Source: Escherichia coli (GTDB lineage: Bacteria > Pseudomonadota > Gammaproteobacteria > Enterobacterales > Enterobacteriaceae). From it: a stretch of DNA of 64,000 nt. Within the stretch, counting starts at the first letter, position 1; every line of letters starts with the position of its first letter. The translations under genes and the position numbers were made by a program. Shown here in pieces: positions 1 through 64,000 of the stretch. The DNA is taken from assembly GCF_024700885.2 (NCBI RefSeq), contig NZ_CP117016.1; one strand, written 5' to 3'. The notes beneath the pieces are model-generated. The model ran no database searches, was not told where the DNA came from, and was given only the letters and a program-made list of their open reading frames with translations.

Positions 1-20
1 GACGAGCCATTGTTGGACAT
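1..20 (-). CDS. ppsA: 5' end of phosphoenolpyruvate synthase gene (partial, continues beyond window start)
   Basis: Reverse complement of 1-20 reads ATG TCC AAC AAT GGC TCG = MSNNGS, the remembered PpsA N-terminus; divergent from ppsR as in K-12. Confidence 0.6.
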
Positions 21-352
21 CGAACAATCCTTTTGTGATAAATGAACGGTTTGAGAAACACATTTCTGCGCATTTATCTTTGCATATTTAACCGGATGAA
101 AAAAACGGTGAATCGTTCAAGCAAATATATTTTTTTACTTTTTAAGACTGATCCCAGTGTTGCGCAAATCTGCTCTCTTCGACAATTTCCACATAAACCA
201 TCGGTATAAACGAAACCGTAAAAATGAAATGCTGTTTTCATAAAAAATAAAATTGAAGGTTCATTTTATAAACCAGACATAACGTTCTACGCTTCTGTGC
301 GTTTTTAATTTATGCTTTCATAGAATTATGTCTGCATCACGGGAAGAACAAA

Positions 353-1186
353 ATGGATAATGCTGTTGATCGCCACGTTTTTTATATTTCTGATGGTACG
401 GCAATAACTGCGGAGGTATTAGGACACGCAGTAATGTCACAATTTCCCGTCACTATCAGCAGCATTACGCTGCCGTTTGTCGAAAATGAGAGCCGTGCAC
501 GGGCAGTGAAGGATCAGATTGACGCAATTTATCACCAGACAGGTGTGCGCCCGCTGGTCTTCTACTCCATCGTGTTGCCGGAGATTCGCGCCATCATCTT
601 GCAAAGTGAGGGCTTTTGCCAGGATATCGTTCAGGCGCTGGTTGCCCCGCTACAACAAGAGATGAAACTGGATCCCACGCCGATTGCTCATCGTACCCAT
701 GGCCTTAACCCTAATAATCTCAATAAATATGATGCGCGCATTGCTGCGATTGATTACACCCTCGCCCACGATGATGGCATTTCGTTACGCAATCTGGACC
801 AGGCTCAGGTGATCCTGCTCGGCGTTTCTCGCTGTGGTAAAACCCCCACCAGTCTGTATCTGGCAATGCAATTTGGTATCCGCGCGGCAAACTACCCCTT
901 TATTGCCGACGATATGGATAATCTTGTGCTACCCGCGTCGCTCAAACCGCTTCAGCATAAATTGTTCGGCCTGACTATCGACCCGGAACGTCTGGCGGCG
1001 ATTCGCGAGGAACGTCGGGAGAACAGTCGCTATGCCTCGCTTCGTCAGTGCAGGATGGAAGTCGCGGAAGTGGAAGCGTTGTACCGTAAAAATCAGATCC
1101 CGTGGATTAACAGTACCAATTATTCGGTAGAAGAGATTGCCACCAAGATCCTCGATATCATGGGCCTTAGCCGCCGAATGTACTAG
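353..1186 (+). CDS. ppsR: PEP synthetase regulatory protein (bifunctional kinase/pyrophosphorylase)
   Basis: 277-aa ORF with P-loop-like GVSRCGKT; recognised PpsR/YdiA sequence and K-12 synteny. Confidence 0.9.
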
Positions 1187-1200
1187 AGAACTAGTGCATT
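1179..1200 (+). promoter_or_regulatory. Candidate TrpR operator of aroH (TGTACTAGAGAACTAGTGCATT)
   Basis: Tandem CTAG-containing half sites resembling the trp operator; overlaps the ppsR stop codon, about 140 bp upstream of aroH. Confidence 0.5.
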
Positions 1201-1342
1201 AGCTTATTTTTTTGTTATCATGCTAACCACCCGGCGAGGTGTGACACACCTCGCACTTGAAATCAGCTGCGATTGGTTTATCGTGATGCGCATCACTTCC
1301 CGGTAGTCCTGCCGTAGAAGCAACAAATTTCTGAGACTTGTA

Positions 1343-2389
1343 ATGAACAGAACTGACGAACTCCGTACTGCGCGTATTGAGAGCCTGGTAACGCCCGCCG
1401 AACTCGCGCTACGGTATCCCGTAACGCCTGGCGTCGCCACCCATGTCACCGACTCCCGCCGCAGAATTGAAAAAATACTGAATGGTGAAGATAAGCGACT
1501 GTTGGTCATTATTGGCCCCTGCTCGATCCACGATCTCACCGCTGCAATGGAGTACGCCACCCGTCTGCAGTCGCTGCGCAACCAGTACCAGTCACGGCTG
1601 GAAATCGTAATGCGCACCTATTTTGAAAAACCACGAACTGTTGTCGGCTGGAAAGGGCTAATCTCCGATCCGGATTTAAACGGCAGCTATCGGGTAAATC
1701 ACGGTCTGGAGCTGGCGCGCAAATTACTTTTACAGGTAAATGAGCTGGGCGTCCCCACCGCGACTGAGTTCCTCGATATGGTGACCGGTCAGTTTATTGC
1801 TGATTTAATCAGTTGGGGCGCGATTGGCGCACGTACTACCGAAAGTCAGATCCACCGTGAAATGGCTTCGGCACTCTCCTGTCCGGTAGGTTTTAAAAAT
1901 GGTACCGATGGCAACACGCGGATTGCTGTGGATGCTATCCGCGCAGCCCGCGCCAGCCATATGTTCCTCTCGCCAGACAAAAATGGTCAGATGACCATCT
2001 ATCAGACCAGCGGCAACCCGTATGGCCACATTATTATGCGTGGCGGCAAAAAACCGAATTATCATGCCGATGATATCGCCGCAGCCTGCGATACGCTGCA
2101 CGAGTTTGATTTACCTGAACATCTGGTGGTGGATTTCAGCCACGGTAACTGCCAGAAGCAGCACCGTCGCCAGTTAGAAGTTTGTGAGGATATTTGTCAG
2201 CAAATCCGCAATGGCTCTACGGCGATTGCTGGAATTATGGCGGAAAGTTTCCTGCGCGAAGGAACGCAAAAAATCGTCGGCGGTCAGCCGCTCACTTACG
2301 GTCAATCGATTACCGACCCGTGTCTGGGCTGGGAAGATACCGAACGCCTGGTCGAAAAACTCGCCTCTGCGGTTGATACCCGCTTCTGA
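1343..2389 (+). CDS. aroH: DAHP synthase, Trp-sensitive isozyme
   Basis: 348-aa ORF recognised as AroH; correct K-12 neighbourhood. Confidence 0.9.
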   Translation: MNRTDELRTARIESLVTPAELALRYPVTPGVATHVTDSRRRIEKILNGEDKRLLVIIGPCSIHDLTAAMEYATRLQSLRNQYQSRLEIVMRTYFEKPRTVVGWKGLISDPDLNGSYRVNHGLELARKLLLQVNELGVPTATEFLDMVTGQFIADLISWGAIGARTTESQIHREMASALSCPVGFKNGTDGNTRIAVDAIRAARASHMFLSPDKNGQMTIYQTSGNPYGHIIMRGGKKPNYHADDIAAACDTLHEFDLPEHLVVDFSHGNCQKQHRRQLEVCEDICQQIRNGSTAIAGIMAESFLREGTQKIVGGQPLTYGQSITDPCLGWEDTERLVEKLASAVDTRF

Positions 2390-2478
2390 ATGCGTGCCCA
2401 TTCCTGACGGAATGGGCATTTCTGCGCAACTTGTTGTCTTCTCAACAAATTACTGCTTGCTCTGGCCGCCATAATATT

Positions 2479-2497
2479 GATAATAAGAATCATTGTT
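2479..2497 (+). promoter_or_regulatory. Candidate Fur box upstream of ydiE
   Basis: GATAATAAGAATCATTGTT matches 15 of 19 positions of the Fur consensus GATAATGATAATCATTATC; 23 bp upstream of the ydiE ATG. Confidence 0.35.
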
Positions 2498-2519
2498 ATA
2501 TCAATTATTATTAATTTTT

Positions 2520-2711
2520 ATGCGTTATACGGATAGCAGAAAACTCACGCCTGAAACGGATGCCAATCACAAGACCGCTTCCCCGCAGCCCATCCGGCGA
2601 ATTACCAGCCAGACACTGTTAGGTCCGGATGGCAAACTGATTATCGATCATGACGGGCAAGAATATCTGCTCCGTAAAACTCAGGCTGGCAAGCTGCTGT
2701 TGACCAAGTAG
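2520..2711 (+). CDS. ydiE: HemP-like small protein
   Basis: 63-aa ORF starting MRYTDSRK; the track ORF starts 9 codons upstream at a less likely start. Confidence 0.8.
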
Positions 2712-2714
2712 CCT

Positions 2715-4190
<1,476 letters not shown>

Positions 4191-4213
4191 TTAAACACCA
4201 GCAAACAGGAGGG

Positions 4214-4927
4214 TTATCGCTGAACCAACGTCGTTATCTGATTTACAGGAACGGCAGGCCACAGACATCCCTGGAGAGCATGGAAATCAAAGGGGGTAAT
4301 CTGTGCCATTATTTCTGGCGTATCAATGCCCCCCGCGATGATGCAATTGCAACATGGGGAAATTTGCGCCTGGATCGCACGAATAAACGGTTCGAAGGAG
4401 CGATGCGTAATTTGTTGCTGAATAAAACTTTTATCCAGCATGACGCGGGTGAAAAGACCATCAAAAACCGCTTTCATTGTGCTATTGCCTGCGCCCAAAT
4501 TACCTAACACAAGGGGATACATTTGCGATAAGGACAAAAGATCGCGATTATCTTTTCCTTCATCGAGATGCGGGTAATTCTCATTAATCAACAGTTCAAT
4601 AAACGGATATTTTAATAGTTCGCCTGCGTAATTATCCCTGTCTAATAATAATGTAGCCACTTGTGGGGTTAAATTAAGCCAGGCAAAGAGTTTATGTTGA
4701 ATAAAAAAGTGTTGGCATGATTTTAGTAATTCCAACTGCTCTGAAAATAATTGCCAATGTTGCTCCTCGGTAAGTTGCGCTATAACCCGACTCGTCGGGA
4801 TACGAACCGTACCATCTTCACTGGAGAAATGGGTAATTAACTCAACGCCGACAAGGTCTTGCTGGTTATCTCTTATCGGCAGGAAATAGCAATCAGAATG
4901 ATAAAGATTCTCCAAAAAAATCTTCAT
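4214..4927 (-). CDS. ydiV: Anti-FlhDC factor, degenerate EAL-domain protein
   Basis: 237-aa ORF recognised as YdiV; K-12 synteny. Confidence 0.85.
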   Translation of the reverse strand: MKIFLENLYHSDCYFLPIRDNQQDLVGVELITHFSSEDGTVRIPTSRVIAQLTEEQHWQLFSEQLELLKSCQHFFIQHKLFAWLNLTPQVATLLLDRDNYAGELLKYPFIELLINENYPHLDEGKDNRDLLSLSQMYPLVLGNLGAGNSTMKAVFDGLFTRVMLDKSFIQQQITHRSFEPFIRAIQAQISPCCNCIIAGGIDTPEIMAQITPFDFHALQGCLWPAVPVNQITTLVQR

Positions 4928-5173
4928 GGTAACCGTCCCTCTCGAAGGATGTTTTTCAGTATCCGGCTAAAAGGGATGAGGCCATAAGACATAACAATTA
5001 CAGAAGGAGTAACTTTCATTTGTTCCATGTTAACCACTTTTTCAGGGGTCCTTTTATTAGATTATCCTGATTATAAACGAATAATCCATTTACGGAATTT
5101 TTGTCTGTAAAATACTACTGTATTCAGGAGTAAATGGACGGAGATGTATCATCGCCGTCAATTTTTCGACATA

Positions 5174-5638
5174 CTAGATTCGTCTCGCCTGCCAGAAATT
5201 TTTCTGCCAATAGACATTATCAAGTGAGGAACGCATCACTCCCTTGCTGGTAGAGGCGTGGATAAATTGGTTGTTGGTATCGTAAATACCTACATGCAAA
5301 CCATTTTGTCCGGAGCCCGTTTTGAAAAAGACCAGGTCACCAGGCAGCAACTCGTCTTTATCAATTTGCGTGCCGATAGAGGCTTGTTGTTTGGTTTCAC
5401 GGGGCAGCTGCAAATCGAAACGATCGCGCATCGTCACAACCACAAACCCCGAACAGTCCACACCGCGCCGCGTCATGCCACCATAACGATACGGCGTGCC
5501 ATGCCAGCTCTGTAGCTGGTCGTTCAAACCGGCAATAACGGTAATCGAATCAGAAAGTCTGGCATTTGGCGGCGGTGCTTTATGGTGGCTACACCCGGCC
5601 AGAAACAGTGCTGTGATCAAAATAAGGCAGAAACGCAT
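5174..5638 (-). CDS. nlpC: NlpC/P60 family lipoprotein
   Basis: 154-aa ORF with lipoprotein signal (LFLAGC) and NlpC/P60 Cys (DCSGF). Confidence 0.85.
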   Translation of the reverse strand: MRFCLILITALFLAGCSHHKAPPPNARLSDSITVIAGLNDQLQSWHGTPYRYGGMTRRGVDCSGFVVVTMRDRFDLQLPRETKQQASIGTQIDKDELLPGDLVFFKTGSGQNGLHVGIYDTNNQFIHASTSKGVMRSSLDNVYWQKNFWQARRI

Positions 5639-5715
5639 TCCGTACGGTTCCTCTGTTTTTTATTCTTGCATTAATTTAGCGTCGTAATTACCCGATTTTC
5701 AAGATACTAATGAAA

Positions 5716-6465
5716 TCAGATGGTCGAAATCAGCATTCTGTGACCTTCGATATCCAGACGGCGAAAATTCATCCCATAGGCCTGCGCCAGATTTGGCGGC
5801 GTGAGCACCTCTTCCCTGCGTCCACTGGCCAGCATTTTTCCACCTTTTAGCAACCACGCCCGATGCGCATGACGCAATGTATGGTTGAGATCGTGACTGC
5901 TCATCACAATCGCCAGTCCTTGCTGACACAGCGCGCTCAGAATTTTGTCTAATGCACTTTGTTGCGCAACATCAAGACTGTTCATCGGCTCATCAAGAAG
6001 CAGCAATTGGCCTGCGGGATTGGCTTGTGGTGTGATTTGCAGCACCACCGCAGCAAGACGTACGCGTTGCCATTCGCCGCCGGAAAGTTGATTGGTGCTA
6101 CGTCCGAGTTTGTCATCAAGAGCCAGCGCCCCTGCGACATCATTCAGTAGTTCGGTACGCGTTTTATCGTGCTGATGCAGTGTCAGGTAGTGCCAGACCA
6201 GCATTGCAAACGGCGGCGTCTGCTGTTGTGAAAGATAGGCGCGATGCAGCGCGAGTTTTGTTGCGGACCATGCTTCCAGTGGTTGCCCCGCGAACTGAAT
6301 GCTTCCCTTACCGCTGGTCATTCCGGCCATTCGCGCCAGTAAGGTACTCTTACCCGCGCCATTCGGCCCCACCAGATGCAGGATCTCCCCAGCCCGAACC
6401 TCGCCAGAAAGCGGCCCAAGGCGGGTAGATTCCGCAACATCCTGTAACTGCATCACAATAGACAT
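5716..6465 (-). CDS. btuD: Vitamin B12 ABC transporter ATPase
   Basis: 249-aa ORF with Walker [10 protein letters not shown] and ABC signature LSGGE. Confidence 0.9.
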
Positions 6466-7016
6466 TATTTCGCCAACGCCAGTTTAATGCTTTCCATCAC
6501 AATGGGATCTTCCGGCGTCATATCCGGGGAAAAACGCTGGATGACCAATCCGTCCCTGCCAACTAAAAATTTCTCAAAATTCCATAAAATATCATCAGGG
6601 TACAGCGGTGCACGACCTTTGCTGACCATACGGGCATAGAATCCGCTCTCTTCCGGCGCGACTGCGGTCGGCGCTGCGGCAATCAATTTTTGATACAGCG
6701 GATGGCGTCCTTCGCCATTAACTTCAATCTTACTGAACATCGGGAACGTCACCCCCCATGTAGTGGTGCAGTAAGTTTTAATCTCTTCATCGCTGCCCGG
6801 TTCTTGCTCCAGAAACTGGTTGCACGGGAATCCCAGCACCACAAAACCTCGATCGGCCCAGGCTTTCTGAATATTCTCCAACTGCTCATATTGCGGCGTT
6901 AAGCCACACTTTGAGGCGACATTGACAATCAACAGCACATTACCGGCGTACTTCTCCAGCGTGGTCACTTCACCGTCGATATCTTTCACTACGGTCGTCA
7001 GAATGGAATCTTGCAT
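6465..7016 (-). CDS. btuE: Glutathione peroxidase-like protein
   Basis: 183-aa ORF with GPx motifs ([16 protein letters not shown]); stop/start overlap with btuD. Confidence 0.9.
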
Positions 7017-7078
7017 CGTTTCTCCTGGGTGTGGTCAGTAAAAATCTTAGCTTTTAATCATAGACCGTCTTTTTGCGG

Positions 7079-8059
7079 CTAACGTCCTGCTTTTAACAAT
7101 AACCAGATAAACACCGGCGCACCCAACGTTGCGGTGACCACGCCAATAGGCAGCTCTGCGGCAGCTAATGCCAGGCGCGCTACAACATCAGCCAGCAGCA
7201 ATGCGCTCGCCCCTGCCAGCGCGCAGCCGGGAAGTAATACGCGATGATCGGTTAAACCACATAACCGGAGAATATGGGGGATCACCAGACCAATAAAGCC
7301 GATAGCACCCGCCAGCGCCACACTGACGCCAACCATCCAGCCGGTCGCTGCCACCAGCACATTGCGCCAGAACCACAGGGGTAAACCCAGTTGCCGCGCC
7401 GAGATCTCGCCAAGTGCTAACATATTCATCGATCTGGACTGACAACAGATCCACAACAACACGGGGATCAATGCCAGCATCAGCCAGCTTTGCCGCCAGT
7501 CTACGCCGCCAAAACCGCCCATCATCCAGTACATCAGCTGACGTAAATCAACAGAGGTGGAAAAGTAGATAGCCCACGTCATTAGTGCGCTACAGATAAT
7601 CCCTAATGCAACGCCAGCCAGCAATAACCGACTGGTCGAAAGATGACGACGGGCGAAACGTAAGAGTATTAAAGTGATGATAAGCGCGCCAGCAATCGCA
7701 CACAGCCCCAGCGCCCAGTTGGGGAGTTGCCCTTGCCCAAGCAATACCGCGGCGATAAGCCCCACGCCTGCGCCATTAGAGACGCCAAGTAGTCCAGGTT
7801 CTGCCAGAGGATTTTCAAATAACGCCTGCATTACAGCGCCGGATATAGCCAACGCCGCACCAACCAGCAATACAGCCAGCGTACGTGGCAGGCGAATTTG
7901 CCAGACGAACAGTTCGCCACGAGGAGTAAACCAGTCACCTGGCGAGATCCATTGTTCACCGGCGCAAAGGCTTAAGAGAAGCGCCAGCAGCATCAAAACT
8001 GACAGACATAATAACCAGCGAATATTTTGTCGCTGTTGTTGGCGGGCAAGTGTCAGCAT
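7079..8059 (-). CDS. btuC: Vitamin B12 ABC transporter permease
   Basis: 326-aa polytopic membrane ORF recognised as BtuC. Confidence 0.9.
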
Positions 8060-8113
8060 GGTATCCGTTCTGCTGAAGTGTCATGGCGTTGATTTTACGG
8101 TGACTCTTCGACA

Positions 8114-8141
8114 GTGAAAAGAAAAAAGGCCGCAGAGCGGC
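8114..8141. repeat. attL-side direct repeat of the prophage (copy of ihfA terminator stem)
   Basis: tgaaaagaaaaaaggccgcagagcggcc here versus tgaaagaaaaaaggccggagagcggcc at 42477-42503: one indel and one mismatch. Confidence 0.55.
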
Positions 8142-8267
8142 CATAAACACAAGTAAAAATCAATAAGTTAGATAATTATCAAAGACTTACAGACACACAA
8201 AAACACAGCCAACCACAACAAATAACAGGGATGTGGTCACTTTGTGGATCATATCGCCGCCATAAAT

Positions 8268-8708
8268 TTACTTAATAACAGTAACCACAGCCACAAGCAC
8301 GGCCATCGCAGACAGGACAATACCTGTGAGTAACCAAGTCTGATTTGCAAATGATTTCTGAAGTTCAGTACGATGCTCAGCCATCTCAACTTTCAGAGAC
8401 TGGCGTAAATCAGCCATCTCAGACTTCAGGGATTGGCGAGATTCTGCCATCTCAAGCCTCAACCCTTCGCGAATCTCCAGTACATCAGATTTGGTAGCAA
8501 AGGATTCGCTTCTTGTGGTGAGAGTAATCAGGTTGTTTTTGATTTCAGTCACATCACTTTCCAGGCAACTGACCCGCCGTTCAAGGTCGTCATTCATGCC
8601 ATCACCTCCATCATTACCACTTCCTGTTACTTGGTTGTTGGATACATTATAGGCATTCTCTTTCTTTTTTCTGAACCGCGAAATATGTGCAACATTCTCT
8701 GCCATCAC
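8268..8708 (-). CDS. Prophage cargo: coiled-coil protein with C-terminal transmembrane anchor and three 11-residue tandem repeats
   Basis: 146-aa ORF (possibly shorter from an internal Met); EMAESRQSLKS/EMADLRQSLKV/EMAEHRTELQK repeats then hydrophobic tail WLLTGIVLSAMAVLVAVVTVIK; ATGA overlap with upstream gene. Confidence 0.55.
   Translation of the reverse strand: MMAENVAHISRFRKKKENAYNVSNNQVTGSGNDGGDGMNDDLERRVSCLESDVTEIKNNLITLTTRSESFATKSDVLEIREGLRLEMAESRQSLKSEMADLRQSLKVEMAEHRTELQKSFANQTWLLTGIVLSAMAVLVAVVTVIK
8378..8476. repeat. Three tandem 33-bp repeats inside the 8268-8708 gene
   Basis: Copies at 8378-8410, 8411-8443 and 8444-8476, read directly from the sequence. Confidence 0.8.
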
Positions 8709-9067
8709 TTCTCATCACCCTGCTTGCCTACCCAGTTCATAAAGGCCCGGGCCGAGTAACGATGAACAAACCCACATCTGTTACAGGTAAGTCGGAATTC
8801 ATAGTTATGGATATTTTCCCGATCATGTCCCTCATATCCCGGATACCCAGTAAATGGACCGATGTAATCAAGCATAACAAAAGTGCCTAAATCACACTCC
8901 TCAGCAGTTTTCGGCTCAGGCCCCACCTCAACAATATTCGTCAAATACATGTACATATCCGTATCGCCACACGACAAACATTTTTCATTCGTAGACGACT
9001 CATTGAGAAAACGCGCAAAATTATCGAGCGTTGCCATTCTTTTAAGCTCATCTAAATGAAACTTCAC
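8705..9067 (-). CDS. Prophage cargo: Cys-rich hypothetical protein (CLSCGD...CNRCG)
   Basis: 120-aa ORF starting 3 nt after the int stop, same strand, so likely co-transcribed with C-int. Confidence 0.5.
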   Translation of the reverse strand: MKFHLDELKRMATLDNFARFLNESSTNEKCLSCGDTDMYMYLTNIVEVGPEPKTAEECDLGTFVMLDYIGPFTGYPGYEGHDRENIHNYEFRLTCNRCGFVHRYSARAFMNWVGKQGDEK

Positions 9068-9069
9068 TC

Positions 9070-10047
9070 TTAAGCACCTCCTAGTGGATTAAACCTCACC
9101 GCATCCTGCAGGTAATCCGGCGCAAGATGGGCATAAATCATCGTTGTCTGAATCTTTGCGTGCCCCAGAATTTTCTGGAGCGTGAGAATATTGCCACCGT
9201 TCATCATGAAATGACTGGCGAAGGTGTGGCGCAGCGCATGAACAGCCTGGCCGTCAGGAACATCAGGTGCGACCGTTTTGATGACATCGCGAACCAATGA
9301 ATAATCCAGCGTCGGAAACACCAGTTTCCCGCCCCGTTTTTTGATCTTTTCAAACAGGCTTTCAGAAATAGGAACGGTACGGTTTTTGCTGTTCTTCGTT
9401 TTTGAAAAAGTGATTCGACAATGAAGAACACGGCGCTGCTCCAGTACCGCTACCTCGCCCCATCGCGCCCCGGTCGACAGAAGGATTTCGACAGCCAGCC
9501 GTTCATCGGGATTTTCAGCCAGTGCATCCAGCAACTGAACACATTCAGACTTACTCAGATATCCCATTTCGCGCTCGTTAACCTTCATTCCTTTAAGGCC
9601 TTGAACGGGGTTATCGTTAAGAAAATGGCCGGATGAGATGAGTGCGGTAAACATCGCGCTTAACGCCCCAATCTCTCGATTTATGGTGCTGGGCTGTATC
9701 CCCTGCTCTATCCTGGACACACGTAGCTCGGTGAGCATCGTTGTATTAAGTCTATGCACGCACGGGTCATCCATTGCCTCACTCAAGCGCAGCAATTTAA
9801 GGCGCGTGTTATGCCCTGACTTCATTAGCTGGCCGTGGTATTTCCACCACAAGTCAATAAGCACTGACAGAGGACGGCGATCAATAGAGTTTCCTTTCCA
9901 CTCATTGTTATGCTGTTGCGCCAGCACCCACCGCTCATATAAAACTGCATCCGATTTCGTTTTAAATTTTTTGCGAATGCGTTTGCCTTTACGCCCCTCA
10001 GGGCGCATGTCAAGAAGATACCCTCCCGGAATTGATTTTATGCTCAT
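9070..10047 (-). CDS. int: P2-type tyrosine integrase
   Basis: Recognised similarity to P2 Int, including ...LSTGARWGE..., HALRHTFASHF and the C-terminal catalytic Tyr region; start set at MSIKS, the track ORF starts at an upstream GTG. Confidence 0.85.
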   Translation of the reverse strand: MSIKSIPGGYLLDMRPEGRKGKRIRKKFKTKSDAVLYERWVLAQQHNNEWKGNSIDRRPLSVLIDLWWKYHGQLMKSGHNTRLKLLRLSEAMDDPCVHRLNTTMLTELRVSRIEQGIQPSTINREIGALSAMFTALISSGHFLNDNPVQGLKGMKVNEREMGYLSKSECVQLLDALAENPDERLAVEILLSTGARWGEVAVLEQRRVLHCRITFSKTKNSKNRTVPISESLFEKIKKRGGKLVFPTLDYSLVRDVIKTVAPDVPDGQAVHALRHTFASHFMMNGGNILTLQKILGHAKIQTTMIYAHLAPDYLQDAVRFNPLGGA

Positions 10048-10096
10048 TCGTGAAACCCCAGCGTTACAAGACCACCATGCCCCCAGCGTTCCATGA

Positions 10097-10405
10097 TTAG
10101 CCGGGCTGTGTACCAGTCTTGCGGGGCTTTTGAGAAGACGATGTGTTTTCTGGCCCATCAGGGGAGAGAGAGGGACTGATCTGCCCAGCAGCCTCATTCG
10201 TTTTTCCTGTCATAAGCCAATTCATGTACTTAAAAAAGCGAGGGTGATTAACAATCTTGATAAGCACTTCGCCCCCTATGTTTTCAATCCGCCCCGTTTC
10301 ATAACGACGCAAAGTGCCGATAGGCACATCAATCAGGCCGCAAAATTCTTCGCGCGTTAAATCCTCTGATTCACGAATCACTCTAATTTTTTCACCGATA
10401 AGCAT
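10097..10405 (-). CDS. Immunity repressor, P2 C-like HTH protein
   Basis: About 102 aa from MLIGEKI; resembles P2 C (GxPxGTLxxYExG HTH region); divergent from the early operon. Confidence 0.75.
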   Translation of the reverse strand: MLIGEKIRVIRESEDLTREEFCGLIDVPIGTLRRYETGRIENIGGEVLIKIVNHPRFFKYMNWLMTGKTNEAAGQISPSLSPDGPENTSSSQKPRKTGTQPG

Positions 10406-10410
10406 TGACA

Positions 10411-10462
10411 GTGTTCCTATAAGTACACTAAGCTTGCGCACAAGGTGTACTTATAAGTACAC
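10411..10462. promoter_or_regulatory. Putative operator of the immunity switch: 18-bp perfect palindrome plus imperfect upstream copy
   Basis: gtgtacttataagtacac at 10445-10462 is a perfect inverted repeat; gtgttcctataagtacac at 10411-10428 is a degenerate copy; between divergent C and cox-position genes. Confidence 0.5.
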
Positions 10463-10501
10463 CAAGTCACAAACAACCACAGATAGCGCAGGTTATCACA
10501 C

Positions 10502-10780
10502 ATGGCAAAAGTCCTGAACACACACGAACAGGCAGACTTTGAGCGTTTAGCAGCGTTCTATCCCTACCGCGATGAGCATGGGTTACCAGTACTTGAAGAA
10601 AGCCTGAAAGATTACGCAAAGCGTACCAACCAAGCTGTTAACACAGTGAAAAGACAGGCTGACAGAGGTTCAATTCCCATCAACCAAGATGAAAAGAACT
10701 CAAGACGCACAGTAAATCTTTTCGCTCTTTTCCTGAAAACAATCAGGAGCGCAGAGAAATACGTGCAGATGACAAAATAA
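10502..10780 (+). CDS. First early-operon gene in the cox/apl position (putative excisionase/early regulator)
   Basis: 92-aa ORF divergent from C; assignment is positional, sequence similarity to P2 Cox not established. Confidence 0.45.
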   Translation: MAKVLNTHEQADFERLAAFYPYRDEHGLPVLEESLKDYAKRTNQAVNTVKRQADRGSIPINQDEKNSRRTVNLFALFLKTIRSAEKYVQMTK

Positions 10781-10794
10781 CGAGGTGTCATTTT

Positions 10795-11133
10795 ATGCTG
10801 AAGCAACGCCGTAATTTTCGTACCGGAACAGAACGCCACGCTAACCATTTCGCTACCAACGCATCACGCAGCAACATCCGCTACAGCCTGAGCGAGACGC
10901 ACGCAACACCTGATGGCCACACAGTAAAACAAATTGGCGAACACACCTGGCTAATTGAAAAAGCTGGAATCGTGGTTCACAGATGCCCACGCAATCCGTT
11001 TACCGGAAACCGCATTTTTGCACTAAGCAGCGGCGACAATCAGTTCGGACAGGATTTCACATTGTACGAAGCACTTCGCACGGTTGATCGTCTGCTTCGC
11101 GGGCAAAGTTTTATTAAACAGACTGATTTATAA
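10795..11133 (+). CDS. Prophage early-region hypothetical protein
   Basis: 112-aa ORF in a co-directional early gene string. Confidence 0.45.
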   Translation: MLKQRRNFRTGTERHANHFATNASRSNIRYSLSETHATPDGHTVKQIGEHTWLIEKAGIVVHRCPRNPFTGNRIFALSSGDNQFGQDFTLYEALRTVDRLLRGQSFIKQTDL

Positions 11134-11143
11134 CAGGTGCGTT

Positions 11144-11422
11144 ATGACCAAAGAGCATGCACAAGGTGTATTTATCCGTTTTATTGATTTTCGCGGTGAA
11201 CTGTTATTGCGCGCATCAGCTATTGATGGAGTTGTCCCATCAGAAAAAAATGCAGCTACTTACGTTTATCTGAACGGCACGCGCCTGACCGTAGAACTTC
11301 CGTACCAGACTGTACACGGAATCATTAGCGAAGCTGAAAAAGCGCGCCAGGCTAATGGCAATGAACCCTATATCGAAATTATTTGCATGGATTCAGAAGC
11401 TGAAATCCAGAAAGCAGATTAA
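11144..11422 (+). CDS. Prophage early-region hypothetical protein
   Basis: ORF from MTKEHAQG preceded by aggtg; the track ORF starts further upstream. Confidence 0.45.
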   Translation: MTKEHAQGVFIRFIDFRGELLLRASAIDGVVPSEKNAATYVYLNGTRLTVELPYQTVHGIISEAEKARQANGNEPYIEIICMDSEAEIQKAD

Positions 11423-11433
11423 AGGGTGTTGCA

Positions 11434-11676
11434 ATGGACAAAGAATATAAAACACTCATCAACAAAGCACTTGAGCGTTTTTATTTTCGCTTAAGTGCAT
11501 CAGGCGCTCATGCTGAACGTGCAGCCCGTGACTCATTGACTAGGGCAATCCGGAGTCTGTATGACGTGGCTTTTTACGCTGATGATCTGGATGCACTTAA
11601 CGAACTTTCCGAGCTGATCTGTGCCGCAGAATGCGGGGAGCATATTGAACCGTATAAGCTGGGGAATATTGCATGA
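11434..11676 (+). CDS. Prophage early-region hypothetical protein
   Basis: 80-aa ORF, tight spacing with neighbours. Confidence 0.45.
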   Translation: MDKEYKTLINKALERFYFRLSASGAHAERAARDSLTRAIRSLYDVAFYADDLDALNELSELICAAECGEHIEPYKLGNIA

Positions 11677-11786
11677 GTATATTTATCTCATGGCTTGTCC
11701 TGATTATTTCGGTGGTCTGCGCCATTGGGATTATGCAAATTATTCATTCAGTAAAAAAGATTGAACGCATTTTCACTGGCGAATAA
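11673..11786 (+). CDS. Small hydrophobic peptide (37 aa), translationally coupled
   Basis: ATGA overlap with the preceding stop; MSIFISWLVLIISVVCAIGIMQIIHSVKKIERIFTGE; too short for the ORF track. Confidence 0.3.
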   Translation: MSIFISWLVLIISVVCAIGIMQIIHSVKKIERIFTGE

Positions 11787-11873
11787 CAGCGCAAATAAAA
11801 ACCCTAGGTTAAATAAGAAAATGTAAAAACAATCCGCATTCGCGGAGGTATTCGCACACGCCCAGGAGGCGTA

Positions 11874-12077
11874 ATGGCAATTAAGCATTTTCCTGTCGTT
11901 CGTTTCACTTCCAGAGGACGTGAATACGAAGTCGACGAACGCCTGATTACCACAATCGACAAACACCGCTCAGAAAAGGATGCACACCACATCTATCTCA
12001 CTGACGGTACTTACTTCTGCGCCACTAATGTGGCGCGGGTGAATCTTATCCGACAGGTACAGGATCCACGCAAATGA
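11874..12077 (+). CDS. Prophage early-region hypothetical protein
   Basis: 67-aa ORF, stop/start overlap with the next ORF. Confidence 0.4.
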   Translation: MAIKHFPVVRFTSRGREYEVDERLITTIDKHRSEKDAHHIYLTDGTYFCATNVARVNLIRQVQDPRK

Positions 12078-12292
12078 GCAGGAGAAGAATCACTCGCAGA
12101 CATCACCGCACACACCTGAATTCCTCAGCAACGCTAAAGGCACTTATTCAAAGCGAGATCGGTGATTTCTTCGCGGGAGTTGGCTCACCAGGTGAACCAG
12201 AAACACCAGAAGCGATGCAGCGTGAGCTCATGATACGCATAGATAACACTTTTGATTTCTTCTACAGCATGCACGGAATTAAACAGAAATGA
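12074..12292 (+). CDS. Prophage early-region hypothetical protein
   Basis: 72-aa ORF. Confidence 0.4.
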   Translation: MSRRRITRRHHRTHLNSSATLKALIQSEIGDFFAGVGSPGEPETPEAMQRELMIRIDNTFDFFYSMHGIKQK

Positions 12293-12400
12293 ACCTCAAG
12301 CCAGCAATAACTATTCGTAGAACGCCAATTTCTGTAACCGACCGCTTCTGAGTTTTTTGGCAGGAAGCCTTCGCACATCCTTAGTAGAGAGAATTGCAGC

Positions 12401-12790
12401 ATGATTGACGCTCATGACTTCACAAGATGGGTGCGCACACAGGACACCCGTCTGGCTCCCATTCTTCGGGGATTATTTGATCTCTACATTCGTGGTCGTG
12501 ACAACAGAGCACGCACCACAAAACCGGAGAATGTGGATACCCTTTATTTCACAGTAGACGACTGCTACCGCGTGGACTTCACACCACACGGACTGGCGTT
12601 GCACTGCCTGACACCGCACGGCGAATCACTGCTGGCGTATTACGACTCCCCGGCCTCCGTATTTGCGGCAATGCTGGCGCATCGCACTGCTGGCGGGTGT
12701 GCCTCGCTGAGTGAATACACCGCTGAGTTTAACCGCCTTTCCGCCCTCTTCTCGCAGGAGTGGCAGCGCGTGACGGGATACCAGCCATGA
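12401..12790 (+). CDS. Prophage early-region hypothetical protein
   Basis: 129-aa ORF whose stop overlaps the A start (ATGA). Confidence 0.45.
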   Translation: MIDAHDFTRWVRTQDTRLAPILRGLFDLYIRGRDNRARTTKPENVDTLYFTVDDCYRVDFTPHGLALHCLTPHGESLLAYYDSPASVFAAMLAHRTAGGCASLSEYTAEFNRLSALFSQEWQRVTGYQP

Positions 12791-15627
12791 GTGAGTTTGC
12801 ATGGAGCTGGAATGAACCACGGCCAGCCATTGATCCGGCCAGATTTACGGAGCGCAGGCAGGAAACTGAAACCGACCTGCAACGCGCCATCCGTTACTAC
12901 CTTGAGGCAGACAAAAAGGCCCAAGAAGAACAGGAAGCGAAAGAGGAAGCCTTTTTCGCACAATCCGCCATGGGTAAAAAACTCATGGCATCCCTTGAGG
13001 AAGCCGGACAGCGTGAAAAGCTGGCACAAAGCATCATCAGTAAGCGCCGGGCAACAGAACAAGACCCGGTGGCCCGTGCCTTTGCCACACTGAAGGTGCT
13101 TCCCGTTTATCTGCGAGAACCCCTGAGCCGCCACCTCTCTTTCCTGCGCAAAAAACAGGAAGCCGATCGCCGGAAAGGCAAAAAGAGCTGGCAGGCGGAA
13201 CGCTATGCACGCGGAACCCTGCGCAAAATATTCGAACGTCTGGATCGCACTGACGGACGCTGGCTGACACAGGGTTATCGCTCCATTGCCGGACGCGAAC
13301 GCCTGGACGATTTGCTTTACCTGCCGCAGCTCAACAAACACCAGGTACAGACACTGGCCACCATGACGGCAGCAATGTTCAGTAGCACATTCGAAAAACT
13401 CTGCGATGGCTTTGGCGCGACCGATGGTGAGCTGACCATGGATGTAACGCTGAAGGCGTATCAGATGCTGGCCCGCATGGCGTTACATCTGCACGCCATG
13501 CCTCCACATTATGACGCACTGACAACAGATAGAGATCGGAGGAACGAACCGGACACAGAGCTGCTGCCAGGCGCAATCCTTCGCCTGACCTGTGCTGAAT
13601 GGTGGAAACGCAAACTGTGGCTATTACGTTGCGAGTGGAGAGAAGAACAACTCCGCGCCGCCTGTCTGGTTTCCAGAAAAACATCGCCCTATCTGAGCCA
13701 GGACGCGTTAAGCGAGTTTCGCGCACAGCGCGAGAAAACACGCGATTTCCTGAAAGGTTTCATGCTGGAAAACGAAGACGGGTTCACGATTGATCTCGAG
13801 ACAGTGTATTACGCGGGAGTAAGTAACCCGGTTCACCGTAAGGCAGAAATGATGGCCACCATGAAGGGGCTGGAACTTCTGGCCGAGGCCCGTGGTGACA
13901 AAGCGGTGTTTCTGACTGTCACCTGCCCGTCAAAATACCACGCCACAACAGAGAACGGTCATCCGAATCCCAAATGGAACGGGGCCACCATGCGCGACTC
14001 CAGCGATTACCTGGTTAACACGTTTTTTGCGGCGGTCCGCAAAAAACTGAACCGCGACGGTCTGCGCTGGTATGGCATCCGCACGGTGGAGCCTCACCAT
14101 GACGGCACCGTGCACTGGCATATGATGGTCTTTGCTCATCCGGAAGAAATCGACAGCATCGTGGCCATCACCCGCGATATTGCCATTCAGGAAGACCGCC
14201 ACGAGCTGGGCAATGATATTACTCCGCGCTTTAAGGTGGAGTATGTCGACGGCTCAAAAGGCACACCAACCAGCTATATCGCGACCTACATCGGAAAAAA
14301 CCTGGACAGCCGCGCCGTGGATGGCATCGACCCGAAAACGGGCAAACCACGCGTTGACCACGAAACAGGTAAATCAATGGCCGAGAGCGTGGAGCGCGCC
14401 ATCGGCTGGGCGCGCCTTCACCGGGTCCGCCAGTTCCAGTTCTTTGGCATCCCCTCCCGTCAGGTGTGGCGTGAACTGCGCCGCCTTGCCAGCCAGATGG
14501 CACGCAACCCGGAAGGCCCGCAACGGCTGAAGGATGACGCAATGGATGCGGTACTCGCTGCCGCTGATGCCGGGTGTTTTGCCTCCTACATTGAAAAACA
14601 GGGTGGCGTACTTGTTCCACGCAAGGACTACCTGATTCGCACCGCCTACGACCTCGCAGATGAGCTGAACGATTACGGCGAACAGAGCGTACAGATTTAC
14701 GGGATCTGGTCACCACTCATCGGGGAATCCTCCCGTGTGTGCACGCACCCGGATAACTGGAAGCTGGTAAGACGTAAACCGGAAGCGGAAGACAGCACCC
14801 GCGAAAATGATTTTGACCTTCAGGGCGGCCCTGCCGCCCCTTGGACTCGTGGCAATAACTGTCCCCGTGTACAGGAAACAGACAACAACGGGACAGAACA
14901 GCCGGAAGAACGGCCAGCACCGTGGCCGCAGCTCCCTGACGGCGTTGAAGTGAACGAATGGATGCATTCACTGAAACGGCACGAACGCCGGGCGCTGATG
15001 CGTTCGCTTCGTGACAAACAGGCAAAAAACAGCAGCGATGAAATGCAGAACTGGACACAGAGCCGCAAACAGCCACAGCCTTTACCTGATAACCACGAGT
15101 TACTCGCTAAAGAATGGCGGGAGTCTGCTGAATCTCTCGGCCTGCATATTGGTGAACAGCAGATGCAGCACCTGTTACGGGGCGGCAGTCTGTACGTTGA
15201 CGGCAGCATCATTGCACCGCAGGGATTTGAAATTGTACGCAAACCGGATACCCGCCCGGACAGCCGAATCACGCAGCTCTGGCAACGCCTGAGCCGTAAT
15301 CACGGCGTAAGCAGCACGGAGATCCGCCATAACCCGGTCGCCAGCTATCTGGAACAGCTGGGGGCATCAGACCCTGAAGCCGCCGCACGCCTGGCATCCA
15401 CACTTCAGCAAGACCAGAACACCATGAAAACCCCCGTTACCGTGCTTTCTGACATGCTGCGCGCCATCCGTGACGCAGAGCACGCACAGAGAATCAGTGA
15501 AACCACTGAACGCGCCCACCGCAAAGCAGACCTGCTGCGGGGTAGCCTGACCAGTGGAAACAAAAAACAGACAGAAACGGGACTCACAAATCCCGTAAAT
15601 GAGCAAAAAACGTGCCGCGATATATGA
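12787..15627 (+). CDS. A: Rolling-circle replication initiator (P2 gpA-like HUH endonuclease)
   Basis: HUH motif region TVHWHMMVFAHPEE and tyrosine motif YIATYIGKN; 946 aa, longer than I recall for P2 A. Confidence 0.8.
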   Translation: MSEFAWSWNEPRPAIDPARFTERRQETETDLQRAIRYYLEADKKAQEEQEAKEEAFFAQSAMGKKLMASLEEAGQREKLAQSIISKRRATEQDPVARAFATLKVLPVYLREPLSRHLSFLRKKQEADRRKGKKSWQAERYARGTLRKIFERLDRTDGRWLTQGYRSIAGRERLDDLLYLPQLNKHQVQTLATMTAAMFSSTFEKLCDGFGATDGELTMDVTLKAYQMLARMALHLHAMPPHYDALTTDRDRRNEPDTELLPGAILRLTCAEWWKRKLWLLRCEWREEQLRAACLVSRKTSPYLSQDALSEFRAQREKTRDFLKGFMLENEDGFTIDLETVYYAGVSNPVHRKAEMMATMKGLELLAEARGDKAVFLTVTCPSKYHATTENGHPNPKWNGATMRDSSDYLVNTFFAAVRKKLNRDGLRWYGIRTVEPHHDGTVHWHMMVFAHPEEIDSIVAITRDIAIQEDRHELGNDITPRFKVEYVDGSKGTPTSYIATYIGKNLDSRAVDGIDPKTGKPRVDHETGKSMAESVERAIGWARLHRVRQFQFFGIPSRQVWRELRRLASQMARNPEGPQRLKDDAMDAVLAAADAGCFASYIEKQGGVLVPRKDYLIRTAYDLADELNDYGEQSVQIYGIWSPLIGESSRVCTHPDNWKLVRRKPEAEDSTRENDFDLQGGPAAPWTRGNNCPRVQETDNNGTEQPEERPAPWPQLPDGVEVNEWMHSLKRHERRALMRSLRDKQAKNSSDEMQNWTQSRKQPQPLPDNHELLAKEWRESAESLGLHIGEQQMQHLLRGGSLYVDGSIIAPQGFEIVRKPDTRPDSRITQLWQRLSRNHGVSSTEIRHNPVASYLEQLGASDPEAAARLASTLQQDQNTMKTPVTVLSDMLRAIRDAEHAQRISETTERAHRKADLLRGSLTSGNKKQTETGLTNPVNEQKTCRDI

Positions 15628-15673
15628 AGCACGCACAAAACAGGCAAAAGAGGGATTTCAGAATCCCGTAAAC
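15561..15673. repeat. Two 40-bp imperfect direct repeats, each with an internal inverted repeat, spanning the A stop and parM upstream region
   Basis: 15561-15600 versus 15634-15673 share 29 of 40 positions and the core AATCCCGTAAA; acggga/tcccgt and gggatt/aatccc dyads. Confidence 0.6.
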
Positions 15674-15703
15674 GGTTAATTAATCAACATAAGGAAAATC
15701 GAC

Positions 15704-16663
15704 ATGAAAATTTGTATCGACGACGGCTCCACCAACATCAAGCTGGCATGGACTGAGAACGGCGAACGCCGCAACGCCATCAGCCCGAACAGCTTCAAGT
15801 CGGAATGGTCTGCGCCGTTCGGTGGCACGCAGCCCGCGAACTACATGCTTGATGGCGTGCGCTATGGTTTTGATCCGGTCAGCGATCGCTTTATCCAGAC
15901 GACCGACACACAATACCAGTACAGCGATGTGAATGTCATTGCCATTCATCACGCGCTGGTCAAATCAGGCATCACGCCACAGGAGGTGGATGTGGTTGTC
16001 ACCCTGCCACTGAGCGAGTATTTCGACACAAACGCACAGCCGGACATGGCCAACATCAACCGCAAAAAAGCAAACGTTATGCGCCCGGTGGAATACCAGA
16101 ACGGCGAAGCATTCACTATCCGTAATGTACGGGTTATGCCTGAATCCATTCCGGCTGGCTTTAAAGCACTGGCTGACATGAGTCCGTTTGAATCCCTGCT
16201 GATTGTGGATTTAGGTGGAACCACGCTGGATGTGGCAAAGGTTCAGGGACAACTGGCAGGTATCAGCCAGGTGTTTTGCGATCCACACGTAGGCGTTTCC
16301 CTGATGGCCGATGCAGTACTGTCGGTGATGGCCACTAACGGTATGCGTACCAGTCACCACATCGCCAATACCATTATCGAACATCGCCATGATGAAGCCT
16401 GGCTGCGCCAGCACATCCACAATGACGCGCATTACGCCAGCCTGATGGCGGTTATTCGTGAAAAGGAAGAAACACTGAAACAACGCGTGATCCGCGCGCT
16501 GGCGGGTTTTTCGGGTTACGGGCGGGTGATGGTTGTCGGTGGCGGGGCGGAGATTGTGGCACCCGCTATCCGCGAAGCCTGCGGAGTTAATGCGACTTTC
16601 ATCGCGGACGGGGTGCCACAGTTTGCTCTGGTTAATGGGCTGTACGCAATGGACAAGGAGTAA
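15704..16663 (+). CDS. ParM/StbA-like actin-family segregation ATPase
   Basis: 319 aa; IDDGSTNIKL, YSDVNVIAIHHAL, VMPESIPAG, LIVDLGGTTLD, VMVVGGGAE, LVNGLY match remembered R1 ParM blocks. Confidence 0.8.
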   Translation: MKICIDDGSTNIKLAWTENGERRNAISPNSFKSEWSAPFGGTQPANYMLDGVRYGFDPVSDRFIQTTDTQYQYSDVNVIAIHHALVKSGITPQEVDVVVTLPLSEYFDTNAQPDMANINRKKANVMRPVEYQNGEAFTIRNVRVMPESIPAGFKALADMSPFESLLIVDLGGTTLDVAKVQGQLAGISQVFCDPHVGVSLMADAVLSVMATNGMRTSHHIANTIIEHRHDEAWLRQHIHNDAHYASLMAVIREKEETLKQRVIRALAGFSGYGRVMVVGGGAEIVAPAIREACGVNATFIADGVPQFALVNGLYAMDKE

Positions 16664-16667
16664 ACCA

Positions 16668-16979
16668 ATGACGACACCAACCAGGCGGATAAGTTTCTAT
16701 CTGAAGCCTGCGGCCGTCAAGAACGAAAGCGAAGCATGCGCCTGGCTGGACAGCCTTACACCGGAAGCCCGCAAAAGCGGCCAACGCGTGGCTTTTCTGG
16801 CCGGGCTGGCACTTCTGAAAATGAATCCGGCAGAGGCTTACCGACTGGCTGCATGGGCTGACGATGAGGCGTTATCAGTGACACAAACCAGGACAGAACG
16901 CCCCCTGTCACAGCCAGTACCAACCGCACAGATAACCAGTCAGATGGCCGGAAATATCAGGGCGTTATTTCCTGAATAA
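16668..16979 (+). CDS. ParR/StbB-like centromere-binding adaptor
   Basis: RRISFYLKP...AFLAGLAL...IRALFP resembles R1 ParR; immediately downstream of parM-like gene. Confidence 0.65.
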   Translation: MTTPTRRISFYLKPAAVKNESEACAWLDSLTPEARKSGQRVAFLAGLALLKMNPAEAYRLAAWADDEALSVTQTRTERPLSQPVPTAQITSQMAGNIRALFPE

Positions 16980-17042
16980 CACAACGTCAGGGCGAGTTCG
17001 CCCTGATCTCCATCTCAGAACATAAACAAGAAGAGCGACTTA

Positions 17043-17426
17043 ATGAGCAAAATCAACTATCAGGCATTACGTGAACGTTATTCACCTGCACCAGTACCAA
17101 AATGCCCTATTTGCTGCGAAGAAATGTCAATTCAGCGAATATCTGGAGCACAGGTTGTTTATGGCTGCTCCGGTTATGGTGATGATGGAGATTTCAAAAT
17201 TGGTCGAACTCTTGCCGACGAACATTATGAAAAATCACGCGTAACAGTGTTGGATGTCGGGGATCCTGAAGTATTGGCGCTACTTGATTGGCTGGAAACC
17301 AAAGACAACCGAATCGCTGAACTGGAAAAAATCGCCACTGACTATGCACTTAAATTCCAGAAAGCACAGGACGCATTAAAGTACGCCGCTTTGCTGCATA
17401 GCAGGTCAGCGCAGCTACAAGACTAA
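17043..17426 (+). CDS. Hypothetical protein with CPICC motif and C-terminal coiled coil
   Basis: 127-aa ORF in the variable region between A and cos. Confidence 0.45.
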   Translation: MSKINYQALRERYSPAPVPKCPICCEEMSIQRISGAQVVYGCSGYGDDGDFKIGRTLADEHYEKSRVTVLDVGDPEVLALLDWLETKDNRIAELEKIATDYALKFQKAQDALKYAALLHSRSAQLQD

Positions 17427-17516
17427 CTTAAAGCGGAAGATTAATACATGGTGAGTCGGGGTAATTTGTTTTTATCCCGACAAATAAACAAAAAAGTGGA
17501 CTATCTCTGTAGTATC

Positions 17517-18047
17517 TTATTCAGCATCGTCTCGTGCAGTCTGTGCATACGTCACAACAACGCCCAATGCATTAGTTTTCTTTTCAACATAGATAATATT
17601 GTCATATTCATAGTTACCATACGGATAGCAAATAAGAATATTTTTATGCAGATCGGGATCATCAACAAACGCTCCGGAACAGCTTCTTGAACTACCGGAT
17701 GTATACTCATACGGTGCAACATATGATGATGTTACTCCTGGTAAAAAATAAGTCACCATCATAAGAGGGATAATCAGGAATATCCCTGTAAGAATGCAAG
17801 AGCCAGCATAAACCTTCAGGTATTCCGACAGTCCTTTCCAGCCACTTTGCTTCACTACCCCCCTCTTCACCAGAAACAAGGAGAAGAAAAAGGACATACC
17901 CATACTACATAAGATGTAATAATTGGATATACGCGAATTAAGATATGTAATCCTGTAGATATCTGCCCTCCACCAGTAAAAGAGGAAAATAATCCCTAGC
18001 ACTGAAACAGTCATGCAAATCAAATAAGGATATGAATCTTTCTTCAT
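17517..18047 (-). CDS. Low-GC prophage cargo: small integral membrane protein
   Basis: 176 aa with 3-4 predicted TM helices, about 25-30% GC, in the P2 tin/old-equivalent position. Confidence 0.55.
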   Translation of the reverse strand: MKKDSYPYLICMTVSVLGIIFLFYWWRADIYRITYLNSRISNYYILCSMGMSFFFSLFLVKRGVVKQSGWKGLSEYLKVYAGSCILTGIFLIIPLMMVTYFLPGVTSSYVAPYEYTSGSSRSCSGAFVDDPDLHKNILICYPYGNYEYDNIIYVEKKTNALGVVVTYAQTARDDAE

Positions 18048-18049
18048 GT

Positions 18050-18577
18050 CTTGCGCTCATTAAAATTTCCCTGCTACGAACAAATTTACCATCCGTTTTT
18101 TGCGCAGAAAACAGCACGATGCACACTGCACGATAGTGCACAAATTTGCACAATTTTTTTGAACGACTTTTTACCCTTCCGGCCCGCATGGCGGCTGGAT
18201 CCGTCAAGGATCCGTGCGTGCACAAAAAAACGCGTTTTTTCTGCGCGCAGGTGACGGGGGAACAGCCCGCGTTTCAGGGGGTAAATAGTATTCCCTGAGC
18301 GATGTCGCAGCGACATAACAGAATGGCCATATTTCTCACGCTGAGCGTGAAAAAGATGTGAGGGCTTTTGATTTGATGGGGTGAAAGGTAAGGCCGTCAA
18401 AATCGAACTGAGGCGGTGAGAACATGCAGTCAGCGCGGTGGGATTGCGTAAGAGTCTGACCGTCGATGATGGTAATAAACAGGAAAGCGTCGTGAAATTA
18501 TCTGATTGATACAGGAGCTGGAGAGTCGGGGCATAAATTTTTTATGCCCCGGCGAAGCAGCGGACAAGCGAAGCGCG
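18050..18577. other. Non-coding region expected to contain the cos site and packaging signals
   Basis: By position immediately upstream of portal Q; contains TGCAC repeats (18120-18151), ggatccgt direct repeats and palindromes; exact cos ends not identified. Confidence 0.35.
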
Positions 18578-19624
18578 TCAGGATGTGGGCTGGGTGTCTA
18601 ACAGTGCGTAAGGGTTAAAGCGAATCACCTCTTCGCCAAGCCAGTCATTGATGTGCTTCATGGCCTCCATGACGGGCATCAGCTCGTTAATTGCGTAAAC
18701 CCGCGCGGCCTTCTCCACATCACCAAACGCACTTTTTTCGCCTGGCATCGCCCCCATCAGTTGCGGCGGAACGCGGTGCGCAGCCAGCACATCATCACGG
18801 GATGCCACCTTAACATTCATGAACTCATCCTTTGCGGTGATCTGCTGGAACGGCAAAATTTGCACCCCCTCTTTGCCACCGTTGGGCGCATGAATGAGCA
18901 CGTTTTTAAACGCACCACCACCACGTGCACCCTGTAGCGTTTCTTTCAGGGAGTCCATGCTTTCGCGGTTTACCTGCGCTGCACCGATGTAGATGATGCA
19001 CCCGGCGTGGGATCCGTTGTCGTAATACAGTTTTCTGAACATGTCCGCCGAATGAGACAGGCTGGCCGAGAGTAATGCGCCGAGATATTCCGGCATGCCG
19101 TAGATTTCCTGGTTAATGTCAGGATTCATCAGGTGGCACACTTTGCCAGGGCGAAACTGAAACGCGTCCTTGCCATCCTGCACATACCACCATGATTCAA
19201 GATCGCTTCCGCGTCGCATGTATTTCGCCAGGGCGTGCCGTAATTTAAGCGGTTCGCCGAGCATATTGCTTCGAAGCTCAAGGAATGCGTTACCGAACAC
19301 AAACCAGTCCAGCGCCAGCGCCGAGAAATCCTGCCGGGAAAGCAACGGGTGCGGGATGTAGCAACCGAGTAATACATTGCGCTTAAAGTAAAGCGCAGAC
19401 TGATGCCAGGACGTTTGCCGGGCAGCTCTTGCCAGACCGTACCAGTCCACCGGGGTTTCATACCACCGCCCGTTATCAGCACAGTACATATTGTCCAGCA
19501 GGTCATGCCCGGTCAGGCGATAAGGACCATCAAATGTGAATGCACTGAGCGATGATTCTTTCCTGAGCGCATCAGCGAGATCAATGCGTGAACTCATGCG
19601 CACTTTTTTATTTTTTCTACTCAT
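18578..19624 (-). CDS. Q: Portal protein (P2 gpQ-like)
   Basis: 348-aa ORF recognised as P2-type portal; adjacent and co-oriented with terminase. Confidence 0.85.
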   Translation of the reverse strand: MSRKNKKVRMSSRIDLADALRKESSLSAFTFDGPYRLTGHDLLDNMYCADNGRWYETPVDWYGLARAARQTSWHQSALYFKRNVLLGCYIPHPLLSRQDFSALALDWFVFGNAFLELRSNMLGEPLKLRHALAKYMRRGSDLESWWYVQDGKDAFQFRPGKVCHLMNPDINQEIYGMPEYLGALLSASLSHSADMFRKLYYDNGSHAGCIIYIGAAQVNRESMDSLKETLQGARGGGAFKNVLIHAPNGGKEGVQILPFQQITAKDEFMNVKVASRDDVLAAHRVPPQLMGAMPGEKSAFGDVEKAARVYAINELMPVMEAMKHINDWLGEEVIRFNPYALLDTQPTS

Positions 19625-21375
19625 CAGAACTCCATAACCGTGAAACGCTCGTTTTCTCCTTCGCCGCCAATTGGTTCGTTAATGACAGCAAGCATGGTTG
19701 CCCACGCAAGGTCGCCGTGGCTGATCCCCCTCGCGCGGTCCGTTTCGTAAGTGATAAAGCCGCCCGGTGTTTTCACCTTACGCACGGCGTTAAAGGCCGC
19801 GACCAGCTCGCGTTCGGCGCGATCGTATTCCCACCGCCCGGCACGCATTATTTGCAGCATTTTCAGTACCAGCGACCGTTTTGATGACAGCGTGAAGGTG
19901 TACGGAATAGCGGCAGGGAAAAACCGTTTCACTATCTGATAAACAGCCTCCCCGTTCCCGCCCGTCACATCAATGCCGATGTGTTCCACGTTGTAGCGAC
20001 ACGTGAACTCTTCAATGACTCTGGCCTGTTCTTCAAACTCCAGCCCCTGAACGCGTCGCGTCTCCACCGTTCGAAAACGGCCACCAGGAACAGACGGAGG
20101 AACCACCACGGACACAGCGCCGCTGTCGCCGTTGCCACTGCTGCCGTTTGCGTCATACCCAATCCATACCGGACGATTCCCCATCGGGCGGGGAGCAAAA
20201 GGTTTCCAGTCTTTCCAGTCGTCGTATCCGTCAACACCGCAGCCAATCAGGATATTCAGGTTAAATGCCGATTCCCCTTCGCGGACAAACTCACACATAT
20301 AGAGATTGAGGAACTCGTCTTCGGTGTTTTCATCACGAATTTCGTCGATATCGGTGTGTTCCCAGCCGTGATTAACCACATCTTCCAGCGTGACAATTTG
20401 CCGCCACGTCCGGTCAGGGCAGATAAGCCCGTTATGCAGCGTTTTCCAGTCCACAGAAAAACGCTGGCGTTTATGCGTGGCCTTTTTCTCGTTCCAGCGG
20501 TCGCCGTTCCAGTAGGCGTATGCCTCGTGCGTTTCGGTGGATGGCGTGGAGAAGTAGGTGCGCCGCAGTCCGCTGAGGGTTGCCATAGCGCCAGCCACCT
20601 TGCGCAGTTCAGCAAAGCGACTGACCCAGAAAAATTCATCAAAATAAAAATTGCCCGTATAGGACTGTGCCGACGCAGCAGAAGTGCCGAGAAAATGCAG
20701 CTCTGCGCCGTTGGAGAGGATGATTTTATCGCCCCCTTTCAGCTCCACATCAACTTCAGCCGCGGCCTTCTGAATAATGCTTTTAAACTGGAACGCCTGA
20801 CGACGCGACGCAGACAAAAAAATCTGGTTACGCTGGTAAGGTTGCGCCACATCGTCACGCAGCGCCATCAGCAGCGCTTCCTGTGCAAAATACCAGGTCG
20901 CCCCAATCTGTCGGGATTTCAGGATCATCCTGTTACGTATCCCTGCTTCCCTGCAAAGGGTCAGGGAGTCAAACCAGCCCCGCTGATGCCACTCCAGCCT
21001 GCTGATGATTTTTTCCCGCAGTGCGGCAATCTGTTCCGGCGTGAAATGATTTTTAAGCTTTTTCGCCCGGCCTTTCTTTCCTGTGGCCGTCGCATCCGGC
21101 TGGCCATCATGCAGTTTTTTAAGCTGCCGGGTCAGCAGGTCTATTTCCTTGAAGTCACCACCTGTTTTATTCTGTTTTTCAGTGAGCTGGATGAGGCGCG
21201 CATCGATGGACTGCGTGACACGCTGCACGGGTGGCGTTTCATCCCACTGGTCGCGTTTTTTCCACGCATAAATCGTGTTCGGGTTTATTCCCATCAGACG
21301 TGATATTTCTGCGGGCGGATAACCCTGCCAGTAAAGTTGCCGCGCACGCTGGCGCACAAAAGCGTCCTGAATCAT
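19624..21375 (-). CDS. P: Terminase large (ATPase) subunit (P2 gpP-like)
   Basis: 583-aa ORF recognised as P2-type terminase ATPase; stop overlaps Q start. Confidence 0.85.
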   Translation of the reverse strand: MIQDAFVRQRARQLYWQGYPPAEISRLMGINPNTIYAWKKRDQWDETPPVQRVTQSIDARLIQLTEKQNKTGGDFKEIDLLTRQLKKLHDGQPDATATGKKGRAKKLKNHFTPEQIAALREKIISRLEWHQRGWFDSLTLCREAGIRNRMILKSRQIGATWYFAQEALLMALRDDVAQPYQRNQIFLSASRRQAFQFKSIIQKAAAEVDVELKGGDKIILSNGAELHFLGTSAASAQSYTGNFYFDEFFWVSRFAELRKVAGAMATLSGLRRTYFSTPSTETHEAYAYWNGDRWNEKKATHKRQRFSVDWKTLHNGLICPDRTWRQIVTLEDVVNHGWEHTDIDEIRDENTEDEFLNLYMCEFVREGESAFNLNILIGCGVDGYDDWKDWKPFAPRPMGNRPVWIGYDANGSSGNGDSGAVSVVVPPSVPGGRFRTVETRRVQGLEFEEQARVIEEFTCRYNVEHIGIDVTGGNGEAVYQIVKRFFPAAIPYTFTLSSKRSLVLKMLQIMRAGRWEYDRAERELVAAFNAVRKVKTPGGFITYETDRARGISHGDLAWATMLAVINEPIGGEGENERFTVMEF

Positions 21376-21529
21376 TGCTCCCCCTGAGTAATTACAGGAA
21401 GATTACCCGCGCGCGAAACTGTTCTCCTTAACCCCCTGTTCTGGCCGTTTTCTTACAACAAAAGCCCTTTGTATCAGCCTGTTACGCTTTGCCATCATGA
21501 CTGAAGAACCAGTCAGAGGGGCAAAAACT

Positions 21530-22366
21530 ATGGCTAATGAAAAAAAGACATCCCGCAAAAAGTTTCGCGTGGCTGTCTCCGGTGTAACGGCAGACGGGCG
21601 CGAAATCAACGGCGACATGCTGAAAGCTGCCGCCACCAGTTATAACCCGTCCGTTTATGGTGCACGTGTGAATATTGAGCACATCCTGTCACCACTCCCC
21701 GGTAGCGAGTTTTCCGCTATGGGCGATGTTGTGGGGTTGAGCACCGAAGACATAACCGATGGCCCGCTGGCAGGCCGCACGGCACTGTATGCCGAAATTG
21801 AGCCGACCGCTCGCATGATGTCCCTGCTTAACGATGGTAAAAAAATTTACTCCAGTATTGAGCTGGAACCACAGTCAACCATCACGGGAGGCCCTTACCT
21901 GCGCGGGCTGGCAATGACCGACACCCCTGCCAGCCTGGGCACGGAACGTCTGGCCTTTGCGGCACAACAACGTATGCAACTGATGACATTCAACTGTCAG
22001 CAGGGAGACGTGGCGATGTTTACCGCCGCTATGGAGTCAGAACTTATCGAACTCACCGAACAACGTCAGGAAGAAGGCACCCAGTGGTTTAACCGCGTTA
22101 TGGGGATTATTGGCCGTGGCCGCAAAGCGGATGACGCCAGTTTCTCCCGTATTCAGGAAGCGGTGGAAGGTGTCGCAACGTCACAGGCCGACATTATCGA
22201 CCGTTTTAATGCGCTGGAAACCCGCCATCAGCAGGACAGCCAGAAAATCACTTTACTGACCACAGAGCTGACAGCACTGAAGGAAAAACTGCGCACGCAG
22301 GACGGCGATCCGCAGAACCGGTTCACCGCAACGGGCGCAGCCTCCGATCAACTGGCTGACTTCTGA
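21530..22366 (+). CDS. O: Capsid scaffolding protein (P2 gpO-like)
   Basis: Start at MANEKK with RBS cagagggg; FRVAVSG..DGREI..YG.R.N.EH resembles P2 O N-terminus. Confidence 0.8.
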   Translation: MANEKKTSRKKFRVAVSGVTADGREINGDMLKAAATSYNPSVYGARVNIEHILSPLPGSEFSAMGDVVGLSTEDITDGPLAGRTALYAEIEPTARMMSLLNDGKKIYSSIELEPQSTITGGPYLRGLAMTDTPASLGTERLAFAAQQRMQLMTFNCQQGDVAMFTAAMESELIELTEQRQEEGTQWFNRVMGIIGRGRKADDASFSRIQEAVEGVATSQADIIDRFNALETRHQQDSQKITLLTTELTALKEKLRTQDGDPQNRFTATGAASDQLADF

Positions 22367-22389
22367 TAAGACAAAGGAGCAAATTTTTT

Positions 22390-23442
22390 ATGAATCTGGT
22401 GATGTCAGATATTACCCGCAACAAGCTGGGTTGCTATATGGCGCAGCAGGCGTCGCTTAACAACATCCCGGTATCTGCACTGGTATCGCGATTTACCGTG
22501 GAACCCTCGGTGCAGCAGCGTTTTGAAAACGCAGTAAAGGAGAGCACTGAATTTACAAAAAAAATTAACGTGTTCGGTGTGACCGACCAGAAAGGCGAAA
22601 AAATCCTCCTGGACACCACCGGGCCGATTGCGCGCACGAATACCAGTTATGACGGCACAAAACGCCGTAACCCGAATAACGTGGTTGATCTGAAAAACCG
22701 CAAATATCAGTGCGAACAGGTGAACTACGACACGTTTATTTCGTATCCGCAGCTTGATGCCTGGGCGGCACACCCTGATTTTCAGTCACGCGTCAGCACA
22801 CAGATTGCCCGGCAGGTGGCGCTTGACCGCATCATGATCGGTTTCAACGGCACGTCTCACGCAGATGAGTCCAACTTCAGCACCAACAAGCTGCTTCAGG
22901 ACGTTAACGTGGGATGGCTGGAGCACATCAGAACCGACGCCAGCGAGCGCGTAATGAATGACGTGACGCTGACCTCCCGCAACATGGACAACACCGTGGC
23001 GCACGCGGGTAAGTATGCGAACGCTGATGCACTGGTACAGGACGCGCGCTCATCCCTGCTGGATGAATGGCACAAGGAAGCTGACGACCTCGTGGTGATT
23101 ATGGGGCGCAACCTGTTTAACTCGCTGCGTCTGCCCGTGCTGAACAGCATCAGCGGCCAGAATCCCAATGCGGAATTACTTGCCGGACAGCTCATCCTGT
23201 CATCGCGCGCCATTGGCGGACTGGATGTATTCCTTGCGCCGTTCTTCCCGGATTCAACGATGCTGATCACCTCGTTCAACAACCTGTCGATTTACTGGCA
23301 GAAAGGAACAATGCGTCGCCTGATGAAAGACGAGCCGGAATACAACCGCATCGCCACCTACCAGTCCATCAATGACGCTTATGTCGTTGAAGACTATGGC
23401 AAGTGCGCGATGGTCACTGGCCTGAAGTTCGCCGACAGCTAA
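22390..23442 (+). CDS. N: Major capsid protein (P2 gpN-like)
   Basis: 350 aa; FTVEPSV, MIGFNG, VGWL, LSIYW, YVVEDYG blocks match remembered P2 N. Confidence 0.85.
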   Translation: MNLVMSDITRNKLGCYMAQQASLNNIPVSALVSRFTVEPSVQQRFENAVKESTEFTKKINVFGVTDQKGEKILLDTTGPIARTNTSYDGTKRRNPNNVVDLKNRKYQCEQVNYDTFISYPQLDAWAAHPDFQSRVSTQIARQVALDRIMIGFNGTSHADESNFSTNKLLQDVNVGWLEHIRTDASERVMNDVTLTSRNMDNTVAHAGKYANADALVQDARSSLLDEWHKEADDLVVIMGRNLFNSLRLPVLNSISGQNPNAELLAGQLILSSRAIGGLDVFLAPFFPDSTMLITSFNNLSIYWQKGTMRRLMKDEPEYNRIATYQSINDAYVVEDYGKCAMVTGLKFADS

Positions 23443-23487
23443 TCAACTCACGGCGGGCATCATGCCCGCCTGTAACGGAGAGAAAAA

Positions 23488-24288
23488 ATGATTACTCCTG
23501 CACAGCAACACTGGCAGAACGTGATGGCACAGCGCGCAGGCCGGGCGAATGAAGGCGTGGACCACGCCGCGCGTACCGCGCATGAAGAGGTGCTGTATCG
23601 TCTGCGTCTGGCACAGGCCCGACTTAAGGGCGTACAGGCCAGAAGCGCGAAAGCCGCCATCAAAAAAGAGTTGTTGCCGGACTTTTCCGGCTGGATTGAG
23701 GGAACGCTGGAGGCTGACGGCGGGCAGCAGGATGAAGTGATTGCCACGCTGATGGTGTGGGCAATTGACTGCGGCGATCTTCCGCTGGCGCTGCGTATTG
23801 GTGCGTATGTGGTCCGTCACAACCTCATCATGCCGGATAACTTTGGCCGTACTGCTGCCACGGTACTGACCGAAGAAATCTGCAACCCGGTACTGACGCA
23901 GGCCGGGACGGATGCCGACGCGGATTTGTCCGCCTTTATCGAACCACTGGACACACTTTGGGAAATTGTCGCCAACCAGGATATGCCGGACGAAGTGCGC
24001 GCCAAATTATGCAAGGCGTGCGCCTTTGCCCGCCGTAGCCTGAGCGATGCGGACAGCATGGCCTCATCACTGAAGCTGCTGCGCGAAGCGATGCACCTGA
24101 ACCCGAACGCAGGTGTGAAACGCGAGATTGCAACCCTTTCCCGCGCTCTGAAAAAAGCCGATTCCGCAGCCGCACCAGAAGATGCCAGCACACCGCAGGC
24201 GCAGAACGAAAGCAGCAAAAGTAAAAAGACAACGCGGAAGCCTGCAACACGAAAAACCACCGCGACGCAGAAGGCGAAGCGCGGTTAA
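23488..24288 (+). CDS. M: Terminase small/endonuclease subunit (P2 gpM-like)
   Basis: 266-aa ORF in the P2 M position with basic C-terminal tail. Confidence 0.75.
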   Translation: MITPAQQHWQNVMAQRAGRANEGVDHAARTAHEEVLYRLRLAQARLKGVQARSAKAAIKKELLPDFSGWIEGTLEADGGQQDEVIATLMVWAIDCGDLPLALRIGAYVVRHNLIMPDNFGRTAATVLTEEICNPVLTQAGTDADADLSAFIEPLDTLWEIVANQDMPDEVRAKLCKACAFARRSLSDADSMASSLKLLREAMHLNPNAGVKREIATLSRALKKADSAAAPEDASTPQAQNESSKSKKTTRKPATRKTTATQKAKRG

Positions 24289-24389
24289 CGACTGACCCCG
24301 TCAGCGGGCGGCGTGCGCGGTGTTCCGGTTTGACTCCGTGACCGTTTACACCGCGCACCCACCGCCCGATTTTTTCAGGAGTGAACCCC

Positions 24390-24884
24390 ATGAGTATGGT
24401 TGCCAGAACCAACCCCGGCCCCGCAGAGGACGACATCACCGATACCGATGATGGTGATACCCGTATTTCAGCGGGTGCATTCTGGCCGGATATTGTGCTG
24501 CGTGAGCTGCGTCTGGCGGTACGACTGCCGGGGCGCGTGACCACCTCCCGCCTGCTGCATACCGCCACCGGGGCCGTGGCACACGTTACCCGCGAGCTGG
24601 AAGCGTGGCAGCAGGAACAGCAGGCGGCTGGCCATCAGACGCTGGCCGATGTTCCGGCACCCGTAATTAACGGAGAAAGCGTCAATCTCTGGCGCTGGCG
24701 CAATGCTGTTTATACCGCCACACGCGCCCTGATTCTGGAGCGTTACCGCGATGCGGACACAACGGACAAGGGCGACCGCCGGGCGGACGCACTGGATATA
24801 CAGACATCGGATTTGTGGCGCGATGTGAGCTGGGCCATCTCTGACATTCTGTGCCGCCCGCGAATCTTTGCGGAGTTGTGCTGA
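24390..24884 (+). CDS. L: Head completion/stabilisation protein (P2 gpL-like)
   Basis: ATG at 24390 preceded by aggag; the track ORF starts at GTG 24381. Confidence 0.7.
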   Translation: MSMVARTNPGPAEDDITDTDDGDTRISAGAFWPDIVLRELRLAVRLPGRVTTSRLLHTATGAVAHVTRELEAWQQEQQAAGHQTLADVPAPVINGESVNLWRWRNAVYTATRALILERYRDADTTDKGDRRADALDIQTSDLWRDVSWAISDILCRPRIFAELC

Positions 24885-25084
24885 TGAAAGTGAAGGCACT
24901 GGAAGGCGACACCGTGGATTCGCTCTGTTTCCGGTACTACGGCACGACGCAGGGCGTCACCGAAAAGGTGCTGGATGCCAACCCCGGACTCTGTCAGCAG
25001 GTATTTCTGGACGCCGGGCAGGAAGTGGAGATGCCGGAGCCGGAGAAGAAGAAACGAGAAATGATTCAGTTGTGGGGGGAGTAG
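24884..25084 (+). CDS. X: Tail protein X-like small protein
   Basis: 66-aa ORF MKVKALEGDTVDSLCFRYYG, ATG overlapping the L stop (TGATG). Confidence 0.65.
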   Translation: MKVKALEGDTVDSLCFRYYGTTQGVTEKVLDANPGLCQQVFLDAGQEVEMPEPEKKKREMIQLWGE

Positions 25085-25086
25085 CA

Positions 25087-25410
25087 GTGAGCACCATTCA
25101 AACAGGGATCACAGAGCAGGTTATTGCATGGCTCTTTGACCACCTGCCAACGGTGTATGCAGTAGGCGCGGCGGTCAGCATTTCCGCGCTGATGAGTCTT
25201 TATGACGGACGAACACTGGTTCAGACCGTAACGGGATCGCTGGCGTGCGGCGTTCTTGCCATGGCCGTGGCCGGGTCGTTGCGCTTCTTCGGTTTTCCTG
25301 AAGATGCCGTGACGTTTATCGGCGCATCAATCGGTTTTATGGGGGCAGAGAAAGCACGCGACAAGGTTATTGCGGCCTTTAATCGCAGGGTGAAGGAGAA
25401 GGACGAATGA
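25087..25410 (+). CDS. Putative holin
   Basis: GTG start after strong RBS ggggggag; two hydrophobic segments and a charged C-terminus; directly upstream of endolysin. Confidence 0.6.
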   Translation: MSTIQTGITEQVIAWLFDHLPTVYAVGAAVSISALMSLYDGRTLVQTVTGSLACGVLAMAVAGSLRFFGFPEDAVTFIGASIGFMGAEKARDKVIAAFNRRVKEKDE

Positions 25411-25799
25411 GCAACACATTTAAATTCAGCAGCCGGAGCGAAAAGAATTTGCAGGGCGTAAATCCTGATCTGGTGAAAGTGACCCGACGGGCACTGGAAA
25501 TTTCGGAAGTGGATTTTGGTATCACCGAAGGGTTGCGCAGCCGTTACCGCCAGAAGCAACTTGTGGCCACAGGTAAGAGCCAGACCATGAACAGCCGCCA
25601 CCTTACGGGACATGCCGTGGATGTTGTGGCTTATATCGGCAGCCAGGTGTCATGGGAATGGCCGCTGTACGAAAAAATCGCAGCCGCATTCAGACAGGCC
25701 AGCCGGGAACTGAATATTCCGGTGGAATGGGGCGGCGACTGGAAGACCCTGAAAGACGGACCGCATTTTCAGTTACCACACGGAGCCTATCCGGCATGA
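25407..25799 (+). CDS. Endolysin, peptidase M15 (L-alanyl-D-glutamate peptidase) type
   Basis: 130 aa with SRHLTGHAVD zinc-binding motif; sits where P2 has lysozyme K. Confidence 0.75.
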   Translation: MSNTFKFSSRSEKNLQGVNPDLVKVTRRALEISEVDFGITEGLRSRYRQKQLVATGKSQTMNSRHLTGHAVDVVAYIGSQVSWEWPLYEKIAAAFRQASRELNIPVEWGGDWKTLKDGPHFQLPHGAYPA

Positions 25800-26203
25800 A
25801 GCTCTGGCCAACGCTTGGCGTCGCTTTCCTTCTGATTGTCGGATGGGGAACATCCATGCGTCTGTCATGGTCGCTGGGCCGGGAGAACGCCAGAAACGAA
25901 GCGCAGGCCAGCACCCTGAAACGTACCGCCGACACCCTGAATATCATCAGCGCCGGGGTACAGGATATGCAGCAGGTGCTGGCGCAACTCCGCGTGGAAA
26001 ATCAGCAACGCAATCAGGACGGAGAGGCAAGACGTGAACAGCTACGCAACGATATTGCAAAAGATGAATGCGCCCACGCTTTGCCTGACGCTCGTTTTAC
26101 TGACAGGCTGCGCAGGCACGCAGAACGCGCTACGGCCAGCGCCGTCAGTCCGGCTTATACCGCAGACGCTGACCATACCGGTAACGCCTCCCCCCTTCCC
26201 TGA
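25796..26203 (+). CDS. i-spanin (LysB/Rz-like)
   Basis: N-terminal TM segment then coiled coil; ATGA overlap with endolysin. Confidence 0.65.
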   Translation: MKLWPTLGVAFLLIVGWGTSMRLSWSLGRENARNEAQASTLKRTADTLNIISAGVQDMQQVLAQLRVENQQRNQDGEARREQLRNDIAKDECAHALPDARFTDRLRRHAERATASAVSPAYTADADHTGNASPLP

Positions 26204-26354
26204 CACTCCCACATGGGGAAATCTCGGTATATGGGGCGACCGCCTTCTGGATGCACTGGAAACCTGTAACGCGGATAAACGGGCCATTGAATTACTGGAA
26301 CAGCGCAGGCTGCAACGACTGAACAACGAGGACAACAACCATGCTGAAAACTGA
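26064..26354 (+). CDS. o-spanin lipoprotein (LysC/Rz1-like), overlapping LysB in another frame
   Basis: MNAPTLCLTLVLLTGC lipobox and Pro-rich mature region; overlapping spanin architecture. Confidence 0.65.
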   Translation: MNAPTLCLTLVLLTGCAGTQNALRPAPSVRLIPQTLTIPVTPPPFPDTPTWGNLGIWGDRLLDALETCNADKRAIELLEQRRLQRLNNEDNNHAEN

Positions 26355-26808
26355 TTCCCTGCGTGAAGCCATGACCCGTTCATGCCGATGGTGTCAGGCC
26401 AACCCGGAAAAATTCACCATTTTCGTGGAGAGCGGCAACATTGAAACGACCGGAGAAACGCCCTCGTTTGTTTACCGCTATCAGATGGTGATGTTTGTCA
26501 TGGATTACGCCGGGGAGCTGGACGACCTCACGTTGCCGCTACTGGCGTGGTTATCCGAAAATCAGCCACAGTTGTTGCTCAATCCGGAGCGTAATCAGGA
26601 CATCAAATTTTCCGCCGTTATCAATGACGATGACAGCGCCGATCTCCTGTTTACGCTCCCCCTGCGGGAACGCGTTCGCATTACGCGCAACAGTCAGGGC
26701 ACACCGCAGGCAGAACACCTGCCGGAGCCAAAACCCCGTCTGCCCTCTTCCGAAGGCGACTGGTCACATGTATTCCAGGATGTGACGTGGGGTGAAAGCG
26801 ATGGATAA
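26341..26808 (+). CDS. R: Tail completion protein (P2 gpR-like)
   Basis: 155-aa ORF in the conserved position. Confidence 0.7.
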   Translation: MLKTDSLREAMTRSCRWCQANPEKFTIFVESGNIETTGETPSFVYRYQMVMFVMDYAGELDDLTLPLLAWLSENQPQLLLNPERNQDIKFSAVINDDDSADLLFTLPLRERVRITRNSQGTPQAEHLPEPKPRLPSSEGDWSHVFQDVTWGESDG

Positions 26809-27436
26809 GGCATTCACCCGTGTGGATGAAACCTTTGAGGCCATCCGCGACAGCCTGAATCAGCAGGCCATCAATAACATCGCCAGAAAGCTGGCACAGG
26901 ATTTACGCCGCGCCCAGCAGGCACGTATCCGGTCACAGAAAGCGCCGGACGGGACCGCGTGGACACCTCGCAGACGCCGCGTAACCCGGATACAGGAGCG
27001 CATTCGCTTTATCTGGAATAACGAAGCACGCACGCTGAAAAACTGGCATCACGACACGGGGAAATACGGGCGAACCATTACCGGGTGGGATGAGGATAAA
27101 AACAATATCCGCACGTTTTACCGGGATGACATCGACCGTTTTCTGGAAATACGCACCCGGCGCATCAACCAGGACAGCACAAAGCGCGTCCCCATGTTCG
27201 TAAAACTGCGCACCGCCCGCTACCTGAAAGCCCGTGCAGATGCTTCCGGTGTGACGGTGGGTTACAGCGGCGTGGCCGCACGTATTGCACGCGTTCATCA
27301 GTTCGGTGAGCGCGATCAGGTTGCGCCGGGCATTTTCACCGATTACTCGGTACGTGAGCTGCTGGGTATCAGCCTGGCAGATGAACGCCTGATTTATAAC
27401 ACGGTGCTGGGCCGGATTGCGGAGGCTGTACGGTGA
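26801..27436 (+). CDS. S: Tail completion/virion morphogenesis protein (P2 gpS-like)
   Basis: ATG 26801 with RBS; a GTG at 26792 is an alternative start. Confidence 0.7.
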   Translation: MDKAFTRVDETFEAIRDSLNQQAINNIARKLAQDLRRAQQARIRSQKAPDGTAWTPRRRRVTRIQERIRFIWNNEARTLKNWHHDTGKYGRTITGWDEDKNNIRTFYRDDIDRFLEIRTRRINQDSTKRVPMFVKLRTARYLKARADASGVTVGYSGVAARIARVHQFGERDQVAPGIFTDYSVRELLGISLADERLIYNTVLGRIAEAVR

Positions 27437-28014
27437 GCGCAGAACTCATGCGACTGCTGAGCAACATCATCCGCACCGGGATCATCTCTGAAGTTGATGA
27501 GGAATCCTGGTGCGTGCGCGTTCGCAGCGGCGAACTGGAAACAGGCTGGTTGCGCTGGAACACCACGCGCGCGGGAGCCTTCAATGTGTGGCTGCCGCCA
27601 TCACCAGGCGAACAGGTGGTAATTGCCTGCATTGGCGGCAACCCGGAAACCGCCATGATAATTGGCAGCCTGTGGAGTGATGCCATTCCGGCCCCCGGCA
27701 AAAGCCTGAAAGAAATCGTGGTCAGCGCGCCGGATGGCGCGGTGTTCCGCTACGACGCGGCCGCAGGCGCACTGAGCGCCAGCGGCATGAAAACAGCCAC
27801 CCTGCAGGCATCCGTCAGCGTGACACTGGATACGCCCGTCGTGGAATGCACAGACCTTCTGAGAACGGCGACGCTTGACGTCACAAAAGGGGGAAAGATG
27901 AGCGGCAATATCACGCACAGCGGCGGCAATTTCACCTCAAACGGCATCACAGTGCATACGCATAAACACGGTGGCGTTAAAGGTGGCAGCGATTCGACAG
28001 GAGGCCCGCAGTGA
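27433..28014 (+). CDS. V: Baseplate spike protein (P2 gpV-like)
   Basis: 193-aa ORF from GTG; glycine-rich C-terminus; P2 V-like. Confidence 0.8.
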   Translation: MSAELMRLLSNIIRTGIISEVDEESWCVRVRSGELETGWLRWNTTRAGAFNVWLPPSPGEQVVIACIGGNPETAMIIGSLWSDAIPAPGKSLKEIVVSAPDGAVFRYDAAAGALSASGMKTATLQASVSVTLDTPVVECTDLLRTATLDVTKGGKMSGNITHSGGNFTSNGITVHTHKHGGVKGGSDSTGGPQ

Positions 28015-28361
28015 CAACCCGCTATACAGGAATGAACCCGGACGGAACGGGAAACCTGAACGATATGGAGCACCTGAAACAGTCAGTCAAGGACATCCTG
28101 ACCACCCCGCTGGCAAGCCGGGTTATGCGACGGGAATATGGCAGCCTTGTGCCTGATTTGATAGACGAACCCATGAATAACACCACGCGTCTGCAATGCA
28201 TGAGTGCTGCCGTGATTGCGCTGACACGATGGGAACCCCGCATTGCCCTGGATGCCATCGACGTTGTCTGGAAGGCAGGAGGCCGCGCCGGGGTGACGCT
28301 GTCGGGCACTGTCATGCAGACCATGCAGAATGTTGAATTAACCATCACGCTGAGGGAGTAA
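28011..28361 (+). CDS. W: Baseplate protein (P2 gpW-like)
   Basis: 116-aa ORF from GTG with RBS aggagg. Confidence 0.75.
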   Translation: MTTRYTGMNPDGTGNLNDMEHLKQSVKDILTTPLASRVMRREYGSLVPDLIDEPMNNTTRLQCMSAAVIALTRWEPRIALDAIDVVWKAGGRAGVTLSGTVMQTMQNVELTITLRE

Positions 28362-28364
28362 ATC

Positions 28365-29261
28365 ATGCCTGCCGTTGACCTTTCACAGTTACCGGAACCC
28401 GCCATCATCGCGGAGCCTGACTTTGAGGCAATTCTGGCTGACACAAAGGCCATGATGATTGCGTCCTATCCCGCCGAACAGCGTGAAGCCGTTTCCGCCG
28501 CGCTGGAGCTGGAATCGGAACCCCTTAACGTTATCGCTCAAACCATGTCGTTTCGTGAAATGCTGTTACGCCAGCGGGTCAATGAGGGTGCACGCGCCTG
28601 CATGCTAAGCCACAGCGCCGGGACAGACCTGGACAACCTCGCGGGCAATATGAACACAAAGCGCCTGGTTATCACTCCGGCAACGGATACCACCGACGCA
28701 GTGATGGAAAGTGACACCTCGCTGAGACTACGGGCGCAACGGGCATATGACGGTCTGAGTGTTGCTGGCCCGTCAGGTGCATACGAGTATTTTGCACGCA
28801 GCGCCAGCGGTCTGGTACGCGATGCGCGGGCCATCAGCCCGTCTCCGGCCAACGTGACGGTTTCCATCCTGTCCACTGAGGGCGACGGCACAGCAACGGA
28901 GGCGTTGCTTAATACCGTTCGCGCCGTTCTGAATGCAGAGCATACCCGCCCGGTGGCCGACCGCCTGACCGTACAGAGTGCCAGAATCGTGACATGGCGG
29001 CTGAATGCAAAACTGTACTTTTACCCCGGCCCGGAATCCGAACCTATTCTGGCCGCGGCGGAATCGTCATTCAGGAAGTGGCTGGCTGAACAGGGGCTTA
29101 TCGGTCAGGACGTGGCGTTGTCCGCCATTGCTGCCGCACTTCATGTACACGGCGTGCAACGCGTGGAGATAATCGAACCCACACAGAATATGGCCATCAG
29201 CGACATACAGGCGGCGCGCTGTGAGTCATTCACCATCAGCGAAGGTGGGCGTAATGAGTAA
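28365..29261 (+). CDS. J: Baseplate wedge protein (P2 gpJ-like)
   Basis: 298-aa ORF in the conserved position. Confidence 0.8.
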   Translation: MPAVDLSQLPEPAIIAEPDFEAILADTKAMMIASYPAEQREAVSAALELESEPLNVIAQTMSFREMLLRQRVNEGARACMLSHSAGTDLDNLAGNMNTKRLVITPATDTTDAVMESDTSLRLRAQRAYDGLSVAGPSGAYEYFARSASGLVRDARAISPSPANVTVSILSTEGDGTATEALLNTVRAVLNAEHTRPVADRLTVQSARIVTWRLNAKLYFYPGPESEPILAAAESSFRKWLAEQGLIGQDVALSAIAAALHVHGVQRVEIIEPTQNMAISDIQAARCESFTISEGGRNE

Positions 29262-29784
29262 TTCACTGTTACCGCCATCAGCCAGCAGTTTCATGCGTCG
29301 TGCCGAAGCTGTCGGAACGCGCATTACAGACATCCCGGTAGACCTCAACACGCTGTGGTCGCCGGACACCTGCCCGGTGCACCTGCTGCCTTATCTCGCC
29401 TGGGCATTTTCCGTTGACCGCTGGGATCGCAACTGGCCGGAAGAGACAAAGCGACAGGTGATTCGTGATGCATGGCTGATACACCGACACAAGGGAACCA
29501 TCAGCGCACTGCGCCGGGCCATTGAGCCGCTGGGATACCTCATTCGTGTGTCTGAGTGGTGGGAGTTCGGCGGAGAACCGGGAACATTTACCGTTGAAGT
29601 GGGCACGCTGGACAGTGGCGTGACGGAGGAAATGTATCTGGAAATGGAGCGGTTGATTGCTGATGCCCGCCCGGTCAGCCGCCACATGACAGGGCTGAAT
29701 ATCATTCAGGAGATCCCGGGAGATATTTTCGCGGCGGCAGCAACTTACGACGGTGAAGTCATTACCATTTATCCGGACGATTAA
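29254..29784 (+). CDS. I: Baseplate protein (P2 gpI-like)
   Basis: ATG overlapping J stop; a GTG at 29221 is the track start. Confidence 0.75.
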
Positions 29785-29786
29785 GC

Positions 29787-31976
29787 ATGAGTACCACAAC
29801 ACGTAAATTTAAAACCGTTATCACCGATACGGGTGCCAAAAAATTAGCTCAGGCAGCCGCGCCAGATGGTAAGCTTGTCCGCCTGACTCATATGGCCGTG
29901 GGCGACGGTGGCGGTACATTGCCCACACCAGACAGTAAGCAGACCCGTCTGGTGCATGAGGTGTGGCGACATACTGTTAATCGCGTCTTCCTGGACGCAA
30001 CACATCAGAACCGCATTATTGCGGAGCTGGTTATTCCTCCTGAAACGGGCGGATTCTGGATCCGGGAAATTGGTGTATTTGATGAGCACGGCGATTTGAT
30101 CGCGGTTGGCAATACAGCCGAAAGTTACAAGCCAACCGTTGCCGAAGGGTCAGGACGTGCACAAACATTTCGCACCATTCTGACCGTCTCCAGCACTGCC
30201 ACTGTGGCGCTTACCGTGGATAACACCATGGTTATGGCCACAGTGGATTACGTGAATGACAAACTGAAAGAACATGAACAGTCACGACGTCACCCGGACG
30301 CCTCGCTGACCGCAAAAGGCTTTGTTCAACTCAGTAGCGCCACCAACAGCACGTCTGAAGCACTGGCCGCAACGCCGAAAGCGGTCAAGGCAGCCTATGA
30401 CCTTGCTAACGGGAAATATACCGCACAGGACGCCACTATAGCGCGAAAAGGCCTTGTTCAGCTCAGTAGCGCCACCAACAGCGATTCTGAAACGCTGGCG
30501 GCAACACCAAAGGCGGTAAAGGCAGCATATGACCTTGCTAACGGGAAATATACCGCACAGGACGCTACCACAGCGCGAAAAGGTCTTGTCCAGCTCAGTA
30601 GTGCGACCAACAGCACATCCGAAATGCTGGCGGCAACACCAAAGGCGGTAAAGGCAGCATATGACCTTGCTAACGGGAAATATACCGCACAGGACGCTAC
30701 GACAGCACAAAAAGGAATTGTCCAGCTCAGTAGTGCAACCAACAGCGCATCTGAAACGCTTGCTGCGACATCGAAAGCAGTGAAAGCAGCTAATGACAAT
30801 GCGAATGGTCGGGTACCTTCTGCCCGTAAGGTGAATGGTAAGGCGCTTTCAGCGGATATAACACTGACACCGAAAGATATTGGTACGCTTAACTCAACAA
30901 CTATGTCATTCAGCGGTGGTGCTGGTTGGTTCAAATTAGCAACGGTAACCATGCCGCAGGCGAGTTCTGTTGTTTCAATTACGTTGATTGGTGGGGCTGG
31001 ATATAACGTCGGTTCACCTCAACAGGCAGGTATATCTGAACTTGTTTTGCGTGCAGGTAATGGTAATCCGAAGGGGATTACTGGTGCTTTATGGCAGCGC
31101 ACATCGGCAGGGTTTACAAATTTTGCCTGGGTCAATACATCTGGTGATACTTACGATATTTACGTTGCAATCGGAAATTATGCGACTGGTGTAAATATTC
31201 AATGGGATTATACCAGTAATGCCAGCGTAACGATTCATACGTCACCTGCATATTCTGCTAATAAGCCGGAAGGGTTAACGGACGGTACAGTTTATTCACT
31301 CTATACGCCATCAGAGCAGTTTTATCCGCCTGGCGCACCAATCCCGTGGCCATCGGATACCGTTCCGTCTGGTTATGCCCTGATGCAGGGGCAGACTTTT
31401 GACAAATCTGCCTACCCGAAACTTGCAGTCGCTTATCCGTCAGGCGTGATCCCTGATATGCGTGGCTGGACGATTAAGGGCAAGCCCGCCAGTGGTCGTG
31501 CCGTATTGTCTCAGGAACAGGACGGCATTAAATCGCACACCCACAGCGCCAGCGCATCCAGTACGGATTTGGGTACGAAAACCACATCTTCGTTTGATTA
31601 CGGCACTAAATCAACGAATAACACGGGTGCACATACCCACAATGTATCTGGTACTGCAAATAGTGCTGGCGCACATACTCATACCGTTCCATTAAGGAGA
31701 CCAAACAGTGGAGGTATGAATTTCGACTGGCTTGATGGTGCATCAAGTGGCACGGTGGTGGGGAATGGAACTGTGCCTTCTTCTGGCGCACATACCCACT
31801 CAGTATCAGGTACCGCTACAAGTGCTGGGGCACATGCACACACTGTTGGTATTGGCGCTCATACGCACTCTGTTGCGATTGGTTCACATGGACACACCAT
31901 CACCGTTAACGCTGCTGGTAACGCGGAAAACACCGTTAAAAACATCGCATTTAATTATATTGTGAGGCTTGCATAA
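29787..31976 (+). CDS. H: Tail fibre protein (P2 gpH-like) with internal tandem repeats and His-rich C-terminal domain
   Basis: 729 aa; four 44-aa repeats ([15 protein letters not shown]...[15 protein letters not shown]) and C-terminal GAHTH(S/T)V repeats. Confidence 0.85.
30315..30800 (+). repeat. Four tandem 132-bp repeats within tail fibre gene H
   Basis: Units begin at 30315, 30447, 30579 and 30711; the fourth diverges in its second half. Confidence 0.8.
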
Positions 31977-32593
31977 TGGCATTCAGAATGAGTGAACAAT
32001 CACGTACTGTAAAAATTTATAACCTGCTGGCCGGAACTAATGAGTTTATTGGTGAAGGTGACGCATATATTCCACCTCATACAGGGCTGCCAGCTAATTC
32101 TACAGATATCGCCCCACCGGAAATTCCTGCTGGCTTTGTGGCAGTTTTTAACAGTGAAAATGAATCGTGGAATATTGTTGAAGACCATCGTGGTAAAACG
32201 GTCTATGACGTGGCATCGGGGGACGCGTTGTTTATTTCTGAGCCCGGACCGCTACCAGAGAATGTCACCTGGTTGTCGCCAGCAGGGGAGTATCAGAAGT
32301 GGGACGGCGTATCCTGGGTGAAGGATGAGGAAGCAGAAAAACTGTTTCGGATACGGGAAGCGGAAGAGAAAAAGGCAAGGTTGATCCAGGAAGCAACAGA
32401 TAACATCGCAATTCTGCAGGATGCAGTTAATCTTGAAATAGCAACAAACGAGGAAAATTCACAACTGGATTCCTGGAGAAAATACAGAGTATTAGTGAGT
32501 AGAATTGACACCAGTACAGCTCCGGATATCGTATGGCCAGAGCTGATGAATCAGGGTTATGTGCGGGAGGACGAGCAGATAACTTCAGACTGA
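31976..32593 (+). CDS. G: Tail fibre assembly chaperone (P2 gpG-like)
   Basis: 205-aa ORF starting on the H stop (TAATG). Confidence 0.8.
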
Positions 32594-33120
32594 AATTTAG
32601 TGATGAATGTTGAATCATCAGGAATATCATGCAATACCAATGCATGAGCACCTATTGTGACATTGTTTCCTATACGCACTTTGCCACCAAGAATGGTGGC
32701 ATTACAACCAATGGTCACATTATGTCCTATAACAATATCCATATCATTAAAATCACCACGCAGCCCAATAGTTACCCCTGGTTTTATTGAACAATTTTCA
32801 CCGATTGTTACTTTGTGACCGATAACAACACTGTTGAGATAAGAAATATCAAAGCCTTTCCCTATATTTACAGTTAAAGGGACTGTTACATTATATTTAT
32901 CAAGAATGAAACGTTCTATTTTCCCCGCAATCTTCCGACAGTATCCGCCTTTATCAAAAAGGTACTTGGCTATGCGCCACCAAAATAAATAACGAACTCT
33001 TCTATGTTTTATTGCGCGAACAATTGCCTTTCGCCAGGAGAAAGGACGCTCGCTACCGATTACTTCATAGTGAATACAATCTTTAAGTTCATTAATATTC
33101 ATATCTCTATTATTCAGCAT
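32557..33120 (-). CDS. Low-GC cargo: hexapeptide-repeat (left-handed beta-helix) acetyltransferase
   Basis: 187 aa with repeated [LIV]GxxxxIG hexapeptides; about 30% GC; between G and the tail module. Confidence 0.7.
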
Positions 33121-33290
33121 AAGATAATCATGTGACCAATTATTGTAATAATTTTAATGGTATGTTTCTACTGGCTATCCAGCGCGCCTGATGTCCAGTA
33201 ACAAATCGTTAACACTAGTGCAATCAAATGGTGAGTGTTAAGACTGGCCACTTATTACCAGGTATGAGGGTATGAGTGGCCAGCATTAAA

Positions 33291-33785
33291 TCAGAACAGC
33301 CCTTTAACTGAACTGGCCGCGCTGTTAAGGGATGATGTCACTTTATCTTTGAAGCCGGACAGCATATCGCTGAACGATGAGGATTGCAGGCGCTCCCGCA
33401 AATCCTCATCACAGCGTTCAAGGGTCAGTGAAAATTCTATCTTTTTCGCCTTACCGTAGCGATCAAACTCGGAACGGGTCGTATTCGTTTCGGTCAGGAC
33501 ATACATGCCGTAAATCTGCCCGACGCCATCAATCAGAGGCCAGGGGCGTCCTGTATACGCCTGCGTGGTCAGCAGCGACAGCGACACTTCGCCACCTGTA
33601 ATTTCAGGATAAAGCACACCAGAAAGAACGATGCGATCATCACCTGCACCGATATACTGCCAGCTTGCTGAACGGTTAACGCGTTCATTTTTCACATGCC
33701 GCCAGCTTTTGTTTTGCTGTAACTGCTGATGCGGCAGCGTGCGCAGCTCAAAAACAAACATGCCGTAGATCATCATCATGGCCAT
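33291..33785 (-). CDS. U: Tail protein (P2 gpU-like)
   Basis: 164-aa ORF downstream of tape measure on the same strand. Confidence 0.7.
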   Translation of the reverse strand: MAMMMIYGMFVFELRTLPHQQLQQNKSWRHVKNERVNRSASWQYIGAGDDRIVLSGVLYPEITGGEVSLSLLTTQAYTGRPWPLIDGVGQIYGMYVLTETNTTRSEFDRYGKAKKIEFSLTLERCDEDLRERLQSSSFSDMLSGFKDKVTSSLNSAASSVKGLF

Positions 33786-33791
33786 GACTCC

Positions 33792-36608
33792 TCAATCTTT
33801 ATCGTAAAAACTGCCACGCCCGGCACGGGCGCGCCGTTCCATTTCTGCCCTGACCATTTCACCGACCAGTTTCGCCAGTTCGCGGGGATTCTGCGTAACA
33901 ACGTTATGCAGATGAACATGAATTTCACCACCAAATCCGGAGGCAACAGGCTCCCGGTTACGGAAAGTTACAGGAACTGATGCCACTGGAGATCGTATGG
34001 CCTCCGCCACCGGGCGGGAGCTGGCCGCAACAACAGGGACCAGCGCCGGAGGCAGCGGAGCCGGGACCACGGGTGTGATATTAATTGCGGGGGCAGGCTT
34101 ACTGACCTGCGCAATCTTCCGCTCCTGCCACTCCCCACGAACAGCAAGTGCGCGGGGCAGGTTCTTAAAGACAATATCGCCGGGGCCAATGCGTTTTTTC
34201 GTCTCATCAACCAGCTTACCTGTGTTATCAGCAATTTTGCTGAGTCTGCGTAGCGTCCCGGTATTGCTGTCTGTGAGCGGTTTGTTGTCTTTGGGTTTAT
34301 CACCTCCGGTGCCATTGCCATTTTCCACAGGCTTCGGCGGATTGATTTTCGCCAGGTCACCCTGAAGCAAGGCAACCTTGTCCTGAAGAATGGCCGCACG
34401 CTGTGCGTCTTCGATTTTCTTGCGCGCCCTTTCCGCTTCATCCGGAAGGACGCCAAGTTTTTCAAGTATCCACGCCAGCGTATCCAGTAGCATTTTTGCA
34501 GGTGTCAGAACAAGCTGTAACGCACCGCCAAGAACGTTACCGAATATCTCGCCAGCACTGGTACATTTATCCAGCGTTTCCTTGCTGGACTCCATCGGTG
34601 ACAGCAGCGATTTAAACCAGTTAAACACCTGGCTGATCCCGCTTCCGATTGCGTCAAAAACAGGACCAAACCGTTCAAAGGTTTCGCGCAACGGGGTCAG
34701 CCTTTCCATAATCCCGCTGAACACCCCGGCAAAAAATGCCCTGATGGGATCCCAGTATTTCCAGATAAGAACGGCAGCTCCGGCAAGCGCAGCCACGATA
34801 AGACCAACCGGACTGAACAGCGCCCCGATAGCGCCTCCCAGTAAAGAAACGGAACCCGTCACCATTCCCCACAGCGCAGGCAACACCCTGACGACATTCA
34901 TTGACCGGGTAAGAATGTCGAAACCAAGACGCAGGGTGGCCAGCTTCCCGTAAAGCACCCCAATAACCAGCGACAACGAGCCAATCGTTGCAGTCATTGC
35001 CAGCAACGCACCGCCTGCTATCAGTAGTTGGCGCGTCAGTACCGGATGGGCCTGCGCCAGCGAGGTGATTTTTTCAAGCACCCGCGTGAGCCACTGCGTG
35101 ACAGAACGCAGCGGACCGTCAACCAGATCACTGATGCGAATACGAAGACCTTCCCATGCGCTGTCGAGATTTTTCAGGTCCCCATCAAGATTATCGGCCA
35201 TTACTTTTGCGACGCGATCGGCCTCTCCCCTTGCCCCCTGCAATTCTCTGGTCAGTTTTTGCAGCTCTCCTGAACCAGCCGCCGCAACAAGCGTCTGCAA
35301 ACCAACGAACGCCTCTTCTCCGGCGATGTCCTTGAAGAAGGAAACCTGGTCCACCTGTCCGTATTTTTGTGTCGCCTTATAGAGATCAAGCAGCACATCC
35401 TCCATCGGGCGCATTTTGCCTCTGGCGTCAGCAACTGACACCCCCAGCTCTTTCAGTGCATCAGCCGCAGCTTTTGGCGGTGATGCAAGGCGGGACAGAC
35501 TTGCGCGCATGGCCGTACCAGCATCGCTTCCGCGAAGACCATTATTGGCAAGCATCCCGGCCATGGCCGCCGCTTCTTCAAGACTGATACCAAGTTTTGC
35601 GGCAACCGGACCGGTATACTTCATGGTTTCGCCCAGCGCGCGTAAATCAGTATTGGTCCGGGTGAATGTTGCTGTCAGTGTATCGCCAACCCGGTCCATT
35701 TGATCGGCTGTCAGGTTGAACTGTGTGAGGATATTGGAGCCTATATCAGCCGTCTCGCCGAGTTCGACGCCACCTGCCAGCGCCATATTAAGAACACCGG
35801 GCAATGCGGCCTGAATGGCCTGCGGAGTAAAACCAGCCATTGCCAGAAAGCTCTGCCCACTGGCGGCATCACTCGCAGTAAACTGTGTTTCAGAGCCAAG
35901 TTTTAACGCCTGCTCACGCAGCGCCTTAAACTGCGGGCTGTTTTTGTCGATTCGCGTCAGTGCCTGAACGCGGGACATCTCTTTGCCGAACCCGATCGCA
36001 GGCTGCAAAAAACGCCCGGCAGCATAGCCGCCCGCCGCTGCCGCACCAATTGCCAGCGCACCACCTGTTTTCAGTTTTCCCGCTGTTTCCTGCGCGCGCG
36101 AATACCGCTCACGCGCCCGCGTTACACGCGCAAGCGCCTGCCGTTCGCGTTCAAGCTGGTTGTTGTACTGTTCGGTGCGTCTGATGGCCTGCTGGATGGT
36201 GTTATCGCTGCCTGTCAGGGAAATGCCGTGGCGTTTCAGCTCTCCGCCAAGTTCCCGCATTTTCTGAATTTCCCGTGTGCGCGATTCATTCAGGCGTTCA
36301 AGCCGGGTGCTTAACTGCTGCATCAGCTTTTGTTGTTTTTCGCTGAGCACTGTACCCGTGCGTTGTAACTGATTAAGGGCGTTAAGCTGGCGTCGTGCTT
36401 TCACGATGCCCGCATCCGCTTTACTGACAGCGTCACGGGCGCGCTCAAATGAACGCGCCTGACGCTCGAGATTTTTGATCGCCCCCTGCGTTCGCTGGAT
36501 GGAGTCACCAAACTGCCCCATCAGGCGGCGGGCGTTTTCGGCAGGCCGGGTCAGCCTGTCAACGGCGCTGAAAGCGACCCGGATATCAAGAGTCTTCATT
36601 GTCTGCAT
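33792..36608 (-). CDS. T: Tail tape measure protein (P2 gpT-like)
   Basis: About 940 aa, long coiled-coil N-terminal half, Gly/Ala-rich membrane-like segments; start could be 36608, 36599 or GTG 36635. Confidence 0.8.
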   Translation of the reverse strand: MQTMKTLDIRVAFSAVDRLTRPAENARRLMGQFGDSIQRTQGAIKNLERQARSFERARDAVSKADAGIVKARRQLNALNQLQRTGTVLSEKQQKLMQQLSTRLERLNESRTREIQKMRELGGELKRHGISLTGSDNTIQQAIRRTEQYNNQLERERQALARVTRARERYSRAQETAGKLKTGGALAIGAAAAGGYAAGRFLQPAIGFGKEMSRVQALTRIDKNSPQFKALREQALKLGSETQFTASDAASGQSFLAMAGFTPQAIQAALPGVLNMALAGGVELGETADIGSNILTQFNLTADQMDRVGDTLTATFTRTNTDLRALGETMKYTGPVAAKLGISLEEAAAMAGMLANNGLRGSDAGTAMRASLSRLASPPKAAADALKELGVSVADARGKMRPMEDVLLDLYKATQKYGQVDQVSFFKDIAGEEAFVGLQTLVAAAGSGELQKLTRELQGARGEADRVAKVMADNLDGDLKNLDSAWEGLRIRISDLVDGPLRSVTQWLTRVLEKITSLAQAHPVLTRQLLIAGGALLAMTATIGSLSLVIGVLYGKLATLRLGFDILTRSMNVVRVLPALWGMVTGSVSLLGGAIGALFSPVGLIVAALAGAAVLIWKYWDPIRAFFAGVFSGIMERLTPLRETFERFGPVFDAIGSGISQVFNWFKSLLSPMESSKETLDKCTSAGEIFGNVLGGALQLVLTPAKMLLDTLAWILEKLGVLPDEAERARKKIEDAQRAAILQDKVALLQGDLAKINPPKPVENGNGTGGDKPKDNKPLTDSNTGTLRRLSKIADNTGKLVDETKKRIGPGDIVFKNLPRALAVRGEWQERKIAQVSKPAPAINITPVVPAPLPPALVPVVAASSRPVAEAIRSPVASVPVTFRNREPVASGFGGEIHVHLHNVVTQNPRELAKLVGEMVRAEMERRARAGRGSFYDKD

Positions 36609-37124
36609 TCCCGCTGCGAAGTGCCGCCCGCTCACGCCAGCTAACCACTTCGCCGGGCGTCATCATGAAGATTTCGGCGGGCGACCAGTTAAAAATGGCG
36701 GCGATATCTGCCACCAGATCTTCGATGTGCTCAAAGCACACCAGCGTGATTACGCTGCCGTCTCCTGCACGCTCTTCGCGCCAGAGTCTGGCTCGCTCAT
36801 AAAATTTACAGCCACAGCGCACAACTGAATAAAATCGCGTGACGACATTTTTTTAATCATCACTTCATCCAGTCGTGGCGAGGTCACGCGAGGCAACAGC
36901 GTGAACATGGTATCCGCTTTCAGATTCAGCACATCAGACAGCGACAGACCACGCAGGGATCCAGCCTGTTCAATAGCCCCGGTGATCTCCACATACGTGA
37001 TTTTTTCGCCACCACGCTCAATTGGTCGGGTCAGTTTTACGCCACGTTCGACAGCCATATCCTCACCTGCCGTCACATCATCCACCACGGTGTTATTCCG
37101 GGTTTCAGTATCGATGTCTTTCAT
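36586..37124 (-). CDS. Tail assembly chaperone E+E' fusion by programmed -1 ribosomal frameshift
   Basis: Slippery heptamer A_AAT_TTT on the minus strand (36807-36801) in E frame; -1 frame continues ...KFYERARLW... to a stop at 36586. Confidence 0.6.
36750..37124 (-). CDS. E: Tail assembly chaperone (P2 gpE-like)
   Basis: 124-aa ORF between tail tube and tape measure. Confidence 0.7.
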   Translation of the reverse strand: MKDIDTETRNNTVVDDVTAGEDMAVERGVKLTRPIERGGEKITYVEITGAIEQAGSLRGLSLSDVLNLKADTMFTLLPRVTSPRLDEVMIKKMSSRDFIQLCAVAVNFMSEPDSGAKSVQETAA

Positions 37125-37179
37125 CAGTTTTCTCCTTTTCAGTCAGAGGCGACGCACTGCGTCGCCTGCATATTACTTA

Positions 37180-37692
37180 TCAGCCAAGCCCGAGCGCGGA
37201 ACGGATACGGTCAGGCAAAATGTCCTTGCCGTCCTTCCGGTAGATGTGGTTCAACAGGTCGATTTCCCACAGCGGGCGATCGTTAACGCTCAGCTTGTAG
37301 TAGGTGTTTTTGACAGCGTAAGTGTGTGATGTGGCTTCGCCCTGTTTGGCTTCCCCCATATCAATTTCCGTCACACGTCCGCGCATCTCGATTTCATACA
37401 GATCGCTTTCTGCATCGGTGTAGTATTCACCCGCAAAACGCAGCAGCGTGCCGTCAATCGTGCCGCCATATTTAAGGAACAGCGCACGAACAGCTCCCCC
37501 CATAACAAAACTCGCATCAAGCGCGGAGTCGTCCAGACCGAGATCAATACTTACCGCCCCCATCATGCCACCACCACGATAGCTGTCGGTTTTGCGCGTC
37601 AGTTTGGGCGGCGTGACGGATGTCACTTTACCCACTTCGTTTTCACCATCCACAAACAACGTAAAAAAGCGAAGATGTTTTGGTACAGCCAT
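37180..37692 (-). CDS. FII: Tail tube protein (P2 gpFII-like)
   Basis: 170-aa ORF directly downstream of sheath gene. Confidence 0.8.
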   Translation of the reverse strand: MAVPKHLRFFTLFVDGENEVGKVTSVTPPKLTRKTDSYRGGGMMGAVSIDLGLDDSALDASFVMGGAVRALFLKYGGTIDGTLLRFAGEYYTDAESDLYEIEMRGRVTEIDMGEAKQGEATSHTYAVKNTYYKLSVNDRPLWEIDLLNHIYRKDGKDILPDRIRSALGLG

Positions 37693-38876
37693 CAGGCACC
37701 TCCCAGCACCGCAAATGCGGGACCAAAGAATTCATCAGTAAACGTCTGGTAAAGCTCCATGTCTTCCAGTGGCGGAACGGGCGTATATTTGTAGCGAATA
37801 CGCACACGTCCCTGACGTAAATTCGTGGTGCCGTTATCCACCACGTCATACCAGCACTCCGCGCCAATCAGTTTCCCGGCAGTAACCAGCGAATCCAGTT
37901 TTGCCCTGATGGCACTGATAACATCCTTCACGTTCGCAGGCGTCAGTGGACTGTCGATAGTTTCAAACTGCGCTTCCGCAATTGAATCAGCCAGCACCTG
38001 TGCGGTTCGGGTATACACCTCAAAGATGTAGGCGTTCGTTTCCGGTGTGCGGTTGCCCCAGAAGCGGAACCCATTGCGACGAATAATGGTCGTGATTTCT
38101 TTGTTGTTGAGGCTGTTGGCATCGCTGTCTTCGGCCTGCAACGACCAGAACACATGCCTCGACATCCCCAGCACATTTTTAACCGGAACGTTGGACAGTG
38201 ATTTGTGCCACCCCTGCTCATGGTCAATGTACGCACGAAGGCCGCACGCATAGGCAGGCGCGGGGAACGTTTCGTTTTTGCCACTTTTCGGGTTGTAGGC
38301 GATGAAGTCCGGCCATAAGAGCATCACCTCACGTTCGTTGAATTTCTGGCGGTAGGTAATCGCCTCAGCCATCGTGTTACAGCCGTGACATGAGGCATAC
38401 ACAAACGCGCGCAGTTTACCTGCAATCACGCACAGGGATTTTGTTACAGCCTCCGTGTCCAGCTCCGGCGCGGCCAGAATACGCGGACGGTATCCGATGC
38501 TTTCATCCTGCTCTGCAACAAGCAGCGCATACATCCCCGTATAGCTGCCGTCATCCTCAGAACCACCGATAACCAGTTGATCCTGCGTCTTTCCGTCTTC
38601 TTCTTTGTGTTCAGCCACGCGAACGACAATCACCTTTGTGCTCACCTGGTCTGCGATGGCCTTAAGCGCACGATAAAGCGTCCCCGTTGTCCCGCATTTT
38701 CCCAGCACGTCATTGACGCGGGTCAGCAGTGTGGGCTTGTTCAGCGGGAACAGCTTCGCGTCCGCATCATCCGCCGTTGCCACGATACCGATAACGCTGG
38801 AATCAACATCGTTAATCGCTGTTACCAGGTCGGTATTTTCCGTAACACGGGCACCATGAAAACGAGTTTCACTCAT
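37692..38876 (-). CDS. FI: Contractile tail sheath protein (P2 gpFI-like)
   Basis: 394 aa; LIRR(N/D)GFRFWGNRT and YTPVPPLE blocks match remembered P2 FI. Confidence 0.85.
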   Translation of the reverse strand: MSETRFHGARVTENTDLVTAINDVDSSVIGIVATADDADAKLFPLNKPTLLTRVNDVLGKCGTTGTLYRALKAIADQVSTKVIVVRVAEHKEEDGKTQDQLVIGGSEDDGSYTGMYALLVAEQDESIGYRPRILAAPELDTEAVTKSLCVIAGKLRAFVYASCHGCNTMAEAITYRQKFNEREVMLLWPDFIAYNPKSGKNETFPAPAYACGLRAYIDHEQGWHKSLSNVPVKNVLGMSRHVFWSLQAEDSDANSLNNKEITTIIRRNGFRFWGNRTPETNAYIFEVYTRTAQVLADSIAEAQFETIDSPLTPANVKDVISAIRAKLDSLVTAGKLIGAECWYDVVDNGTTNLRQGRVRIRYKYTPVPPLEDMELYQTFTDEFFGPAFAVLGGA

Positions 38877-39033
38877 AGCTTCAGCCCCTTGTATCCGTTA
38901 AATGATTCGGCAACAATCATCACCCACCACGCGCGTAATCTCACCCCTGCGCCGTTCTCCCACCACGGCGACAACAAAAAGCAGTAACCCCCTCCGCACG
39001 CACATGCGACCATGCCGCACAGGGAGGGAACAG

Positions 39034-40131
39034 ATGACCGACACCACCATGCAATTGCTCAGTCAGGGCACAGACCCCGTGAAAATGCCGGATTTTGATA
39101 TTCTCGCGGAGGGTAAAACGCTGTCAGGCGTGACAGAGCGCCTGATGAGCCTGTCACTGACCGACAACCGGGGATTTGAGGCGGACCAGCTCACCATCAC
39201 GCTGGATGATGCAGATGGTCAGTTGCAGCTACCGCCACGGGGCGCGCGCCTGACGGTTCTCATTGGCTGGAAAGGAGAACCGCTGACAGAAAAAGGCACT
39301 TACATTGTTGATGAAATCGCTCACGAAGGACCGCCGGACAGGCTGACTGTTTCAGCCAGAAGCGCAGATTTTCGGGATGAATTTAACGTTAAACGTGAGG
39401 TGTCCTGGCATGATGTGACCGTTGAGCGTGTGGTATCCGCCATCGCTCATCGGTACGGTCTGAAACCGCAAATCAGCGAAATGCTGATGGATATCGAAAT
39501 CGACCACGCCGACCAGACCGAAGAAAGCGACATGTCCTTTCTTACGCGCATGGCGGAAATGCTGGGCGCAATCACCACGGTAAAAAGCGGTAATCTGTTA
39601 TTCATTATGCCAGGCGGTGGCGTGAACGCACAGGGCCAGCCGTTGCCATCGTTCGCCATCACGCGCAGCAGTGGCGATCGCCATCAGTTCCGCATTGCTG
39701 ACCGCGAAGCGTATACGGGGGTACGCGCTTACTGGCTTGATCTTAATTACGGGAAAAAGAAAAAAGTCAGCGTGAAACGCCGTAAACCGAAAATGGAGAA
39801 AAGCAGTAGCCGTGAAGGCGACTATATGGAAGGTGCGGAAGGCAACGTGTTTGTGTTACGCAAGACTTATCAGAACGAACAGGCAGCAAGACGCGCTGCG
39901 GCGGCAAAGTGGCAGCAGCTACAACGCGGAGCCGCATCATTCTCCATCACACTGGCACGTGGACGCGCAGAACTCTACCCCGAAATGCATGGCACGGTAA
40001 CAGGATTTAAAAGCGAGATTGATAATCAGGACTGGATTATTGCAAAAGCCGAGCACACCATTGATAACAGCGGTTATACCACGCAGCTTGAACTTGAAAC
40101 AAAAATCCCTGAATGGATTGCGCAGACCTAA
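39034..40131 (+). CDS. D: Late control/tail protein D (P2 gpD-like)
   Basis: Start at MTDTTMQ with RBS agggaggg; the track ORF begins far upstream at a non-ATG. Confidence 0.75.
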   Translation: MTDTTMQLLSQGTDPVKMPDFDILAEGKTLSGVTERLMSLSLTDNRGFEADQLTITLDDADGQLQLPPRGARLTVLIGWKGEPLTEKGTYIVDEIAHEGPPDRLTVSARSADFRDEFNVKREVSWHDVTVERVVSAIAHRYGLKPQISEMLMDIEIDHADQTEESDMSFLTRMAEMLGAITTVKSGNLLFIMPGGGVNAQGQPLPSFAITRSSGDRHQFRIADREAYTGVRAYWLDLNYGKKKKVSVKRRKPKMEKSSSREGDYMEGAEGNVFVLRKTYQNEQAARRAAAAKWQQLQRGAASFSITLARGRAELYPEMHGTVTGFKSEIDNQDWIIAKAEHTIDNSGYTTQLELETKIPEWIAQT

Positions 40132-40146
40132 ATGGTGGGAAGATAC

Positions 40147-40185
40147 GGCACAGAGCCAACATAATATACCTGTTTGCTCTGTGCC
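40147..40185. other. Stem-loop (10-bp stem ggcacagagc/gctctgtgcc) between convergent D and the low-GC orphan
   Basis: Inverted repeat read from sequence; no clear U-tract, so terminator function is uncertain. Confidence 0.35.
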
Positions 40186-40261
40186 CGAAATAGGCATCAT
40201 AAACCTAACGATGAATTGATATGCAAGATTATAAAAAATCCGCTGACATTATTTCTCATCG

Positions 40262-64000: not shown

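Follow-up and report, generated by a model that had tools for sequence, protein, structure and literature searches.

The stretch of E. coli DNA that was analysed (64,000 nt, hereafter the window) carries ppsA-ppsR-aroH of E. coli. The gene ppsR, which encodes the PEP synthetase regulatory kinase/phosphorylase, occupies positions 353 to 1186 of the + strand (277 aa, C-terminus ...RRMY followed by the stop codon). Its end, at 1178-1186, reads ATG TAC TAG and comprises the Met codon (1178-1180), the Tyr codon (1181-1183) and the stop codon TAG (1184-1186). The regulated gene, aroH, lies downstream on the same strand (1343-2389, 348 aa) and encodes the tryptophan-sensitive DAHP synthase. The names ppsR and aroH are those of RefSeq, with 100% identity in many E. 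coli genomes, including K-12 MG1655 (b1703 and b1704). The strain of the window and K-12 are only a few SNPs apart, and the operator described below is the same in both. A junction query of 601 bases found matches in 5,423 of the 5,426 complete E. coli genomes. The ppsR-aroH junction also had two matches on plasmid-classed records, for example NZ_CP074995.1 (166,865 bp), which are probably chromosome fragments or mis-assigned replicons. In the transcription start site (TSS) table of Kim et al. (2012), which describes MG1655 in mid-log growth on M9 glucose with enrichment of 5'-triphosphate ends, ppsR starts at window positions 323 and 328, that is, with leaders of 25-30 nt. With 7-8 TSS reads, as compared with 414 for aroH, ppsR was transcribed far more weakly than aroH under these conditions.

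The initial annotation had placed a TrpR operator of aroH at 1179-1200, with its beginning inside the last codons of ppsR. Both statements proved correct: the coordinates are exact, with 1179-1200 reading TGTACTAGAGAACTAGTGCATT, and the left CTAG (1183-1186) ends with the stop codon TAG at 1184-1186. The operator core, GTACTAGAGAACTAGTGC (GTACTAG-AGAA-CTAGTGC), extends from 1180 to 1197, with no strand assigned, and is defined by a unique exact pattern match, identity to K-12 and conservation of the half-sites. Three ppsR codons contribute to its left half-site, 1180-1186: ATG (Met) with its final base, and TAC (Tyr) and TAG (stop) in full. The core is part of an extended dyad, AATGTACTAG-AGAA-CTAGTGCATT (1177-1200, likewise without a strand), an inverted repeat of 10 pairs in which 9 of the 10 positions are symmetric. 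The CTAG half-sites had been described as tandem. Two CTAGs are indeed present, as at the trp operator, but they are the cores of an inverted repeat rather than tandem copies.

The strict pattern GNACTAGNNNNCTAGTNC (GNACTAG-N4-CTAGTNC) has a single exact match in the 64 kb and none in 100 dinucleotide-preserving shuffles, and the looser core GNACT-N8-AGTNC also finds the site at 1180-1197 as its sole match in the window. CTAG is the rarest tetranucleotide of the window, with 12 occurrences observed versus 249 expected from the base composition, a 20-fold under-representation. The two CTAGs at 1183 and 1191, with their spacing of 8 bp, are the sole pair in the window not more than 30 bp apart. 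Taken together, the match to the core pattern, the identity to K-12, the layout shared with the trp operator and the conservation across genera described below bear out the assignment of the site as the TrpR operator of aroH.

Within E. coli, the operator region hardly varies. Of 5,422 E. coli genomes, no fewer than 4,747 are identical over 1175-1200, a lower bound obtained by megablast, which needs a 28-base exact word; in addition, 18 sequences that span the whole range of identities were sampled. The variants found include G1188A in the central N4 (145 genomes) and A1198G just outside the core (81 genomes); further haplotypes carry changes in 1199-1207, between the operator and the -10 element, and the synonymous change C1174T. 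The half-sites GTACTAG and CTAGTGC were free of variation in all 18 sampled E. coli/Escherichia sequences.

To follow the site beyond E. coli, species-representative genomes were scanned for AroH, which yielded 80 loci ranging from Escherichia to Vibrio and Aeromonas. Every one of the 53 Enterobacterales loci has ppsR immediately upstream of aroH, an arrangement that is missing from all of the Vibrio, Photobacterium and Aeromonas loci. An overlapping operator that starts four bases before the ppsR stop codon (ATG TAC TAx NNNN CTAGTAC) was found at 22 loci of Enterobacteriaceae, in genera that include Escherichia, Citrobacter, Enterobacter, Lelliottia, Pseudocitrobacter and Pluralibacter as well as Cedecea, Shimwellia, Siccibacter, Phytobacter and Mangrovibacter. 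In the alignment of the 22 Enterobacteriaceae sequences, ATGTACT on the coding side and CTAGT on the non-coding side are invariant; the central four bases and the downstream spacer vary freely. Such a site is missing from the aroH loci of Yersinia, Serratia, Rahnella, Erwinia, Pantoea, Proteus, Providencia, Photorhabdus and Xenorhabdus, and the loci of Vibrio, Photobacterium and Aeromonas showed nothing resembling a TrpR site upstream of aroH. This taxonomic spread agrees with RegPrecise. In a comparative genomics study (PMC5343134), aroH was listed as a negatively regulated TrpR target, and the interaction of TrpR with aroH was confined to a few closely related Enterobacteriales.

In lineages without the site (Yersinia, Serratia, Erwinia, Proteus and others), PpsR still ends with Met-Tyr or Met-Phe, and ATGTACTxA is already present in the operator-less loci of Erwinia, Rouxiella and Enterobacter sp. 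BIGb0383. The presence of ATGTACTxA where there is no operator points to the left half-site as the older, coding sequence, so that only the right half would have had to arise. At two loci (L019 and L038) the operator is displaced, lying 20 or 205 bp downstream of the ppsR stop codon.

Two other configurations were observed outside of this group. In Hafnia and Edwardsiella (three loci: L028, L052, L055), a sequence GTACTAG-N4-AAAGTAC lies 61-126 bp past the ppsR stop codon, without any overlap with ppsR, and about 134 bp upstream of aroH, which suggests that aroH of the Hafniaceae is under the control of TrpR via a separately placed operator. In Budvicia (L039 and L044), GTACTAGTTCAAGAGTAT starts four bases before the ppsR stop codon, as in the Enterobacteriaceae. 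It has a degenerate right half and is followed by no suitably spaced -10 element, and may be a weak or vestigial site.

The overlap has a counterpart in the codons at the end of ppsR. The Tyr codon is TAC in all 22 loci with an overlapping operator versus 7 of the 13 other loci that end with Tyr, the remaining 6 of which have TAT (Fisher p = 0.001). Where the operator overlaps ppsR, 21 of the 22 loci end the gene with TAA or TAG, compared with 16 of 30 elsewhere (p = 0.001). Neither test corrects for the shared ancestry of the loci, and both results are no more than suggestive. In most genera the stop codon is TAA, which results in the left half GTACTAA; in this sample, the TAG that completes the second CTAG was found in Escherichia, Citrobacter youngae and an unclassified Enterobacteriaceae metagenome-assembled genome (L026). 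These biases are suggestive of a constraint that the operator overlap would impose on the choice of the synonymous Tyr codon and of the stop codon. With its Met-Tyr-stop codons supplying half of a repressor site across the Enterobacteriaceae, ppsR would be a clean natural case of a coding sequence constrained by regulation.

For aroH, a putative promoter next to the operator, P1, and a second promoter farther downstream, P2, can be discerned. P1 has a putative -35 element, AGTGCA (1193-1198, + strand), which lies inside the right operator half, matches the consensus at 3 of 6 positions and is separated by 17 bp from the hexamer TATCAT (1216-1221). This hexamer belongs to a putative extended -10 element, TGtTATCAT (1213-1221, + strand), with a predicted start near 1228. 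A hexamer TANNNT begins 15-20 nt past the operator in 21 of 27 loci, as opposed to a background of 14% at random positions of the same spacers, and in the displaced loci L019 and L038 the hexamer moves together with the operator. Since the spacing is kept even when the operator is displaced, the operator and the -10 element behave as one unit. The conserved arrangement fits repression by occlusion of P1, in agreement with the classical description of the site. The TG of the extended -10 element is confined to Escherichia and Citrobacter in the alignment of 22 sequences. A consensus promoter scan did not call P1, because its -35 element is poor. Prototrophs growing in M9 keep TrpR largely active. 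The M9 glucose table of Kim et al. (2012) contains no aroH start near 1228, and such a start may have been missed in this medium because TrpR was largely active or because P1 is weak.

The only promoter called by the consensus scan, P2 (1257-1284, + strand), consists of TTGAAA (1257-1262) and TATCGT (1279-1284) with a 16-bp spacer. It fits the mapped start of aroH, A1292 (+ strand, 414 reads; Kim et al., 2012), which implies a 5' UTR of 51 nt. The table of Kim et al. is the only genome-wide TSS table found to include aroH, and it lists this single start; the 50 nt that it gives upstream are the same as window 1242-1292, except for a strain SNP at 1270 (A in K-12, T in the window). The P2 motif, TTGAxx-16-TAnnGT, recurs in 42 of the 53 Enterobacterales loci, always with the 16-bp spacer and also in families without the TrpR site. 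Because it extends to families that lack the site, P2 appears to be the ancestral promoter of aroH. The simplest reading of this distribution is that P2 is older than the TrpR site and that the Enterobacteriaceae added the TrpR-controlled P1 upstream of it.

The centre of the operator is located at -103.5 relative to A1292. Because the mapped start thus lies about 104 bp past the operator, the operator most likely controls a separate promoter upstream. TrpR probably controls only P1 and not all aroH transcription, with P2 outside of its reach. TrpR repression of aroH is only modest, and, if the two-promoter model is true, the escape of P2 from TrpR would explain this. For the engineering of strains with an altered shikimate pathway, the model would further mean that deletion of trpR or of the operator leaves the main aroH promoter untouched.

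The region around P2 contains additional elements. A perfect palindrome, GTGAT-GCGC-ATCAC (1283-1296), overlaps the -10 element and the start of P2 and is unique in the window (0.04 expected). Across the families of Enterobacterales its arms are invariant and its centre is variable. Its sequence conforms to the CRP consensus core, GTGA-N6-TCAC, and several genera have a second copy about 48 bp upstream. The palindrome could be a putative operator for an unrecorded factor. In the aroH 5' UTR of 51 nt, a conserved leader hairpin, CTTCC-CGGyAG-..-CTGCCG-..-GAAG (1297-1320), shows two compensatory pairs across genera (E. albertii and Shimwellia); a search of 1100-1400 against Rfam returned no family. 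Between P1 and P2, there is a perfect 10+10 inverted repeat, GCGAGGTGTG-A-CACACCTCGC (1234-1254). It was considered as a conserved element and discarded, as few genera besides Escherichia, Enterobacter and Lelliottia keep a strong hairpin at this position, and its sequence differs among them.

How else could a palindrome at the end of ppsR be explained? Were it a chance palindrome without a regulatory role, a match of lower quality would not be surprising, given that 0.75 chance matches per window are expected when two mismatches are permitted. It is for this reason that the exactness of the match matters: the site fits the pattern exactly, which none of the 100 shuffles did, and it uses the rarest tetranucleotide of the window twice. 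Moreover, it lies upstream of a gene of the tryptophan pathway, is kept in non-coding DNA across genera and is the same as the K-12 sequence of a documented TrpR target. The conservation data effectively refute coincidence, to which we give hardly any credence. A role primarily as the intrinsic terminator of ppsR, with the likeness to a TrpR site being secondary or, in a milder form, with both roles combined, deserves more consideration but is also unlikely. A terminator scan flags 1177-1200 followed by AGCTTATTTT; folded as RNA, 1177-1200 has a free energy of -13.7 kcal/mol (z = -3.3), and its extended stem runs straight into UUAUUUUUUU; and the ppsR-aroH spacer offers no other obvious candidate for a terminator. 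However, the stem of 10-12 pairs is AT-rich (3 G-C pairs of 10), and the combination of a strong hairpin and a U tract is found only in Escherichia and Citrobacter, whereas in the remaining genera, which still keep the operator, the hairpins are at about -6 kcal/mol and a U tract is missing. The right arm is conserved as sequence, with CTAGT invariant and no compensatory pairs in the predicted stem, as would be expected for a protein-binding site rather than for a stem. In addition, among the Term-seq entries of Adams et al. (2021) that were consulted, which may be an incomplete set, none is a sense-strand 3' end of the weakly expressed ppsR; the only 3' end there is an antisense one inside ppsR. 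A terminator was therefore rejected as the main explanation, on the grounds that hairpin and U tract are not conserved and compensatory changes are lacking. In Escherichia and Citrobacter, the palindrome and the U tract may additionally terminate ppsR transcripts.

A third possibility gives the overlap itself a function. TrpR bound to the last ppsR codons would act as a roadblock for RNA polymerase, leading to a ppsR mRNA without a stop codon and to a tmRNA-tagged, degraded product, a scenario that we regard as quite improbable. Its consequences, a fall in PpsR at high tryptophan and a block of read-through into aroH, are just as doubtful. The architecture of lacI and lacO3 is alike, the lacI stop codon being inside O3, as was checked in K-12. 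The operator-over-stop arrangement is conserved across the Enterobacteriaceae, which would be in line with a function of the overlap, but this conservation is fully explained by the role of the operator at the aroH promoter together with the conserved C-terminus of PpsR. The weak transcription of ppsR also speaks against a roadblock, as do the two loci in which the operator lies off the stop codon while the operator-promoter unit is retained. TrpR-operator complexes are short-lived compared with those of LacI, which likewise counts against it. According to the review PMC3985003, SsrA tags are added to LacI (Abo et al., 2000), and binding of CcpA at cre sites in coding regions was proposed to induce trans-translation (Fujihara et al., 2002). 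A functional overlap, in which TrpR would block transcription of ppsR in the way described for LacI at lacO3, is an analogy that we consider to have only a slim chance of being correct. If it did hold, tryptophan sufficiency would lower both AroH and the regulator of PEP synthetase, the enzyme that makes the AroH substrate PEP. In its statement that ppsR termination and aroH repression share the same bases, the initial annotation was right in the physical sense, but nothing shows an interaction that would amount to functional coupling. Sharing does not imply coupling, since the bases have separate readers: the ppsR stop codon is read in the mRNA, and the aroH operator is read in duplex DNA.

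By far the most probable explanation is the classical aroH operator, at which tryptophan-loaded TrpR would repress the operator-proximal promoter P1, with the left half-site supplied by ppsR codons and P2 located downstream. In the presence of L-tryptophan, dimers of TrpR, which is encoded elsewhere in the genome, would bind to GTACTAG-N4-CTAGTGC. The right operator half coincides with the position of the putative sigma-70 -35 element of P1, so that bound TrpR would exclude RNA polymerase from P1 and thereby lower the transcription of aroH. P2, with its start at A1292, would remain downstream of the operator and outside of TrpR control. The ppsR-aroH spacer appears to be so compact that the operator begins inside ppsR. 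The sequence match, the overlap, the conservation, the codon biases, the fixed distance from operator to -10 element and, from a published table, the start of P2 are observations; the binding of TrpR and the resulting repression, the exact start of P1 and P2 being independent of TrpR are inferred or belong to general background. That the operator overlaps the ppsR stop codon is best explained by genome compaction and the reuse of existing coding bases, not by a new mechanism.

The site at 1180-1197 is the classical, long-known aroH operator, and its identification as such is not new. It was reportedly located at the -35 region of the aroH promoter by Zurawski (1981), Grove and Gunsalus (1987), Kumamoto (1987) and Klig (1988). 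A full-text literature search found no discussion of its overlap with ppsR. A tryptophan-dependent footprint of TrpR on the aroH operator has reportedly been obtained by Kumamoto, Klig and their colleagues, and the primary source on trpR-dependent repression of aroH in vivo is Grove and Gunsalus (1987). As the operator is a textbook site, the modestly useful addition is the comparative picture of a repressor half-site supplied by upstream codons. It is joined by an architecture in which a TrpR-controlled promoter would lie upstream of an older, order-wide promoter that supplies the mapped aroH start.

The closest known system is the operator of the trp operon, the prototype of TrpR sites, which shares with aroH the repressor, the co-repressor and the logic of blocking RNA polymerase. 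In K-12, the trp operator upstream of trpL, GAACTAGTTAACTAGTAC, has the same CTAG-N4-CTAG arrangement with 8-bp spacing and the same palindrome GNACT-N8-AGTNC, and 14 of its 18 bases are identical to those of the aroH operator. The two sites differ in their placement. The trp operator is 35-43 bp away from trpL, on its upstream side, and covers the -10/start region. At aroH, 160 bp separate the operator from the ATG, and the site coincides with the -35 position of a putative upstream promoter. Only at aroH is there a second promoter downstream of the operator, and only at aroH does the operator overlap a coding sequence. Repression is reportedly several-fold at aroH versus hundreds-fold at trp, according to Klig and co-workers. 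Among the TrpR sites of E. coli (trp, aroH, trpR, mtr and aroL), two full CTAG cores occur only at trp and aroH: aroL, another member of the TrpR regulon, has a single GTACTAG half-site upstream in K-12, and the K-12 regions upstream of trpR and mtr contain no exact CTAG.

With respect to the overlap, the lac system offers the nearest likeness. In K-12, lacO3 (GGCAGTGAGCGCAACGCAATT) spans the TGA stop codon of lacI, so that both loci have the stop codon of an upstream, co-oriented gene embedded in an operator that serves the next promoter. However, roadblock-dependent SsrA tagging has been shown for LacI (Abo et al., 2000, as cited in PMC3985003), whereas TrpR is not known to act as a roadblock at ppsR-aroH. 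The binding proteins differ as well: O3 overlaps the gene of its own repressor, whereas TrpR is unrelated to ppsR. Finally, lacO3 is an auxiliary operator that participates in looping to O1, whereas the operator at the end of ppsR is the primary operator of aroH.

Follow-up and report, generated by a model that had tools for sequence, protein, structure and literature searches.

An ordinary Fur operator at the ydiE (hemP) promoter of Escherichia coli: anatomy, conservation and published occupancy

Introduction

Operators of the iron-sensing repressor Fur in the core regulon of Escherichia coli, such as those of entC, fepB, sodA, sufA, yncE and fiu, are 19-bp arrays of GATAATGATAATCATTATC-type hexamers that lie in promoter regions and are occupied only under iron-replete conditions, and the genes behind them are derepressed when fur is deleted. 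The Fur regulons of nine E. coli strains were determined by ChIP-exo and by RNA-seq of Δfur mutants (NAR 2023; PMC10164565), and ydiE was assigned to the core regulon as well as to the two Fur iModulons (PMC10164565). The S. Typhimurium gene ydiE (STM1346) was 7.4-fold up in a Δfur mutant in a study whose table lists the published evidence of Fur binding for this gene as 'No' (PMC3212961). Salmonella ydiE is also induced in iron-restricted egg white, and ydiE is among the published copper/iron-stress-induced genes. Older reports (Panina 2001, Tsolis 1995 and Bjarnason 2003) are cited here through PMC3212961 and PMC5428311. A further Fur-controlled promoter before a HemP-family gene is that of hemP in Yersinia enterocolitica which, as described in the summary given in PMC3212961, heads a hemin-uptake operon.

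The site considered here lies at positions 2479-2497 of a 64-kb stretch of DNA, referred to below as the window, and it resembles the core-regulon operators in hexamer array, promoter location, iron-replete occupancy and derepression of its gene in Δfur. With 20.1 bits it falls in the upper range of their scores (leave-one-out 4.8-23.0). Unlike those operators it controls a 63-amino-acid protein of unknown function, not a transporter or a siderophore enzyme, and its regulation has an anomalous sign in strain BL21; nothing essential differs. The window and Salmonella enterica share the aroH-ydiE-selO gene order, and the Fur site predicted for STM1346, ATAATAATAATCATTGTG, is the ortholog of window positions 2480-2497 (ATAATAAGAATCATTGTT). 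The Salmonella box has T rather than G at position 9 and G rather than T as its last base, and its likely start codon is found further downstream. In contrast to hemP of Yersinia, as summarized in PMC3212961, ydiE is monocistronic between aroH and the convergent selO.

The Fur operator at ydiE is already known and is an ordinary site, and ydiE was a textbook-level member of the Fur regulon before this work, as a core gene in nine E. coli strains and a known one in Salmonella. The result has little significance beyond showing that a reading of raw sequence, made without tools, recovered a real operator. Some value may lie in the base-level anatomy, in which the box falls on a conserved -10-like GATAAT whose spacing to the -35 element is also conserved.

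Materials and methods

A scoring matrix of 19 columns was built from 20 W3110 Fur ChIP-exo peaks at classical iron/manganese promoters (PMC10164565 Dataset 2): fepA-fes, fepD-entS, fepB, entC, fiu, efeU, fhuE, tonB, yncD-yncE, yddA, sufA, mntP, ftnA, cirA, yojI, mntH, nrdH, exbB, yqjH and sodA. About 60 nt were fetched on either side of each peak and the central ±30 nt were used. The ydiE peak was excluded from training, so that the scan of the window is free of circularity.

Orthologous upstream regions were collected in a scan of one genome per species, which gave 13 loci with YdiE relatives in Escherichia, Citrobacter and Salmonella, 12 of them with usable upstream sequence. These 12, the window and K-12 make up the alignment of 14 sequences used below.

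The ydiE locus and its Fur box

The window is part of an E. coli chromosome, with ppsR, aroH and hemP (ydiE) in that order, followed on the opposite strand by selO, ydiV, nlpC and btuD. A 501-bp query around the site found a match in 5422 of 5426 complete E. coli genomes, with 95-100% identity. The features discussed below, with their window coordinates, are as follows.

2396..2423, plus strand: aroH terminator hairpin, GCCCATTCC-TGAC-GGAATGGGC, then ATTTCT
2457..2462, plus strand: putative -35 element TTGCTC of a sigma-70 promoter for ydiE; CTTG invariant in 14 sequences from three genera
2473..2498, no strand: extended Fur array, with an extra 5' hexamer AATATT (register -6) and the flanking bases T2478 and A2498
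2479..2497, plus strand: core 19-bp Fur box, GATAATAAGAATCATTGTT, recognized by 15/19 consensus positions, by the matrix and by its orthologs
2479..2484, plus strand: putative -10 element GATAAT (5/6 to TATAAT), identical with the first hexamer of the Fur box; invariant in 14/14 sequences
2488..2500, no strand: published iron-replete Fur ChIP-exo peak (W3110 P67, sequence AATCATTGTTATA, 13 bp), transferred to the window
2520..2711, plus strand: ydiE, the regulated gene, encoding a HemP-family protein of 63 amino acids (ORF, PF10636, RefSeq annotation hemP/ydiE)

The gene behind the box had been described as a hemP-like ydiE in the original prediction, and its product does match the Pfam family PF10636 ('hemP') with 55.9 bits (gathering cutoff 25; E = 3.7e-15; residues 27-63), in agreement with the RefSeq annotation. 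The same family includes the crystal structure 4YNX, deposited as 'Uncharacterized protein YdiE'. No hemin-transport genes are found beside ydiE, whose neighbours are aroH, selO and ydiV, so membership of a family named 'hemin uptake protein' should not be read as evidence of what YdiE does.

Direct comparison of 2479-2497 on the plus strand with the Fur consensus GATAATGATAATCATTATC confirmed the predicted agreement at 15 of the 19 positions. Read as hexamers, the core box is GATAAT, AAGAAT, the spacer C and ATTGTT, which agree with GATAAT-GATAAT-C-ATTATC at 6/6, 4/6 and 4/6 positions around the spacer. Direct reading extends the array to AATATT, GATAAT, AAGAAT, C and ATTGTT, which gives at least three GATAAT-like hexamers in the F-F-x-R order of E. 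coli Fur sites, an arrangement equivalent to overlapping 7-1-7 inverted repeats. By inspection the array also holds two overlapping 7-1-7 units, TGATAAT-A-AGAATCA (12/14) and TAAGAAT-C-ATTGTTA (10/14), and in register -6 it matches 14 of 19 consensus positions and scores 12.4 bits in the window. The surroundings are AT-rich, as had been stated, with 23% G+C in the 60 bp from 2460 to 2519. The predicted location of the box stands, and the distance of 23 bp to the gene needs a small correction: 22 nt separate the end of the box at 2497 from the ydiE ATG at 2520, and 23 is the difference between these two coordinates.

The leader between box and start codon (2498-2519, ATATCAATTATTATTAATTTTT) is pure A/T, and no Shine-Dalgarno-like sequence precedes the ydiE ATG. 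This absence raised the idea of a leaderless ydiE mRNA, which was rejected because no plausible -35/-10 pair would serve a start at the ATG and because the ATG lies at different distances from the conserved block in different genera. An ATTnTTnnTAA block at about 2504-2514 keeps a fixed distance from the Fur box in 14/14 sequences while the position of the start codon varies; it is not a conserved Fur match.

Strength of the match

Apart from the ydiE site, no match of at least 15/19 to the consensus occurs on the two strands of the 64-kb window. With dinucleotide shuffling, the full window contained a mean of 0.12 such matches, and 11% of the shuffles contained one or more, so the consensus count by itself is no more than suggestive, or modestly significant, at the scale of the window. 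When the 130-bp aroH-ydiE spacer alone was shuffled, a match of at least 15/19 appeared in 0.18% of trials, and when the AT-rich 60 bp alone were shuffled, in 0.7%. The 20 training sites themselves agree with the textbook consensus at 11-16 of 19 positions, which makes 15/19 typical of known Fur sites, not weak.

The matrix scan, proposed along with the original prediction as a check, put the ydiE site at the top of the window. It scored 20.07 bits, first among about 128,000 positions and strands, with the runner-up at 15.2 bits, and it outscored 16 of the 20 leave-one-out training sites (median 17.9, range 4.8 to 23.0 bits). The matrix gives a P of about 2e-6 per position for this site, even with an AT-rich background. 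A Gibbs search run without a seed on these 20 regions recovered the Fur motif AATGAAAATGATTATCAAT, whose best match in the window is again at the ydiE locus (2476-2494, 22.4 bits).

These figures bear on the possibility that the 19-mer is a chance by-product of an AT-rich promoter, in which GATAAT would be the -10 element, the remainder spacer and untranslated leader, specific binding of Fur absent and any iron regulation indirect. The Fur consensus is itself AT-rich and includes -10-like hexamers, the whole-window shuffles yield matches of this quality at the rate given above, and a literature search found no in vitro footprint or EMSA of the ydiE site. We nevertheless hold this reading to be extremely improbable, given the matrix P-value and three further facts: conservation continues through AATCATTGT, well past any -10 hexamer; a ChIP-exo peak that disappears under iron starvation lies on the site; and Salmonella has a predicted orthologous site, with loss of fur derepressing its ydiE.

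Conservation of the site

In the alignment of 14 sequences, 19 of the 20 columns of the block TTGATAATAAnAATCATTGT (2477-2496) are invariant. The flanks have diverged strongly, both farther upstream and in the first part of the coding region. Matrix scores of the orthologous sites lie between 17.0 and 21.9 bits in all 14 sequences. Register -6 reaches 16.9-18.7 bits in 8 of the 9 Citrobacter and Salmonella sequences and 10.6 in the ninth, as would be expected of an extended hexamer array with room for more than one Fur dimer. Among E. coli genomes, 4125 carry the 36-mer 2470-2505 exactly, and 5341 of 5426 have a match. The present analysis established both how strong the match is statistically and how well the site is conserved, and the matrix scan and the phylogenetic footprint agree independently with its reading as a Fur box.

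Another reading of the AT-rich block would make it mainly a site for H-NS, or for Zur or some other member of the Fur family, acting in place of Fur as the main regulator of ydiE. H-NS was flagged in the aroH-ydiE spacer by Shimada et al. (PMC3946193), and to the eye ATTGTTATA (2492-2500) looks like one half of a Zur box. The Zur-like half has no matching second half, its 3' portion TTATAT is unconserved in Citrobacter and Salmonella, and the Zur-box reading was ruled out on these grounds of inspection and conservation; H-NS would explain neither the base-level invariance nor the derepression in Δfur. We judge it very improbable that either protein takes the place of Fur. H-NS may co-occupy the spacer with Fur, but offers no alternative identity for the 19-mer.

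A candidate second Fur box at 2500-2518 (minus strand, 12.6 bits, 21 bp from the first) was rejected as a conserved site, since scores at the orthologous position range from -10.6 to +16.1 bits, with most of those in Citrobacter and Salmonella below zero.

Fur occupancy and Fur-dependent expression

The published data, mapped here onto the window, show iron-dependent Fur occupancy at ydiE and derepression of the gene in Δfur. Dataset 2 of PMC10164565 assigns Fur peaks to ydiE at 1787605-1787617 in MG1655 and at 1791295-1791307 in W3110 (P67), and both are flagged 'R', meaning that they were seen in iron-replete medium only and were absent after dipyridyl (PMC10164565). The mapped W3110 peak overlaps the 3' half of the 19-mer; with the W3110 hemP ATG at 1791327, it spans -32 to -20. 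Since all peaks in the W3110 table are 13 bp long, we treat it as a peak-centre call and not as a footprint.

Across the nine strains, the log2 change of ydiE in Δfur was +2.87, +8.14, +5.24, +2.91, +7.08, -1.10 (BL21), +3.20, +2.23 and +5.16 (PMC10164565), which is to say that ydiE was derepressed in 8 of 9, by +2.2 to +8.1. The 5' neighbour aroH barely changed and was not derepressed (PMC10164565). A lack of Fur-dependent regulation of ydiE, which would have spoken against the original prediction, is contradicted by the Δfur and ChIP-exo data, and the increase in Salmonella points the same way as that in the eight E. coli strains. The proposed iron regulation of ydiE through the Fur box is supported by published ChIP-exo, by the Δfur data, by the matrix scan and by the phylogenetic footprint. 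The ydiE site has all the sequence-level and published in vivo attributes of an E. coli Fur operator.

The exception is BL21, in which ydiE went down in Δfur with the 19-mer intact. This implies something beyond simple repression, at least in that strain. A mutation of the operator was considered as the cause and rejected: in BL21(DE3) (NC_012971.2; locus 3899-4029) the only difference is a T-to-A change 4 nt 5' of the intact 19-mer, equivalent to window position 2475, which does not account for the anomaly. The ydiV gene of BL21(DE3) is annotated as frameshifted (NC_012971.2; locus 5724-6436), and this does not account for the behaviour of ydiE either.

Promoter geometry and mode of repression

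The Fur box sits between the terminator hairpin of aroH and the ydiE ATG. The hairpin (2396-2417) has a 9-bp G+C-rich stem and an RNA folding energy of -21.4 kcal/mol (z = -4.7 against shuffles), and it is kept across three genera with paired changes (ATTCC/GGAAT against ATCC/GGGAT); a simple terminator scan missed it on account of the short T-run. It is evidently the aroH terminator and would insulate ydiE from aroH transcription, from which it follows that ydiE has a promoter of its own. Binding of the RpoD holoenzyme in the aroH-ydiE spacer was reported from Genomic SELEX (Shimada et al., PMC3946193).

The distance from TTGC to GATAAT is 17 nt across the alignment and 16 nt in the window, where one spacer base present in K-12 is missing. 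The spacer sequence itself is variable, and fixed spacing around a variable sequence is the signature of a -35/-10 pair. Transcription of ydiE is predicted from this arrangement to start near 2491. A generic promoter scan did not call the putative promoter, as its -35 element matches at only 3/6 positions; the sole output of that scan was the minus-strand candidate ATAACA-17-TATTAT (2499-2471), which we dismissed as a by-product of the palindromic AT-rich box, with 0.7 such hits expected by chance. Searches by gene name and coordinate prefix in the supplements of an in vitro run-off start-site study and of a Cappable-seq study gave no mapped start for ydiE, and we therefore infer from the geometry of the site that the Fur box overlaps the -10 element and the start. 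The exact promoter elements, the position of the start, how many dimers bind and repression by occlusion are likewise inferred.

Shimada et al. (PMC3946193) proposed a different promoter for the same spacer, TTGATA (2477-2482) and TATCAA (2499-2504) separated by 16 nt, which would leave the Fur operator as it is and place Fur over the -35 element and the spacer, again excluding RNA polymerase. TTGATA matches TTGACA at 5/6 positions and is invariant, as follows from its location within the conserved block. Their assignment is a sequence prediction under a SELEX peak rather than a mapped start. Its -10 element, TATCAA, ends without the conserved T and lacks conservation beyond Escherichia (the other sequences have AACTGA, GTTTGA, CATTAA or AATTGA in its place), and both points make this promoter less likely; the competing TTGC-N17-GATAAT is kept in 14/14 sequences. 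We regard the published arrangement as conceivable but unlikely. Under either geometry Fur would overlap core promoter elements.

We therefore return to the pair TTGCTC and GATAAT. A box that lies over the conserved GATAAT, 16-17 nt from the TTGC of the -35 element, makes promoter occlusion by Fe2+-Fur likely, and 2479-2497, extending to about 2473-2498, is very probably the Fur operator of the ydiE promoter, repressing by keeping RNA polymerase out. With sufficient iron, Fe2+-Fur would occupy the GATAAT-like hexamers, and two dimers would probably sit on the overlapping 7-1-7 units. The array coincides with the putative -10 element (2479-2484) and the predicted start (about 2491), with TTGCTC 16-17 nt 5' of it, and bound Fur would thus lie across the -10 element, the start and the first bases of the transcript, as in the classical geometry of occlusion. 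RNA polymerase would be excluded and ydiE would stay silent; when iron is scarce, Fur would depart and ydiE would be transcribed.

Neighbouring genes and other Fur-like sequences

The Fur-repressed ydiE directly adjoins the genes of two published post-translational Fur antagonists, SelO/YdiU and YdiV (2520-4927). In Salmonella, SelO/YdiU inactivates Fur through UMPylation, and dipyridyl induces SelO/YdiU 16- to 55-fold (PMC9239237), and YdiV together with SlyD inactivates Fur in E. coli, with a 3- to 23-fold dipyridyl induction of ydiV 'by unknown mechanisms' (PMC7515728). Neither PMC9239237 nor PMC7515728 mentions ydiE. The 5' end of ydiV carries another Fur ChIP-exo peak of the iron-replete condition (W3110 P68), at 4889-4901 of the window. 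This peak overlaps CAGAATGATAAAGATTCTC (4894-4912), a Fur-like 19-mer with 14/19 consensus positions and 14.6 bits, the third-best matrix match in the window, which lies inside codons 6-11 of ydiV (minus-strand ATG at 4927). Expression of ydiV changed little in Δfur RNA-seq (-0.36 and -0.61 log2).

The genes ydiE and selO are convergent, with 3 nt between their stop codons (2709-2717); among 13 Escherichia, Citrobacter and Salmonella relatives, 12 have a gap of 2-44 nt. No intrinsic terminator was found on the plus strand after ydiE in a scan downstream to about 4150, so derepressed ydiE transcription may run antisense into selO. One could imagine the ydiE operator as the node of a local Fur feedback module, in which Fur-gated ydiE transcription antisense to selO, or the YdiE protein, would tune the expression or action of SelO and YdiV; we consider this improbable. 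The position of ydiE beside two Fur antagonists, together with the Fur peak near the beginning of ydiV, could guide work on the role of YdiE.

Elsewhere in the window, an islet of 35-40% G+C carries an ORF of 386 amino acids (40262-41422, minus strand) that is present in 19 of 5426 complete E. coli genomes and has no match in Pfam and PADLOC searches. In a matching genome the ORF has a gpD-like (VgrG/Pvc8) gene on one side and ogr of a P2-like prophage on the other, a location that we take to be a hotspot for anti-phage cargo. Inside it, at 40651-40669, is a perfect 19-bp palindrome, GGTAATAATCATTATTACC, which scores 15.2 bits as a Fur site. It was rejected as a further Fur site: it has no ChIP evidence, and it lies in a prophage cargo ORF that is absent from K-12. 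It is probably a chance occurrence in DNA of 35% G+C.

Follow-up and report, generated by a model that had tools for sequence, protein, structure and literature searches.

Features of the locus

The window analysed here, a stretch of 64,000 nucleotides from Escherichia coli (NZ_CP117016.1), contains a P2-like prophage of about 34 kb, which lies after the host gene btuC and has ihfA and pheT on its far side. The order on the minus strand is ihfA, attR, ogr to cox (divergent), the C repressor gene, int, two small open reading frames (ORF1 and ORF2), attL and btuC. The features are listed below, with positions counted from the first letter of the window.

5716-8059, minus strand: E. coli host genes btuD, btuE and btuC
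7079-8059, minus strand: btuC, the host gene directly adjoining the attachment site
8118-8142, minus strand: attL core, GGCCGCTCTGCGGCC then TTTTTTCTTT, which doubles as an intrinsic terminator hairpin
8232-8252, minus strand: right border of the cassette, which is conserved (ATGATCCACAAAGTGACCACA; it contains CCACA twice, as direct repeats)
8253-9085, minus strand: variable cargo cassette (833 bp, 44% GC), including the last 3-4 codons of int
8268-8708, minus strand: ORF2, long form (146 aa from GTG 8708-8706, 145 aa from ATG 8705-8703)
8268-8597, minus strand: ORF2, predicted short form (109 aa, from internal ATG 8597-8595)
8274-8330, minus strand: C-terminal transmembrane (TM) helix of ORF2, LTGIVLSAMAVLVAVVTVI, with an NQTW motif before it
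8364-8462, minus strand: three tandem 33-bp repeats in ORF2 (11-residue hendecad coiled-coil units)
8705-9067, minus strand: ORF1 (120 aa), a putative cytoplasmic four-cysteine zinc-ribbon protein (phrog_4293 at 3.4e-30)
8980-8978, 8971-8969, 8785-8783 and 8776-8774, minus strand: cysteine codons of ORF1
9070-10050, minus strand: int, tyrosine integrase of the P2 type (phrog_1 at 7e-71; phage integrase in RefSeq)
10097-10441, minus strand: C-type immunity repressor (HTH; phrog_147 at 3e-31), first gene of the lysogenic transcript
10502-10780, divergent: cox-like gene, with a layout as in P2 C-int
42479-42503, minus strand: attR core (ihfA terminator) at the opposite end of the prophage

The attL and attR cores share an exact repeat of 15 nt, or 25 nt with one mismatch (8118-8142 vs 42479-42503), and the 25-nt core at both prophage ends is GGCCGCTCT(G/C)CGGCCTTTTTTCTTT. 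According to the terminator scan, the attL hairpin has six G-C pairs and a T run. As read from the sequence, the prophage is integrated at the ihfA terminator beside btuC, and the attL core is a copy of this terminator that arose by integration. The border element at 8232-8252 is probably an Int arm-type (P') binding site, judging by its position as in P2. The present att site is not mentioned in Nilsson et al. 2011 (PMC3448106).

Two observations concern the host side of the junction. A 2026 survey (PMC13100340) counts the BtuC permease among the auxiliary metabolic genes of P2-like viruses, which is probably a prophage-boundary artefact because btuC is the host gene flanking this attachment site. 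Besides, no Rfam family explains the region, and the sole match was a sub-threshold one to the enterobacterial sRNA STnc540 (8060-8183, minus strand; 23 bits vs a gathering score of 38), which extends over attL and the leader of btuC. Such an RNA of the ihfA-btuC intergenic region may be interrupted, or formed anew, by the prophage.

The initial annotation had reported two minus-strand ORFs behind int with almost no spacing, and the coordinates agree with this: int ends with TAA at 9072-9070 (its mechanical ORF extends up to 10197) and ORF1 starts at 9067. It had also stated that canonical P2 has nothing between int and the attachment site. This holds as well, since in P2 the int stop and the attP core are separated by 80 bp with no gene between, and the P' arm overlaps the 3' end of int.

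An exchangeable cassette between int and the P' arm

We aligned the DNA of four cargo variants, and it turned out that identity continues to AATCC, 13 nt before the int stop, and returns at ATGATCCACAAAGTGACCACA just past the cargo stop, from where it runs through attL. These borders define the variable cassette as 8253-9085; they are nucleotide-exact and lie within the last int codons and at the attP arm. The 3'-most codons of int vary by cassette and encode the Shine-Dalgarno sequence of the first cargo gene. The GC content is 44% in the cassette and 52% in the prophage.

For the survey of cargo, we used the integrases of 98.5-99% identity found in 296 of 5426 complete E. coli genomes, and in every locus inspected the integrase was beside btuC. 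Four cargo types follow it: the ORF1-ORF2 pair (85 genomes), an O157-type pair (39 genomes), an O139-type pair (19 genomes) and an unrelated single gene of 131 aa (phrog_14142, E2348/69-type; 158 genomes). The three pair alleles belong to the same PHROGs with a protein identity of only 23-35%, and the pair is absent from about half of the prophages that have this integrase. The commonest alternative cargo, phrog_14142, is a soluble protein and is also carried by EPEC E2348/69 (positions 2582-2977 of locus L062).

The proposal that the two genes are cargo and not core is thus borne out by the empty site in P2 and by the sharp, replaceable cassette with its deviating GC content. The pair is not a ubiquitous constituent of this phage lineage, because near-identical integrases precede different cargo. 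The two genes form an accessory ("moron") cassette, which is exchangeable and fills the slot that a P2-like prophage has between int and the P' arm; we consider this architecture and cargo status very probable. Whatever the function is, the locus is a clean natural case of cassette exchange.

Such slots have been described before. In a 2026 preprint (bioRxiv 10.64898/2026.02.27.708500), the slot between int and att is listed as a minor hotspot of defence in P2-like phages, with 3% of their recognised defence systems, and in K139-like phages a hotspot lies between the repressor gene (cI) and int (Rousset et al. 2022, PMC9122126). The present locus resembles these P2-like hotspots (int-att and repressor-int) in the use of the same slot and in the varied cargo on near-identical backbones. 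It differs in that the cassette is not among the recognised systems, and its defence activity is putative. The pair is therefore uncharacterised, but sits in an already described kind of locus.

ORF1, a putative zinc-ribbon protein

ORF1 runs from GTG 9067-9065 to TGA 8707-8705. PGAP starts it at ATG 9037 (110 aa; RefSeq WP_001383222.1). The sequence comparison supports GTG 9067 rather than this ATG, because homologues favour it together with a perfect Shine-Dalgarno site (AGGAGGT at 9082-9076, 8 nt before the GTG).

The two CxxC pairs, C30/C33 and C95/C98, had been called zinc-ribbon-like, and all four cysteines are invariant in 99 homologues. The AlphaFold2 model has a pLDDT of 82, which rises to 90-95 in the strands flanking each cysteine knuckle. 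The assignment as a zinc ribbon is supported by this model, where the two conserved CxxC knuckles are predicted to come together in the fold. No specific zinc-ribbon family of Pfam was matched, and ORF1 has no relative in Pfam, NCBIfam, PADLOC or solved structures. A profile search against 1.84 billion representatives gave about 160 clusters of homologues, and Foldseek gave only uncharacterised proteins from Enterobacterales and a few other Proteobacteria.

ORF2, a predicted tail-anchored coiled-coil protein

ORF2 matches phrog_9415 at 1.3e-42, is named "hypothetical protein" in RefSeq (WP_000829983.1) and ends with TAA at 8270-8268. The initial annotation had placed an ATGA overlap between the two genes at 8705-8708. 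This needs correction: the sequence there is GTGATG, which gives a 4-nt overlap (GTGA), or one of 1 nt if the ATG is used.

From the N terminus, ORF2 consists of a peptide some 25 residues long, a linker rich in Gly and Asp, a coiled coil with the conserved pattern LExRVxxLExD, variable repeats, the motif N-x-x-W and the TM helix. The three 11-residue repeats encoded by 33-bp DNA units were found again at 8462-8364 (LRLEMAESRQS, LKSEMADLRQS and LKVEMAEHRTE; period 33, 2.4 copies and 81% matches in Tandem Repeats Finder). The C-terminal TM helix (residues 126-144) stands as well, with a Kyte-Doolittle 19-residue mean of 2.65 and only one residue after it, and AlphaFold2 predicts the helix to be continuous to the C terminus with a pLDDT of about 90. 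ORF2 is a predicted tail-anchored inner-membrane protein, nearly all of which is cytoplasmic.

The lengths of the homologues step by 11 aa (87/98/109 and 123/134/145/156 aa). For instance, the O157-type allele has five LKGELKxDIAx units, and other alleles expand unrelated 11-residue units. These length steps, made from unrelated units, point to selection on the length of the rod with its helical phase retained. A tblastn search of ORF2 against the phage collection returned nothing, for which the low-complexity filter is the likely cause, and relatives are found by PHROG and protein searches.

An internal translation start in ORF2

A second start signal lies inside ORF2, with the Shine-Dalgarno sequence GGAGGT at 8609-8604 and a spacer of 6 nt before the ATG at 8597-8595. 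A methionine right after the Gly-rich stretch occurs in 14 of 15 lineages, and the motif GGRGG, spelled by the Gly codons, is found 6-11 nt before the internal ATG in all 15 loci examined. By these features GGRGG and the ATG are read as a conserved internal ribosome-binding site. In addition, the upstream frame is open back to the ORF1 stop in all 11 divergent lineages compared, with 0 stops in frame vs 23 and 66 in the other two frames of the extension, which carries a loosely conserved hydrophobic-[FY]-P-basic motif.

Since the internal start signal is conserved and the upstream frame stays open, two isoforms of ORF2, a long and a short one, are expected, which is a new prediction made here from the sequence. 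Alternatively, the internal ATG could be the sole real start, and the upstream frame could be open for another reason. Current annotation pipelines treat this conserved start inconsistently: some choose the long start and others the internal Met, and many give the short form only. For example, more than 1000 contigs carry the cluster of the 109-aa short form, and Klebsiella phage ST101-KPC2phi6.1 has its homologue annotated as a CDS of 70 aa.

A promoter-like site (TTCAGA-18-TATAAT; 8646-8675, minus strand; 10 of 12 matches) is located in the 5' part of ORF2 before the internal ATG and could drive a transcript for the short form only. It was rejected as a candidate, with 3 such sites found vs 4.3 expected in shuffled sequence.

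Distribution of the pair in other phages and genomes

To summarize the gene neighbourhoods, in all 35 distinct loci the gene after the ORF1 homologue encodes a tail-anchored coiled-coil protein and either overlaps this homologue or directly adjoins it. Because of this pairing, and because both ORFs match PHROG families, they are not chance reading frames. By their arrangement ORF1 and ORF2 appear to be translationally coupled, and they always travel together in temperate phages of Enterobacterales. PHROG 4293 and PHROG 9415 have members in Escherichia, Salmonella, Klebsiella, Enterobacter, Proteus, Photorhabdus and others. A literature search with the accessions of both RefSeq proteins (WP_001383222.1 and WP_000829983.1) found nothing.

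The pair occupies several kinds of positions linked to lysogeny. In P2-like prophages of E. coli, Salmonella and Klebsiella it stands behind int. In 186-like prophages its place is between the repressor gene and int, in some cases together with a tail-anchored protein that is Flk_N-like. It is also found beside Arc/Ant antirepressor (immunity-I-type) and moron genes in temperate phages of 48-50 kb, among them Salmonella phage SPN3UB and Klebsiella phage ST101-KPC2phi6.1. One further locus, from Providencia, came from a profile search of genome contigs.

In the 186-like operon (4688-5590 of L008; also L031, L033 and L037), the protein that precedes the pair is a Flk_N-like protein of 209 aa (phrog_5825) with a C-terminal TM helix of its own. 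An acidic DUF8087 protein of 82 aa also precedes the pair there, and the whole is a larger lysogeny-operon module.

Besides, the pair or a part of it exists where there is no prophage. A Salmonella remnant (5751-6459 of L006) keeps an intact ORF2 homologue beside two hok/gef genes, with ORF1 cut to its C-terminal third. In another enterobacterial chromosome (5001-5728 of L056), seen in many samples, an intact pair stands alone beside ihfA. The retention of the pair after prophage decay counts in favour of the phage-conflict role proposed below, but could also be neutral.

The internal start implying two isoforms, the allelic cassette swapping and the spread to non-P2 phages are points that go beyond the initial annotation.

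Comparison with known protein families

The resemblance of ORF2 to XhlA-type proteins, which had been proposed from the architecture, is confirmed in part. What stands is the architecture itself and a distant homologue: the 70-aa short-form homologue of Klebsiella phage ST101-KPC2phi6.1 matches Pfam XhlA (PF10779) at 2e-6 over the entire model. What does not stand is a match of ORF2 itself, which has none to PF10779 even at E<=10, and a relationship at the profile level, since hhalign of the ORF2 family against SPP1 gp24.1 gave a probability of 2%, which is not significant. The N-x-x-W motif before the TM helix is common to ORF2 and gp24.1, and this junction is all that they have in common.

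Like XhlA of PBSX and gp24.1 of SPP1, ORF2 is small, with an N-terminal cytoplasmic coiled coil, N-x-x-W and a single C-terminal TM helix. Unlike these proteins of Bacillus phages, ORF2 belongs to a Gram-negative host and is partnered by a zinc-ribbon protein; its additional features are a Gly/Asp linker behind an extra N-terminal peptide, hendecad repeats and an internal start. It is located outside a lysis cassette, with no XhlB-type holin or endolysin adjoining; its neighbours are int and attL, and the lysis genes are about 17 kb off on the other strand. XhlA-type proteins kill only with a second holin of two TM helices and are harmless alone (PMC6316719), and the need of XhlA and gp24.1 for a second holin is also described in PMC5589764. 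The label "membrane-disrupting" is for this reason overstated. No such partner is adjacent to ORF2.

The comparison of ORF2 with DUF1640 (CCDC90-like, PF07798), the PGAP name for the O157-type allele, stayed below significance (E = 0.066; 0.003 for the best member of the alignment). The two are alike in a coiled coil with a C-terminal TM helix; the match is probably compositional, and the name is then without functional information. Neither ORF has a specific match in PADLOC-DB 2.0.0, where the best scores were Cas12a (0.03) and LmuB (0.007). Matches of the alleles to ZorA, LmuB and LeoBC in PADLOC (5e-5 or weaker) were rejected, for they cover only coiled-coil stretches and reflect composition.

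Transcription and proposed mechanism

A terminator scan from the repressor gene to attL found no convincing terminator before the attL hairpin, which is the first strong terminator downstream of C-int-ORF1-ORF2. Because of this, and because there is no spacing between the genes, the layout makes it fairly likely that the pair is transcribed with C and int in the lysogen.

For a prediction with AlphaFold2, ORF1 and ORF2 were fused through a Gly-Ser linker, and an alignment of 15 natural pairs and unpaired homologues served as input. The model contains helices at 187-219 and 222-294 with a pLDDT of about 90. Residues 5-7 of ORF2 become a beta strand with a local pLDDT of about 67, and the linkers are below 50. 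Since all other strands in the model belong to ORF1, this suggests that the long form uses its N-terminal peptide to dock on ORF1, which is a weak prediction of modest confidence.

The proposed mechanism has the following steps. In the lysogen, transcription would start at the repressor promoter, cover C and int along with the pair, and stop at the attL hairpin. The long form of ORF2 would hold ORF1 at the membrane via its N-terminal peptide, and the short form, which is without the docking peptide, would join the complex by way of the coiled coil and modulate it. An infection cue would be sensed by ORF1, the XhlA-like anchor of ORF2 would disturb the inner membrane or work together with the holin of the incoming phage, and the infection would end in exclusion or in premature lysis (abortive infection).

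A role in phage conflict is proposed because of the hotspot position and the swapping of alleles on constant backbones, and also because of the pairing of a cytoplasmic with a membrane protein, as in lambda RexAB, and the holin-helper ancestry of ORF2. RexA and RexB of lambda are encoded by two genes co-transcribed with the repressor gene; one protein is cytoplasmic and the other is in the membrane, and depolarisation follows upon infection. The likeness is in the proposed functional logic and by design only; there is no relation in sequence or fold, and RexB is polytopic whereas ORF2 is tail-anchored. In P22 SieB/Esc and lambda S107/S105, an in-frame internal start yields a shorter protein which modulates the longer one. 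ORF2 shares the in-frame internal start with them, without homology, and its predicted forms differ by 36 cytoplasmic residues. XhlA-type proteins are known from lysis cassettes and not from defence, which speaks against an anti-phage reading.

Taken together, a membrane-acting exclusion or abortive-infection module expressed by the lysogen is the best explanation overall and the most likely role of the pair, with a chance that we put slightly short of even. The anti-phage function as such is offered as a candidate, tentatively. A more elaborate version is unlikely: this would be an unrecognised two-component anti-phage system, in which a tethered zinc-ribbon sensor acts with a trigger set by isoform ratio and rod length, the holin is hijacked or mimicked, the infected cell dies early and alleles are exchanged in an arms race. 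If the pair protects lysogens, it would be a compact new system of about 0.8 kb in the prophage defence repertoire. It would also give the first function for PHROG 4293 and PHROG 9415, and it would mean that XhlA-type holin helpers are reused outside lysis cassettes.

Alternative roles

The pair might instead serve lysis by the prophage itself, with ORF2 working like XhlA or gp24.1 together with the P2 holin Y when the lytic cycle ends, or tuning the timing, and ORF1 as a regulator. The XhlA-like architecture and the PF10779 match of one homologue speak for this, and the two-start design resembles holin/antiholin pairs, which counts in the same direction. The dependence of XhlA and gp24.1 on a second holin fits it too (PMC6316719, PMC5589764). 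However, the pair is in the leftward lysogenic unit behind int, on the strand opposite to the lysis genes and far from them, and the identical prophage backbone in L001 is annotated with a full P2-type lysis set (holin, M15 peptidase, a DUF2570 protein and LysC). The pair is dispensable for lysis, because prophages with this integrase lack it in about half of the cases; elsewhere it adjoins antirepressor and moron genes and not endolysins. We regard this role as improbable.

A low probability is likewise given to lysogenic conversion directed at the host, in which the pair would alter, for example, virulence, stress tolerance or the physiology of the envelope. In favour are the position, by which expression in the lysogen is implied, the membrane product and the retention of pairs without a prophage. 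XhlA-domain genes that adjoin cI in Mannheimia phages have been speculated to play a part in virulence (PMC4553209), which is in line with this explanation. But ORF2 has essentially no periplasmic or surface part, and conflict systems are the more typical setting for a swapping of highly divergent alleles on identical backbones. A further objection is that Pfam's "haemolysin" label derives from an unrelated Xenorhabdus protein.

Still less probable is an addiction module of toxin-antitoxin type, in which the membrane toxin ORF2 would be checked by ORF1 or by its own short form and the loss of the prophage would be penalised. The genes are indeed small, overlapping and by their layout translationally coupled, with one membrane product, the Salmonella remnant keeps the ORF2 homologue by hok/gef genes, and pairs persist without a prophage. 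Nevertheless, neither ORF matches a toxin or antitoxin family in NCBIfam, Pfam or PADLOC, and the truncated ORF1 beside an intact ORF2 in that remnant makes an essential antidote unlikely, unless ORF2 is silent there.

The idea that ORF1 is a zinc-ribbon DNA-binding cofactor or directionality factor for int, for which the cassette position between int and the P' arm, the shared transcript and the zinc ribbon could be cited, is rejected as highly improbable, because integrases of 98.5-99% identity work with an unrelated gene or with alleles of about 25% identity, and besides the pair is also present at sites distant from any integrase, ORF1 is obligately paired with a membrane protein, and a cox-like gene is already present at 10502-10780, Cox being the excision factor in P2.

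Other variable genes of the prophage

Between gpD and the ogr-like gene, an ORF of 386 aa (40262-41422, minus strand) has 32% GC against 52% in the prophage and no match in PHROGs, PADLOC, NCBIfam or Pfam; it looks like a further foreign cargo gene. The slot between gene A and portal gene Q (15704-18047), where P2 has old and tin, contains a ParM-like partition protein (phrog_691, 3e-90) and two small genes, and three different genes are found there in the otherwise similar SCU-387 prophage.

Follow-up and report, generated by a model that had tools for sequence, protein, structure and literature searches.

The C repressors of P2-like phages are cited as a rare case of a symmetric helix-turn-helix (HTH) dimer that acts on non-palindromic direct repeats, and the mechanism has been called puzzling (PMC2995052, PMC4752584). 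The crystal structure of P2 C is that of a symmetric dimer positioned for two consecutive major grooves, and the protein superimposes on P22 c2 bound to a palindromic operator and was modelled on that operator (PMC2995052). For the characterized members of the family, namely P2, WPhi, and P2 Hy dis, the sites bound have been described as non-palindromic direct repeats. Here, a prophage switch of the P2 type is examined in which both putative repressor sites, O1 and O2, are palindromic, raising the questions of whether these sites belong to the C-type repressor, whether each is read by both subunits of one dimer, and whether the locus differs from P2 in binding geometry or in immunity. The DNA analyzed (the window) is a stretch of 64,000 nucleotides from an Escherichia coli contig (NZ_CP117016.1). 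The evidence presented below makes it very probable that O1 and O2 are operators of the C-type repressor, each palindromic unit being bound by one symmetric dimer, with the two dimers probably cooperating and shutting off the early promoter, Pe.

The window carries a P2-like prophage of approximately 34 kb (approximately 8.1 to 42.4 kb of the window; 8100-42400) that is flanked by btuC and ihfA and that encodes P2-type head, tail, lysis, ogr, and replication-endonuclease genes (Table 1). An 801-bp switch query was 100% identical to E. coli strain E-1246 and 98.8% identical to EPEC E2348/69, and a megablast of the switch against a phage collection returned no match; the element is known only as a prophage. 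The gene order, with a cox-like early gene on the strand opposite to int and C, is that of the P2-type lysis-lysogeny switch, and a gene encoding a DUF4761 protein comes after the cox-like gene. The repressor matches the Pfam families HTH_3 and HTH_31 as well as phrog_147 (E = 5.5e-31), and it aligns over its full length (residues 3-98, E = 7e-16) with the P2 C structures (PDB 2XCJ/2L49). RefSeq annotates it at the same coordinates, the database names for the protein being generic. Its identity is 47% to P2 C, 38% to WPhi C, and 36% to the C protein of the UTI89 prophage. An alternative start for C, a GTG at 10441 that would yield a 114-aa open reading frame, was rejected because homologs and the RefSeq annotation begin at the ATG at 10405. 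The product of the first early gene also matches phrog_575, 'Cox-like excisionase and repressor', at a weaker E of 1e-7; a Pfam search of this protein returned no match, and its RefSeq homologs carry the name 'DNA-binding protein'. Its assignment as Cox thus follows from the weak phrog_575 match together with its position, and it is presumed to be the lytic repressor and excision factor.

Table 1. Features of the switch, of the prophage around it (window coordinates), and the O2 sites of three other palindromic types.
Feature	Position	Strand	Remarks
Host btuC	7079-8059		adjoins the prophage end
Two small cargo genes	8268-9067		between btuC and int
Phage integrase gene	9070-10047	minus	Pfam Int_N and Phage_integrase; RefSeq annotation; downstream of C, lysogenic operon
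C-type immunity repressor gene	10097-10405	minus	102 aa; HTH domain approximately residues 1-64, then C-terminal tail
Candidate Pe -35, TTGACA	10405-10410	plus	first T pairs with the A of the C start codon
O1, degenerate copy, GTGTTCCTATAAGTACAC	10411-10428		16/18 match to the O2 18-mer; fills the 18-nt Pe spacer
Candidate Pe -10, TAAGCT	10429-10434	plus	predicted start near 10440-10442
O2, perfect 20-bp palindrome, GGTGTACTTATAAGTACACC	10444-10463		core GTAC-N6-GTAC; approximately +3 to +23 of the predicted Pe transcript
Right part of the switch	10464-10501		presumed Pc, Cox-binding sites, and cox ribosome-binding site
Cox-like DNA-binding protein gene	10502-10780	plus	92 aa; first early gene; phrog_11533, E = 1e-54
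Replication endonuclease gene	12760/12787-15627		955 aa
ParM-like and partition genes	15704-16979		carried by the prophage
Hok/Gef toxin gene	42075-42215		right end of the prophage
O2 of the O104:H4-type prophage, AAGTCGCCTATAGACGACTT			9/10 dyad; degenerate O1 32-34 bp upstream
O2 of UTI89 prophage PhiECO5, TCTTCACCACATGGTGAAGA			published tentative class IX; 9/10 dyad; degenerate O1 32-34 bp upstream
O2 of the KC618326 prophage, TGGAACCTATATAGGTTCCA	within 1055-1215 of locus L006		10/10 dyad, perfect over 20 bp; degenerate O1 34 bp upstream

A preliminary description of this locus had reported an 18-bp perfect palindrome at 10445-10462 and a degenerate copy of it upstream at 10411-10428. Both are present, the copy with 2 mismatches, and the 18-mer (GTGTACTTATAAGTACAC) lies within a full palindrome of 20 bp, O2. 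Counted as dyad pairs, O2 is symmetric at 10/10 and O1 at 7/9 when taken as an 18-mer or 8/10 when taken as a 20-mer, so that the repeat unit, unlike that of a P2 C-style binder, does not lack dyad symmetry. The two copies can also be taken as a direct repeat of 22 nt (10411-10432 and 10445-10466) whose starts are 34 bp apart. The pair is non-random: a search of both strands of the 64 kb with up to 3 mismatches found only O1 and O2, as compared to no match in 100 dinucleotide-preserving shuffles, and a 10/10 dyad arose in 0 of 2000 shuffles of the local 85 nt (p < 0.0005). A further GTAC-N6-GTAC at 11302-11315 was considered as a distal operator and rejected, since such occurrences are at chance level (at least two matches in 7 of 100 shuffles).

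The preliminary description had also placed the sites between the divergent repressor gene and the first early gene. The genes are indeed divergent, with 96 bp between C and cox, but the promoters of this phage family point towards each other. The DNA between the genes is not neutral spacer, in that O1 lies inside the candidate early promoter, the -35 element of which overlaps the repressor start codon. A consensus promoter and terminator scan of 10200-10700 called nothing, and the absence of a sigma-70 call at Pe is attributable to its -10 hexamer, which matches at 3/6 positions; Pe is therefore assigned by homology only. The TTGACA is invariant across heteroimmune relatives and is positionally homologous both to the annotated Pe -35 of P2, which likewise overlaps the C start, and to that of WPhi. 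At the same distance from TTGACA, relatives carry TAAATT, TATATT, TATTCT, or TAAGAT, WPhi carries TATATT, and P2 carries TAGTAT (annotated), such that a TAnnnT pattern is kept in all compared relatives while the flanking operator blocks change. Constant TTGACA and TAnnnT elements with variable sequence between and after them are the pattern expected of promoter elements interleaved with specificity-determining operators.

The two palindromes are positionally homologous to mapped operators. The closest match is WPhi (immunity class III), the operator sites of which have been experimentally defined (PMC1904268, PMC1904263). As in the window, the WPhi repressor is a small HTH protein of the C type with a start codon next to or overlapping the TTGACA of Pe, and O1 is located in the -35/-10 spacer and O2 past the start site, with 34 bp between their centres; measured from the -35 element, the two sites have identical offsets (+6 and +40) in both. 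They differ in that the C-cox intergenic region of WPhi is 152 bp long and that its repeat is a 10-bp sequence, TATTGGTGAC, described as non-palindromic, rather than an 18-20 bp palindrome; O1 of WPhi lies in a weak 6/8 dyad and its O2 in none. P2 shares the int-C/cox order, the overlap of the Pe -35 with the C start, and the presence of two sites flanking the -10, and its GenBank record gives TTGACA over the C start, O1 (GTTTAGAT) in the spacer, the -10 element, and O2 22 bp after O1. O1 and O2 of the window flank TAAGCT in the same manner as the two C sites flank the Pe -10 in a P2-type switch, the binding of C being putative here. Unlike the window, P2 has 8-bp direct repeats spaced by 22 bp that are without a significant dyad, and P2 C cannot bind a single site (PMC1904263). 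The statement in the preliminary description that P2 C uses direct-repeat operators is in agreement with the literature (PMC1904268, PMC2995052).

The degeneracy of O1 coincides with a further signal. O1 departs from O2 at T10415 and C10417, and these two changes convert the minus-strand reading from ATAAGTACAC to ATAGGAACAC, creating AGGA. On the minus strand the left half of O1 (10414-10418) reads AGGAA, 9 nt before the C ATG, and is likely the Shine-Dalgarno sequence of C. The left arm of O1, GTGTTCC, is kept in two diverged loci (L044 and L047), and in the O104:H4 type the centre of O1 supplies a GGAG before the C start. We infer from these sequences that O1 has to serve three purposes together, as spacer of the promoter, as operator, and as ribosome-binding site. 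Past O2, on its right, three immunity types whose Cox proteins are 80-87% identical share the conserved blocks ACAAA..CCACAGA and AGGTTATCACA. For Pc, no convincing minus-strand hexamer pair was found with scanner thresholds or by manual inspection, only conserved blocks that co-occur with the type of Cox. The candidates TTGTTT-15-TATAAG (inside O2), TTGCCA-17-TATCTG, and an extended -10, TGTGATAAC, were rejected, none being both good and conserved in relatives.

In an alternative reading, the palindromes act mainly at the level of RNA, on translation or stability, instead of or besides binding repressor. A hairpin of O2 with O1 in the leftward C leader would hide the Shine-Dalgarno sequence of C, and O2 would form a 5' hairpin in the early transcript. 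Folding is compatible with this: in the leftward leader (10484 to 10395, minus strand) O2' pairs with O1' and covers AGGA (-29.3 kcal/mol, z = -3.25), and in the rightward leader O2 forms an 8-bp hairpin (-18.1 kcal/mol, z = -4.8). However, any palindrome pair gives such folds, which are therefore not independent evidence. Moreover, O1 lies upstream of the predicted Pe start and would thus be absent from early RNA, and O2 would be part of the C leader only with a Pc sufficiently far to the right. Changes in O1 of L044 and L047 are not compensated in O2, and the homologous positions in P2 and WPhi are protein sites made of non-palindromic repeats that are unable to form such hairpins. Finally, the sites co-vary with the recognition helix of the repressor, as described below. 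Taken together, a primary role in RNA is quite improbable, although pairing of the palindromes in the C mRNA leader, gating translation of C in addition to their role as operators, is a possibility.

Natural variants identify the protein to which the sites belong. In a prophage of the O104:H4 type (L001), Cox is 87% identical to that of the window and the C tail (residues 65-102) is 97% identical, as compared to 34% for the HTH domain of C (residues 1-64); in the 06-00048 type (L002), the corresponding values are 80%, 84%, and 45%. Both keep the -35, the pattern of the -10, and the intergenic DNA on the right-hand side, and both are unrelated to the window in sequence exactly at the two operator blocks. 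The opposite combination is found in an IMG/VR locus (L047), in which C is 70% and Cox only 38% identical and the flanks are unalignable, but which matches the window at 20/20 positions of O2 and 17/18 of O1 and has an identical recognition-helix segment, IGTLRRYETGRIENIGG. In L044, where C is 88% and Cox 74% identical, O2 matches at 19/20. Further, a slightly altered helix (IGTLKRYETNRIG...) in two types goes with sites that are related but not the same, with the form GGTRC-N6-GYACC. The sites thus co-vary with the DNA-binding domain of C and not with Cox, a double dissociation which argues that the palindromes are operators of C. The C genes themselves are mosaics (window 10097-10465 versus L001:1548-1915 and L002:1548-1920), and immunity specificity appears to be exchanged as a cassette that comprises the N-terminal domain of C and both operator blocks, the apparent breakpoints falling within the C gene and immediately to the right of O2.

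The same comparisons bear on the suggestion that the palindromes are bound not by C but by the Cox-like protein, as lytic repressor or excisionase, or by integrase or a host factor. In favour of this, Cox acts in this part of P2-like switches, and O2 is followed 39 bp further right by the start of the cox-like gene. Yet Cox proteins that are 80-87% identical occur with unrelated blocks, and one that is 38% identical occurs with an identical O2. Cox and Apl bind short direct repeats approximately one helical turn apart rather than dyads of 18-20 bp (PMC7498355, PMC3936717), and no further copy of the palindrome is present near the prophage ends, where sites for integrase or Cox would be expected. 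Binding by any of these proteins in place of C is hardly credible.

If O1 and O2 are operators of C, it can still be asked whether their symmetry matters. One subunit per dimer could read a direct repeat of 8-10 bp, such as TATAAGTACAC, with the other arm a by-product, perhaps of site duplication or of a -10-like element of Pc, TATAAG, at the centre of O2. Reading by one subunit is the published model for the family (PMC2995052), O1 and O2 share the right arm and centre (TATAAGTACAC) but not the left arm, O1 has a symmetry of only 7/9, and the centres of several O2 sites are TATA-like. The departures in the left arm of O1 are, however, explained by the overlapping AGGA ribosome-binding site, and the perfect 10/10 dyad of O2 is kept at 20/20 positions across 30% divergence of the repressor (L047). 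Related immunity types are also informative. In L064 and L070/L071, O1 is GGTGC-N6-GTACC and O2 is GGTAC-N6-GCACC, each being approximately the reverse complement of the other, such that the two units are related by inversion and not by direct repetition, pointing to the dyad unit, rather than the orientation of the repeat, as the feature kept. Additionally, L064 and L071 differ by a symmetric double change in O2 (C..G versus T..A). These patterns suggest that selection keeps dyad units. Since significant dyads of unrelated sequence also arose independently in three more immunity types, incidental symmetry is considered unlikely, and the preferred reading remains that both arms of each palindrome are used by the repressor.

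The extent of palindromy in the family was assessed in 22 clusters of C HTH domains, obtained from two IMG/VR scans, phage records, and E. coli prophages and representing approximately 21 operator types. A significant dyad (p <= 0.01) was found in 5 of the 22 clusters, which correspond to 4 of the approximately 21 types, and one more cluster was borderline; a general dyad symmetry across the family is thus supported only in part. Palindromic units are a recurrent minority state that is concentrated at a spacing of 32-34 bp, and they are neither unique to the window nor universal. The three palindromic types listed with the window in Table 1 (PhiECO5, the O104:H4 type, and KC618326) have the same switch layout as the window, with unrelated half-sites and different recognition helices. 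Their integration sites also differ from that of the window, that of the UTI89 prophage adjoining dmsA. The P2 clade, in turn, has mostly plain direct repeats approximately 22 bp apart, and the 06-00048 type has no clear direct repeat, inverted repeat, or dyad at the positions of O1 and O2 (e.g., L002:1860-1925).

Two of these types carry features of their own. KC618326 was deposited as 'Escherichia phage P2' and does not have P2 immunity, the identity of its C protein to P2 C being 42%. The KC618326 type may be shared by Yersinia phage L-413C and several 'Peduovirus' records, for which the tblastn statistics were identical. In the UTI89 prophage (L004, 3361-3882), the 'Cox family' protein, at 173 aa, is much longer, and the stretch from O2 to cox contains clear tandem direct repeats of 9 bp (AACAAACCA; TTGGTGCGC/TTGTTGCGC) as candidate sites for Cox; repeats of this clarity are absent from the window.

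The recurrence of palindromic types allows a wider, tentative reading that falls somewhat short of an even chance, namely that they reveal the binding mode of the whole P2 C family. Each so-called half-site would then correspond to a full dimer site, and the sites of P2 and WPhi would be derived ones in which one arm has decayed, possibly because O1 also encodes promoter and ribosome-binding signals. Were the palindromic mode general, it would resolve the question, stated as open in 2010 and again in 2015, of how a symmetric C dimer acts on asymmetric repeats, and it would provide a natural symmetric substrate of 20 bp for a co-crystal.

For the switch of the window itself, the following mechanism is proposed. 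Symmetric units imply base-specific contacts by both subunits of a dimer, and a dyad of 18-20 bp, with GTAC-N6-GTAC at its core and AT-rich in the middle, has the form of a site for two-subunit reading; one dimer per unit is proposed on this basis. One symmetric C dimer would occupy each palindrome, with each of its two HTH motifs reading a GTGTAC/GTAC half-site. That one dimer reads both arms is an extrapolation from the structure, given that P2, WPhi, and P2 Hy dis have been described as direct-repeat binders. Two such dimers, 34 bp or approximately three helical turns apart, would lie on the same face of the DNA, where cooperation between them is probable. C on O1, in the Pe spacer, and on O2, at approximately +3 to +23, would occlude the spacer and the initially transcribed region of Pe. 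The early operon (the cox-like gene, then the replication genes) would thereby be kept off, maintaining lysogeny and conferring immunity against superinfection by phages of this type. Silencing of Pe should also relieve interference by convergent transcription on the leftward C-int transcript, on the analogy of P2 and 186.

The preliminary description had taken the palindromic site to suggest a binding geometry different from that of P2, and this suggestion is not borne out. The layout offsets are those of WPhi, P2 C is already a symmetric dimer, and the two palindrome copies also form a direct repeat, so the overall geometry is not different; only the symmetry of the unit is. The switch is, in this sense, a modest variant with a WPhi-like geometry and with operator units that are full palindromes.

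Comparison with other repressors of similar fold places this arrangement among familiar ones. 434 cI and P22 c2 share the HTH_3 fold of the window repressor and act as symmetric dimers on a dyad with an AT-rich centre that overlaps promoter elements, as is proposed for the window. The operator dyads of 434 and P22 span 14-18 bp. Lambdoid repressors, unlike that of the window, have a separate C-terminal domain for oligomerization and RecA cleavage, and the lambdoid switch uses three adjacent operators that are shared with Cro. The window, in contrast, has a repressor with a single domain and a tail and only two sites 34 bp apart, and its second repressor, Cox, would use other sites. C.Esp1396I binds directly repeated palindromic units as small HTH dimers, one dimer per unit, and forms a tetramer on DNA (PMC2995052). 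Its units are only 15 bp apart centre to centre and it regulates restriction-modification genes, such that the resemblance to the window would be one of mechanism only. Palindromic operators are thus an ordinary kind of switch, found here in a repressor family that is best known for non-palindromic repeats.

With respect to immunity, a class is defined by C proteins that are at least approximately 95% identical and that share the same operator sequence (PMC3448106). By this definition the window repressor is not in class I (P2), class III (WPhi), or class IX (PhiECO5, UTI89), from which it differs both in identity (47%, 38%, and 36%, respectively) and in operators; the 18-mer of the window differs from the WPhi repeat and is unrelated to that of P2. 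The view put forward previously, that the immunity type is distinct from that of P2, is accordingly upheld by both repressor and operator. The comparisons support an uncharacterized immunity specificity of a P2-type switch, set apart from classes I, III, and IX. It should be noted that three more E. coli immunity classes have been proposed from genomes without operator analysis (PMC3448106).

Both sites, at their 34-bp spacing, were found in 38 of 38 readable IMG/VR loci that encode a C protein 96-100% identical to that of the window, and the palindrome is thus not absent from relatives with the same repressor. Of 5426 complete E. coli genomes, 118 carry the operator pair, each of them exactly once. 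This type of prophage is thus present in approximately 2% of complete E. coli genomes, including O157:H7, O145:H28, O55:H7, and EPEC E2348/69. Within the type (38 loci), 1 of 20 positions of O2 is polymorphic versus 6 of 18 in the adjoining 9-bp flanks (p = 0.03), while both operators versus the rest of the intergenic region show no significant difference (3/38 versus 7/58 polymorphic, p = 0.38). Polymorphism lends weak support to constraint, being significant for O2 against its flanks and not in the comparison of the whole region.

In the literature searched, no description of palindromic C operators was found, though there may be an earlier mention. The window switch itself is not known to have been studied before, and its practical value is modest but real. 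It retains the layout of a P2-type switch while, in close relatives as well, being built from perfect palindromes, and it offers an experimental handle on the question of how P2 C binds. In addition, the natural swaps of domain and operators provide a defined set of orthogonal pairs of repressor and operator.

Two further observations concern the genes around the switch. In E. coli RM19259 (NZ_CP046527; locus L003, 1953-3544), which has the same immunity type as the window, the cox-like gene is split by IS1203, an IS3-family element; this disruption is a natural knockout, and the prophage should consequently be locked in lysogeny. Finally, a 2026 survey of P2-like viruses lists a BtuC permease as a phage 'auxiliary metabolic gene' (PMC13100340). 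Prophages of the type found in the window sit directly beside host btuC, and this call may therefore be an artifact of the prophage boundary.

Follow-up and report, generated by a model that had tools for sequence, protein, structure and literature searches.

A 37-codon ORF in the early operon of a P88-like prophage of Escherichia coli is, on comparative evidence that is decisive at the sequence level, a real protein-coding gene under purifying selection. Databases already list it, its product is of a familiar type (small single-pass membrane proteins), and the prophage that carries it is very common. The best explanation for it, which we consider more likely than not as a whole, is that a genuine gene of the prophage encodes an inner-membrane micropeptide. 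All coordinates refer to the window, the whole stretch of 64,000 nucleotides of E. coli DNA that was analysed.

Location of the small ORF in a P88-like prophage

The host element is a complete P2-like prophage of the P88-like kind (Xuanwuvirus, Peduoviridae) lying between btuC and ihfA, and its closest cultured relatives are phage P88 and other members of Xuanwuvirus. The preliminary description had placed the ORF within the prophage early operon, and this location is borne out by the gene order, in which the integrase and the repressor are followed by divergently oriented genes running from the Cox-like gene to GpA (Table 1). Gaps between the genes from Cox to GpA are −4 to 14 nt, save for one of 87 nt directly 3' of the 37-aa ORF and one of 108 nt directly 5' of the 129-aa ORF; because of this tight packing on one strand, the wording "within the prophage early operon" is a fair description. 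The holin, M15 peptidase, and LysC/Rz1-like genes of the prophage are found ~13 kb from the small ORF, in the late region. A holin or other lysis-cassette membrane protein was rejected as an identity for the ORF because it sits in the early operon and not in the late lysis cassette.

Table 1. Features of the prophage early region, in window coordinates
Feature	Position	Strand	Remarks
Integrase	9070-10197	-	Longest ORF; the RefSeq start is further in
C-type HTH repressor	about 10097-10441	-	
Cox-like gene	10502-10780	+	PHROG 575, E = 1e-7
DUF4761	10795-11133	+	
92-aa ORF	11144-11422	+	
Upstream gene, DUF4754 family, 80 aa	11434-11676	+	Pfam PF15946, E = 2e-54
Shine-Dalgarno-like GGGGA	11661-11665	+	7 nt 5' of the ATG, within the last DUF4754 codons
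37-aa small membrane protein CDS	11673-11786	+	ORF MSIFISWLVLIISVVCAIGIMQIIHSVKKIERIFTGE; same protein as RefSeq WP_000021664.1
ATGA start/stop overlap with the DUF4754 gene	11673-11676	+	Arrangement typical of termination-reinitiation coupling
Predicted transmembrane helix, codons 3-21 (IFISWLVLIISVVCAIGIM)	11679-11735	+	Hydropathy, AF2 helix, invariant S6, W7, L10, G19
Basic amphipathic C-terminal tail, codons 22-37 (Q/R-IIHSVKKIERIFTGE)	11736-11783	+	Predicted cytoplasmic; invariant I23, I24, K28, I30, F34
67-aa ORF	11874-12077	+	Next gene 3' of the 37-aa ORF
72-aa ORF	12074-12292	+	
129-aa ORF	12401-12790	+	
GpA replication endonuclease	3' of the 129-aa ORF	+	

Several other features of the prophage were noted. 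The 72-codon ORF also overlaps the stop of its predecessor, the 67-aa ORF, by an ATGA. The RefSeq annotation covers only the 3' portion of it (12155-12292), given as a pseudogene fragment "missing N-terminus." Of the 99 positions of the phrog_4144 profile the ORF aligns with 34-97, and it therefore resembles a gene cut short at its N-terminus where mosaic segments join. Directly 3' of the GpA gene are coding regions (15704-16975, +) for ParM, an actin-like segregation protein, and for a "plasmid partitioning/stability family protein"; a P2-like phage that integrates would not usually carry such cargo. The right end of the prophage has, just past an ogr/Delta-like gene and ahead of ihfA, a type I toxin gene of the Hok/Gef family (46 aa; 42075-42215, +).

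Annotation and distribution

The ORF had been described beforehand as unannotated, and as one of the small membrane peptides that length cut-offs miss. Not being judgeable from the raw window, its annotation status was judged against public records, and neither statement held. RefSeq lists the protein as WP_000021664.1, "hypothetical protein," and phage P88 carries it as SF19_gp07, "membrane protein" (YP_009113050.1); the NCBI pipeline annotates it routinely, with P88-type phage records calling it a membrane protein. In an E. coli chromosome whose sequence matches the region at 100% identity, the WP_000021664.1 CDS occupies the exact position with its 4-nt DUF4754 overlap, and P88 gp07 is 92% identical to the window peptide, with both the 114-nt length and the 4-nt DUF4754 overlap kept. 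Two further phage records label the peptide "putative membrane protein," and one UniRef name for it is "Membrane protein." The ORF is absent from some annotations, e.g. phage record NC_049344 and the output of the gene caller at locus L089.

The exact 37-aa peptide was found on at least 1000 public contigs, and the prophage region is present in 1355 of 5426 complete E. coli genomes. Just 14 of 50,697 phage records encode the peptide, all of them P88-like phages of E. coli or Citrobacter rodentium, and no homologue was found outside the P88-like phages among these records. A literature search returned no paper mentioning the 37-aa protein, WP_000021664, or DUF4754; the subject of the phage P88 paper is the tail fibres.

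Conservation and coding constraint

In the window, the TGA of the 80-codon DUF4754 ORF occupies 11674-11676 and is overlapped by the ATG at 11673 (junction sequence "...ggg aat att gcA TGA gta tat tta..."), so that the overlap of start and preceding stop reported in the preliminary description, together with the coordinates and length given there, matches the sequence exactly. To compare the ORF across relatives, 95 loci were assembled: 80 viral contigs reached via DUF4754, P88, one E. coli chromosome, and loci carrying the DUF4754 variants that diverge the most. None of the 95 has lost the ATG, its ATGA overlap, or the frame. Conservation of the frame in related prophages had been proposed as a check on the ORF, with its loss in homologous regions and the lack of a translation signal named as the findings that would count against it; the opposite was found, both across these loci and in the divergent lineages described below. 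The ORF is 37 aa long at 85 loci, 41 aa at 3, 45 aa at 6, and 30 aa at 1. The last two classes are late frameshift alleles (7 of 95 loci) in which the last few residues alone are altered, and the swap of the last four residues in six of the 95 points to weak constraint at the extreme C-terminus.

Variable sites in the 37-aa ORF are distributed over codon positions 1, 2, and 3 as 4, 5, and 15, and the pooled pairwise dN/dS is 0.27 in its own frame, the two remaining sense frames giving 1.29 and 1.07. By the same method DUF4754 gives a dN/dS of 0.10, the small ORF being the looser of the two. Three deeper lineages (P0129, P0130, and P0133) were recovered by a profile search of 1.84 billion representative proteins; these encode proteins of 41 aa with 54-65% protein identity to the window peptide. 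All named members come from E. coli, and P0133 is without a source name. In each case the gene follows DUF4754 with a 4-nt overlap in a P2-like prophage that has integrase, Cox, and GpA genes. Comparison with the divergent lineages gave a nucleotide identity of 61-76% and a dS of about 0.6-2 or saturated, often above 1, alongside a dN of 0.17-0.32 and a dN/dS of 0.13-0.34; for the three deeper lineages the nucleotide identity is down to 61-71%, with dN at 0.2-0.3. In every lineage, gene calling gives a gene of 37 or 41 codons that overlaps DUF4754 by 4 nt.

Two ORFs that overlap the small ORF in other frames were rejected as coding frames. The +1 ORF at 11621-11764 has lost its starts or gained stops in relatives, and the antisense ORF at 11597-11725 has lost its Met or gained stops; the dN/dS of 0.37 obtained for the latter arises because the antisense frame shares wobble positions with the 37-aa ORF. 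Database proteins of 114-116 aa under the DUF4754 name (P0065, P0082, and P0086) were considered as natural fusions with the 37-aa ORF and likewise rejected. Together with P0068, P0094, and P0100, they make up a set of 109-128-aa "DUF4754" proteins in which a frameshift carries the DUF4754 reading across the small ORF in the wrong, +1, frame; these come mostly from single short assemblies and are likely sequencing or assembly errors.

Translation signals

A purine-rich Shine-Dalgarno (SD)-like element is found 5-8 nt 5' of the ATG in every lineage, set in differing DUF4754 C-terminal codons; the translation signal predicted from sequence is thus present throughout, contrary to the second finding that had been named as counting against the ORF. 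The GGGGA of the window and of most relatives has a predicted pairing energy to the 16S 3' end of −5.5 kcal/mol. Other lineages have GGGAG, GAAGGGGA, GAGGAG, or GAGGTG at −6.5 to −8.5 kcal/mol, and weaker alleles have GGGAA or GGGCA at −4.6 kcal/mol. For reference, the window-wide background has a mean of −2.0 and other genes of the operon range from −3.3 to −10.3, and the SD of the 37-aa ORF is by these predictions only moderate. No stable RNA structure was found over the start (z = 0.59), and an Rfam search of 10000-13000 on both strands gave no match. A promoter scan of the same interval returned no sites, fewer than in shuffled sequences; since it missed even the expected divergent early and repressor promoters, the scan is too strict to speak on a private promoter.

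The start/stop overlap typical of termination-reinitiation genes, an ATGA on the same strand as the upstream gene, occurs at all 95 loci and in the divergent lineages, and this invariant ATGA, together with the SD, fits termination-reinitiation coupling. Such coupling at overlapping stop and start codons is documented in the work of Huber et al. (2019), as related in PMC11188072. Translation of the 37-aa ORF is probably coupled to that of DUF4754 in this way.

Architecture and family of the peptide

As had been described, the ORF encodes a single predicted transmembrane helix. Residues 3-21 have a Kyte-Doolittle (KD) mean of 2.81 and a Wimley-White octanol sum of −12.5 kcal/mol, the core KD is 2.7-3.0 across lineages, and the AlphaFold2 (AF2) model of the peptide consists of one helix over residues 2-35 (pLDDT 90). 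Among the 216 ATG-initiated ORFs of 30-60 aa in the six frames of the window, just two reach a 19-residue KD mean of at least 2.5, the 37-aa ORF being one. The other, a 55-codon ORF at 44239 (−) with a KD of 2.91, is located inside pheT on the strand of pheT and is probably a chance out-of-frame ORF. Third in rank of hydrophobicity among the small ORFs of the window (KD 2.32) is a 40-codon ORF, MQDTGMPTKRFDKKHWKMVVVLLAICGAMLLLRWAAMIWG, at 52259-52381 (+), which we take to contain the known E. coli small membrane protein YniD and which served as an informal positive control.

No Lys or Arg precedes the transmembrane segment and 3-6 follow it, from which, by the positive-inside rule, the 2-residue N-terminus would be periplasmic and the tail cytoplasmic. 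The absence of a basic n-region and the lack of conservation of Cys16, where divergent members have Met or Phe, indicate that the peptide is neither a lipoprotein nor a signal peptide, and a lipoprotein or secreted peptide was rejected on these grounds. Residues M1, S6, W7, L10, G19, I23, I24, K28, I30, and F34 are invariant in all lineages, and I3, F4, I11, A17, I18, I20, and E31 are nearly so. The tail conforms to the pattern [RKQ]-I-I-x-x-[VIL]-K-x-I-E-x-[FLI]-F-[TS]-[GDE]; it is conserved to the same degree as the transmembrane segment, and its hydrophobic residues share one helical face.

Pfam, PHROGs, NCBIfam, PADLOC, and PDB sequence searches gave nothing significant for the peptide. 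In the PHROG search, which was taken up to E = 10, the best E value was 0.045 or worse, to families of unknown function, and sub-threshold matches to TatA, 5-TM, and PHROG "membrane protein" models were dismissed as hydrophobic look-alikes. No PADLOC match and no PHROG annotated as exclusion links the peptide to a known anti-phage defence or exclusion protein. The profile search of the 1.84 billion representatives yielded 17 matches, all to the peptide's own family or to fragments or frameshift fusions of it, and a word-indexed search returned Escherichia sequences alone; a natural 45-aa allele was the query of the remote-homologue search. Profile matches down to 54% identity align over residues 1-37, which places the peptide in one family with P88 gp07 and WP_000021664.1, and the position typical of that family, directly after DUF4754 with an ATGA overlap in the early operon of a P2-like prophage, is also that of the window ORF. 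By these searches, the peptide is an orphan family of a narrow phage group, with named members from Escherichia and one Citrobacter rodentium phage.

The DUF4754 neighbour and the downstream spacer

The DUF4754 gene directly precedes the small ORF at every locus examined, a constant adjacency that suggests partnership. Its AF2 model is a three-helix bundle with a free C-terminal tail (pLDDT 92). A Foldseek search of the model against the PDB gave nothing better than E = 0.8, mostly designed helical bundles, and inferring a function for the peptide from its coupled neighbour was dropped for want of an informative fold match. One and the same 41-aa peptide occurs behind two DUF4754 proteins (L099 versus L100) whose identity to that of the window is 40% in one case and 84% in the other. 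The two genes are therefore separable by recombination, and the peptide does not change in step with its neighbour, an independence that fits a host-conserved target over a co-evolving phage partner. The gene past the spacer also differs among relatives, showing that the early region is mosaic (L099 versus L100, and L083-L094), and the differing 3' gene and the swapped DUF4754 together put recombination breakpoints on both sides of the small ORF.

The 87-nt spacer contains a stem-loop, tCCGC-attc-GCGGa, at 11833-11846 (+), with flanks reaching about 11825-11862, an A-run on its 5' side, and GG(T/G)ATTCGCACA on its 3' side. It is kept where the rest of the spacer and the next gene are unrelated (ORFs of 67, 137, 92, or 71 aa). 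Across 15 diverse sequences the stem is paired in 98.7% of cells, compared with 39-67% in slid controls, and two of its five pairs show compensatory changes (CCGT/ACGG and CTGC/GCAG). Read on the minus strand it resembles a short intrinsic terminator (the hairpin followed by TTGTTTTTAC). The stem-loop is single-copy in the window and has no Rfam match; it could be a terminator shielding the early module from antisense transcription, a site of RNA processing or stabilisation, or a recombination boundary.

Proposed role and alternatives

In the reading that we prefer, the ORF encodes a 37-residue single-pass inner-membrane micropeptide of the P88-like prophage. Under the P2 paradigm, a position in the early operon means expression early in lytic growth and not in the lysogen; transcription would thus come from the early lytic promoter and be shut off in the lysogen by the C-type repressor. 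Ribosomes terminating on DUF4754 would reinitiate at the ATG that overlaps its stop, with the aid of the moderate SD, and the product would insert with its two N-terminal residues outside and its tail in the cytoplasm. There it may bind, within the bilayer, a conserved host inner-membrane protein and alter the activity of that protein early in lytic growth, with the tail lying on the cytoplasmic face of the membrane or recruiting something to that face. Binding to a larger membrane protein is a common way for small membrane proteins of bacteria to act (PMC12648545), and conserved hydrophobic micro-ORFs are abundant in the Enterobacteriaceae (PMC11188072). With no homology to a characterised protein, the mode of action is argued from architecture, which pore-forming toxins and exclusion proteins share; binding of a host protein in the manner of AcrZ, MgrB, MgtS, and SidA is accordingly a speculative proposal, held tentatively and at clearly less than even confidence.

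Other readings were weighed, those that accept the gene being, in our own order of preference, a toxin-like peptide that damages the membrane, then an exclusion factor, and then a membrane anchor of a phage protein. That the ORF is no functional gene, and either is a chance spacer ORF or stays open only through constraint on an overlapping RNA or DNA element, is very improbable. As many as 129 of the 294 ATGA sites on the + strand of the window remain open for at least 37 codons, so that such a frame is common by chance and uninformative alone, and AT-rich spacers tend toward hydrophobic peptides (PMC11188072). The comparative data nevertheless already largely refute this reading: variable sites are enriched at third positions, dN/dS is well below 1 in the frame of the ORF only, synonymous sites are saturated between lineages, and the start, overlap, and length are kept in all lineages while the rival frames are not; neither an Rfam match nor an unusual RNA structure was found. 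It is unlikely, if less so, that the peptide acts like a type I toxin or Kil, its helix oligomerising and depolarising or permeabilising the inner membrane in early host shutdown. A short hydrophobic helix with a charged tail matches toxins of the Fst/Ldr/TisB type, residues 3-21 are strongly hydrophobic, and a toxic product would be tolerable in an operon expressed only after commitment to lysis. However, the peptide matches none of the type I toxin families considered (Hok/Gef, Ldr, Fst, TisB, Ibs, Sho, Zor, and DinQ) nor any other toxin family in Pfam or NCBIfam, and the profile search recovered its own family alone. Neither an Rfam antitoxin RNA on either strand nor, in a weak scan, a promoter-like site for an antisense RNA was detected, and the sole conserved minus-strand terminator-like hairpin (11846-11833) lies to the right, so that a transcript terminated there would stop short of the ORF. 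Embedded in the operon and coupled to it, the gene also lacks regulation of its own, and the prophage already has its Hok/Gef gene elsewhere. The sequence-specific tail and the invariant S6, W7, and G19 suggest a specific interaction over generic damage. Prophage-borne type I toxins are reviewed in PMC12648545.

Superinfection exclusion, in which incoming phage DNA would be blocked at the inner membrane during replication of the resident, as by the early T4 protein Imm, seems improbable. No PADLOC or PHROG similarity to defence or exclusion models was found, and the periplasmic part of just two residues leaves little to contact an incoming tail or tape-measure protein. Moreover, if the operon is repressed in the lysogen, as would be P2-like, the lysogen would receive no protection, and it is there that exclusion pays most. 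These points outweigh for us the predicted inner-membrane location, the position in an early operon, which is that of some exclusion genes, and the restriction of the family to phages from a single host group (Escherichia and Citrobacter rodentium). We likewise give a low probability to the peptide being a membrane anchor whose tail holds DUF4754 or another early protein, and perhaps the replication machinery with it, at the membrane. An ATGA overlap joins the two neighbouring genes at every locus examined, coupling would favour a fixed stoichiometry, the tail is as conserved as the transmembrane segment, and the DUF4754 model is a small, soluble bundle of helices whose C-terminal tail is free, but an identical peptide behind DUF4754 variants that are ~60% different (L099 versus L100) argues against a tightly co-evolving pair.

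To return to the micropeptide that binds a host membrane protein, it is possible, though doubtful, that the peptide is the founding member of an uncharacterised family of effector micropeptides from phages, which would bind and reprogram one specific, conserved host inner-membrane machine. If so, such effectors would be made early in lytic growth by phages resident in about a quarter of complete E. coli genomes, and a divisome component, a transporter, or a sensor kinase would be candidate targets. Through the comparative data a "hypothetical protein" gains solid evolutionary support as a gene, along with a defined architecture, and screens for host-takeover micropeptides gain a cheap 37-residue candidate that has a natural allelic series. 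The direct value is limited, and on present evidence nothing here would surprise a specialist.

Comparison with known systems

SF19_gp07 of phage P88 and WP_000021664.1 are the same gene as the window ORF, with nothing material different, and their records are without a function. The layout of the peptide as one transmembrane helix with a short charged tail in 30-50 aa is also that of AcrZ, MgrB, MgtS, CydX, and SidA, which bind larger membrane proteins (PMC12648545); unlike them, the window peptide is encoded by a phage in a lytic early operon, and it has no sequence relationship to any of them. Type I toxins (Hok/Gef, Ldr/Fst, TisB, and BsrG) share with it a small hydrophobic helix, a charged tail, and carriage on mobile elements, whereas the window ORF is coupled to an operon, has no family match, and has neither a promoter or leader of its own nor an antisense RNA that could be detected. 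TatA and TatE share the arrangement of an N-out transmembrane helix followed by an amphipathic helix. A 41-aa relative scored 15.4 bits (E = 0.013) against the NCBIfam TatA model, whose cut-off is 104 bits, a resemblance of composition and layout alone; the window's own peptide gave no match and has a much shorter tail, and it is not assigned to TatA/TatE.

The closest parallel in position is found in the P2-like phages themselves. P2 orf78 and orf80-83, and fil and dhr of phage 186, are non-essential early ORFs between cox or apl and gene A. None of these P2 and 186 ORFs is known to be a single-pass membrane peptide, but in operon position they are like the ORF of the window.

Follow-up and report, generated by a model that had tools for sequence, protein, structure and literature searches.

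Judged from its sequence, the locus described here is an intact actin segregation cassette of the plasmid R1 type, comprising a ParM, a ParR and a centromere-like site. It lies in a window of 64,000 nucleotides of Escherichia coli DNA, within a P2-like (P88-type) prophage that has its own integrase and is inserted in the chromosome between btuC and ihfA. On balance, we favor the reading that the cassette is a genuine type II (R1-type) ParMRC system and has long been an accessory module of P88-like (Xuanwuvirus) phages and of related P2-like temperate phages. By analogy with srpMRC of SXT/R391 and AlpAC of CGP3, its role would most likely be the segregation or positioning of transient extrachromosomal phage circles.

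The cassette is already known, and the functional ideas that it prompts (phage-plasmid ancestry, episomal forms, intracellular positioning), reasonable as they are, have also been published. RefSeq annotates both the parM and parR ORFs, and earlier work noted a putative plasmid partitioning system in P88 and in roughly one in four P2-like phages (Rousset et al. 2022, PMC9122126; Pfeifer et al. 2021, PMC7969092). Nothing substantive distinguishes the P88/Xuanwuvirus cassette of these papers from the one in our prophage. These two papers remark on the cassette, and nobody appears to have carried out a functional study; neither contains an experiment or an analysis of centromere, selection or phylogeny. 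What we add is a concrete candidate centromere (a phased A-tract array that holds two GGG-N10-CCC palindromes and extends into the 3' end of gene A), its separation from the replication origin, and evidence of an ancient cassette across a whole clade of P2-like phages. The cassette is intact and subject to strong purifying selection in 25% of complete E. coli genomes, yet it resides in an integrated prophage without an obvious need for partition. Its role would tell of either a hidden episomal phase of P2-like phages or an actin-like motor in replication, as in CGP3 or in SXT/R391 after excision. Studying the system should be straightforward, since P88 is inducible and assays for R1 ParMRC exist.

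The cassette and its prophage setting

All genes of the locus are on the + strand, in the order gene A, centromere-like region, parM, parR. The features are as follows.

12787..15627, + strand: gene A, P2-type replication endonuclease (RefSeq start; the ORF opens at 12760), named 'replication endonuclease' in RefSeq
about 14826..14862, + strand: homologue of the P2 ori nick site inside gene A, P2 GCGGCATCGCCGCGCCTCGGAGTCCTGTCAATAACTGT aligned to window GCGGCCCTGCCGCCCCTTGGACTCGTGGCAATAACTGT
15555..15690, + strand: parC-like candidate centromere/operator region, a phased A-tract array with a period of ~10.4 bp that holds both palindromic sites
15577..15596, no strand assigned: site 1, 20-bp palindrome ACGGGACT-CACA-AATCCCGT = ACGGGACTCACAAATCCCGT, in the 3' end of gene A
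15650..15669, no strand assigned: site 2, 20-bp palindrome GAGGGATT-TCAG-AATCCCGT = GAGGGATTTCAGAATCCCGT, in the A-parM spacer
15704..16663, + strand: parM, actin-fold polymerizing ATPase by homology, 319 aa
16668..16979, + strand: parR, predicted ribbon-helix-helix adaptor, 103 aa
16987..17006, no strand assigned: GC-rich hairpin TCAGGGCGAACTCGCCCTGA, from a scan for terminator-like structures, directly 3' of the parR stop

A sequence-only reading of this DNA had likened the ORF after gene A to R1 ParM and the next ORF to ParR, and both likenesses hold up in database searches. BLASTP aligns the first product with plasmid R1 ParM at 46% identity over 318 aa, phmmer matches residues 2-316 to the R1 ParM structure 1mwk (E=1.2e-92), and Pfam assigns StbA_N (3.3e-82) and the ParM C-terminal domain (2e-68). 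In the pairwise alignment the motifs of R1 ParM are present unchanged (the N-terminal DDGSTxxK, the E of MPESIPAG, DLGGTTLD and GGGA), and the nucleotide-binding motifs are invariant among 14 phage-clade ParM homologues (D6 D7 G8 S9 T10 K13, E147, D169-G-G-T-T, G279-G-G). The parR gene follows after a gap of 4 nt. Its product matches Pfam Plasmid_stab_B (PF10784, 2.2e-24), is 34% identical to R1 ParR across the N-terminal 56 aa (E=2e-8), and belongs to a family whose profile matches the pB171 ParR structure 2JD3 (E=9e-17). The protein has a predicted DNA-binding strand (TRRISFYLKP) at its N-terminus and a conserved tail (..NIRALFPE) at its C-terminus, with a variable linker in between. The tail motif, x-N-(A/I)-x-x-(L/F)-F-P, can be aligned to the end of R1 ParR (..KKNAMKLIN), with N96 invariant. 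Several divergent ParR alleles accompany near-identical ParM, and the ParR beta-strand covaries with the type of site (TRR(I/V)SFY versus NRKISFY).

The insertion between btuC and ihfA and the integrase confirm that the module is inside an integrated P2-like prophage, as had been proposed, and its GC content fits the phage backbone (0.52-0.55 in parMR versus 0.53-0.58 in gene A and the late genes). The prophage in the window has damaged tail genes. The hairpin at 16987..17006 marks the border between the conserved cassette and a variable hotspot of low GC: homology to other P88-like phages stops at ~16974-17030, and GC drops after 17000, to 0.41-0.43 in the 1.5 kb downstream of parMR.

A candidate centromere apart from the probable replication origin

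A repeat search located two direct repeats of 39 nt at 15561-15599 and 15634-15672, 74% identical and 73 bp apart, which correspond to the two imperfect repeats with dyads that had been noticed straddling the A stop and the parM upstream region. As the stop codon of gene A is at 15625-15627, repeat 1 falls within the final 16 codons of A, and repeat 2 is between A and parM. Each contains one palindrome, with the population consensus ACGGGATT-N4-AATCCCGT; site 2 lies 73 bp from site 1 and precedes the parM ATG by 35 bp. The GGG/CCC cores hardly vary among 68 unique P88-like sequences, but the N4 spacer does. A search of the 64 kb with the pattern ACGGGATTNNNNAATCCCGT, allowing up to 3 mismatches, returned 2 matches, which are the two sites themselves (0.15 expected by chance); 2 matches were reached in 1 of 100 shuffles. 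Phage homologues from Plesiomonas and Hafnia carry, at the equivalent position, a pair of GGG-N10-CCC dyads spaced 71-73 bp apart, and the layout of the upstream repeats differs in those from Serratia and Enterobacter.

The power of AAA periodicity at 15555..15690 ranks first among the 6387 windows of the 64 kb. R1 parC, used as a control, ranked first of 322 at 10.5 bp, and the Serratia phage locus L006 and L098, a relative at 93% identity, also ranked first. A scan for the sigma-70 consensus between A and parM found no promoter, though site 2 possibly overlaps a weak one. Our search for ten discrete iterons like those of R1 parC yielded two clear specific sites only.

The position just upstream of parM, the uniqueness of the sites in the window, the paired dyads in diverged homologues and the phased A-tracts together support the view that the repeats behave as a parC-type centromere/operator, to which ParR is predicted to bind. 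The sequence-only reading had left open whether they were a parC-like site or the A-dependent origin, and the first of these options is the better supported. Gene A matches the PHROG family phrog_91, 'nicking at origin of replication' (2.6e-276), its product is 31% identical to P2 A (E=7e-80), and this P2-type rolling-circle protein is the only replication initiator seen; Pfeifer et al. 2021 scored it as 'plasmid-like replication' (PMC7969092). The P2 record places the nick site at 29892, within A, and the protein alignment puts the same residues at 14826..14862, which is the probable A-dependent origin and distinct from the repeats. Judged by homology, the repeats are not that origin: the P2 nick-site sequence aligns ~0.7 kb upstream and not at 15561-15672.

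Distribution and selection

The cassette is an old, conserved cargo under purifying selection. Near-identical DNA is present in 1374 of 5426 complete E. coli genomes (25%), at 1545 places of which 1543 are chromosomal and 2 are on plasmids. P88 and other Xuanwuvirus carry the same cassette at 96-100% protein and 96.5-97.8% DNA identity, annotated in RefSeq/GenBank as ParM and a partition protein. More distant ParM homologues (54-63% identity) come from P2-like prophages of Plesiomonas, Hafnia, Serratia and Enterobacter, in which they are always located between gene A and the portal gene. The phage ParMs form one separate monophyletic clade, always after gene A, in five host genera. The parM pN/pS ratio is 0.066 (70 alleles), and the cassette is intact in 83 of 84 copies. 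Together with the matching GC content, this agrees with the earlier suggestion that the module is integral to the lineage and not a recent moron.

Comparison with R1 parMRC

The cassette shares with parMRC (stbAB) of R1/R100 the order centromere, parM, parR, a ParM with the same ATPase motifs and 46% identity from end to end, the ribbon-helix-helix N-terminus of ParR with a similar C-terminal tail, and an A-rich array phased at 10.4-10.5 bp directly upstream of parM. The settings differ, R1 parMRC being plasmid-borne and the prophage cassette part of an integrated P2-like element whose ParM belongs to the separate phage clade. Whereas R1 parC consists of 2 x 5 direct 11-bp iterons flanking a promoter, the prophage has two 20-bp palindromes 73 bp apart and no clear internal promoter was found; unlike in R1, half of the centromere-like region is inside the coding end of a replication gene. 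The only other ParM homologue in the phage collection is StbA of the P1-like phage D6, at 48% identity.

A possible role in positioning phage genomes

From these sequence features we infer a mechanism of ParR-site binding and filament-driven movement, and a likely DNA substrate. A ParR ribbon-helix-helix dimer would bind the curved, A-tract-phased centromere/operator at ~15555-15690, with its two GGG-N10-CCC palindromes seven helical turns apart. The conserved C-terminal tail of ParR would then capture the ends of ATP-dependent ParM filaments, and a growing filament would drive ParR-tagged DNA molecules apart. Because nearly every copy of the phage is found integrated, we consider a transient circular extrachromosomal genome the likeliest substrate. 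Such genomes exist after infection and circularization, after excision, or as monomers from A-dependent rolling-circle replication. Being directly after gene A, oriented with the early replication operon and without a strong promoter of its own, the cassette could be co-expressed with that operon.

Two systems of usually integrated or prophage elements offer parallels. The srpMRC locus of SXT/R391 ICEs is an actin-type partition system in a usually integrated element that was shown to stabilize the transient, rolling-circle-replicating excised ICE, and the srpMRC adaptor recognizes direct and inverted repeats located upstream of the M gene (Carraro et al. 2015, PMC4489591). SrpM and ParM are only distant relatives, SrpR has no homology to ParR, and the host is an ICE and not a phage, whereas the prophage proteins are of canonical R1 type. 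In the Corynebacterium glutamicum prophage CGP3, AlpAC/alpS pairs an actin-like filament with a DNA-binding adaptor that has sites in its own upstream region, and is reportedly required for excised phage DNA to be transported and to replicate efficiently (PMC4446434, PMC5539076). AlpAC belongs to another actin-like family and a Gram-positive host, and is likened to our cassette by description.

A tentative proposal, which we would not put at even odds, is that the cassette is a phage-genome positioning machine, in which ParM filaments spread rolling-circle monomers or bring an unintegrated or excised genome into both daughters, with a measurably higher burst size, lysogenization frequency or prophage retention. 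If so, roughly one E. coli strain in four would have a working actin-like cytoskeleton of viral origin, it would be the first such system characterized in a Gram-negative temperate phage, and the two-palindrome centromere, partly within a replication gene, would represent a variant of parC.

Alternative explanations

The dual lifestyle already proposed by Rousset et al. 2022 (PMC9122126) and Pfeifer et al. 2021 (PMC7969092), with P88-like phages as facultative phage-plasmids in which ParMRC keeps a stable low-copy episomal prophage in hosts or conditions without integration, seems to us unlikely, if still the most plausible of the rivals. It draws on a complete P88-like genome deposited as a circular 34,461-bp replicon (NZ_CP148288.1) and on one 32-kb Plesiomonas contig that consists of the phage alone. 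The P2-like Burkholderia phage KS14, moreover, shows by experiment that such a phage can lysogenize as a plasmid, though with ParA and not ParM (PMC3091744). The prophages of KS14 and D6 are extrachromosomal, however, whereas the copy in the window is integrated and has an integrase, and does not display the autonomous replicon in lysogens that characterizes a phage-plasmid. Nearly all E. coli places (1543 of 1545) are chromosomal, and an integrase was found wherever the fetched locus extended to the integration end. As for the circular record, every one of the 431 genomes that have its integrase type shows a split attP junction, a phage 99.9% identical to it is integrated in another isolate of the same study, and spontaneous induction can yield circular records. 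The A/B replication operon of P2 is shut off by the immunity repressor, so a repressed episome would not replicate.

We consider it improbable that the cassette serves competition or lysogenic conversion, with ParR and ParM of a resident prophage acting in trans on related phages or plasmids that enter the cell (incompatibility or exclusion), or with a chromosomal centromere affecting the handling of the host chromosome. Its location at the gpA-gpQ hotspot, where anti-phage systems abound (PMC9122126), and the pairing of divergent ParR alleles with near-identical ParM, a pattern also seen in conflict-driven genes, would fit such a role. But no family among the PADLOC defense models (E<=0.1) matches ParM, ParR or the two downstream ORFs, the ParR variation is in the linker while the DNA-binding N-terminus and the sites are conserved, and, unlike the downstream hotspot cargo, the cassette has a fixed position and backbone-like GC across genera. 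Slightly less probable again is that the repeats are RNA or DNA hairpins and not a centromere, whether as antisense terminators, as an RNA element at the A-parM junction or as part of an origin. On the minus strand, T-runs do follow both dyads with a terminator-like score, and RNA folding of the region beats shuffles (z -3.2 and -4.1). The arm sequence itself is nevertheless common to both hairpins, beyond what pairing requires, and the 68 unique sequences show 0 compensatory changes and 42 broken pairs in the local stems, with the GGG/CCC cores almost invariant. The region has no Rfam match, the P2 nick-site homologue is 0.7 kb away, and insulation of the cassette against leftward transcription is already provided by the separate hairpin after parR. 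Least credible of all, and very improbable, is a decaying relic of plasmid ancestry that is functionless today: integration makes partition appear dispensable and this prophage has damaged tail genes, but the pN/pS ratio and the intact copies disfavor a relic, the catalytic motifs are invariant, and five host genera have kept the cassette at the same position, with protein identities of 54-63%.

Genomic context of the partition cassette

The window is a segment of an E. coli chromosome, 100% identical over the query to strain E-1246 and others, in which a P2-like prophage of ~34 kb (roughly window positions 8,100–42,400) is inserted between btuC and ihfA. The prophage carries an integrase, a repressor and an early operon with replication gene A as its last gene, and the partition cassette follows directly. 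The features discussed below are:

12787–15627, + strand: replication gene A, end of the early operon
15577–15596: site 1, palindrome within the last 16 codons of gene A
15650–15669: site 2, palindrome 35 bp upstream of the parM ATG
15704–16663, + strand: parM, directly after A and on the same strand, 319 aa
16668–16979, + strand: parR, same strand as A, 103 aa
18578–21375, leftward: portal and terminase genes

The finding of the cassette is correct and already known. RefSeq and GenBank annotate a ParM and a partition protein here, and in the PhiSM paper (PMC6456863) the gene figures as cargo. Rousset et al. 2022 reported a putative partition system for about a quarter of P2-like phages (PMC9122126), and Pfeifer et al. 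2021 classed P88 as a putative phage-plasmid on its partition system (PMC7969092). In our literature searches no experimental work turned up on this cassette or on the ParM of P88, Xuanwuvirus or P2-like phages. What we add is a candidate centromere, its separation from the replication origin, and clade-level data on conservation and selection.

In this prophage the product of gene A is about 946–955 aa, compared with 761 aa in P2. Its ~200 C-terminal residues are without counterpart in the P2 A protein, and the last 16 codons double as the centromere-like site 1.

Identification of ParM and ParR

By homology, the predicted product of 15704–16663 is a full-length ParM, in line with the similarity to plasmid R1 ParM that the sequence-only reading had noted in the ORF after gene A. 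It matches Pfam StbA_N (3.3e-82) and the ParM C-terminal domain (2e-68), aligns over residues 2–316 with R1 ParM structures (1mwk and others, E = 1.2e-92, phmmer against solved structures), and shows 46% identity to R1 ParM over 318 residues by BLASTP. The phosphate-binding DDGSTNIK, the MPESIPAG glutamate, DLGGTTLD and GGGAE are all present, and these motifs are invariant across 14 phage-clade homologues. NCBIfam gave only sub-threshold matches (PRK13917 ParM, 19 bits against a cutoff of 417; PRTRC_D, 22 bits), which is no argument against homology because these equivalog models cover other ParM subfamilies. In two IMG/VR loci (L056 and L088) the ParM match extends over 1380 bp instead of the usual 957 bp, which suggests a ~420-bp insertion inside parM.

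The resemblance of the next ORF to ParR held up as well, and on profile evidence its product is a ParR: it matches Pfam Plasmid_stab_B (PF10784, 2.2e-24) and shares 34% identity with R1 ParR across the N-terminal 56 residues. As a single sequence it found no match among solved structures, the family profile being required; a profile of eight ParRs matches the ribbon-helix-helix structure of pB171 ParR (2JD3) at 9e-17. NCBIfam returned no ParR match at all, and the PADLOC defence models matched neither ParM nor ParR. The 50 ParR alleles compared from P88-like phages agree in the N-terminus (MTTPTRRISFYLKP) and in a C-terminal motif, ..NI(R/Q)A(L/F)FPE, on either side of a hypervariable linker. 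The latter motif can be aligned with KKNAMKLIN, the tail of R1 ParR and the peptide by which that protein binds ParM. The IMG/VR P88-like loci (L017–L096) contain at least three divergent ParR allele families (103–104 aa) with nearly identical N-terminal 18 residues and C-terminal motif, unrelated linkers and partner ParMs that are ~99% identical; a mosaic breakpoint in parR lies near window position 16722.

The upstream repeats as a candidate centromere

The two imperfect repeats noted upstream of parM were recovered by repeat search at 15561–15599 and 15634–15672 (39 nt, 74% identity, 73 bp apart). The core of each is a 20-bp palindrome, with a shared consensus of ACGGGATT-N4-AATCCCGT in 68 unique upstream sequences of P88-like phages from IMG/VR; across these the GGG/CCC cores show essentially no variation, unlike the four bases at the centre. 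Within the 64 kb the palindrome pattern occurs in two places only, both of them these sites, against an expectation of 0.15. The ~130 bp around the sites also carry strand-specific A-tracts phased at 10.4 bp, the top signal among 6387 windows of the 64 kb. As a control, R1 parC (sequence taken from a plasmid with a 100% identical ParM) ranks first at its own locus with a period of 10.5 bp, and the regions upstream of a Serratia phage homologue and of a 93%-identity relative also rank first. The phage region is like R1 parC in position and phasing but differs in the sequence and number of its iterons, R1 parC consisting of two blocks of A/C-rich 11-bp direct iterons.

The sequence-only reading had offered either a parC-like site or an A-dependent origin for the repeats. 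The centromere-like half of that proposal is in keeping with the position and 10.4-bp phasing, whereas the origin reading is rejected by alignment: the P2 record places the ori nick site inside gene A, and both the nick-site sequence and its encoded peptide align to 14826–14862, ~0.7 kb upstream of the repeats. The repeats are probably not an RNA element either. As RNA the region does fold better than shuffled sequences (z of -3.2 and -4.1), and both dyads are terminator-like on the minus strand; however, the population alignment is without covariation, with 0 compensatory changes and 42 broken pairs in local stems, and the two dyads have the sequence itself in common beyond pairing, which counts against a structural RNA. 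Rfam has no match within 15000–18600. A sigma-70 consensus scan of the stretch separating A from parM yielded no promoter. A weak candidate overlapping site 2 (TTCAGA, 16 nt, ATTAAT) can be proposed by eye, its sole support being the partial conservation of TTAATCAA in three lineages.

Distribution, phylogeny and age

Near-identical DNA is present in phage P88, Xuanwuvirus P884B11, phage 520873, Citrobacter phage PhiSM and others, and in 1374 of 5426 complete E. coli genomes, where it occupies 1543 chromosomal and 2 plasmid places. Within the phage collection, only Xuanwuvirus and the P1-like plasmid prophage D6 (48% identity) have a ParM homologue. A contig scan with exact peptide words returned near-identical copies only (E. 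albertii, a Citrobacter MAG and a 'Collinsella' contig). The last of these, a 3.7-kb contig (JAIJJM010000298.1) in a MAG of the actinobacterium Collinsella with a 98% identical E. coli-type parM, was most likely binned wrongly.

More distant relatives were obtained by protein search and contig look-ups. This wider search found ParM homologues of 54–63% identity in Plesiomonas, Hafnia, Serratia and Enterobacter, every one of them in a P2-like prophage with a Phage_GPA gene on one side, a portal gene on the other and a PF10784 ParR following it; the 93%-identity relative has the identical Phage_GPA-ParM-ParR-portal arrangement. The homologues checked at 52% identity or below lie in plasmid or ICE contexts. 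In a neighbour-joining tree (built without bootstrap values) the phage ParMs form one clade, separate from plasmid ParMs including R1. Plesiomonas and Hafnia have two GGG-N10-CCC dyads 71–73 bp apart upstream of parM, the first within the upstream gene; in Serratia and Enterobacter that position is taken by a long inverted repeat of another kind. The ParR beta-strand reads NRKISFY in Serratia and Enterobacter, as against TRR(I/V)SFY, so that strand type tracks repeat type, the pattern expected if ParR reads the sites.

The GC content of the cassette (0.52–0.55) is that of the phage backbone, compared with 0.41–0.43 in the adjacent hotspot. Together with a parM pN/pS of 0.066 (70 alleles) and 83 of 84 copies being intact, this points to a functional, anciently resident module and not to a relic or a recent moron. 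The earlier view of the cassette as integral to its lineage is borne out by the same GC match and pN/pS, and by the single phage clade after gene A.

Proposed function

ParR would bind the phased, curved region via the two palindromes, its tail would recruit ParM filaments, and filament growth would separate the ParR-tagged DNA. Such filament-driven separation is the standard ParMRC mechanism, which we infer for the phage cassette by homology. Since the phage is almost always integrated, and the attP junction is split in 431 of the 431 genomes having it (one integrase type), the likely substrate is a transient circular genome, whether after infection, after excision, or as the monomeric circles that rolling-circle replication of the P2 type yields. 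The cassette abuts the early operon and is co-oriented with it, which, with no consensus promoter detected between the two, is weak evidence for expression together with replication. In its proposed function the cassette is closest to srpMRC of SXT/R391 ICEs, for which stabilisation of the excised, replicating element has been demonstrated, and to AlpAC of prophage CGP3.

The main rival to a transient substrate is a facultative plasmid lifestyle, which has a precedent in the P2-like plasmid prophage KS14. A candidate episomal form is also on record: integrase, parMR and hok all feature in a complete P88-like genome that an E. coli isolate from a cat has as a circular 34,461-bp 'plasmid' in its deposited sequence (L013; NZ_CP148288.1, 1–34461). 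Yet episomal records are rare, and a human isolate from the study behind that record has a 99.9% identical phage inserted in its chromosome (NZ_CP148378.1).

Cassette boundary and other prophage features

Directly after the parR stop, in the region 16987–17030, a GC-rich hairpin (TCAGGGCGAACTCGCCCTGA) coincides with the end of homology among P88-like phages and with a GC drop from ~0.55 to ~0.41; it looks like the recombination boundary that sets the conserved cassette apart from the variable gpA–gpQ hotspot. The hotspot cargo (17043–18047) looks degraded, comprising a truncated ead/Ea22-like gene (17043–17426, a RefSeq pseudogene) and a frameshifted membrane-protein gene (17517–18047, minus strand, phrog_1416), neither of which has a PADLOC match.

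Two small ORFs (8268–9067, minus strand; phrog_9415 and phrog_4293) separate the integrase from the btuC-side attachment end and probably represent cargo at this end of the prophage. In the RefSeq annotation of the identical strain, the tail-gene region at 39290–41416 holds a partial pseudogene, a 262-aa VgrG/gpD-family gene and an opposite-strand 384-aa hypothetical gene; given these damaged-looking genes, this prophage copy may be defective despite its intact parMR. At the ihfA-side end, a Hok/Gef family toxin gene (42075–42215) adjoins ogr and is also found in the circular 34.5-kb record; a partition cassette with a post-segregational killer is a plasmid-like combination. Further downstream comes a P-loop NTPase gene (50433–52175), and after it a second prophage, this one lambdoid (tail fibre, Lom, gpJ, tape measure); the two together extend from ~50433 to the window end at 64000.

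Follow-up and report, generated by a model that had tools for sequence, protein, structure and literature searches.

The interval between the gpA and gpQ genes, near cos, is a recognised hotspot for cargo and defence genes in P2-like phages (PMC9122126); the genes found there in P2 itself are tin and old. Not all cargo of the P2 hotspot is for defence, as it also includes, for example, partition systems and the cytolethal distending toxin (PMC9122126). The satellite P4 has only the cos signal in common with its helper P2. In phage lambda, the R sites of cosB are repeats that are bound by the small subunit of terminase, and they are located beside cosN. We have analysed a window of 64,000 nucleotides from Escherichia coli, meaning the whole stretch of DNA under study, which contains a slot of the same kind as the old/tin hotspot of P2. 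The slot occupies the same place, from gene A (here followed by parMR) to cos and the portal gene, its cargo is likewise read leftwards from the cos side, and its content is likewise highly variable among close relatives, as described for the P2 hotspot by Rousset et al. 2022 (PMC9122126). The phage in the window differs from P2 in its genus, Xuanwuvirus, in its A protein of 955 aa and in its ParMR module, and its cargo carries no recognised defence domain.

Positions 17031-18126 of the window are a swappable cargo slot of a P88-like (Xuanwuvirus, P2-family) E. coli prophage, which runs from parR to the cos flank. Our main reading, to which we assign a probability of about 0.65, is that this slot holds a cut Ead/Ea22-like gene and a mobile membrane-protein cassette that may serve in exclusion, and that the TGCAC repeats beside it are likely cos packaging elements. 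By gene order, the slot is bordered by the replication endonuclease gene on one side and by the portal gene on the other, and it lies beside cos. The portal gene (the gpQ homologue, 18578-19624, minus strand, an ORF labelled 'phage portal protein' by PGAP) is the fixed anchor on the cos side, and in the identical chromosome segment of E. coli E-1246 the neighbours annotated by PGAP are gpA, ParM, ParR, portal and terminase. The P88 backbone can be aligned to the window until 17030 and again from 18124, while homology to phage P884B11 stops at 17413. There are 486 portal relatives in IMG/VR; for the comparison of loci, 72 usable P88-like loci were picked by portal homology, with portals at least 99% identical. 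Across 57 portal-anchored relatives, identity to the window drops from 0.9-1.0 to about 0.3 at 18127/18128, and the sequences beyond this common boundary fall into 26 junction types among the 72 portal-matched relatives. The content of the slot therefore differs among close relatives with common flanks, and the original prediction of a variable A-to-cos interval within a known defence-cargo hotspot is borne out.

The left part of the cargo is a plus-strand ORF of 127 aa with a CPICC motif at 17043-17426, found where it had been described. It had been regarded as an orphan, a view that cannot be kept, as the protein is a member of the Pfam family Ead_Ea22 (PF13935), which it matches over residues 2-117 with an E-value of 1.1e-27, and it also matches PHROG_368 (E 6e-26). 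Residues 1-124 are 95% identical to a 196-aa protein of phage P884B11, and the last 3 residues are new. Compared with this closest full-length relative, and with the Ead/Ea22 family of lambda ea22 and P22 ead in general, the C-terminal ~72 residues are absent here, in agreement with the PGAP label 'ead/Ea22-like, missing C-terminus'. To our knowledge, no function has been established for the family. The GC content of the ORF is 44.8%, against ~54-55% in the flanks. A recombination joint between the Ead-type cargo and an imported cassette is placed at 17414-17428, between the end of P884B11 homology and the beginning of lambdoid cassette homology at 17429. The Ead/Ea22-like gene would thus have kept its 5' two-thirds and have been cut as incoming DNA replaced its 3' end.

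The second gene of the slot is intact, lies on the minus strand at 17517-18047, convergent to the first as had been noted, and encodes a membrane protein of 176 aa. Its GC content was measured as 38.6%, and not as the 25-30% estimated earlier. The original prediction was of 3-4 membrane helices and a soluble tail rich in tyrosine and glycine. That this is a membrane protein stands, but the AF2 model (pLDDT 91.4) has exactly three helices, at residues 6-29, 38-61 and 71-101, and what had been taken for a Tyr/Gly-rich tail is a conserved, folded beta domain of five strands, with 9 Y and 5 G in 75 residues. Within the family, mean identity is 0.49 in the C-terminal domain and 0.32 in the helices, the residues C123 and C140 of the beta domain are invariant, and the start MKKxSYPYL is kept across genera in E. 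coli, Salmonella and Enterobacter. The C-terminal domain is acidic, and lysine plus arginine counts are 2 at the N-terminus, 3 in loop 1 and 5 in loop 2. The predicted topology is that of an inner membrane protein with a cytoplasmic N-terminus, three helices and a periplasmic beta domain, the latter placement being proposed because of the charge counts, the invariant cysteine pair and the model. A disulfide between C123 and C140 probably staples the periplasmic domain. The protein matches PHROG_1416, which is annotated as of unknown function, at an E-value of 1.6e-45, and it has no Pfam, PADLOC, NCBIfam or solved-structure family match. The PADLOC check that had been suggested gave no defence family for 11 family members: in PADLOC-DB 2.0, no match was obtained for the protein of the window (E up to 0.1) or for 10 diverse homologues (E up to 1). 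A repetitive protein of 3074 aa that scored against the family profile was judged to be a summed low-complexity match and was set aside.

Expression signals of the membrane gene were sought on both sides of it. A consensus promoter scan upstream of the gene found nothing, but alignment of the diverged cassette copies reveals the pattern TG(G/A)TAA(A/T) at the same site in all of them, which points to a predicted extended -10 promoter element, TGGTAAATT on the gene strand, at 18083-18091 (minus strand). On the 3' side, a hairpin at 17456-17482 (minus strand) is a possible non-canonical terminator; its fold in a 91-nt region has -14.9 kcal/mol with z = -1.8, no T-run follows it on the gene strand, and the lambdoid copies of the cassette have another hairpin in the same place. 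We infer that the membrane gene is expressed from the prophage.

The membrane gene is a horizontally mobile, AT-rich cargo. It belongs to a cassette of ~755 bp at 17429-18184 (minus strand), which comprises the gene, its leader and ~60 bp of P2-type cos flank, and which is defined by blastn matches to lambdoid phages at 76% nucleotide identity over 761 bp (L014, L017, L019, which is phage 434, and L020, which is mEp332). GC content is 38.6% between 17414 and 18123, against 54-55% in the flanks. The lambdoid copies, in phage 434, mEp332 and prophages of the lambda attachment site, are located antisense between xis and exo, whereas homologues in Salmonella P2-like prophages and in E. coli P2-like contigs keep the slot and the orientation seen here. 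A foreign base composition is therefore combined with presence in P88-like, Salmonella P2-like and lambdoid backbones, as for a moron. A copy is found in 998 of 5426 complete E. coli genomes (~18%), at least 99% identical in 76 genomes, and the family is also present in O157:H7 prophages. Within the Enterobacteriaceae, all contexts examined are prophage accessory slots enriched for anti-phage genes; distant homologues also occur in chromosomal, non-phage contexts, and no recurring partner gene was found around six of them. A homologue with 55% identity appears in Table S5B of PMC9122126 as 'system 4, 470 occurrences, 3 TM', which ranks it fourth by frequency among the cargoes of the P2 hotspot in that survey table; it was found in this table alone and not among the cloned-system tables of the same paper that were examined. 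A literature search covering phage 434, mEp332, Xuanwuvirus and the P2 terminase and cos, with Ziermann and Calendar 1990 left out, gave nothing on the membrane gene or the repeats. Taken together, an AT-rich single-gene cassette of ~0.7 kb, read towards gene A, would travel between P2-like and lambdoid phages, and its constantly antisense position relative to the neighbouring phage operon would match what is classically seen of prophage-expressed morons.

On the cos side of the gene, TGCAC starts on the plus strand at 18120, 18127, 18137 and 18147, as had been reported, and a fifth copy is found at 18219. The motif occurs only 120 times in the 64-kb window on both strands. When the window was simulated 300 times with a first-order Markov model, no run placed 4 copies on one strand within 32 nt, the maximum being 2 copies in 286 runs and 3 in 14 runs, so the cluster is non-random. 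The four clustered copies are not equivalent. The copies at 18127, 18137 and 18147 form an array of three repeats with 10-bp spacing (18127-18151, plus strand), with an A/T tract at 18152-18160 preceding it on the cos side, and this array is found in 72/72 portal-anchored relatives at a fixed distance of ~424 nt from the portal stop. Diverged P2-like contigs, with portal identities of 68-82%, have it as well. The copy at 18120-18124 (plus strand) lies outside the backbone, within the cargo, and is not conserved. Thus four copies upstream of the membrane gene are real, but only three of them are kept among related phages. Since a pattern-based scan of IMG/VR fixes the array by construction, the test was redone on the loci chosen by portal. 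The copy at 18219-18223 (plus strand), 72 bp from the array, was outside the search pattern of that scan, and it recurs at this distance in almost every one of 66 distinct sequences of IMG/VR P2-like loci, as well as in P2, 186, PSP3 and P4.

The repeats of the window align to the TGCAT repeats of P2, 186, PSP3 and P4. Relative to the start of the cohesive end, TGCA(C/T) is positioned at -123, -111, -101 and -29 in P2, at -124, -111, -101 and -29 in 186 and P4, and at -120, -111, -101 and -29 in PSP3. The window copies at 18127, 18137, 18147 and 18219 fit this 3+1 geometry with a cos start at 18248, and the cohesive-end core is accordingly predicted at 18248-18268 (plus strand) from the repeat geometry (-101, -29) and from similarity to P2: GGTGACGGGGGAACAGCCC (18250-18268) matches the P2 cos GGCGAGGCGGGGAAAGCAC at 13/19 positions. 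The predicted cos is a conserved island in diverged P2-like loci. Another candidate with weak similarity, at 18411-18429, was dropped, as 18248-18268 fits both the repeat geometry and the conserved island. Because the 3+1 geometry relative to the cohesive end is the same across the P2 family and the satellite P4, the TGCA(C/T) set most likely represents cos packaging recognition elements, probably bound by terminase, as far as sequence comparison can tell. The repeats would form a fixed border, beyond which the cargo would be free to vary. In a Salmonella lineage (L004-type), two genes lie between the repeats and the portal-proximal region; therefore the rigid distance is not universal, or cos is elsewhere in that lineage. 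Other identities for the array were also considered. A ParR centromere was rejected, as the array is found in P2-like phages without parR and 39-nt repeats upstream of parM are a better parC candidate, and comparison by eye with CRP, NtrC, marbox and DnaA box sites gave no fit.

The original prediction, in which a regulator would bind the TGCAC copies as operator or activator sites and so control the membrane gene, now seems improbable. It has the position in its favour, as 70-100 bp separate the array from the ATG, on the 5' side of the gene, and a degenerate array accompanies the gene into lambdoid phages and to a displaced site in the Salmonella L004 lineage. Moreover, the mapped old-tin mRNA starts of P2 adjoin the equivalent TGCAT repeats at a distance of 27-53 bp, and P2-type repeats could also be active in transcription. 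However, the array is carried by 72/72 relatives and the membrane gene by 4 of them, and the same cos geometry is found in P2 and PSP3, and in 186 and P4 with no leftward gene following. In many relatives, the terminator hairpin of rightward, oppositely oriented cargo directly abuts the array, and the repeats of 186 and P4 are not cargo promoters because they are located after the terminators of rightward genes. In the lambdoid versions, 2/3 repeats have decayed despite a conserved gene and leader, and the sole cargo-specific copy, at 18120, is mutated to TACAC in a relative with the same gene junction (L073).

For the membrane protein, superinfection exclusion or abortive infection, as the original prediction had it, is plausible. 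The leading reading, which we infer tentatively and at less than even odds, is that its conserved periplasmic domain keeps other phages out at the level of the envelope, when their DNA enters the cell. It is possible, with a similar reserve, that the three-helix, periplasmic-beta protein of PHROG_1416 represents a new single-gene family of prophage exclusion or defence, unlike SieA, Imm, Cor and the PADLOC models, whose disulfide-stapled domain would target, from the inner membrane, a conserved host component of phage DNA entry. A service to the host or prophage apart from phages is somewhat unlikely; it could consist, for example, in tolerance of envelope stress, in fitness during colonisation, or in immunity to a bacteriocin or toxin that acts in the periplasm. 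The most conserved part of the protein is the domain predicted to face the periplasm, which fits a conserved host or toxin target, its distant homologues are chromosomal and outside prophages, and the P2 hotspot is known to hold non-defence cargo; against this, there is no match to a colicin-immunity or other Pfam family, and the enterobacterial contexts described above are rich in anti-phage genes. A role in abortive infection, as an effector that upon triggering would disrupt the inner membrane in the manner of Cap15 or S-2TM-beta of CBASS, is markedly unlikely. The protein resembles these effectors in having N-terminal membrane helices followed by a small beta-rich domain. Foldseek matched it to a 'SMODS-associating 2TM beta-strand rich effector' (E 1e-7, TM-score 0.56), along with many uncharacterised proteins of ~190 aa with membrane helices and a beta domain; one distant homologue is followed by an overlapping gene of the nucleotidyltransferase family (NTP_transf_6), and another adjoins DUF4062/TPR STAND-like genes. 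Yet none of the 11 family members has an HMM match in Pfam or PADLOC to S-2TM-beta or any CBASS effector, three helices instead of two put the beta domain on the face opposite the N-terminus, an invariant pair of cysteines is what periplasmic domains typically have, and none of the phage contexts examined contains a cyclase or sensor partner. Very improbable, finally, is that both ORFs are dead remnants in decaying prophage junk. In the RefSeq record of identical sequence, PGAP does treat the two as pseudogenes, calling the membrane gene 'frameshifted' and the Ead-like ORF partial, and the latter has lost its last ~72 codons. The 176-aa frame, on the other hand, is complete, and its first residue is the one that is conserved among the homologues of 173-176 aa from Salmonella and Enterobacter; the references of 200 and 223 aa are longer through non-conserved upstream extensions, and the near-identical copy is retained by 76 genomes.

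As the hotspot is already known, the membrane-gene cargo does not amount to a new kind of system. Being very common, and shared by P2-like and lambdoid phages, the membrane protein is a cheap and well-defined candidate for phage challenge. The analysis of the repeats provides a precise right-hand border of the hotspot, as the cargo varies up to the last TGCA(C/T) repeat, which seems to be fixed because packaging needs it. Such a border is useful for the automatic delimiting of cargo in P2-like prophages and P4-like satellites, as well as for the design of cos-based vectors.

In comparison with the morons of temperate phages (PMC3594210), the cassette is likewise AT-rich, single-gene, antisense and distributed across unrelated backbones, and it differs in that its promoter and terminator are predictions here. 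The repeats resemble the lambda cosB R sites in being several short, phased repeats that flank the cohesive-end site and are kept with the packaging machinery. Their sequence, number and spacing differ from those of lambda, and the P2-family repeats occupy the right-end arm at distances of 29-123 bp to the cut, with a putative terminase binding. An exclusion mechanism of the membrane protein may be modelled, by analogy, on SieA of phage P22. Both are products of a single gene of ~165-176 aa with three predicted membrane helices, and both genes are antisense to their neighbours, SieA being read from its own promoter in the prophage. The two have no detectable homology (hhalign probability 0.14%), and whereas the conserved motif of SieA is predicted to be cytoplasmic, the conserved beta domain of the protein described here is predicted to be periplasmic.

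The DNA at 16980-18580 is 100% identical to a stretch of the E. coli E-1246 chromosome and occurs nearly whole in 61 complete E. coli genomes. The gene order in E-1246 runs from a replication endonuclease of the gpA type through ParM, a ParR-like protein and two ORFs to the portal, terminase, scaffold and P2-type capsid, and the nearest named phages are P88 and P884B11 (genus Xuanwuvirus, family Peduoviridae). The two-ORF region is therefore the gpA-to-gpQ interval adjoining cos. This interval carries tin and old in the P2 record, and a published survey describes it as a hotspot whose variable cargo is often anti-phage (PMC9122126), in agreement with the original mention of a recognised hotspot for defence cargo. 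The replication endonuclease itself (12760-15627) has 955 aa according to the ORF list, with the RefSeq start 27 bases downstream. The A gene of P2 has 2286 nt, or 761 codons, and the window's enzyme is therefore about 190 residues longer; its extra C-terminal part holds many charged and Q/E residues. Two 39-nt direct repeats (15561-15599 and 15634-15672, 74% identical), each with an inverted repeat ACGGGA...TCCCGT, lie across the end of gene A and the sequence leading up to parM; they are likely the parC centromere/promoter of the ParMR module.

Both ORFs are present where they had been placed, at 17043-17426 (+) and 17517-18047 (-), with a GC content of 44.8% and 38.6% respectively, between flanks of 54-55%; the 25-30% given earlier for the membrane ORF was too low. 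The 127-aa ORF is not an orphan, as had been supposed, but a broken Ead/Ea22 gene. It matches Pfam Ead_Ea22 (PF13935, E 1e-27) and PHROG_368, and its residues 1-124 are 95% identical to a 196-aa Ead/Ea22-like protein 3' of parR in P884B11. Similarity ends there, and DNA identity to P884B11 stops at 17413. The ORF is therefore a truncated member of a known family; the PGAP annotation agrees.

The motif TGCAC does recur on the plus strand at 18120, 18127, 18137 and 18147, with a further copy at 18219. It is rare, with 120 occurrences on both strands of the window, and in 300 first-order Markov simulations the largest same-strand cluster within 32 nt was two (286 runs) or three (14 runs) and never four, so the cluster is real. 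Searching IMG/VR for the repeat pattern gave at least 120 contigs, and almost all of the 80 loci analysed were P2-like; the distance between portal stop and array is constant, the sequence just past the third copy is locus-specific, and the membrane gene is found in only three or four. One match, L043 (IMGVR_UViG_3300038686_000003), is an unrelated tandem TTTTGTGCAG / TTTTGTATAG array, with P2-like genes absent nearby. Since the pattern scan fixes the array by construction, the test was redone on 80 loci picked for their portal homology; in 72 of them the portal end could be recognised and sufficient sequence lay beyond it. All 72 had the array, separated from the portal stop by about 424 nt, and 26 junction types followed it, the membrane-gene junction in only 4 loci. 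This distribution speaks against the proposal that the array regulates the membrane gene. Positional identity to the window is 0.9-1.0 on the portal side as far as 18128, and drops to about 0.3 from 18127 on. This makes the copies at 18127, 18137 and 18147 phage backbone and assigns the 18120 copy to the cargo; in L073, a relative with the same membrane-gene junction, the 18120 copy is mutated.

Comparison with related genomes indicates that the TGCA(C/T) repeats are most likely a component of the packaging site. In P2 (NC_001895), whose right cohesive end is annotated from 33575, TGCAT is found at -123, -111, -101 and -29 from this start. Counted from the record end, repeats lie at -124, -111, -101 and -29 in phage 186 and satellite P4, and at -120, -111, -101 and -29 in PSP3. 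A 3+1 set at about -121, -111, -101 and -29 from the cohesive end is common to these four and the P88-like prophage, the window's end being predicted; a start of that end at 18248 would give the copies at 18127, 18137, 18147 and 18219 exactly this spacing. A five-way alignment (window 18127-18268, P2 33452-33593, 186, PSP3 and P4) has its invariant 4-5-base runs at the TGCA cores of the copies at -111 and -101 and at the A-run beside the -29 copy, and is otherwise diverged. The sequence GGTGACGGGGGAACAGCCC (18250-18268) agrees with P2 cos at 13/19 positions, and the palindrome AAAAAACGCGTTTTTT precedes the predicted core. The core and the -29 copy also stand as conserved islands in diverged P2-like contigs, neither having been in the search pattern. 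Repeat geometry, the match to P2 cos and conservation together point to 18248-18268 as the predicted cohesive-end core of the prophage. The repeats of 186 and P4 come after terminators of rightward genes, with no leftward gene, and lambdoid copies of the membrane-gene cassette keep the leader despite the decay of two of the three repeats. The repeats are probably terminase recognition elements, and they form the fixed border of the hotspot. They may have a second role in leftward transcription, as the mapped old-tin mRNA starts of P2 (33424, 33426) lie only 27-53 bp from them. In Salmonella P2-like prophages (L004, L006-L008, L025-L027) as many as two small genes, one of 81 or 123 aa and one of 119 aa, neither with a Pfam match, separate the portal side from the repeats. 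They are oriented like the membrane gene, and both intervene in the L004 type; the A-tract motif GGTCAAAAAAA is present twice, as if an insertion had struck the array.

The membrane gene is not confined to this prophage. Across 761 bp, the segment 17429-18184 shows 76% identity to a lambdoid phage segment (blastn). Phages 434, mEp332 and 2B8, and also prophages at the lambda attachment site, have the gene between xis and exo, where it runs antisense to the early-left operon. In P2-like prophages of Salmonella, and in further ones of E. coli, the portal-to-A slot again holds homologues, 55-66% identical and with unchanged orientation. A blastn search found copies in 998 of 5426 complete E. coli genomes, 76 of them at >=99% identity; most others, including O157:H7 and O55:H7, are of the 78-79% lambdoid type, and among the matches listed the annotation is "hypothetical protein" throughout. 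The cassette is an AT-rich single-gene moron travelling between phage families. Lambdoid copies (L014 5936-6075, phage 434 and mEp332) retain some 60 bp with homology to a cos flank of the P2 type, and this remnant with its decayed repeats suggests a move from the P2-like hotspot into lambdoid phages. Table S5B of the hotspot survey already catalogues a 55%-identical homologue, uncharacterised, as system 4 (no Pfam, 470 occurrences, "3 TM"); its sequence was not found in the available tables of cloned systems (PMC9122126).

PGAP labels the gene a "frameshifted" pseudogene in the identical RefSeq record (L001 6538-7113, equal to 17517-18092 of the window). The label seems artefactual, arising from a reference whose start is over-extended, because Salmonella and Enterobacter homologues have 173-176 aa and the same MKKxSYPYL start; versions of 200 and 223 aa differ only in non-conserved upstream extensions, which in the 200-aa references make up the first 24 residues. 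The 176-aa gene is thus intact, and with its frame and start conserved a dead gene is highly improbable. A consensus promoter scan upstream found no promoter; in aligned diverged cassettes TG(G/A)TAA(A/T) is conserved about 35-45 nt upstream of the ATG (18083-18091) and would fit an extended -10, and the hairpin 3' of the stop codon is without a T-run. Expression from the prophage is therefore only presumed.

The family is small: when 1.84 billion representatives were searched exhaustively with a profile, 57 matched at E up to 0.001. The window protein and ten diverse members gave zero matches in Pfam, NCBIfam and PADLOC; the sole family match is PHROG_1416 (function unknown), over the C-terminal half. 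Two distant homologues have neighbours that hint at a defence-island context outside phages: P0083 (L012 687-1753) is directly followed by an overlapping NTP_transf_6 nucleotidyltransferase-family gene, and P0063 (L009-L011) adjoins two large DUF4062/TPR STAND-like genes. An AlphaFold2 model from 32 sequences (mean pLDDT 91.4) has helices at 6-29, 38-61 and 71-101, followed at 105-171 by a beta domain of five strands; it also predicts a short strand in the first loop (34-36), taken to lie on the same side as this domain. Of the 3-4 helices and soluble tail originally predicted, three helices stand, but the tail is a conserved beta domain, with mean identity 0.49 against 0.32 in the helices. 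C123, C140 and G162 are invariant. Lysine and arginine number two at the N-terminus, three in the first loop and five in the second; these counts, the acidic C-terminal domain and the invariant cysteine pair flanking one hairpin favour a cytoplasmic N-terminus and a periplasmic, disulfide-bearing beta domain.

The original observation is largely real, and its striking parts have ordinary explanations: a broken Ead/Ea22 gene, a published hotspot, a catalogued homologue and probable packaging-site repeats. What remains of value is a very common uncharacterised membrane protein, together with a sharply drawn border for the hotspot. The gene is intact, has moved horizontally, encodes a membrane protein with a conserved C-terminal domain and, in two phage families, occupies accessory slots in antisense orientation. 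Our tentative main reading, with a probability of about 0.35, is that the protein excludes incoming phages at the level of the envelope. A role unrelated to phages is unlikely, though it deserves some weight. Foldseek against AFDB50 returned the family itself and many uncharacterised proteins of about 190 aa with helices plus a beta domain; one match bears the annotation of an S-2TM-beta CBASS effector (E 1e-7, TM-score 0.56), which lends something to a triggered membrane-disrupting effector, a reading we consider improbable. Among known systems, a comparison for exclusion is SieA of P22: profile alignment found no homology between it and the 176-aa protein, yet the two are alike in their similar size, three helices and same genomic logic.

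Follow-up and report, generated by a model that had tools for sequence, protein, structure and literature searches.

The interval spanning positions 18127–18286 of the 64,000-nt stretch of Escherichia coli DNA analyzed here (hereafter, the window) is very probably (with a probability that we place at about 0.87) the cos site of a P88-like prophage (Xuanwuvirus, P2 family) that looks complete. Its layout is that of the classical cos sites of P2, 186 and P4, but the sequence of its predicted cohesive end differs from theirs. The block was found in 1,105 of 5,426 complete E. coli genomes (~20%) and was annotated in none of them. P88 and PhiSM, both of which were isolated as viable phages (PMC5285337, PMC6456863), carry it at 98–100% identity. 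The DNA of the window is 92–96% identical to that of P88-like phages of the genus Xuanwuvirus (family Peduoviridae), and positions 18120–18300 are 100% identical to E. coli E-1246.

Position of the interval and its flanking genes

According to Pfam assignments, the interval is bounded on one side by the 3′ end of Q, the portal gene, and on the other by the non-essential region that follows gpA [Table 1]. The scaffold (O) and capsid (N) genes also lie on its portal side, and the head operons P-Q and O-N-M diverge beside it in a layout identical to that of the P2 and 186 records. The proposal of an initial annotation of this DNA that cos should lie here by analogy with P2 is thus supported both by the P2-type genes that flank the interval and by the cos architecture of P2, 186 and P4. 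The location of an Ogr-type gene far to the right indicates that the prophage spans roughly 9–42 kb and looks complete. Just before this gene, a 386-aa ORF on the minus strand (40262–41422) may represent a cargo or defense gene. Relatives of the prophage carry a Plasmid_stab_B-type partner gene beside the ParM-like gene (L296), and the presence of partition genes in an integrating P2-like phage is curious.

The interval itself is non-coding, its ORFs being short and unconserved. The small ORF at 18374–18502, annotated as a 42-aa coding sequence in LR595891, retains only 12 codons in the window and was not accepted as a gene. An Rfam scan of the interval yielded no match, and no candidate passed a scan of the interval for sigma-70-like promoters. 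The hairpin at 18525–18553, a stem without a U-tail, has a plus-strand folding energy of -24 kcal/mol (z-score of -5.7) and a minus-strand energy of -17.6 kcal/mol (z-score of -4.6); the tQ terminator of P2 and the tW terminator of 186 are annotated at the equivalent position.

Table 1 Features of the probable cos interval and its surroundings (positions are those of the window)
Feature	Position	Strand	Basis or remarks
Replication protein gpA	12760–15627		Left of the interval
ParM-like actin-type segregation ATPase	15704–16663		Cargo between gpA and cos
Ead/Ea22-like protein	17043–17426		Cargo between gpA and cos
176-aa membrane-protein cargo gene	17517–18047	-	phrog_1416; function unassigned in PHROG match
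Upstream region of membrane-protein cargo gene, outside cos	18048–18112	-	~76% identical to phage 434, mEp332, 2B8
Three TGCAC phased by exactly 10 bp; proposed terminase recognition array, cosB analogue	18127–18151	+	Clustering, conservation, offsets
AA then T7 tract directly after the array	18152–18160	+	T-run conservation
GC-rich imperfect inverted repeat CCGGCCCGCATGGCGGCTGG	18179–18198	+	Partly conserved; place of the P4/186 GGCGCGG hairpin
Direct duplication of GGATCCGT	18197–18215	+	P88-lineage-specific; second copy only loosely kept as GGATC(C/G)G
TGCAC + A-run, cos-proximal repeat at -31	18219–18230	+	Equivalent of the left edge of the P2 55-bp core
A6CGCGT6 perfect 16-bp palindrome AAAAAACGCGTTTTTT	18225–18240	.	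Spacer between the -31 repeat and the core; unconserved
GCGCGCA, invariant left flank of the core	18243–18249	+	125/133 P88-type and 59/68 other unique copies
Predicted 19-nt 5′ cohesive end (cosN equivalent) GGTGACGGGGGAACAGCCC	18250–18268	+	P2 match, geometry, conservation
GCGTTTCAGGGGGTAAAT, right flank still common to the satellite	18269–18286	+	blastn homology stops at 18286
Dyad ATGTCGC-A-GCGACAT	18302–18316	.	Lineage-specific; outside conserved cos and satellite homology
Dyad TCACGC-TGA-GCGTGA	18336–18350	.	Nearly confined to the P88 lineage; outside satellite homology
Strong hairpin	18525–18553	-	25 nt downstream of the Q stop; positional analogue of P2 tQ
Portal, P2 gpQ homologue	18578–19624	-	Pfam; 47% identity
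Large terminase, P2 gpP homologue	19624–21375	-	44% identity; N-terminal HTH (Terminase_5/HTH_23, residues 6–63), ATPase and RNaseH-like nuclease domains
Small terminase, P2 gpM homologue	23488–24288	+	Pfam; 37% identity
Ogr-type gene	41624–41884		Near the prophage end

The TGCAY framework and the predicted cohesive end

The circular junctions of P2, 186 and P4 were rebuilt for comparison. The P2 and 186 records start at the experimentally known 19-nt ends (GGCGAGGCGGGGAAAGCAC and GGCGTGGCGGGGAAAGCAT), which lie 168–177 bp from the portal stop codon, a terminator following the portal gene. Relative to cos, P2, 186 and P4 display TGCAT at -123/-124, -111, -101 and -29, the last as TGCATTAAAAC, and this -29 repeat is followed by a GC hairpin, the 19-mer and (T/C)GCGCGC. 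The homology between P2 and P4 covers exactly 55 bp, from -29 to +26, a span that matches the 55-bp core of Ziermann & Calendar 1990 as given in a passage of PMC5694545.

The window carries TGCAC at 18120, 18127, 18137, 18147 and 18219, with an additional GCAC at 18114. Nowhere else in the 64 kb, whichever strand is read, do four TGCAC words fall within 45 bp, the background density being about one per kb; the copies at 18120 and 18114 are unconserved. Counted from position 18250 or its equivalent, TGCAC is found at -123, -113, -103 and -31 in the window, in a satellite element and in phiT5282H. As in P2, 186 and P4, there are thus four TGCAY words at near-identical offsets, three between about -123 and -101 and one at about -30. 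Unlike in those three, the word is TGCAC rather than TGCAT, its copies are spaced by exactly 10 bp, and a T7 tract follows. To place the cut site, we used this TGCAY framework, a feature derived here from the P2, 186 and P4 records, as a geometric predictor, scanning all 128,000 strand-positions of the window with the P2 offsets at a tolerance of ±2. All four offsets were satisfied only at 18248, 18249 and 18250. Our search of the literature for protein-DNA binding to TGCAY in P2-family phages found none.

The initial annotation had noted that the P2 cohesive end could not be recognized in the interval. The exact P2 sequence is indeed absent, but a homologue exists at 18250–18268, in between the features that had been listed. 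Comparison of the 17900–18700 region with the P2 end on either strand returned GGTGACGGGGGAACAGCCC as the top match, with 13 of 19 positions identical, a match that is weak by itself, about 0.16 such hits being expected in a region of that size. Placement of the end at 18250 is supported because this match coincides with the position returned by the independent geometric predictor. In the rest of the 64-kb window, no canonical P2 cohesive-end sequence was found, the best other match (14/19) lying in coding DNA. An earlier candidate for the end, GAGGCGGTGAGAACAT at ~18410 (12/19), was dropped, being unconserved outside the P88 lineage and misfitting the geometry. The predicted nicks would lie 5′ of 18250 (or 18248) on the top strand and after 18268 on the bottom strand, ±2 nt, leaving overhangs of probable 5′ polarity; the uncertainty between 18248 and 18250 arises because the TGCAY framework sits 2 nt out of register with the 19-mer as aligned by sequence.

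Aligned with the cos regions of P2 and 186, a check that the initial annotation had suggested, the interval shows the same components at corresponding places. In common with P2, 186 and P4, it has a G-rich 19-mer starting with GG(C/T)GA and, bordering the core, a GCGCGC motif, and the whole lies between the portal 3′ end, with its hairpin, and the cargo genes. The differences are nonetheless substantial. The 19-mer departs from that of P2 at 6 of 19 positions (GGTGACGGGGGAACAGCCC versus GGCGAGGCGGGGAAAGCAC); GCGCGC precedes the 19-mer here and follows it in P2 and 186; an A/T palindrome or an unrelated spacer replaces the GC hairpin of P2, 186 and P4; the framework is offset by 2 nt; and cos lies 309 bp from the portal stop codon rather than 167 bp as in P2. 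At the DNA level, blastn detected no similarity to the P2, 186 and P4 cos sites. The two terminase subunits are only 37–44% identical to those of P2 (37% for TerS and 44% for TerL), which fits a changed recognition and cut sequence.

Variant G-rich ends are also known elsewhere in the P2 family, namely GGTGAGGCGGGGTCCAAC in phiRSA1 of Ralstonia and GGCGAGGCGGGGGAACGAG in SEN4/SEN5 of Salmonella (PMC5694545, PMC5261728). The end determined for phiRSA1 starts with GGTGA, as does GGTGACGGGGGAACAGCCC (PMC5694545). Beyond the first few bases, however, both ends diverge from GGTGACGGGGGAACAGCCC, and they were determined or predicted by their authors whereas that of the window is predicted here. The cos site of lambda (cosQ-cosN-cosB) follows the same logic, with a staggered nicking site beside an array of repeats for the small terminase subunit and 5′ overhangs. 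The analogy is one of mechanism and not of membership: the sequences and the small subunit are unrelated, and the overhang of lambda is 12 nt long compared to 19 nt. Furthermore, lambda cosB harbors an IHF site between its repeats, whereas no match to the IHF consensus WATCAANNNNTTR with at most one mismatch was found in 18100–18300 on either strand.

Conservation of the array and core in phages and a satellite

IMG/VR was scanned with a 16-mer from the core and a 24-mer from the TGCAC array, and metagenomes with the 19-mer. The pooled samples amounted to 243 copies, 201 of them unique (133 P88-type and 68 other), representing at least seven flank lineages; the portals of the sampled lineages are 65–99% identical to the portal of the window. 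Divergent lineages conserve only three segments, 18127–18160, ~18213–18232 (TGCACAAAAAA) and 18243–18268. The invariance of 18250–18265 in the first sample is partly circular because the search pattern lay inside the core. In the sample selected with the array, which is independent of the core, the exact 19-mer was nevertheless present in ~95% of the copies, and GCGCGCA, which lies outside every search pattern, was found in 184 of the 201 unique copies. The array itself is at least 90% conserved in divergent lineages. A T-run of six or more follows it in 132/133 P88-type and 59/68 other unique copies, a feature absent from P2, 186 and P4, and a TGCAY word is found near -31 in 130/133 and 64/68 copies, respectively. 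Conversely, positions 18297–18577 showed no conservation outside the P88 lineage.

Four contigs (L021, L052, L104 and L111) carry the motif without portal, terminase or gpA genes. The corresponding satellite-like island of E. coli TOE17 spans 12.3 kb between a tRNA-Arg gene and dsdC (NZ_CP069093.1 1,502,231–1,514,484, equivalent to L298 6001–18254; the whole of L021 amounts to 12,006 bp), and 20 complete E. coli genomes contain 80% or more of it. The island encodes an integrase, an Icd-like protein, regulators, a toprim primase, a second integrase, an ogr/Delta-like zinc-finger protein, a P2-family major capsid protein and MazEF, and is devoid of portal, terminase and tail genes. A P4-style satellite does not usually carry a capsid gene. 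Within the cos interval, homology between the satellite and the window is restricted to 18126–18286 (80.6% over 165 nt by blastn), that is, from the first conserved TGCAC, with the entire array, to 18 nt past the 19-mer, which ends in CAGCAC in L021, L052 and L111 and in CAGCCC in L104. Cos is likewise the sole region of homology between P2 and P4 (PMC9122126). A segment is common to phage and satellite, as in the P2/P4 pair, and the terminase of the phage is likewise of the P2 gpP/gpM type. The core is near-invariant across the 201 unique copies. The confinement of the homology to 18126–18286 argues that the two dyads and everything to the right of 18286 are dispensable for recognition.

The TGCAC array could alternatively be a transcription signal, either an intrinsic terminator of the early/cargo region or an operator of the membrane-protein cargo gene, although we regard this as unlikely. 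A terminator scan flagged GTGCACAAATTTGCAC followed by T7 as terminator-like, and positions 18053–18184, array included, travel with the homologous membrane-protein gene in phage 434 and are ~76% identical to the region upstream of that gene in the lambdoid phages 434, mEp332 and 2B8 (for phage 434, OL657226.1 27195–27321; L130 1201–1327). The hairpin, however, is weak (5-bp stem, -6.5 kcal/mol, z-score of -1.2), the minimum-energy fold pairs the first two copies of the repeat rather than forming a stem beside the T-run, and all three copies are conserved when a hairpin would need only two. P2, 186 and P4, moreover, have TGCAT at the equivalent cos offsets without any T-run. Phage 434 makes no use of this cos, and its array has decayed to TGCAC, TACAC and TGCGT, whereas P2-like phages and the satellite, with unrelated left-hand neighbors, keep three perfect TGCAC copies. 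The array is therefore best assigned to cos rather than to the cargo gene. The 434 match suggests that the cargo gene moved from a P88-like into a lambdoid phage together with a piece of the cos flank.

All motifs listed in the initial annotation were found again at their positions on recheck, and its view of them as a packaging region holds for the array (18127/18137/18147) and the repeat at 18219, which are conserved across lineages and in the satellite. It does not hold for the GGATCCGT duplication, the palindrome and the two dyads, which are lineage-specific and lie outside the conserved packaging signal. Both instances of GGATCCGT (18197–18204 and 18208–18215) occur together in 123/133 P88-type unique copies, compared to only 5/68 of the others; of these 68, 36 carry GGATC[CG]G one or more times. 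A perfect dyad at 18302 was seen in 4/133 P88-type and in none of the 68 other copies, the usual form ending in GCGACAC; the dyad at 18336 is present in 99/133 and 3/68 copies. With arms of 7 and 6 bp, the two dyads are at or near chance expectation (~0.16 and ~0.6 expected in 528 bp, with fold z-scores of -1.0 and -2.2), and the fold of the GC-rich inverted repeat at 18179–18198 reached no significance.

The palindrome deserves separate consideration, as cos might lie in the interval with the cut falling within it (~18223–18241), which would align TGCGCGC at 18242–18248 with its counterpart beyond the cohesive ends of P2 and 186. This motif comes immediately after the 19-mer in P2 and 186 and immediately after the palindrome here, and the palindrome, which sits where P2, P4 and 186 have their GC hairpin, is one of only two perfect 16-bp palindromes in the 64 kb. 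It is, however, perfect in just 64/133 P88-type and 1/68 other unique copies; natural variants include ACGCGCTTTTT, the common allele, and CGAAGCAAATG, and phiT5282H has the unrelated CGAAGCAAATGTCG in its place. A cut at this position would furthermore put TGCAC at -4 instead of -29, breaking the geometry of P2, 186 and P4, and a self-complementary overhang would permit head-to-head joining. A cut within the palindrome is thus very improbable compared to one at the 19-mer. The second 16-bp palindrome of the window (10446–10461) lies just beyond an integrase-similar region (~9082–10059) and may be an operator.

Finally, the prospect that the invariant 26-bp block serves another phage or satellite function (late-promoter activator site, recombination hotspot or replication element), with cos elsewhere or packaging by headful, is similarly slight: conservation alone names no function and the region beside cos is a known recombination hotspot (PMC9122126), but the terminase, portal and capsid belong to the cos-packaging P2 type, the best P2-end match elsewhere in the window falls in coding DNA, and the block agrees with P2-family cohesive ends in position, G-richness, GGTGA start and flanking geometry.

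Variants of the core and apparent genome ends

Natural variants of the predicted end include GGTGCCGGGGG…, GGTGACGGGGGGCAAGCCC and forms ending in CAGCAC or CAGTCC. The Klebsiella phages Kp4845-1 (L189) and ST16-OXA48phi5.4 (L190) of the genus Reipivirus, as well as L166, have GGTGACGGGGGGCAAGCCC as their core and keep the GCGCGCA prefix. The array is mixed or reduced in the two Klebsiella phages, that of Kp4845-1 reading TGCAC/TGCGT/TGCAT, and the Reipivirus-type core may represent a neighboring packaging specificity. Two IMG/VR genomes (UViGs 2778261593_000009, or L067, at 5334–5612, and 2648501669_000002, or L089) encode a P88-like gpA (91% identity) and have the core GGTGACGGGGGAACAGTCC; in both, the second TGCAC of the array is fused to the -31 TGCAC, the intervening 72-bp deletion removing the GGATCCGT repeats. 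Their portal and terminase, encoded downstream, are only 30–35% identical to those of the window and slightly closer to those of P2, even though the core is kept, a pairing that counts against the proposed cos. The lineage may be a recombinant formed at cos. In a further IMG/VR genome (UViG 2681813261_000011, or L125), at ~49 nt from the contig end, the IS1 end …GTCATTACC abuts CA|GGTGACGGGGG; since IS1 replaces everything to the left of the core, this prophage should be packaging-incompetent, judging from its sequence.

Deletions inside the 19-mer were seen in two phage records, one of 7 nt in Chuche (L131, PP925824.1 ~19678; GGTGACGG-------GCCC) and one of 5 nt in P88_4B11 (L003, LR595891.1 ~77–90; GGTGACGGGGGGACAG-----G). 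They may be either assembly (join) artifacts at physical ends or real, tolerated variants; if they are real, an intact 19-mer is not a strict requirement. Read as footprints of physical ends, they are suggestive yet equivocal, the P88 and PhiSM records being intact, and they were not retained as such.

Deposited sequences were also inspected for traces of the virion ends. None of 32 matching phage records starts or ends at the motif. The start of LR595891 (window position 18172) is arbitrary, and the apparent ends of L046 and L053 are boundaries of record storage. Two metagenome contigs end 3 and 22 nt past the 19-mer; because these ends fall where lineages start to differ, they were attributed to breaks in the assembly graph and were not used as evidence. 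One of the two contigs carries the chromosomal pheA gene and therefore corresponds to an integrated prophage. The papers describing P88 and PhiSM (PMC5285337, PMC6456863) make no mention of cos, and searches of the open-access literature for the whole or partial 19-mer in connection with phages, and of the literature for reports of P88-type virion DNA ends, found none.

Proposed packaging mechanism and specificity

By analogy with P2, the terminase of the prophage would recognize the three TGCAC words, set one helical turn apart and followed by a T-tract, together with the fourth TGCAC located 72 bp further. Candidate readers of these words are gpM, the small subunit, and the helix-turn-helix at the N-terminus of the large subunit, gpP, acting singly or together. 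Two nicks, 19 nt apart, would then be made by the gpP nuclease domain in the G-rich core, GCGCGCA|GGTGACGGGGGAACAGCCC|, yielding 5′ single-stranded ends. P2 packages its DNA from circular monomers. In the P88-like prophage, one genome length would be packaged, and the ends would anneal and be ligated after injection.

A broader reading, which we advance tentatively and at somewhat less than even odds, is that P88-type phages and their relatives in Escherichia, Citrobacter, Enterobacter and Klebsiella constitute a separate packaging-specificity group of the P2 family, with their own end (GGTGACGGGGGAACAGCCC), their own recognition word (TGCAC as opposed to TGCAT) and their own satellites, one of which would be the 12-kb tRNA-Arg element with its ogr/Delta-like and P2-family capsid genes. 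Phased TGCAY words at fixed offsets would then be a general terminase-recognition element of all P2-family cos sites, located outside the 55-bp core. If this rule holds, a P2-family cos site would consist of three phased TGCAY words and one near -30, followed by the cut site, and the pairs TGCAT/GGCGAGG… and TGCAC/GGTGACG… would offer a natural pair of specificities with which to study the reading of DNA by terminase. The general understanding of phage packaging is unchanged, and the use of the finding is mainly practical, as an annotation and as a specificity variant: the probable cos site allows the genomes of P88-type prophages to be oriented and their packaging mode to be assigned, and satellites dependent on P88-type phages to be recognized.
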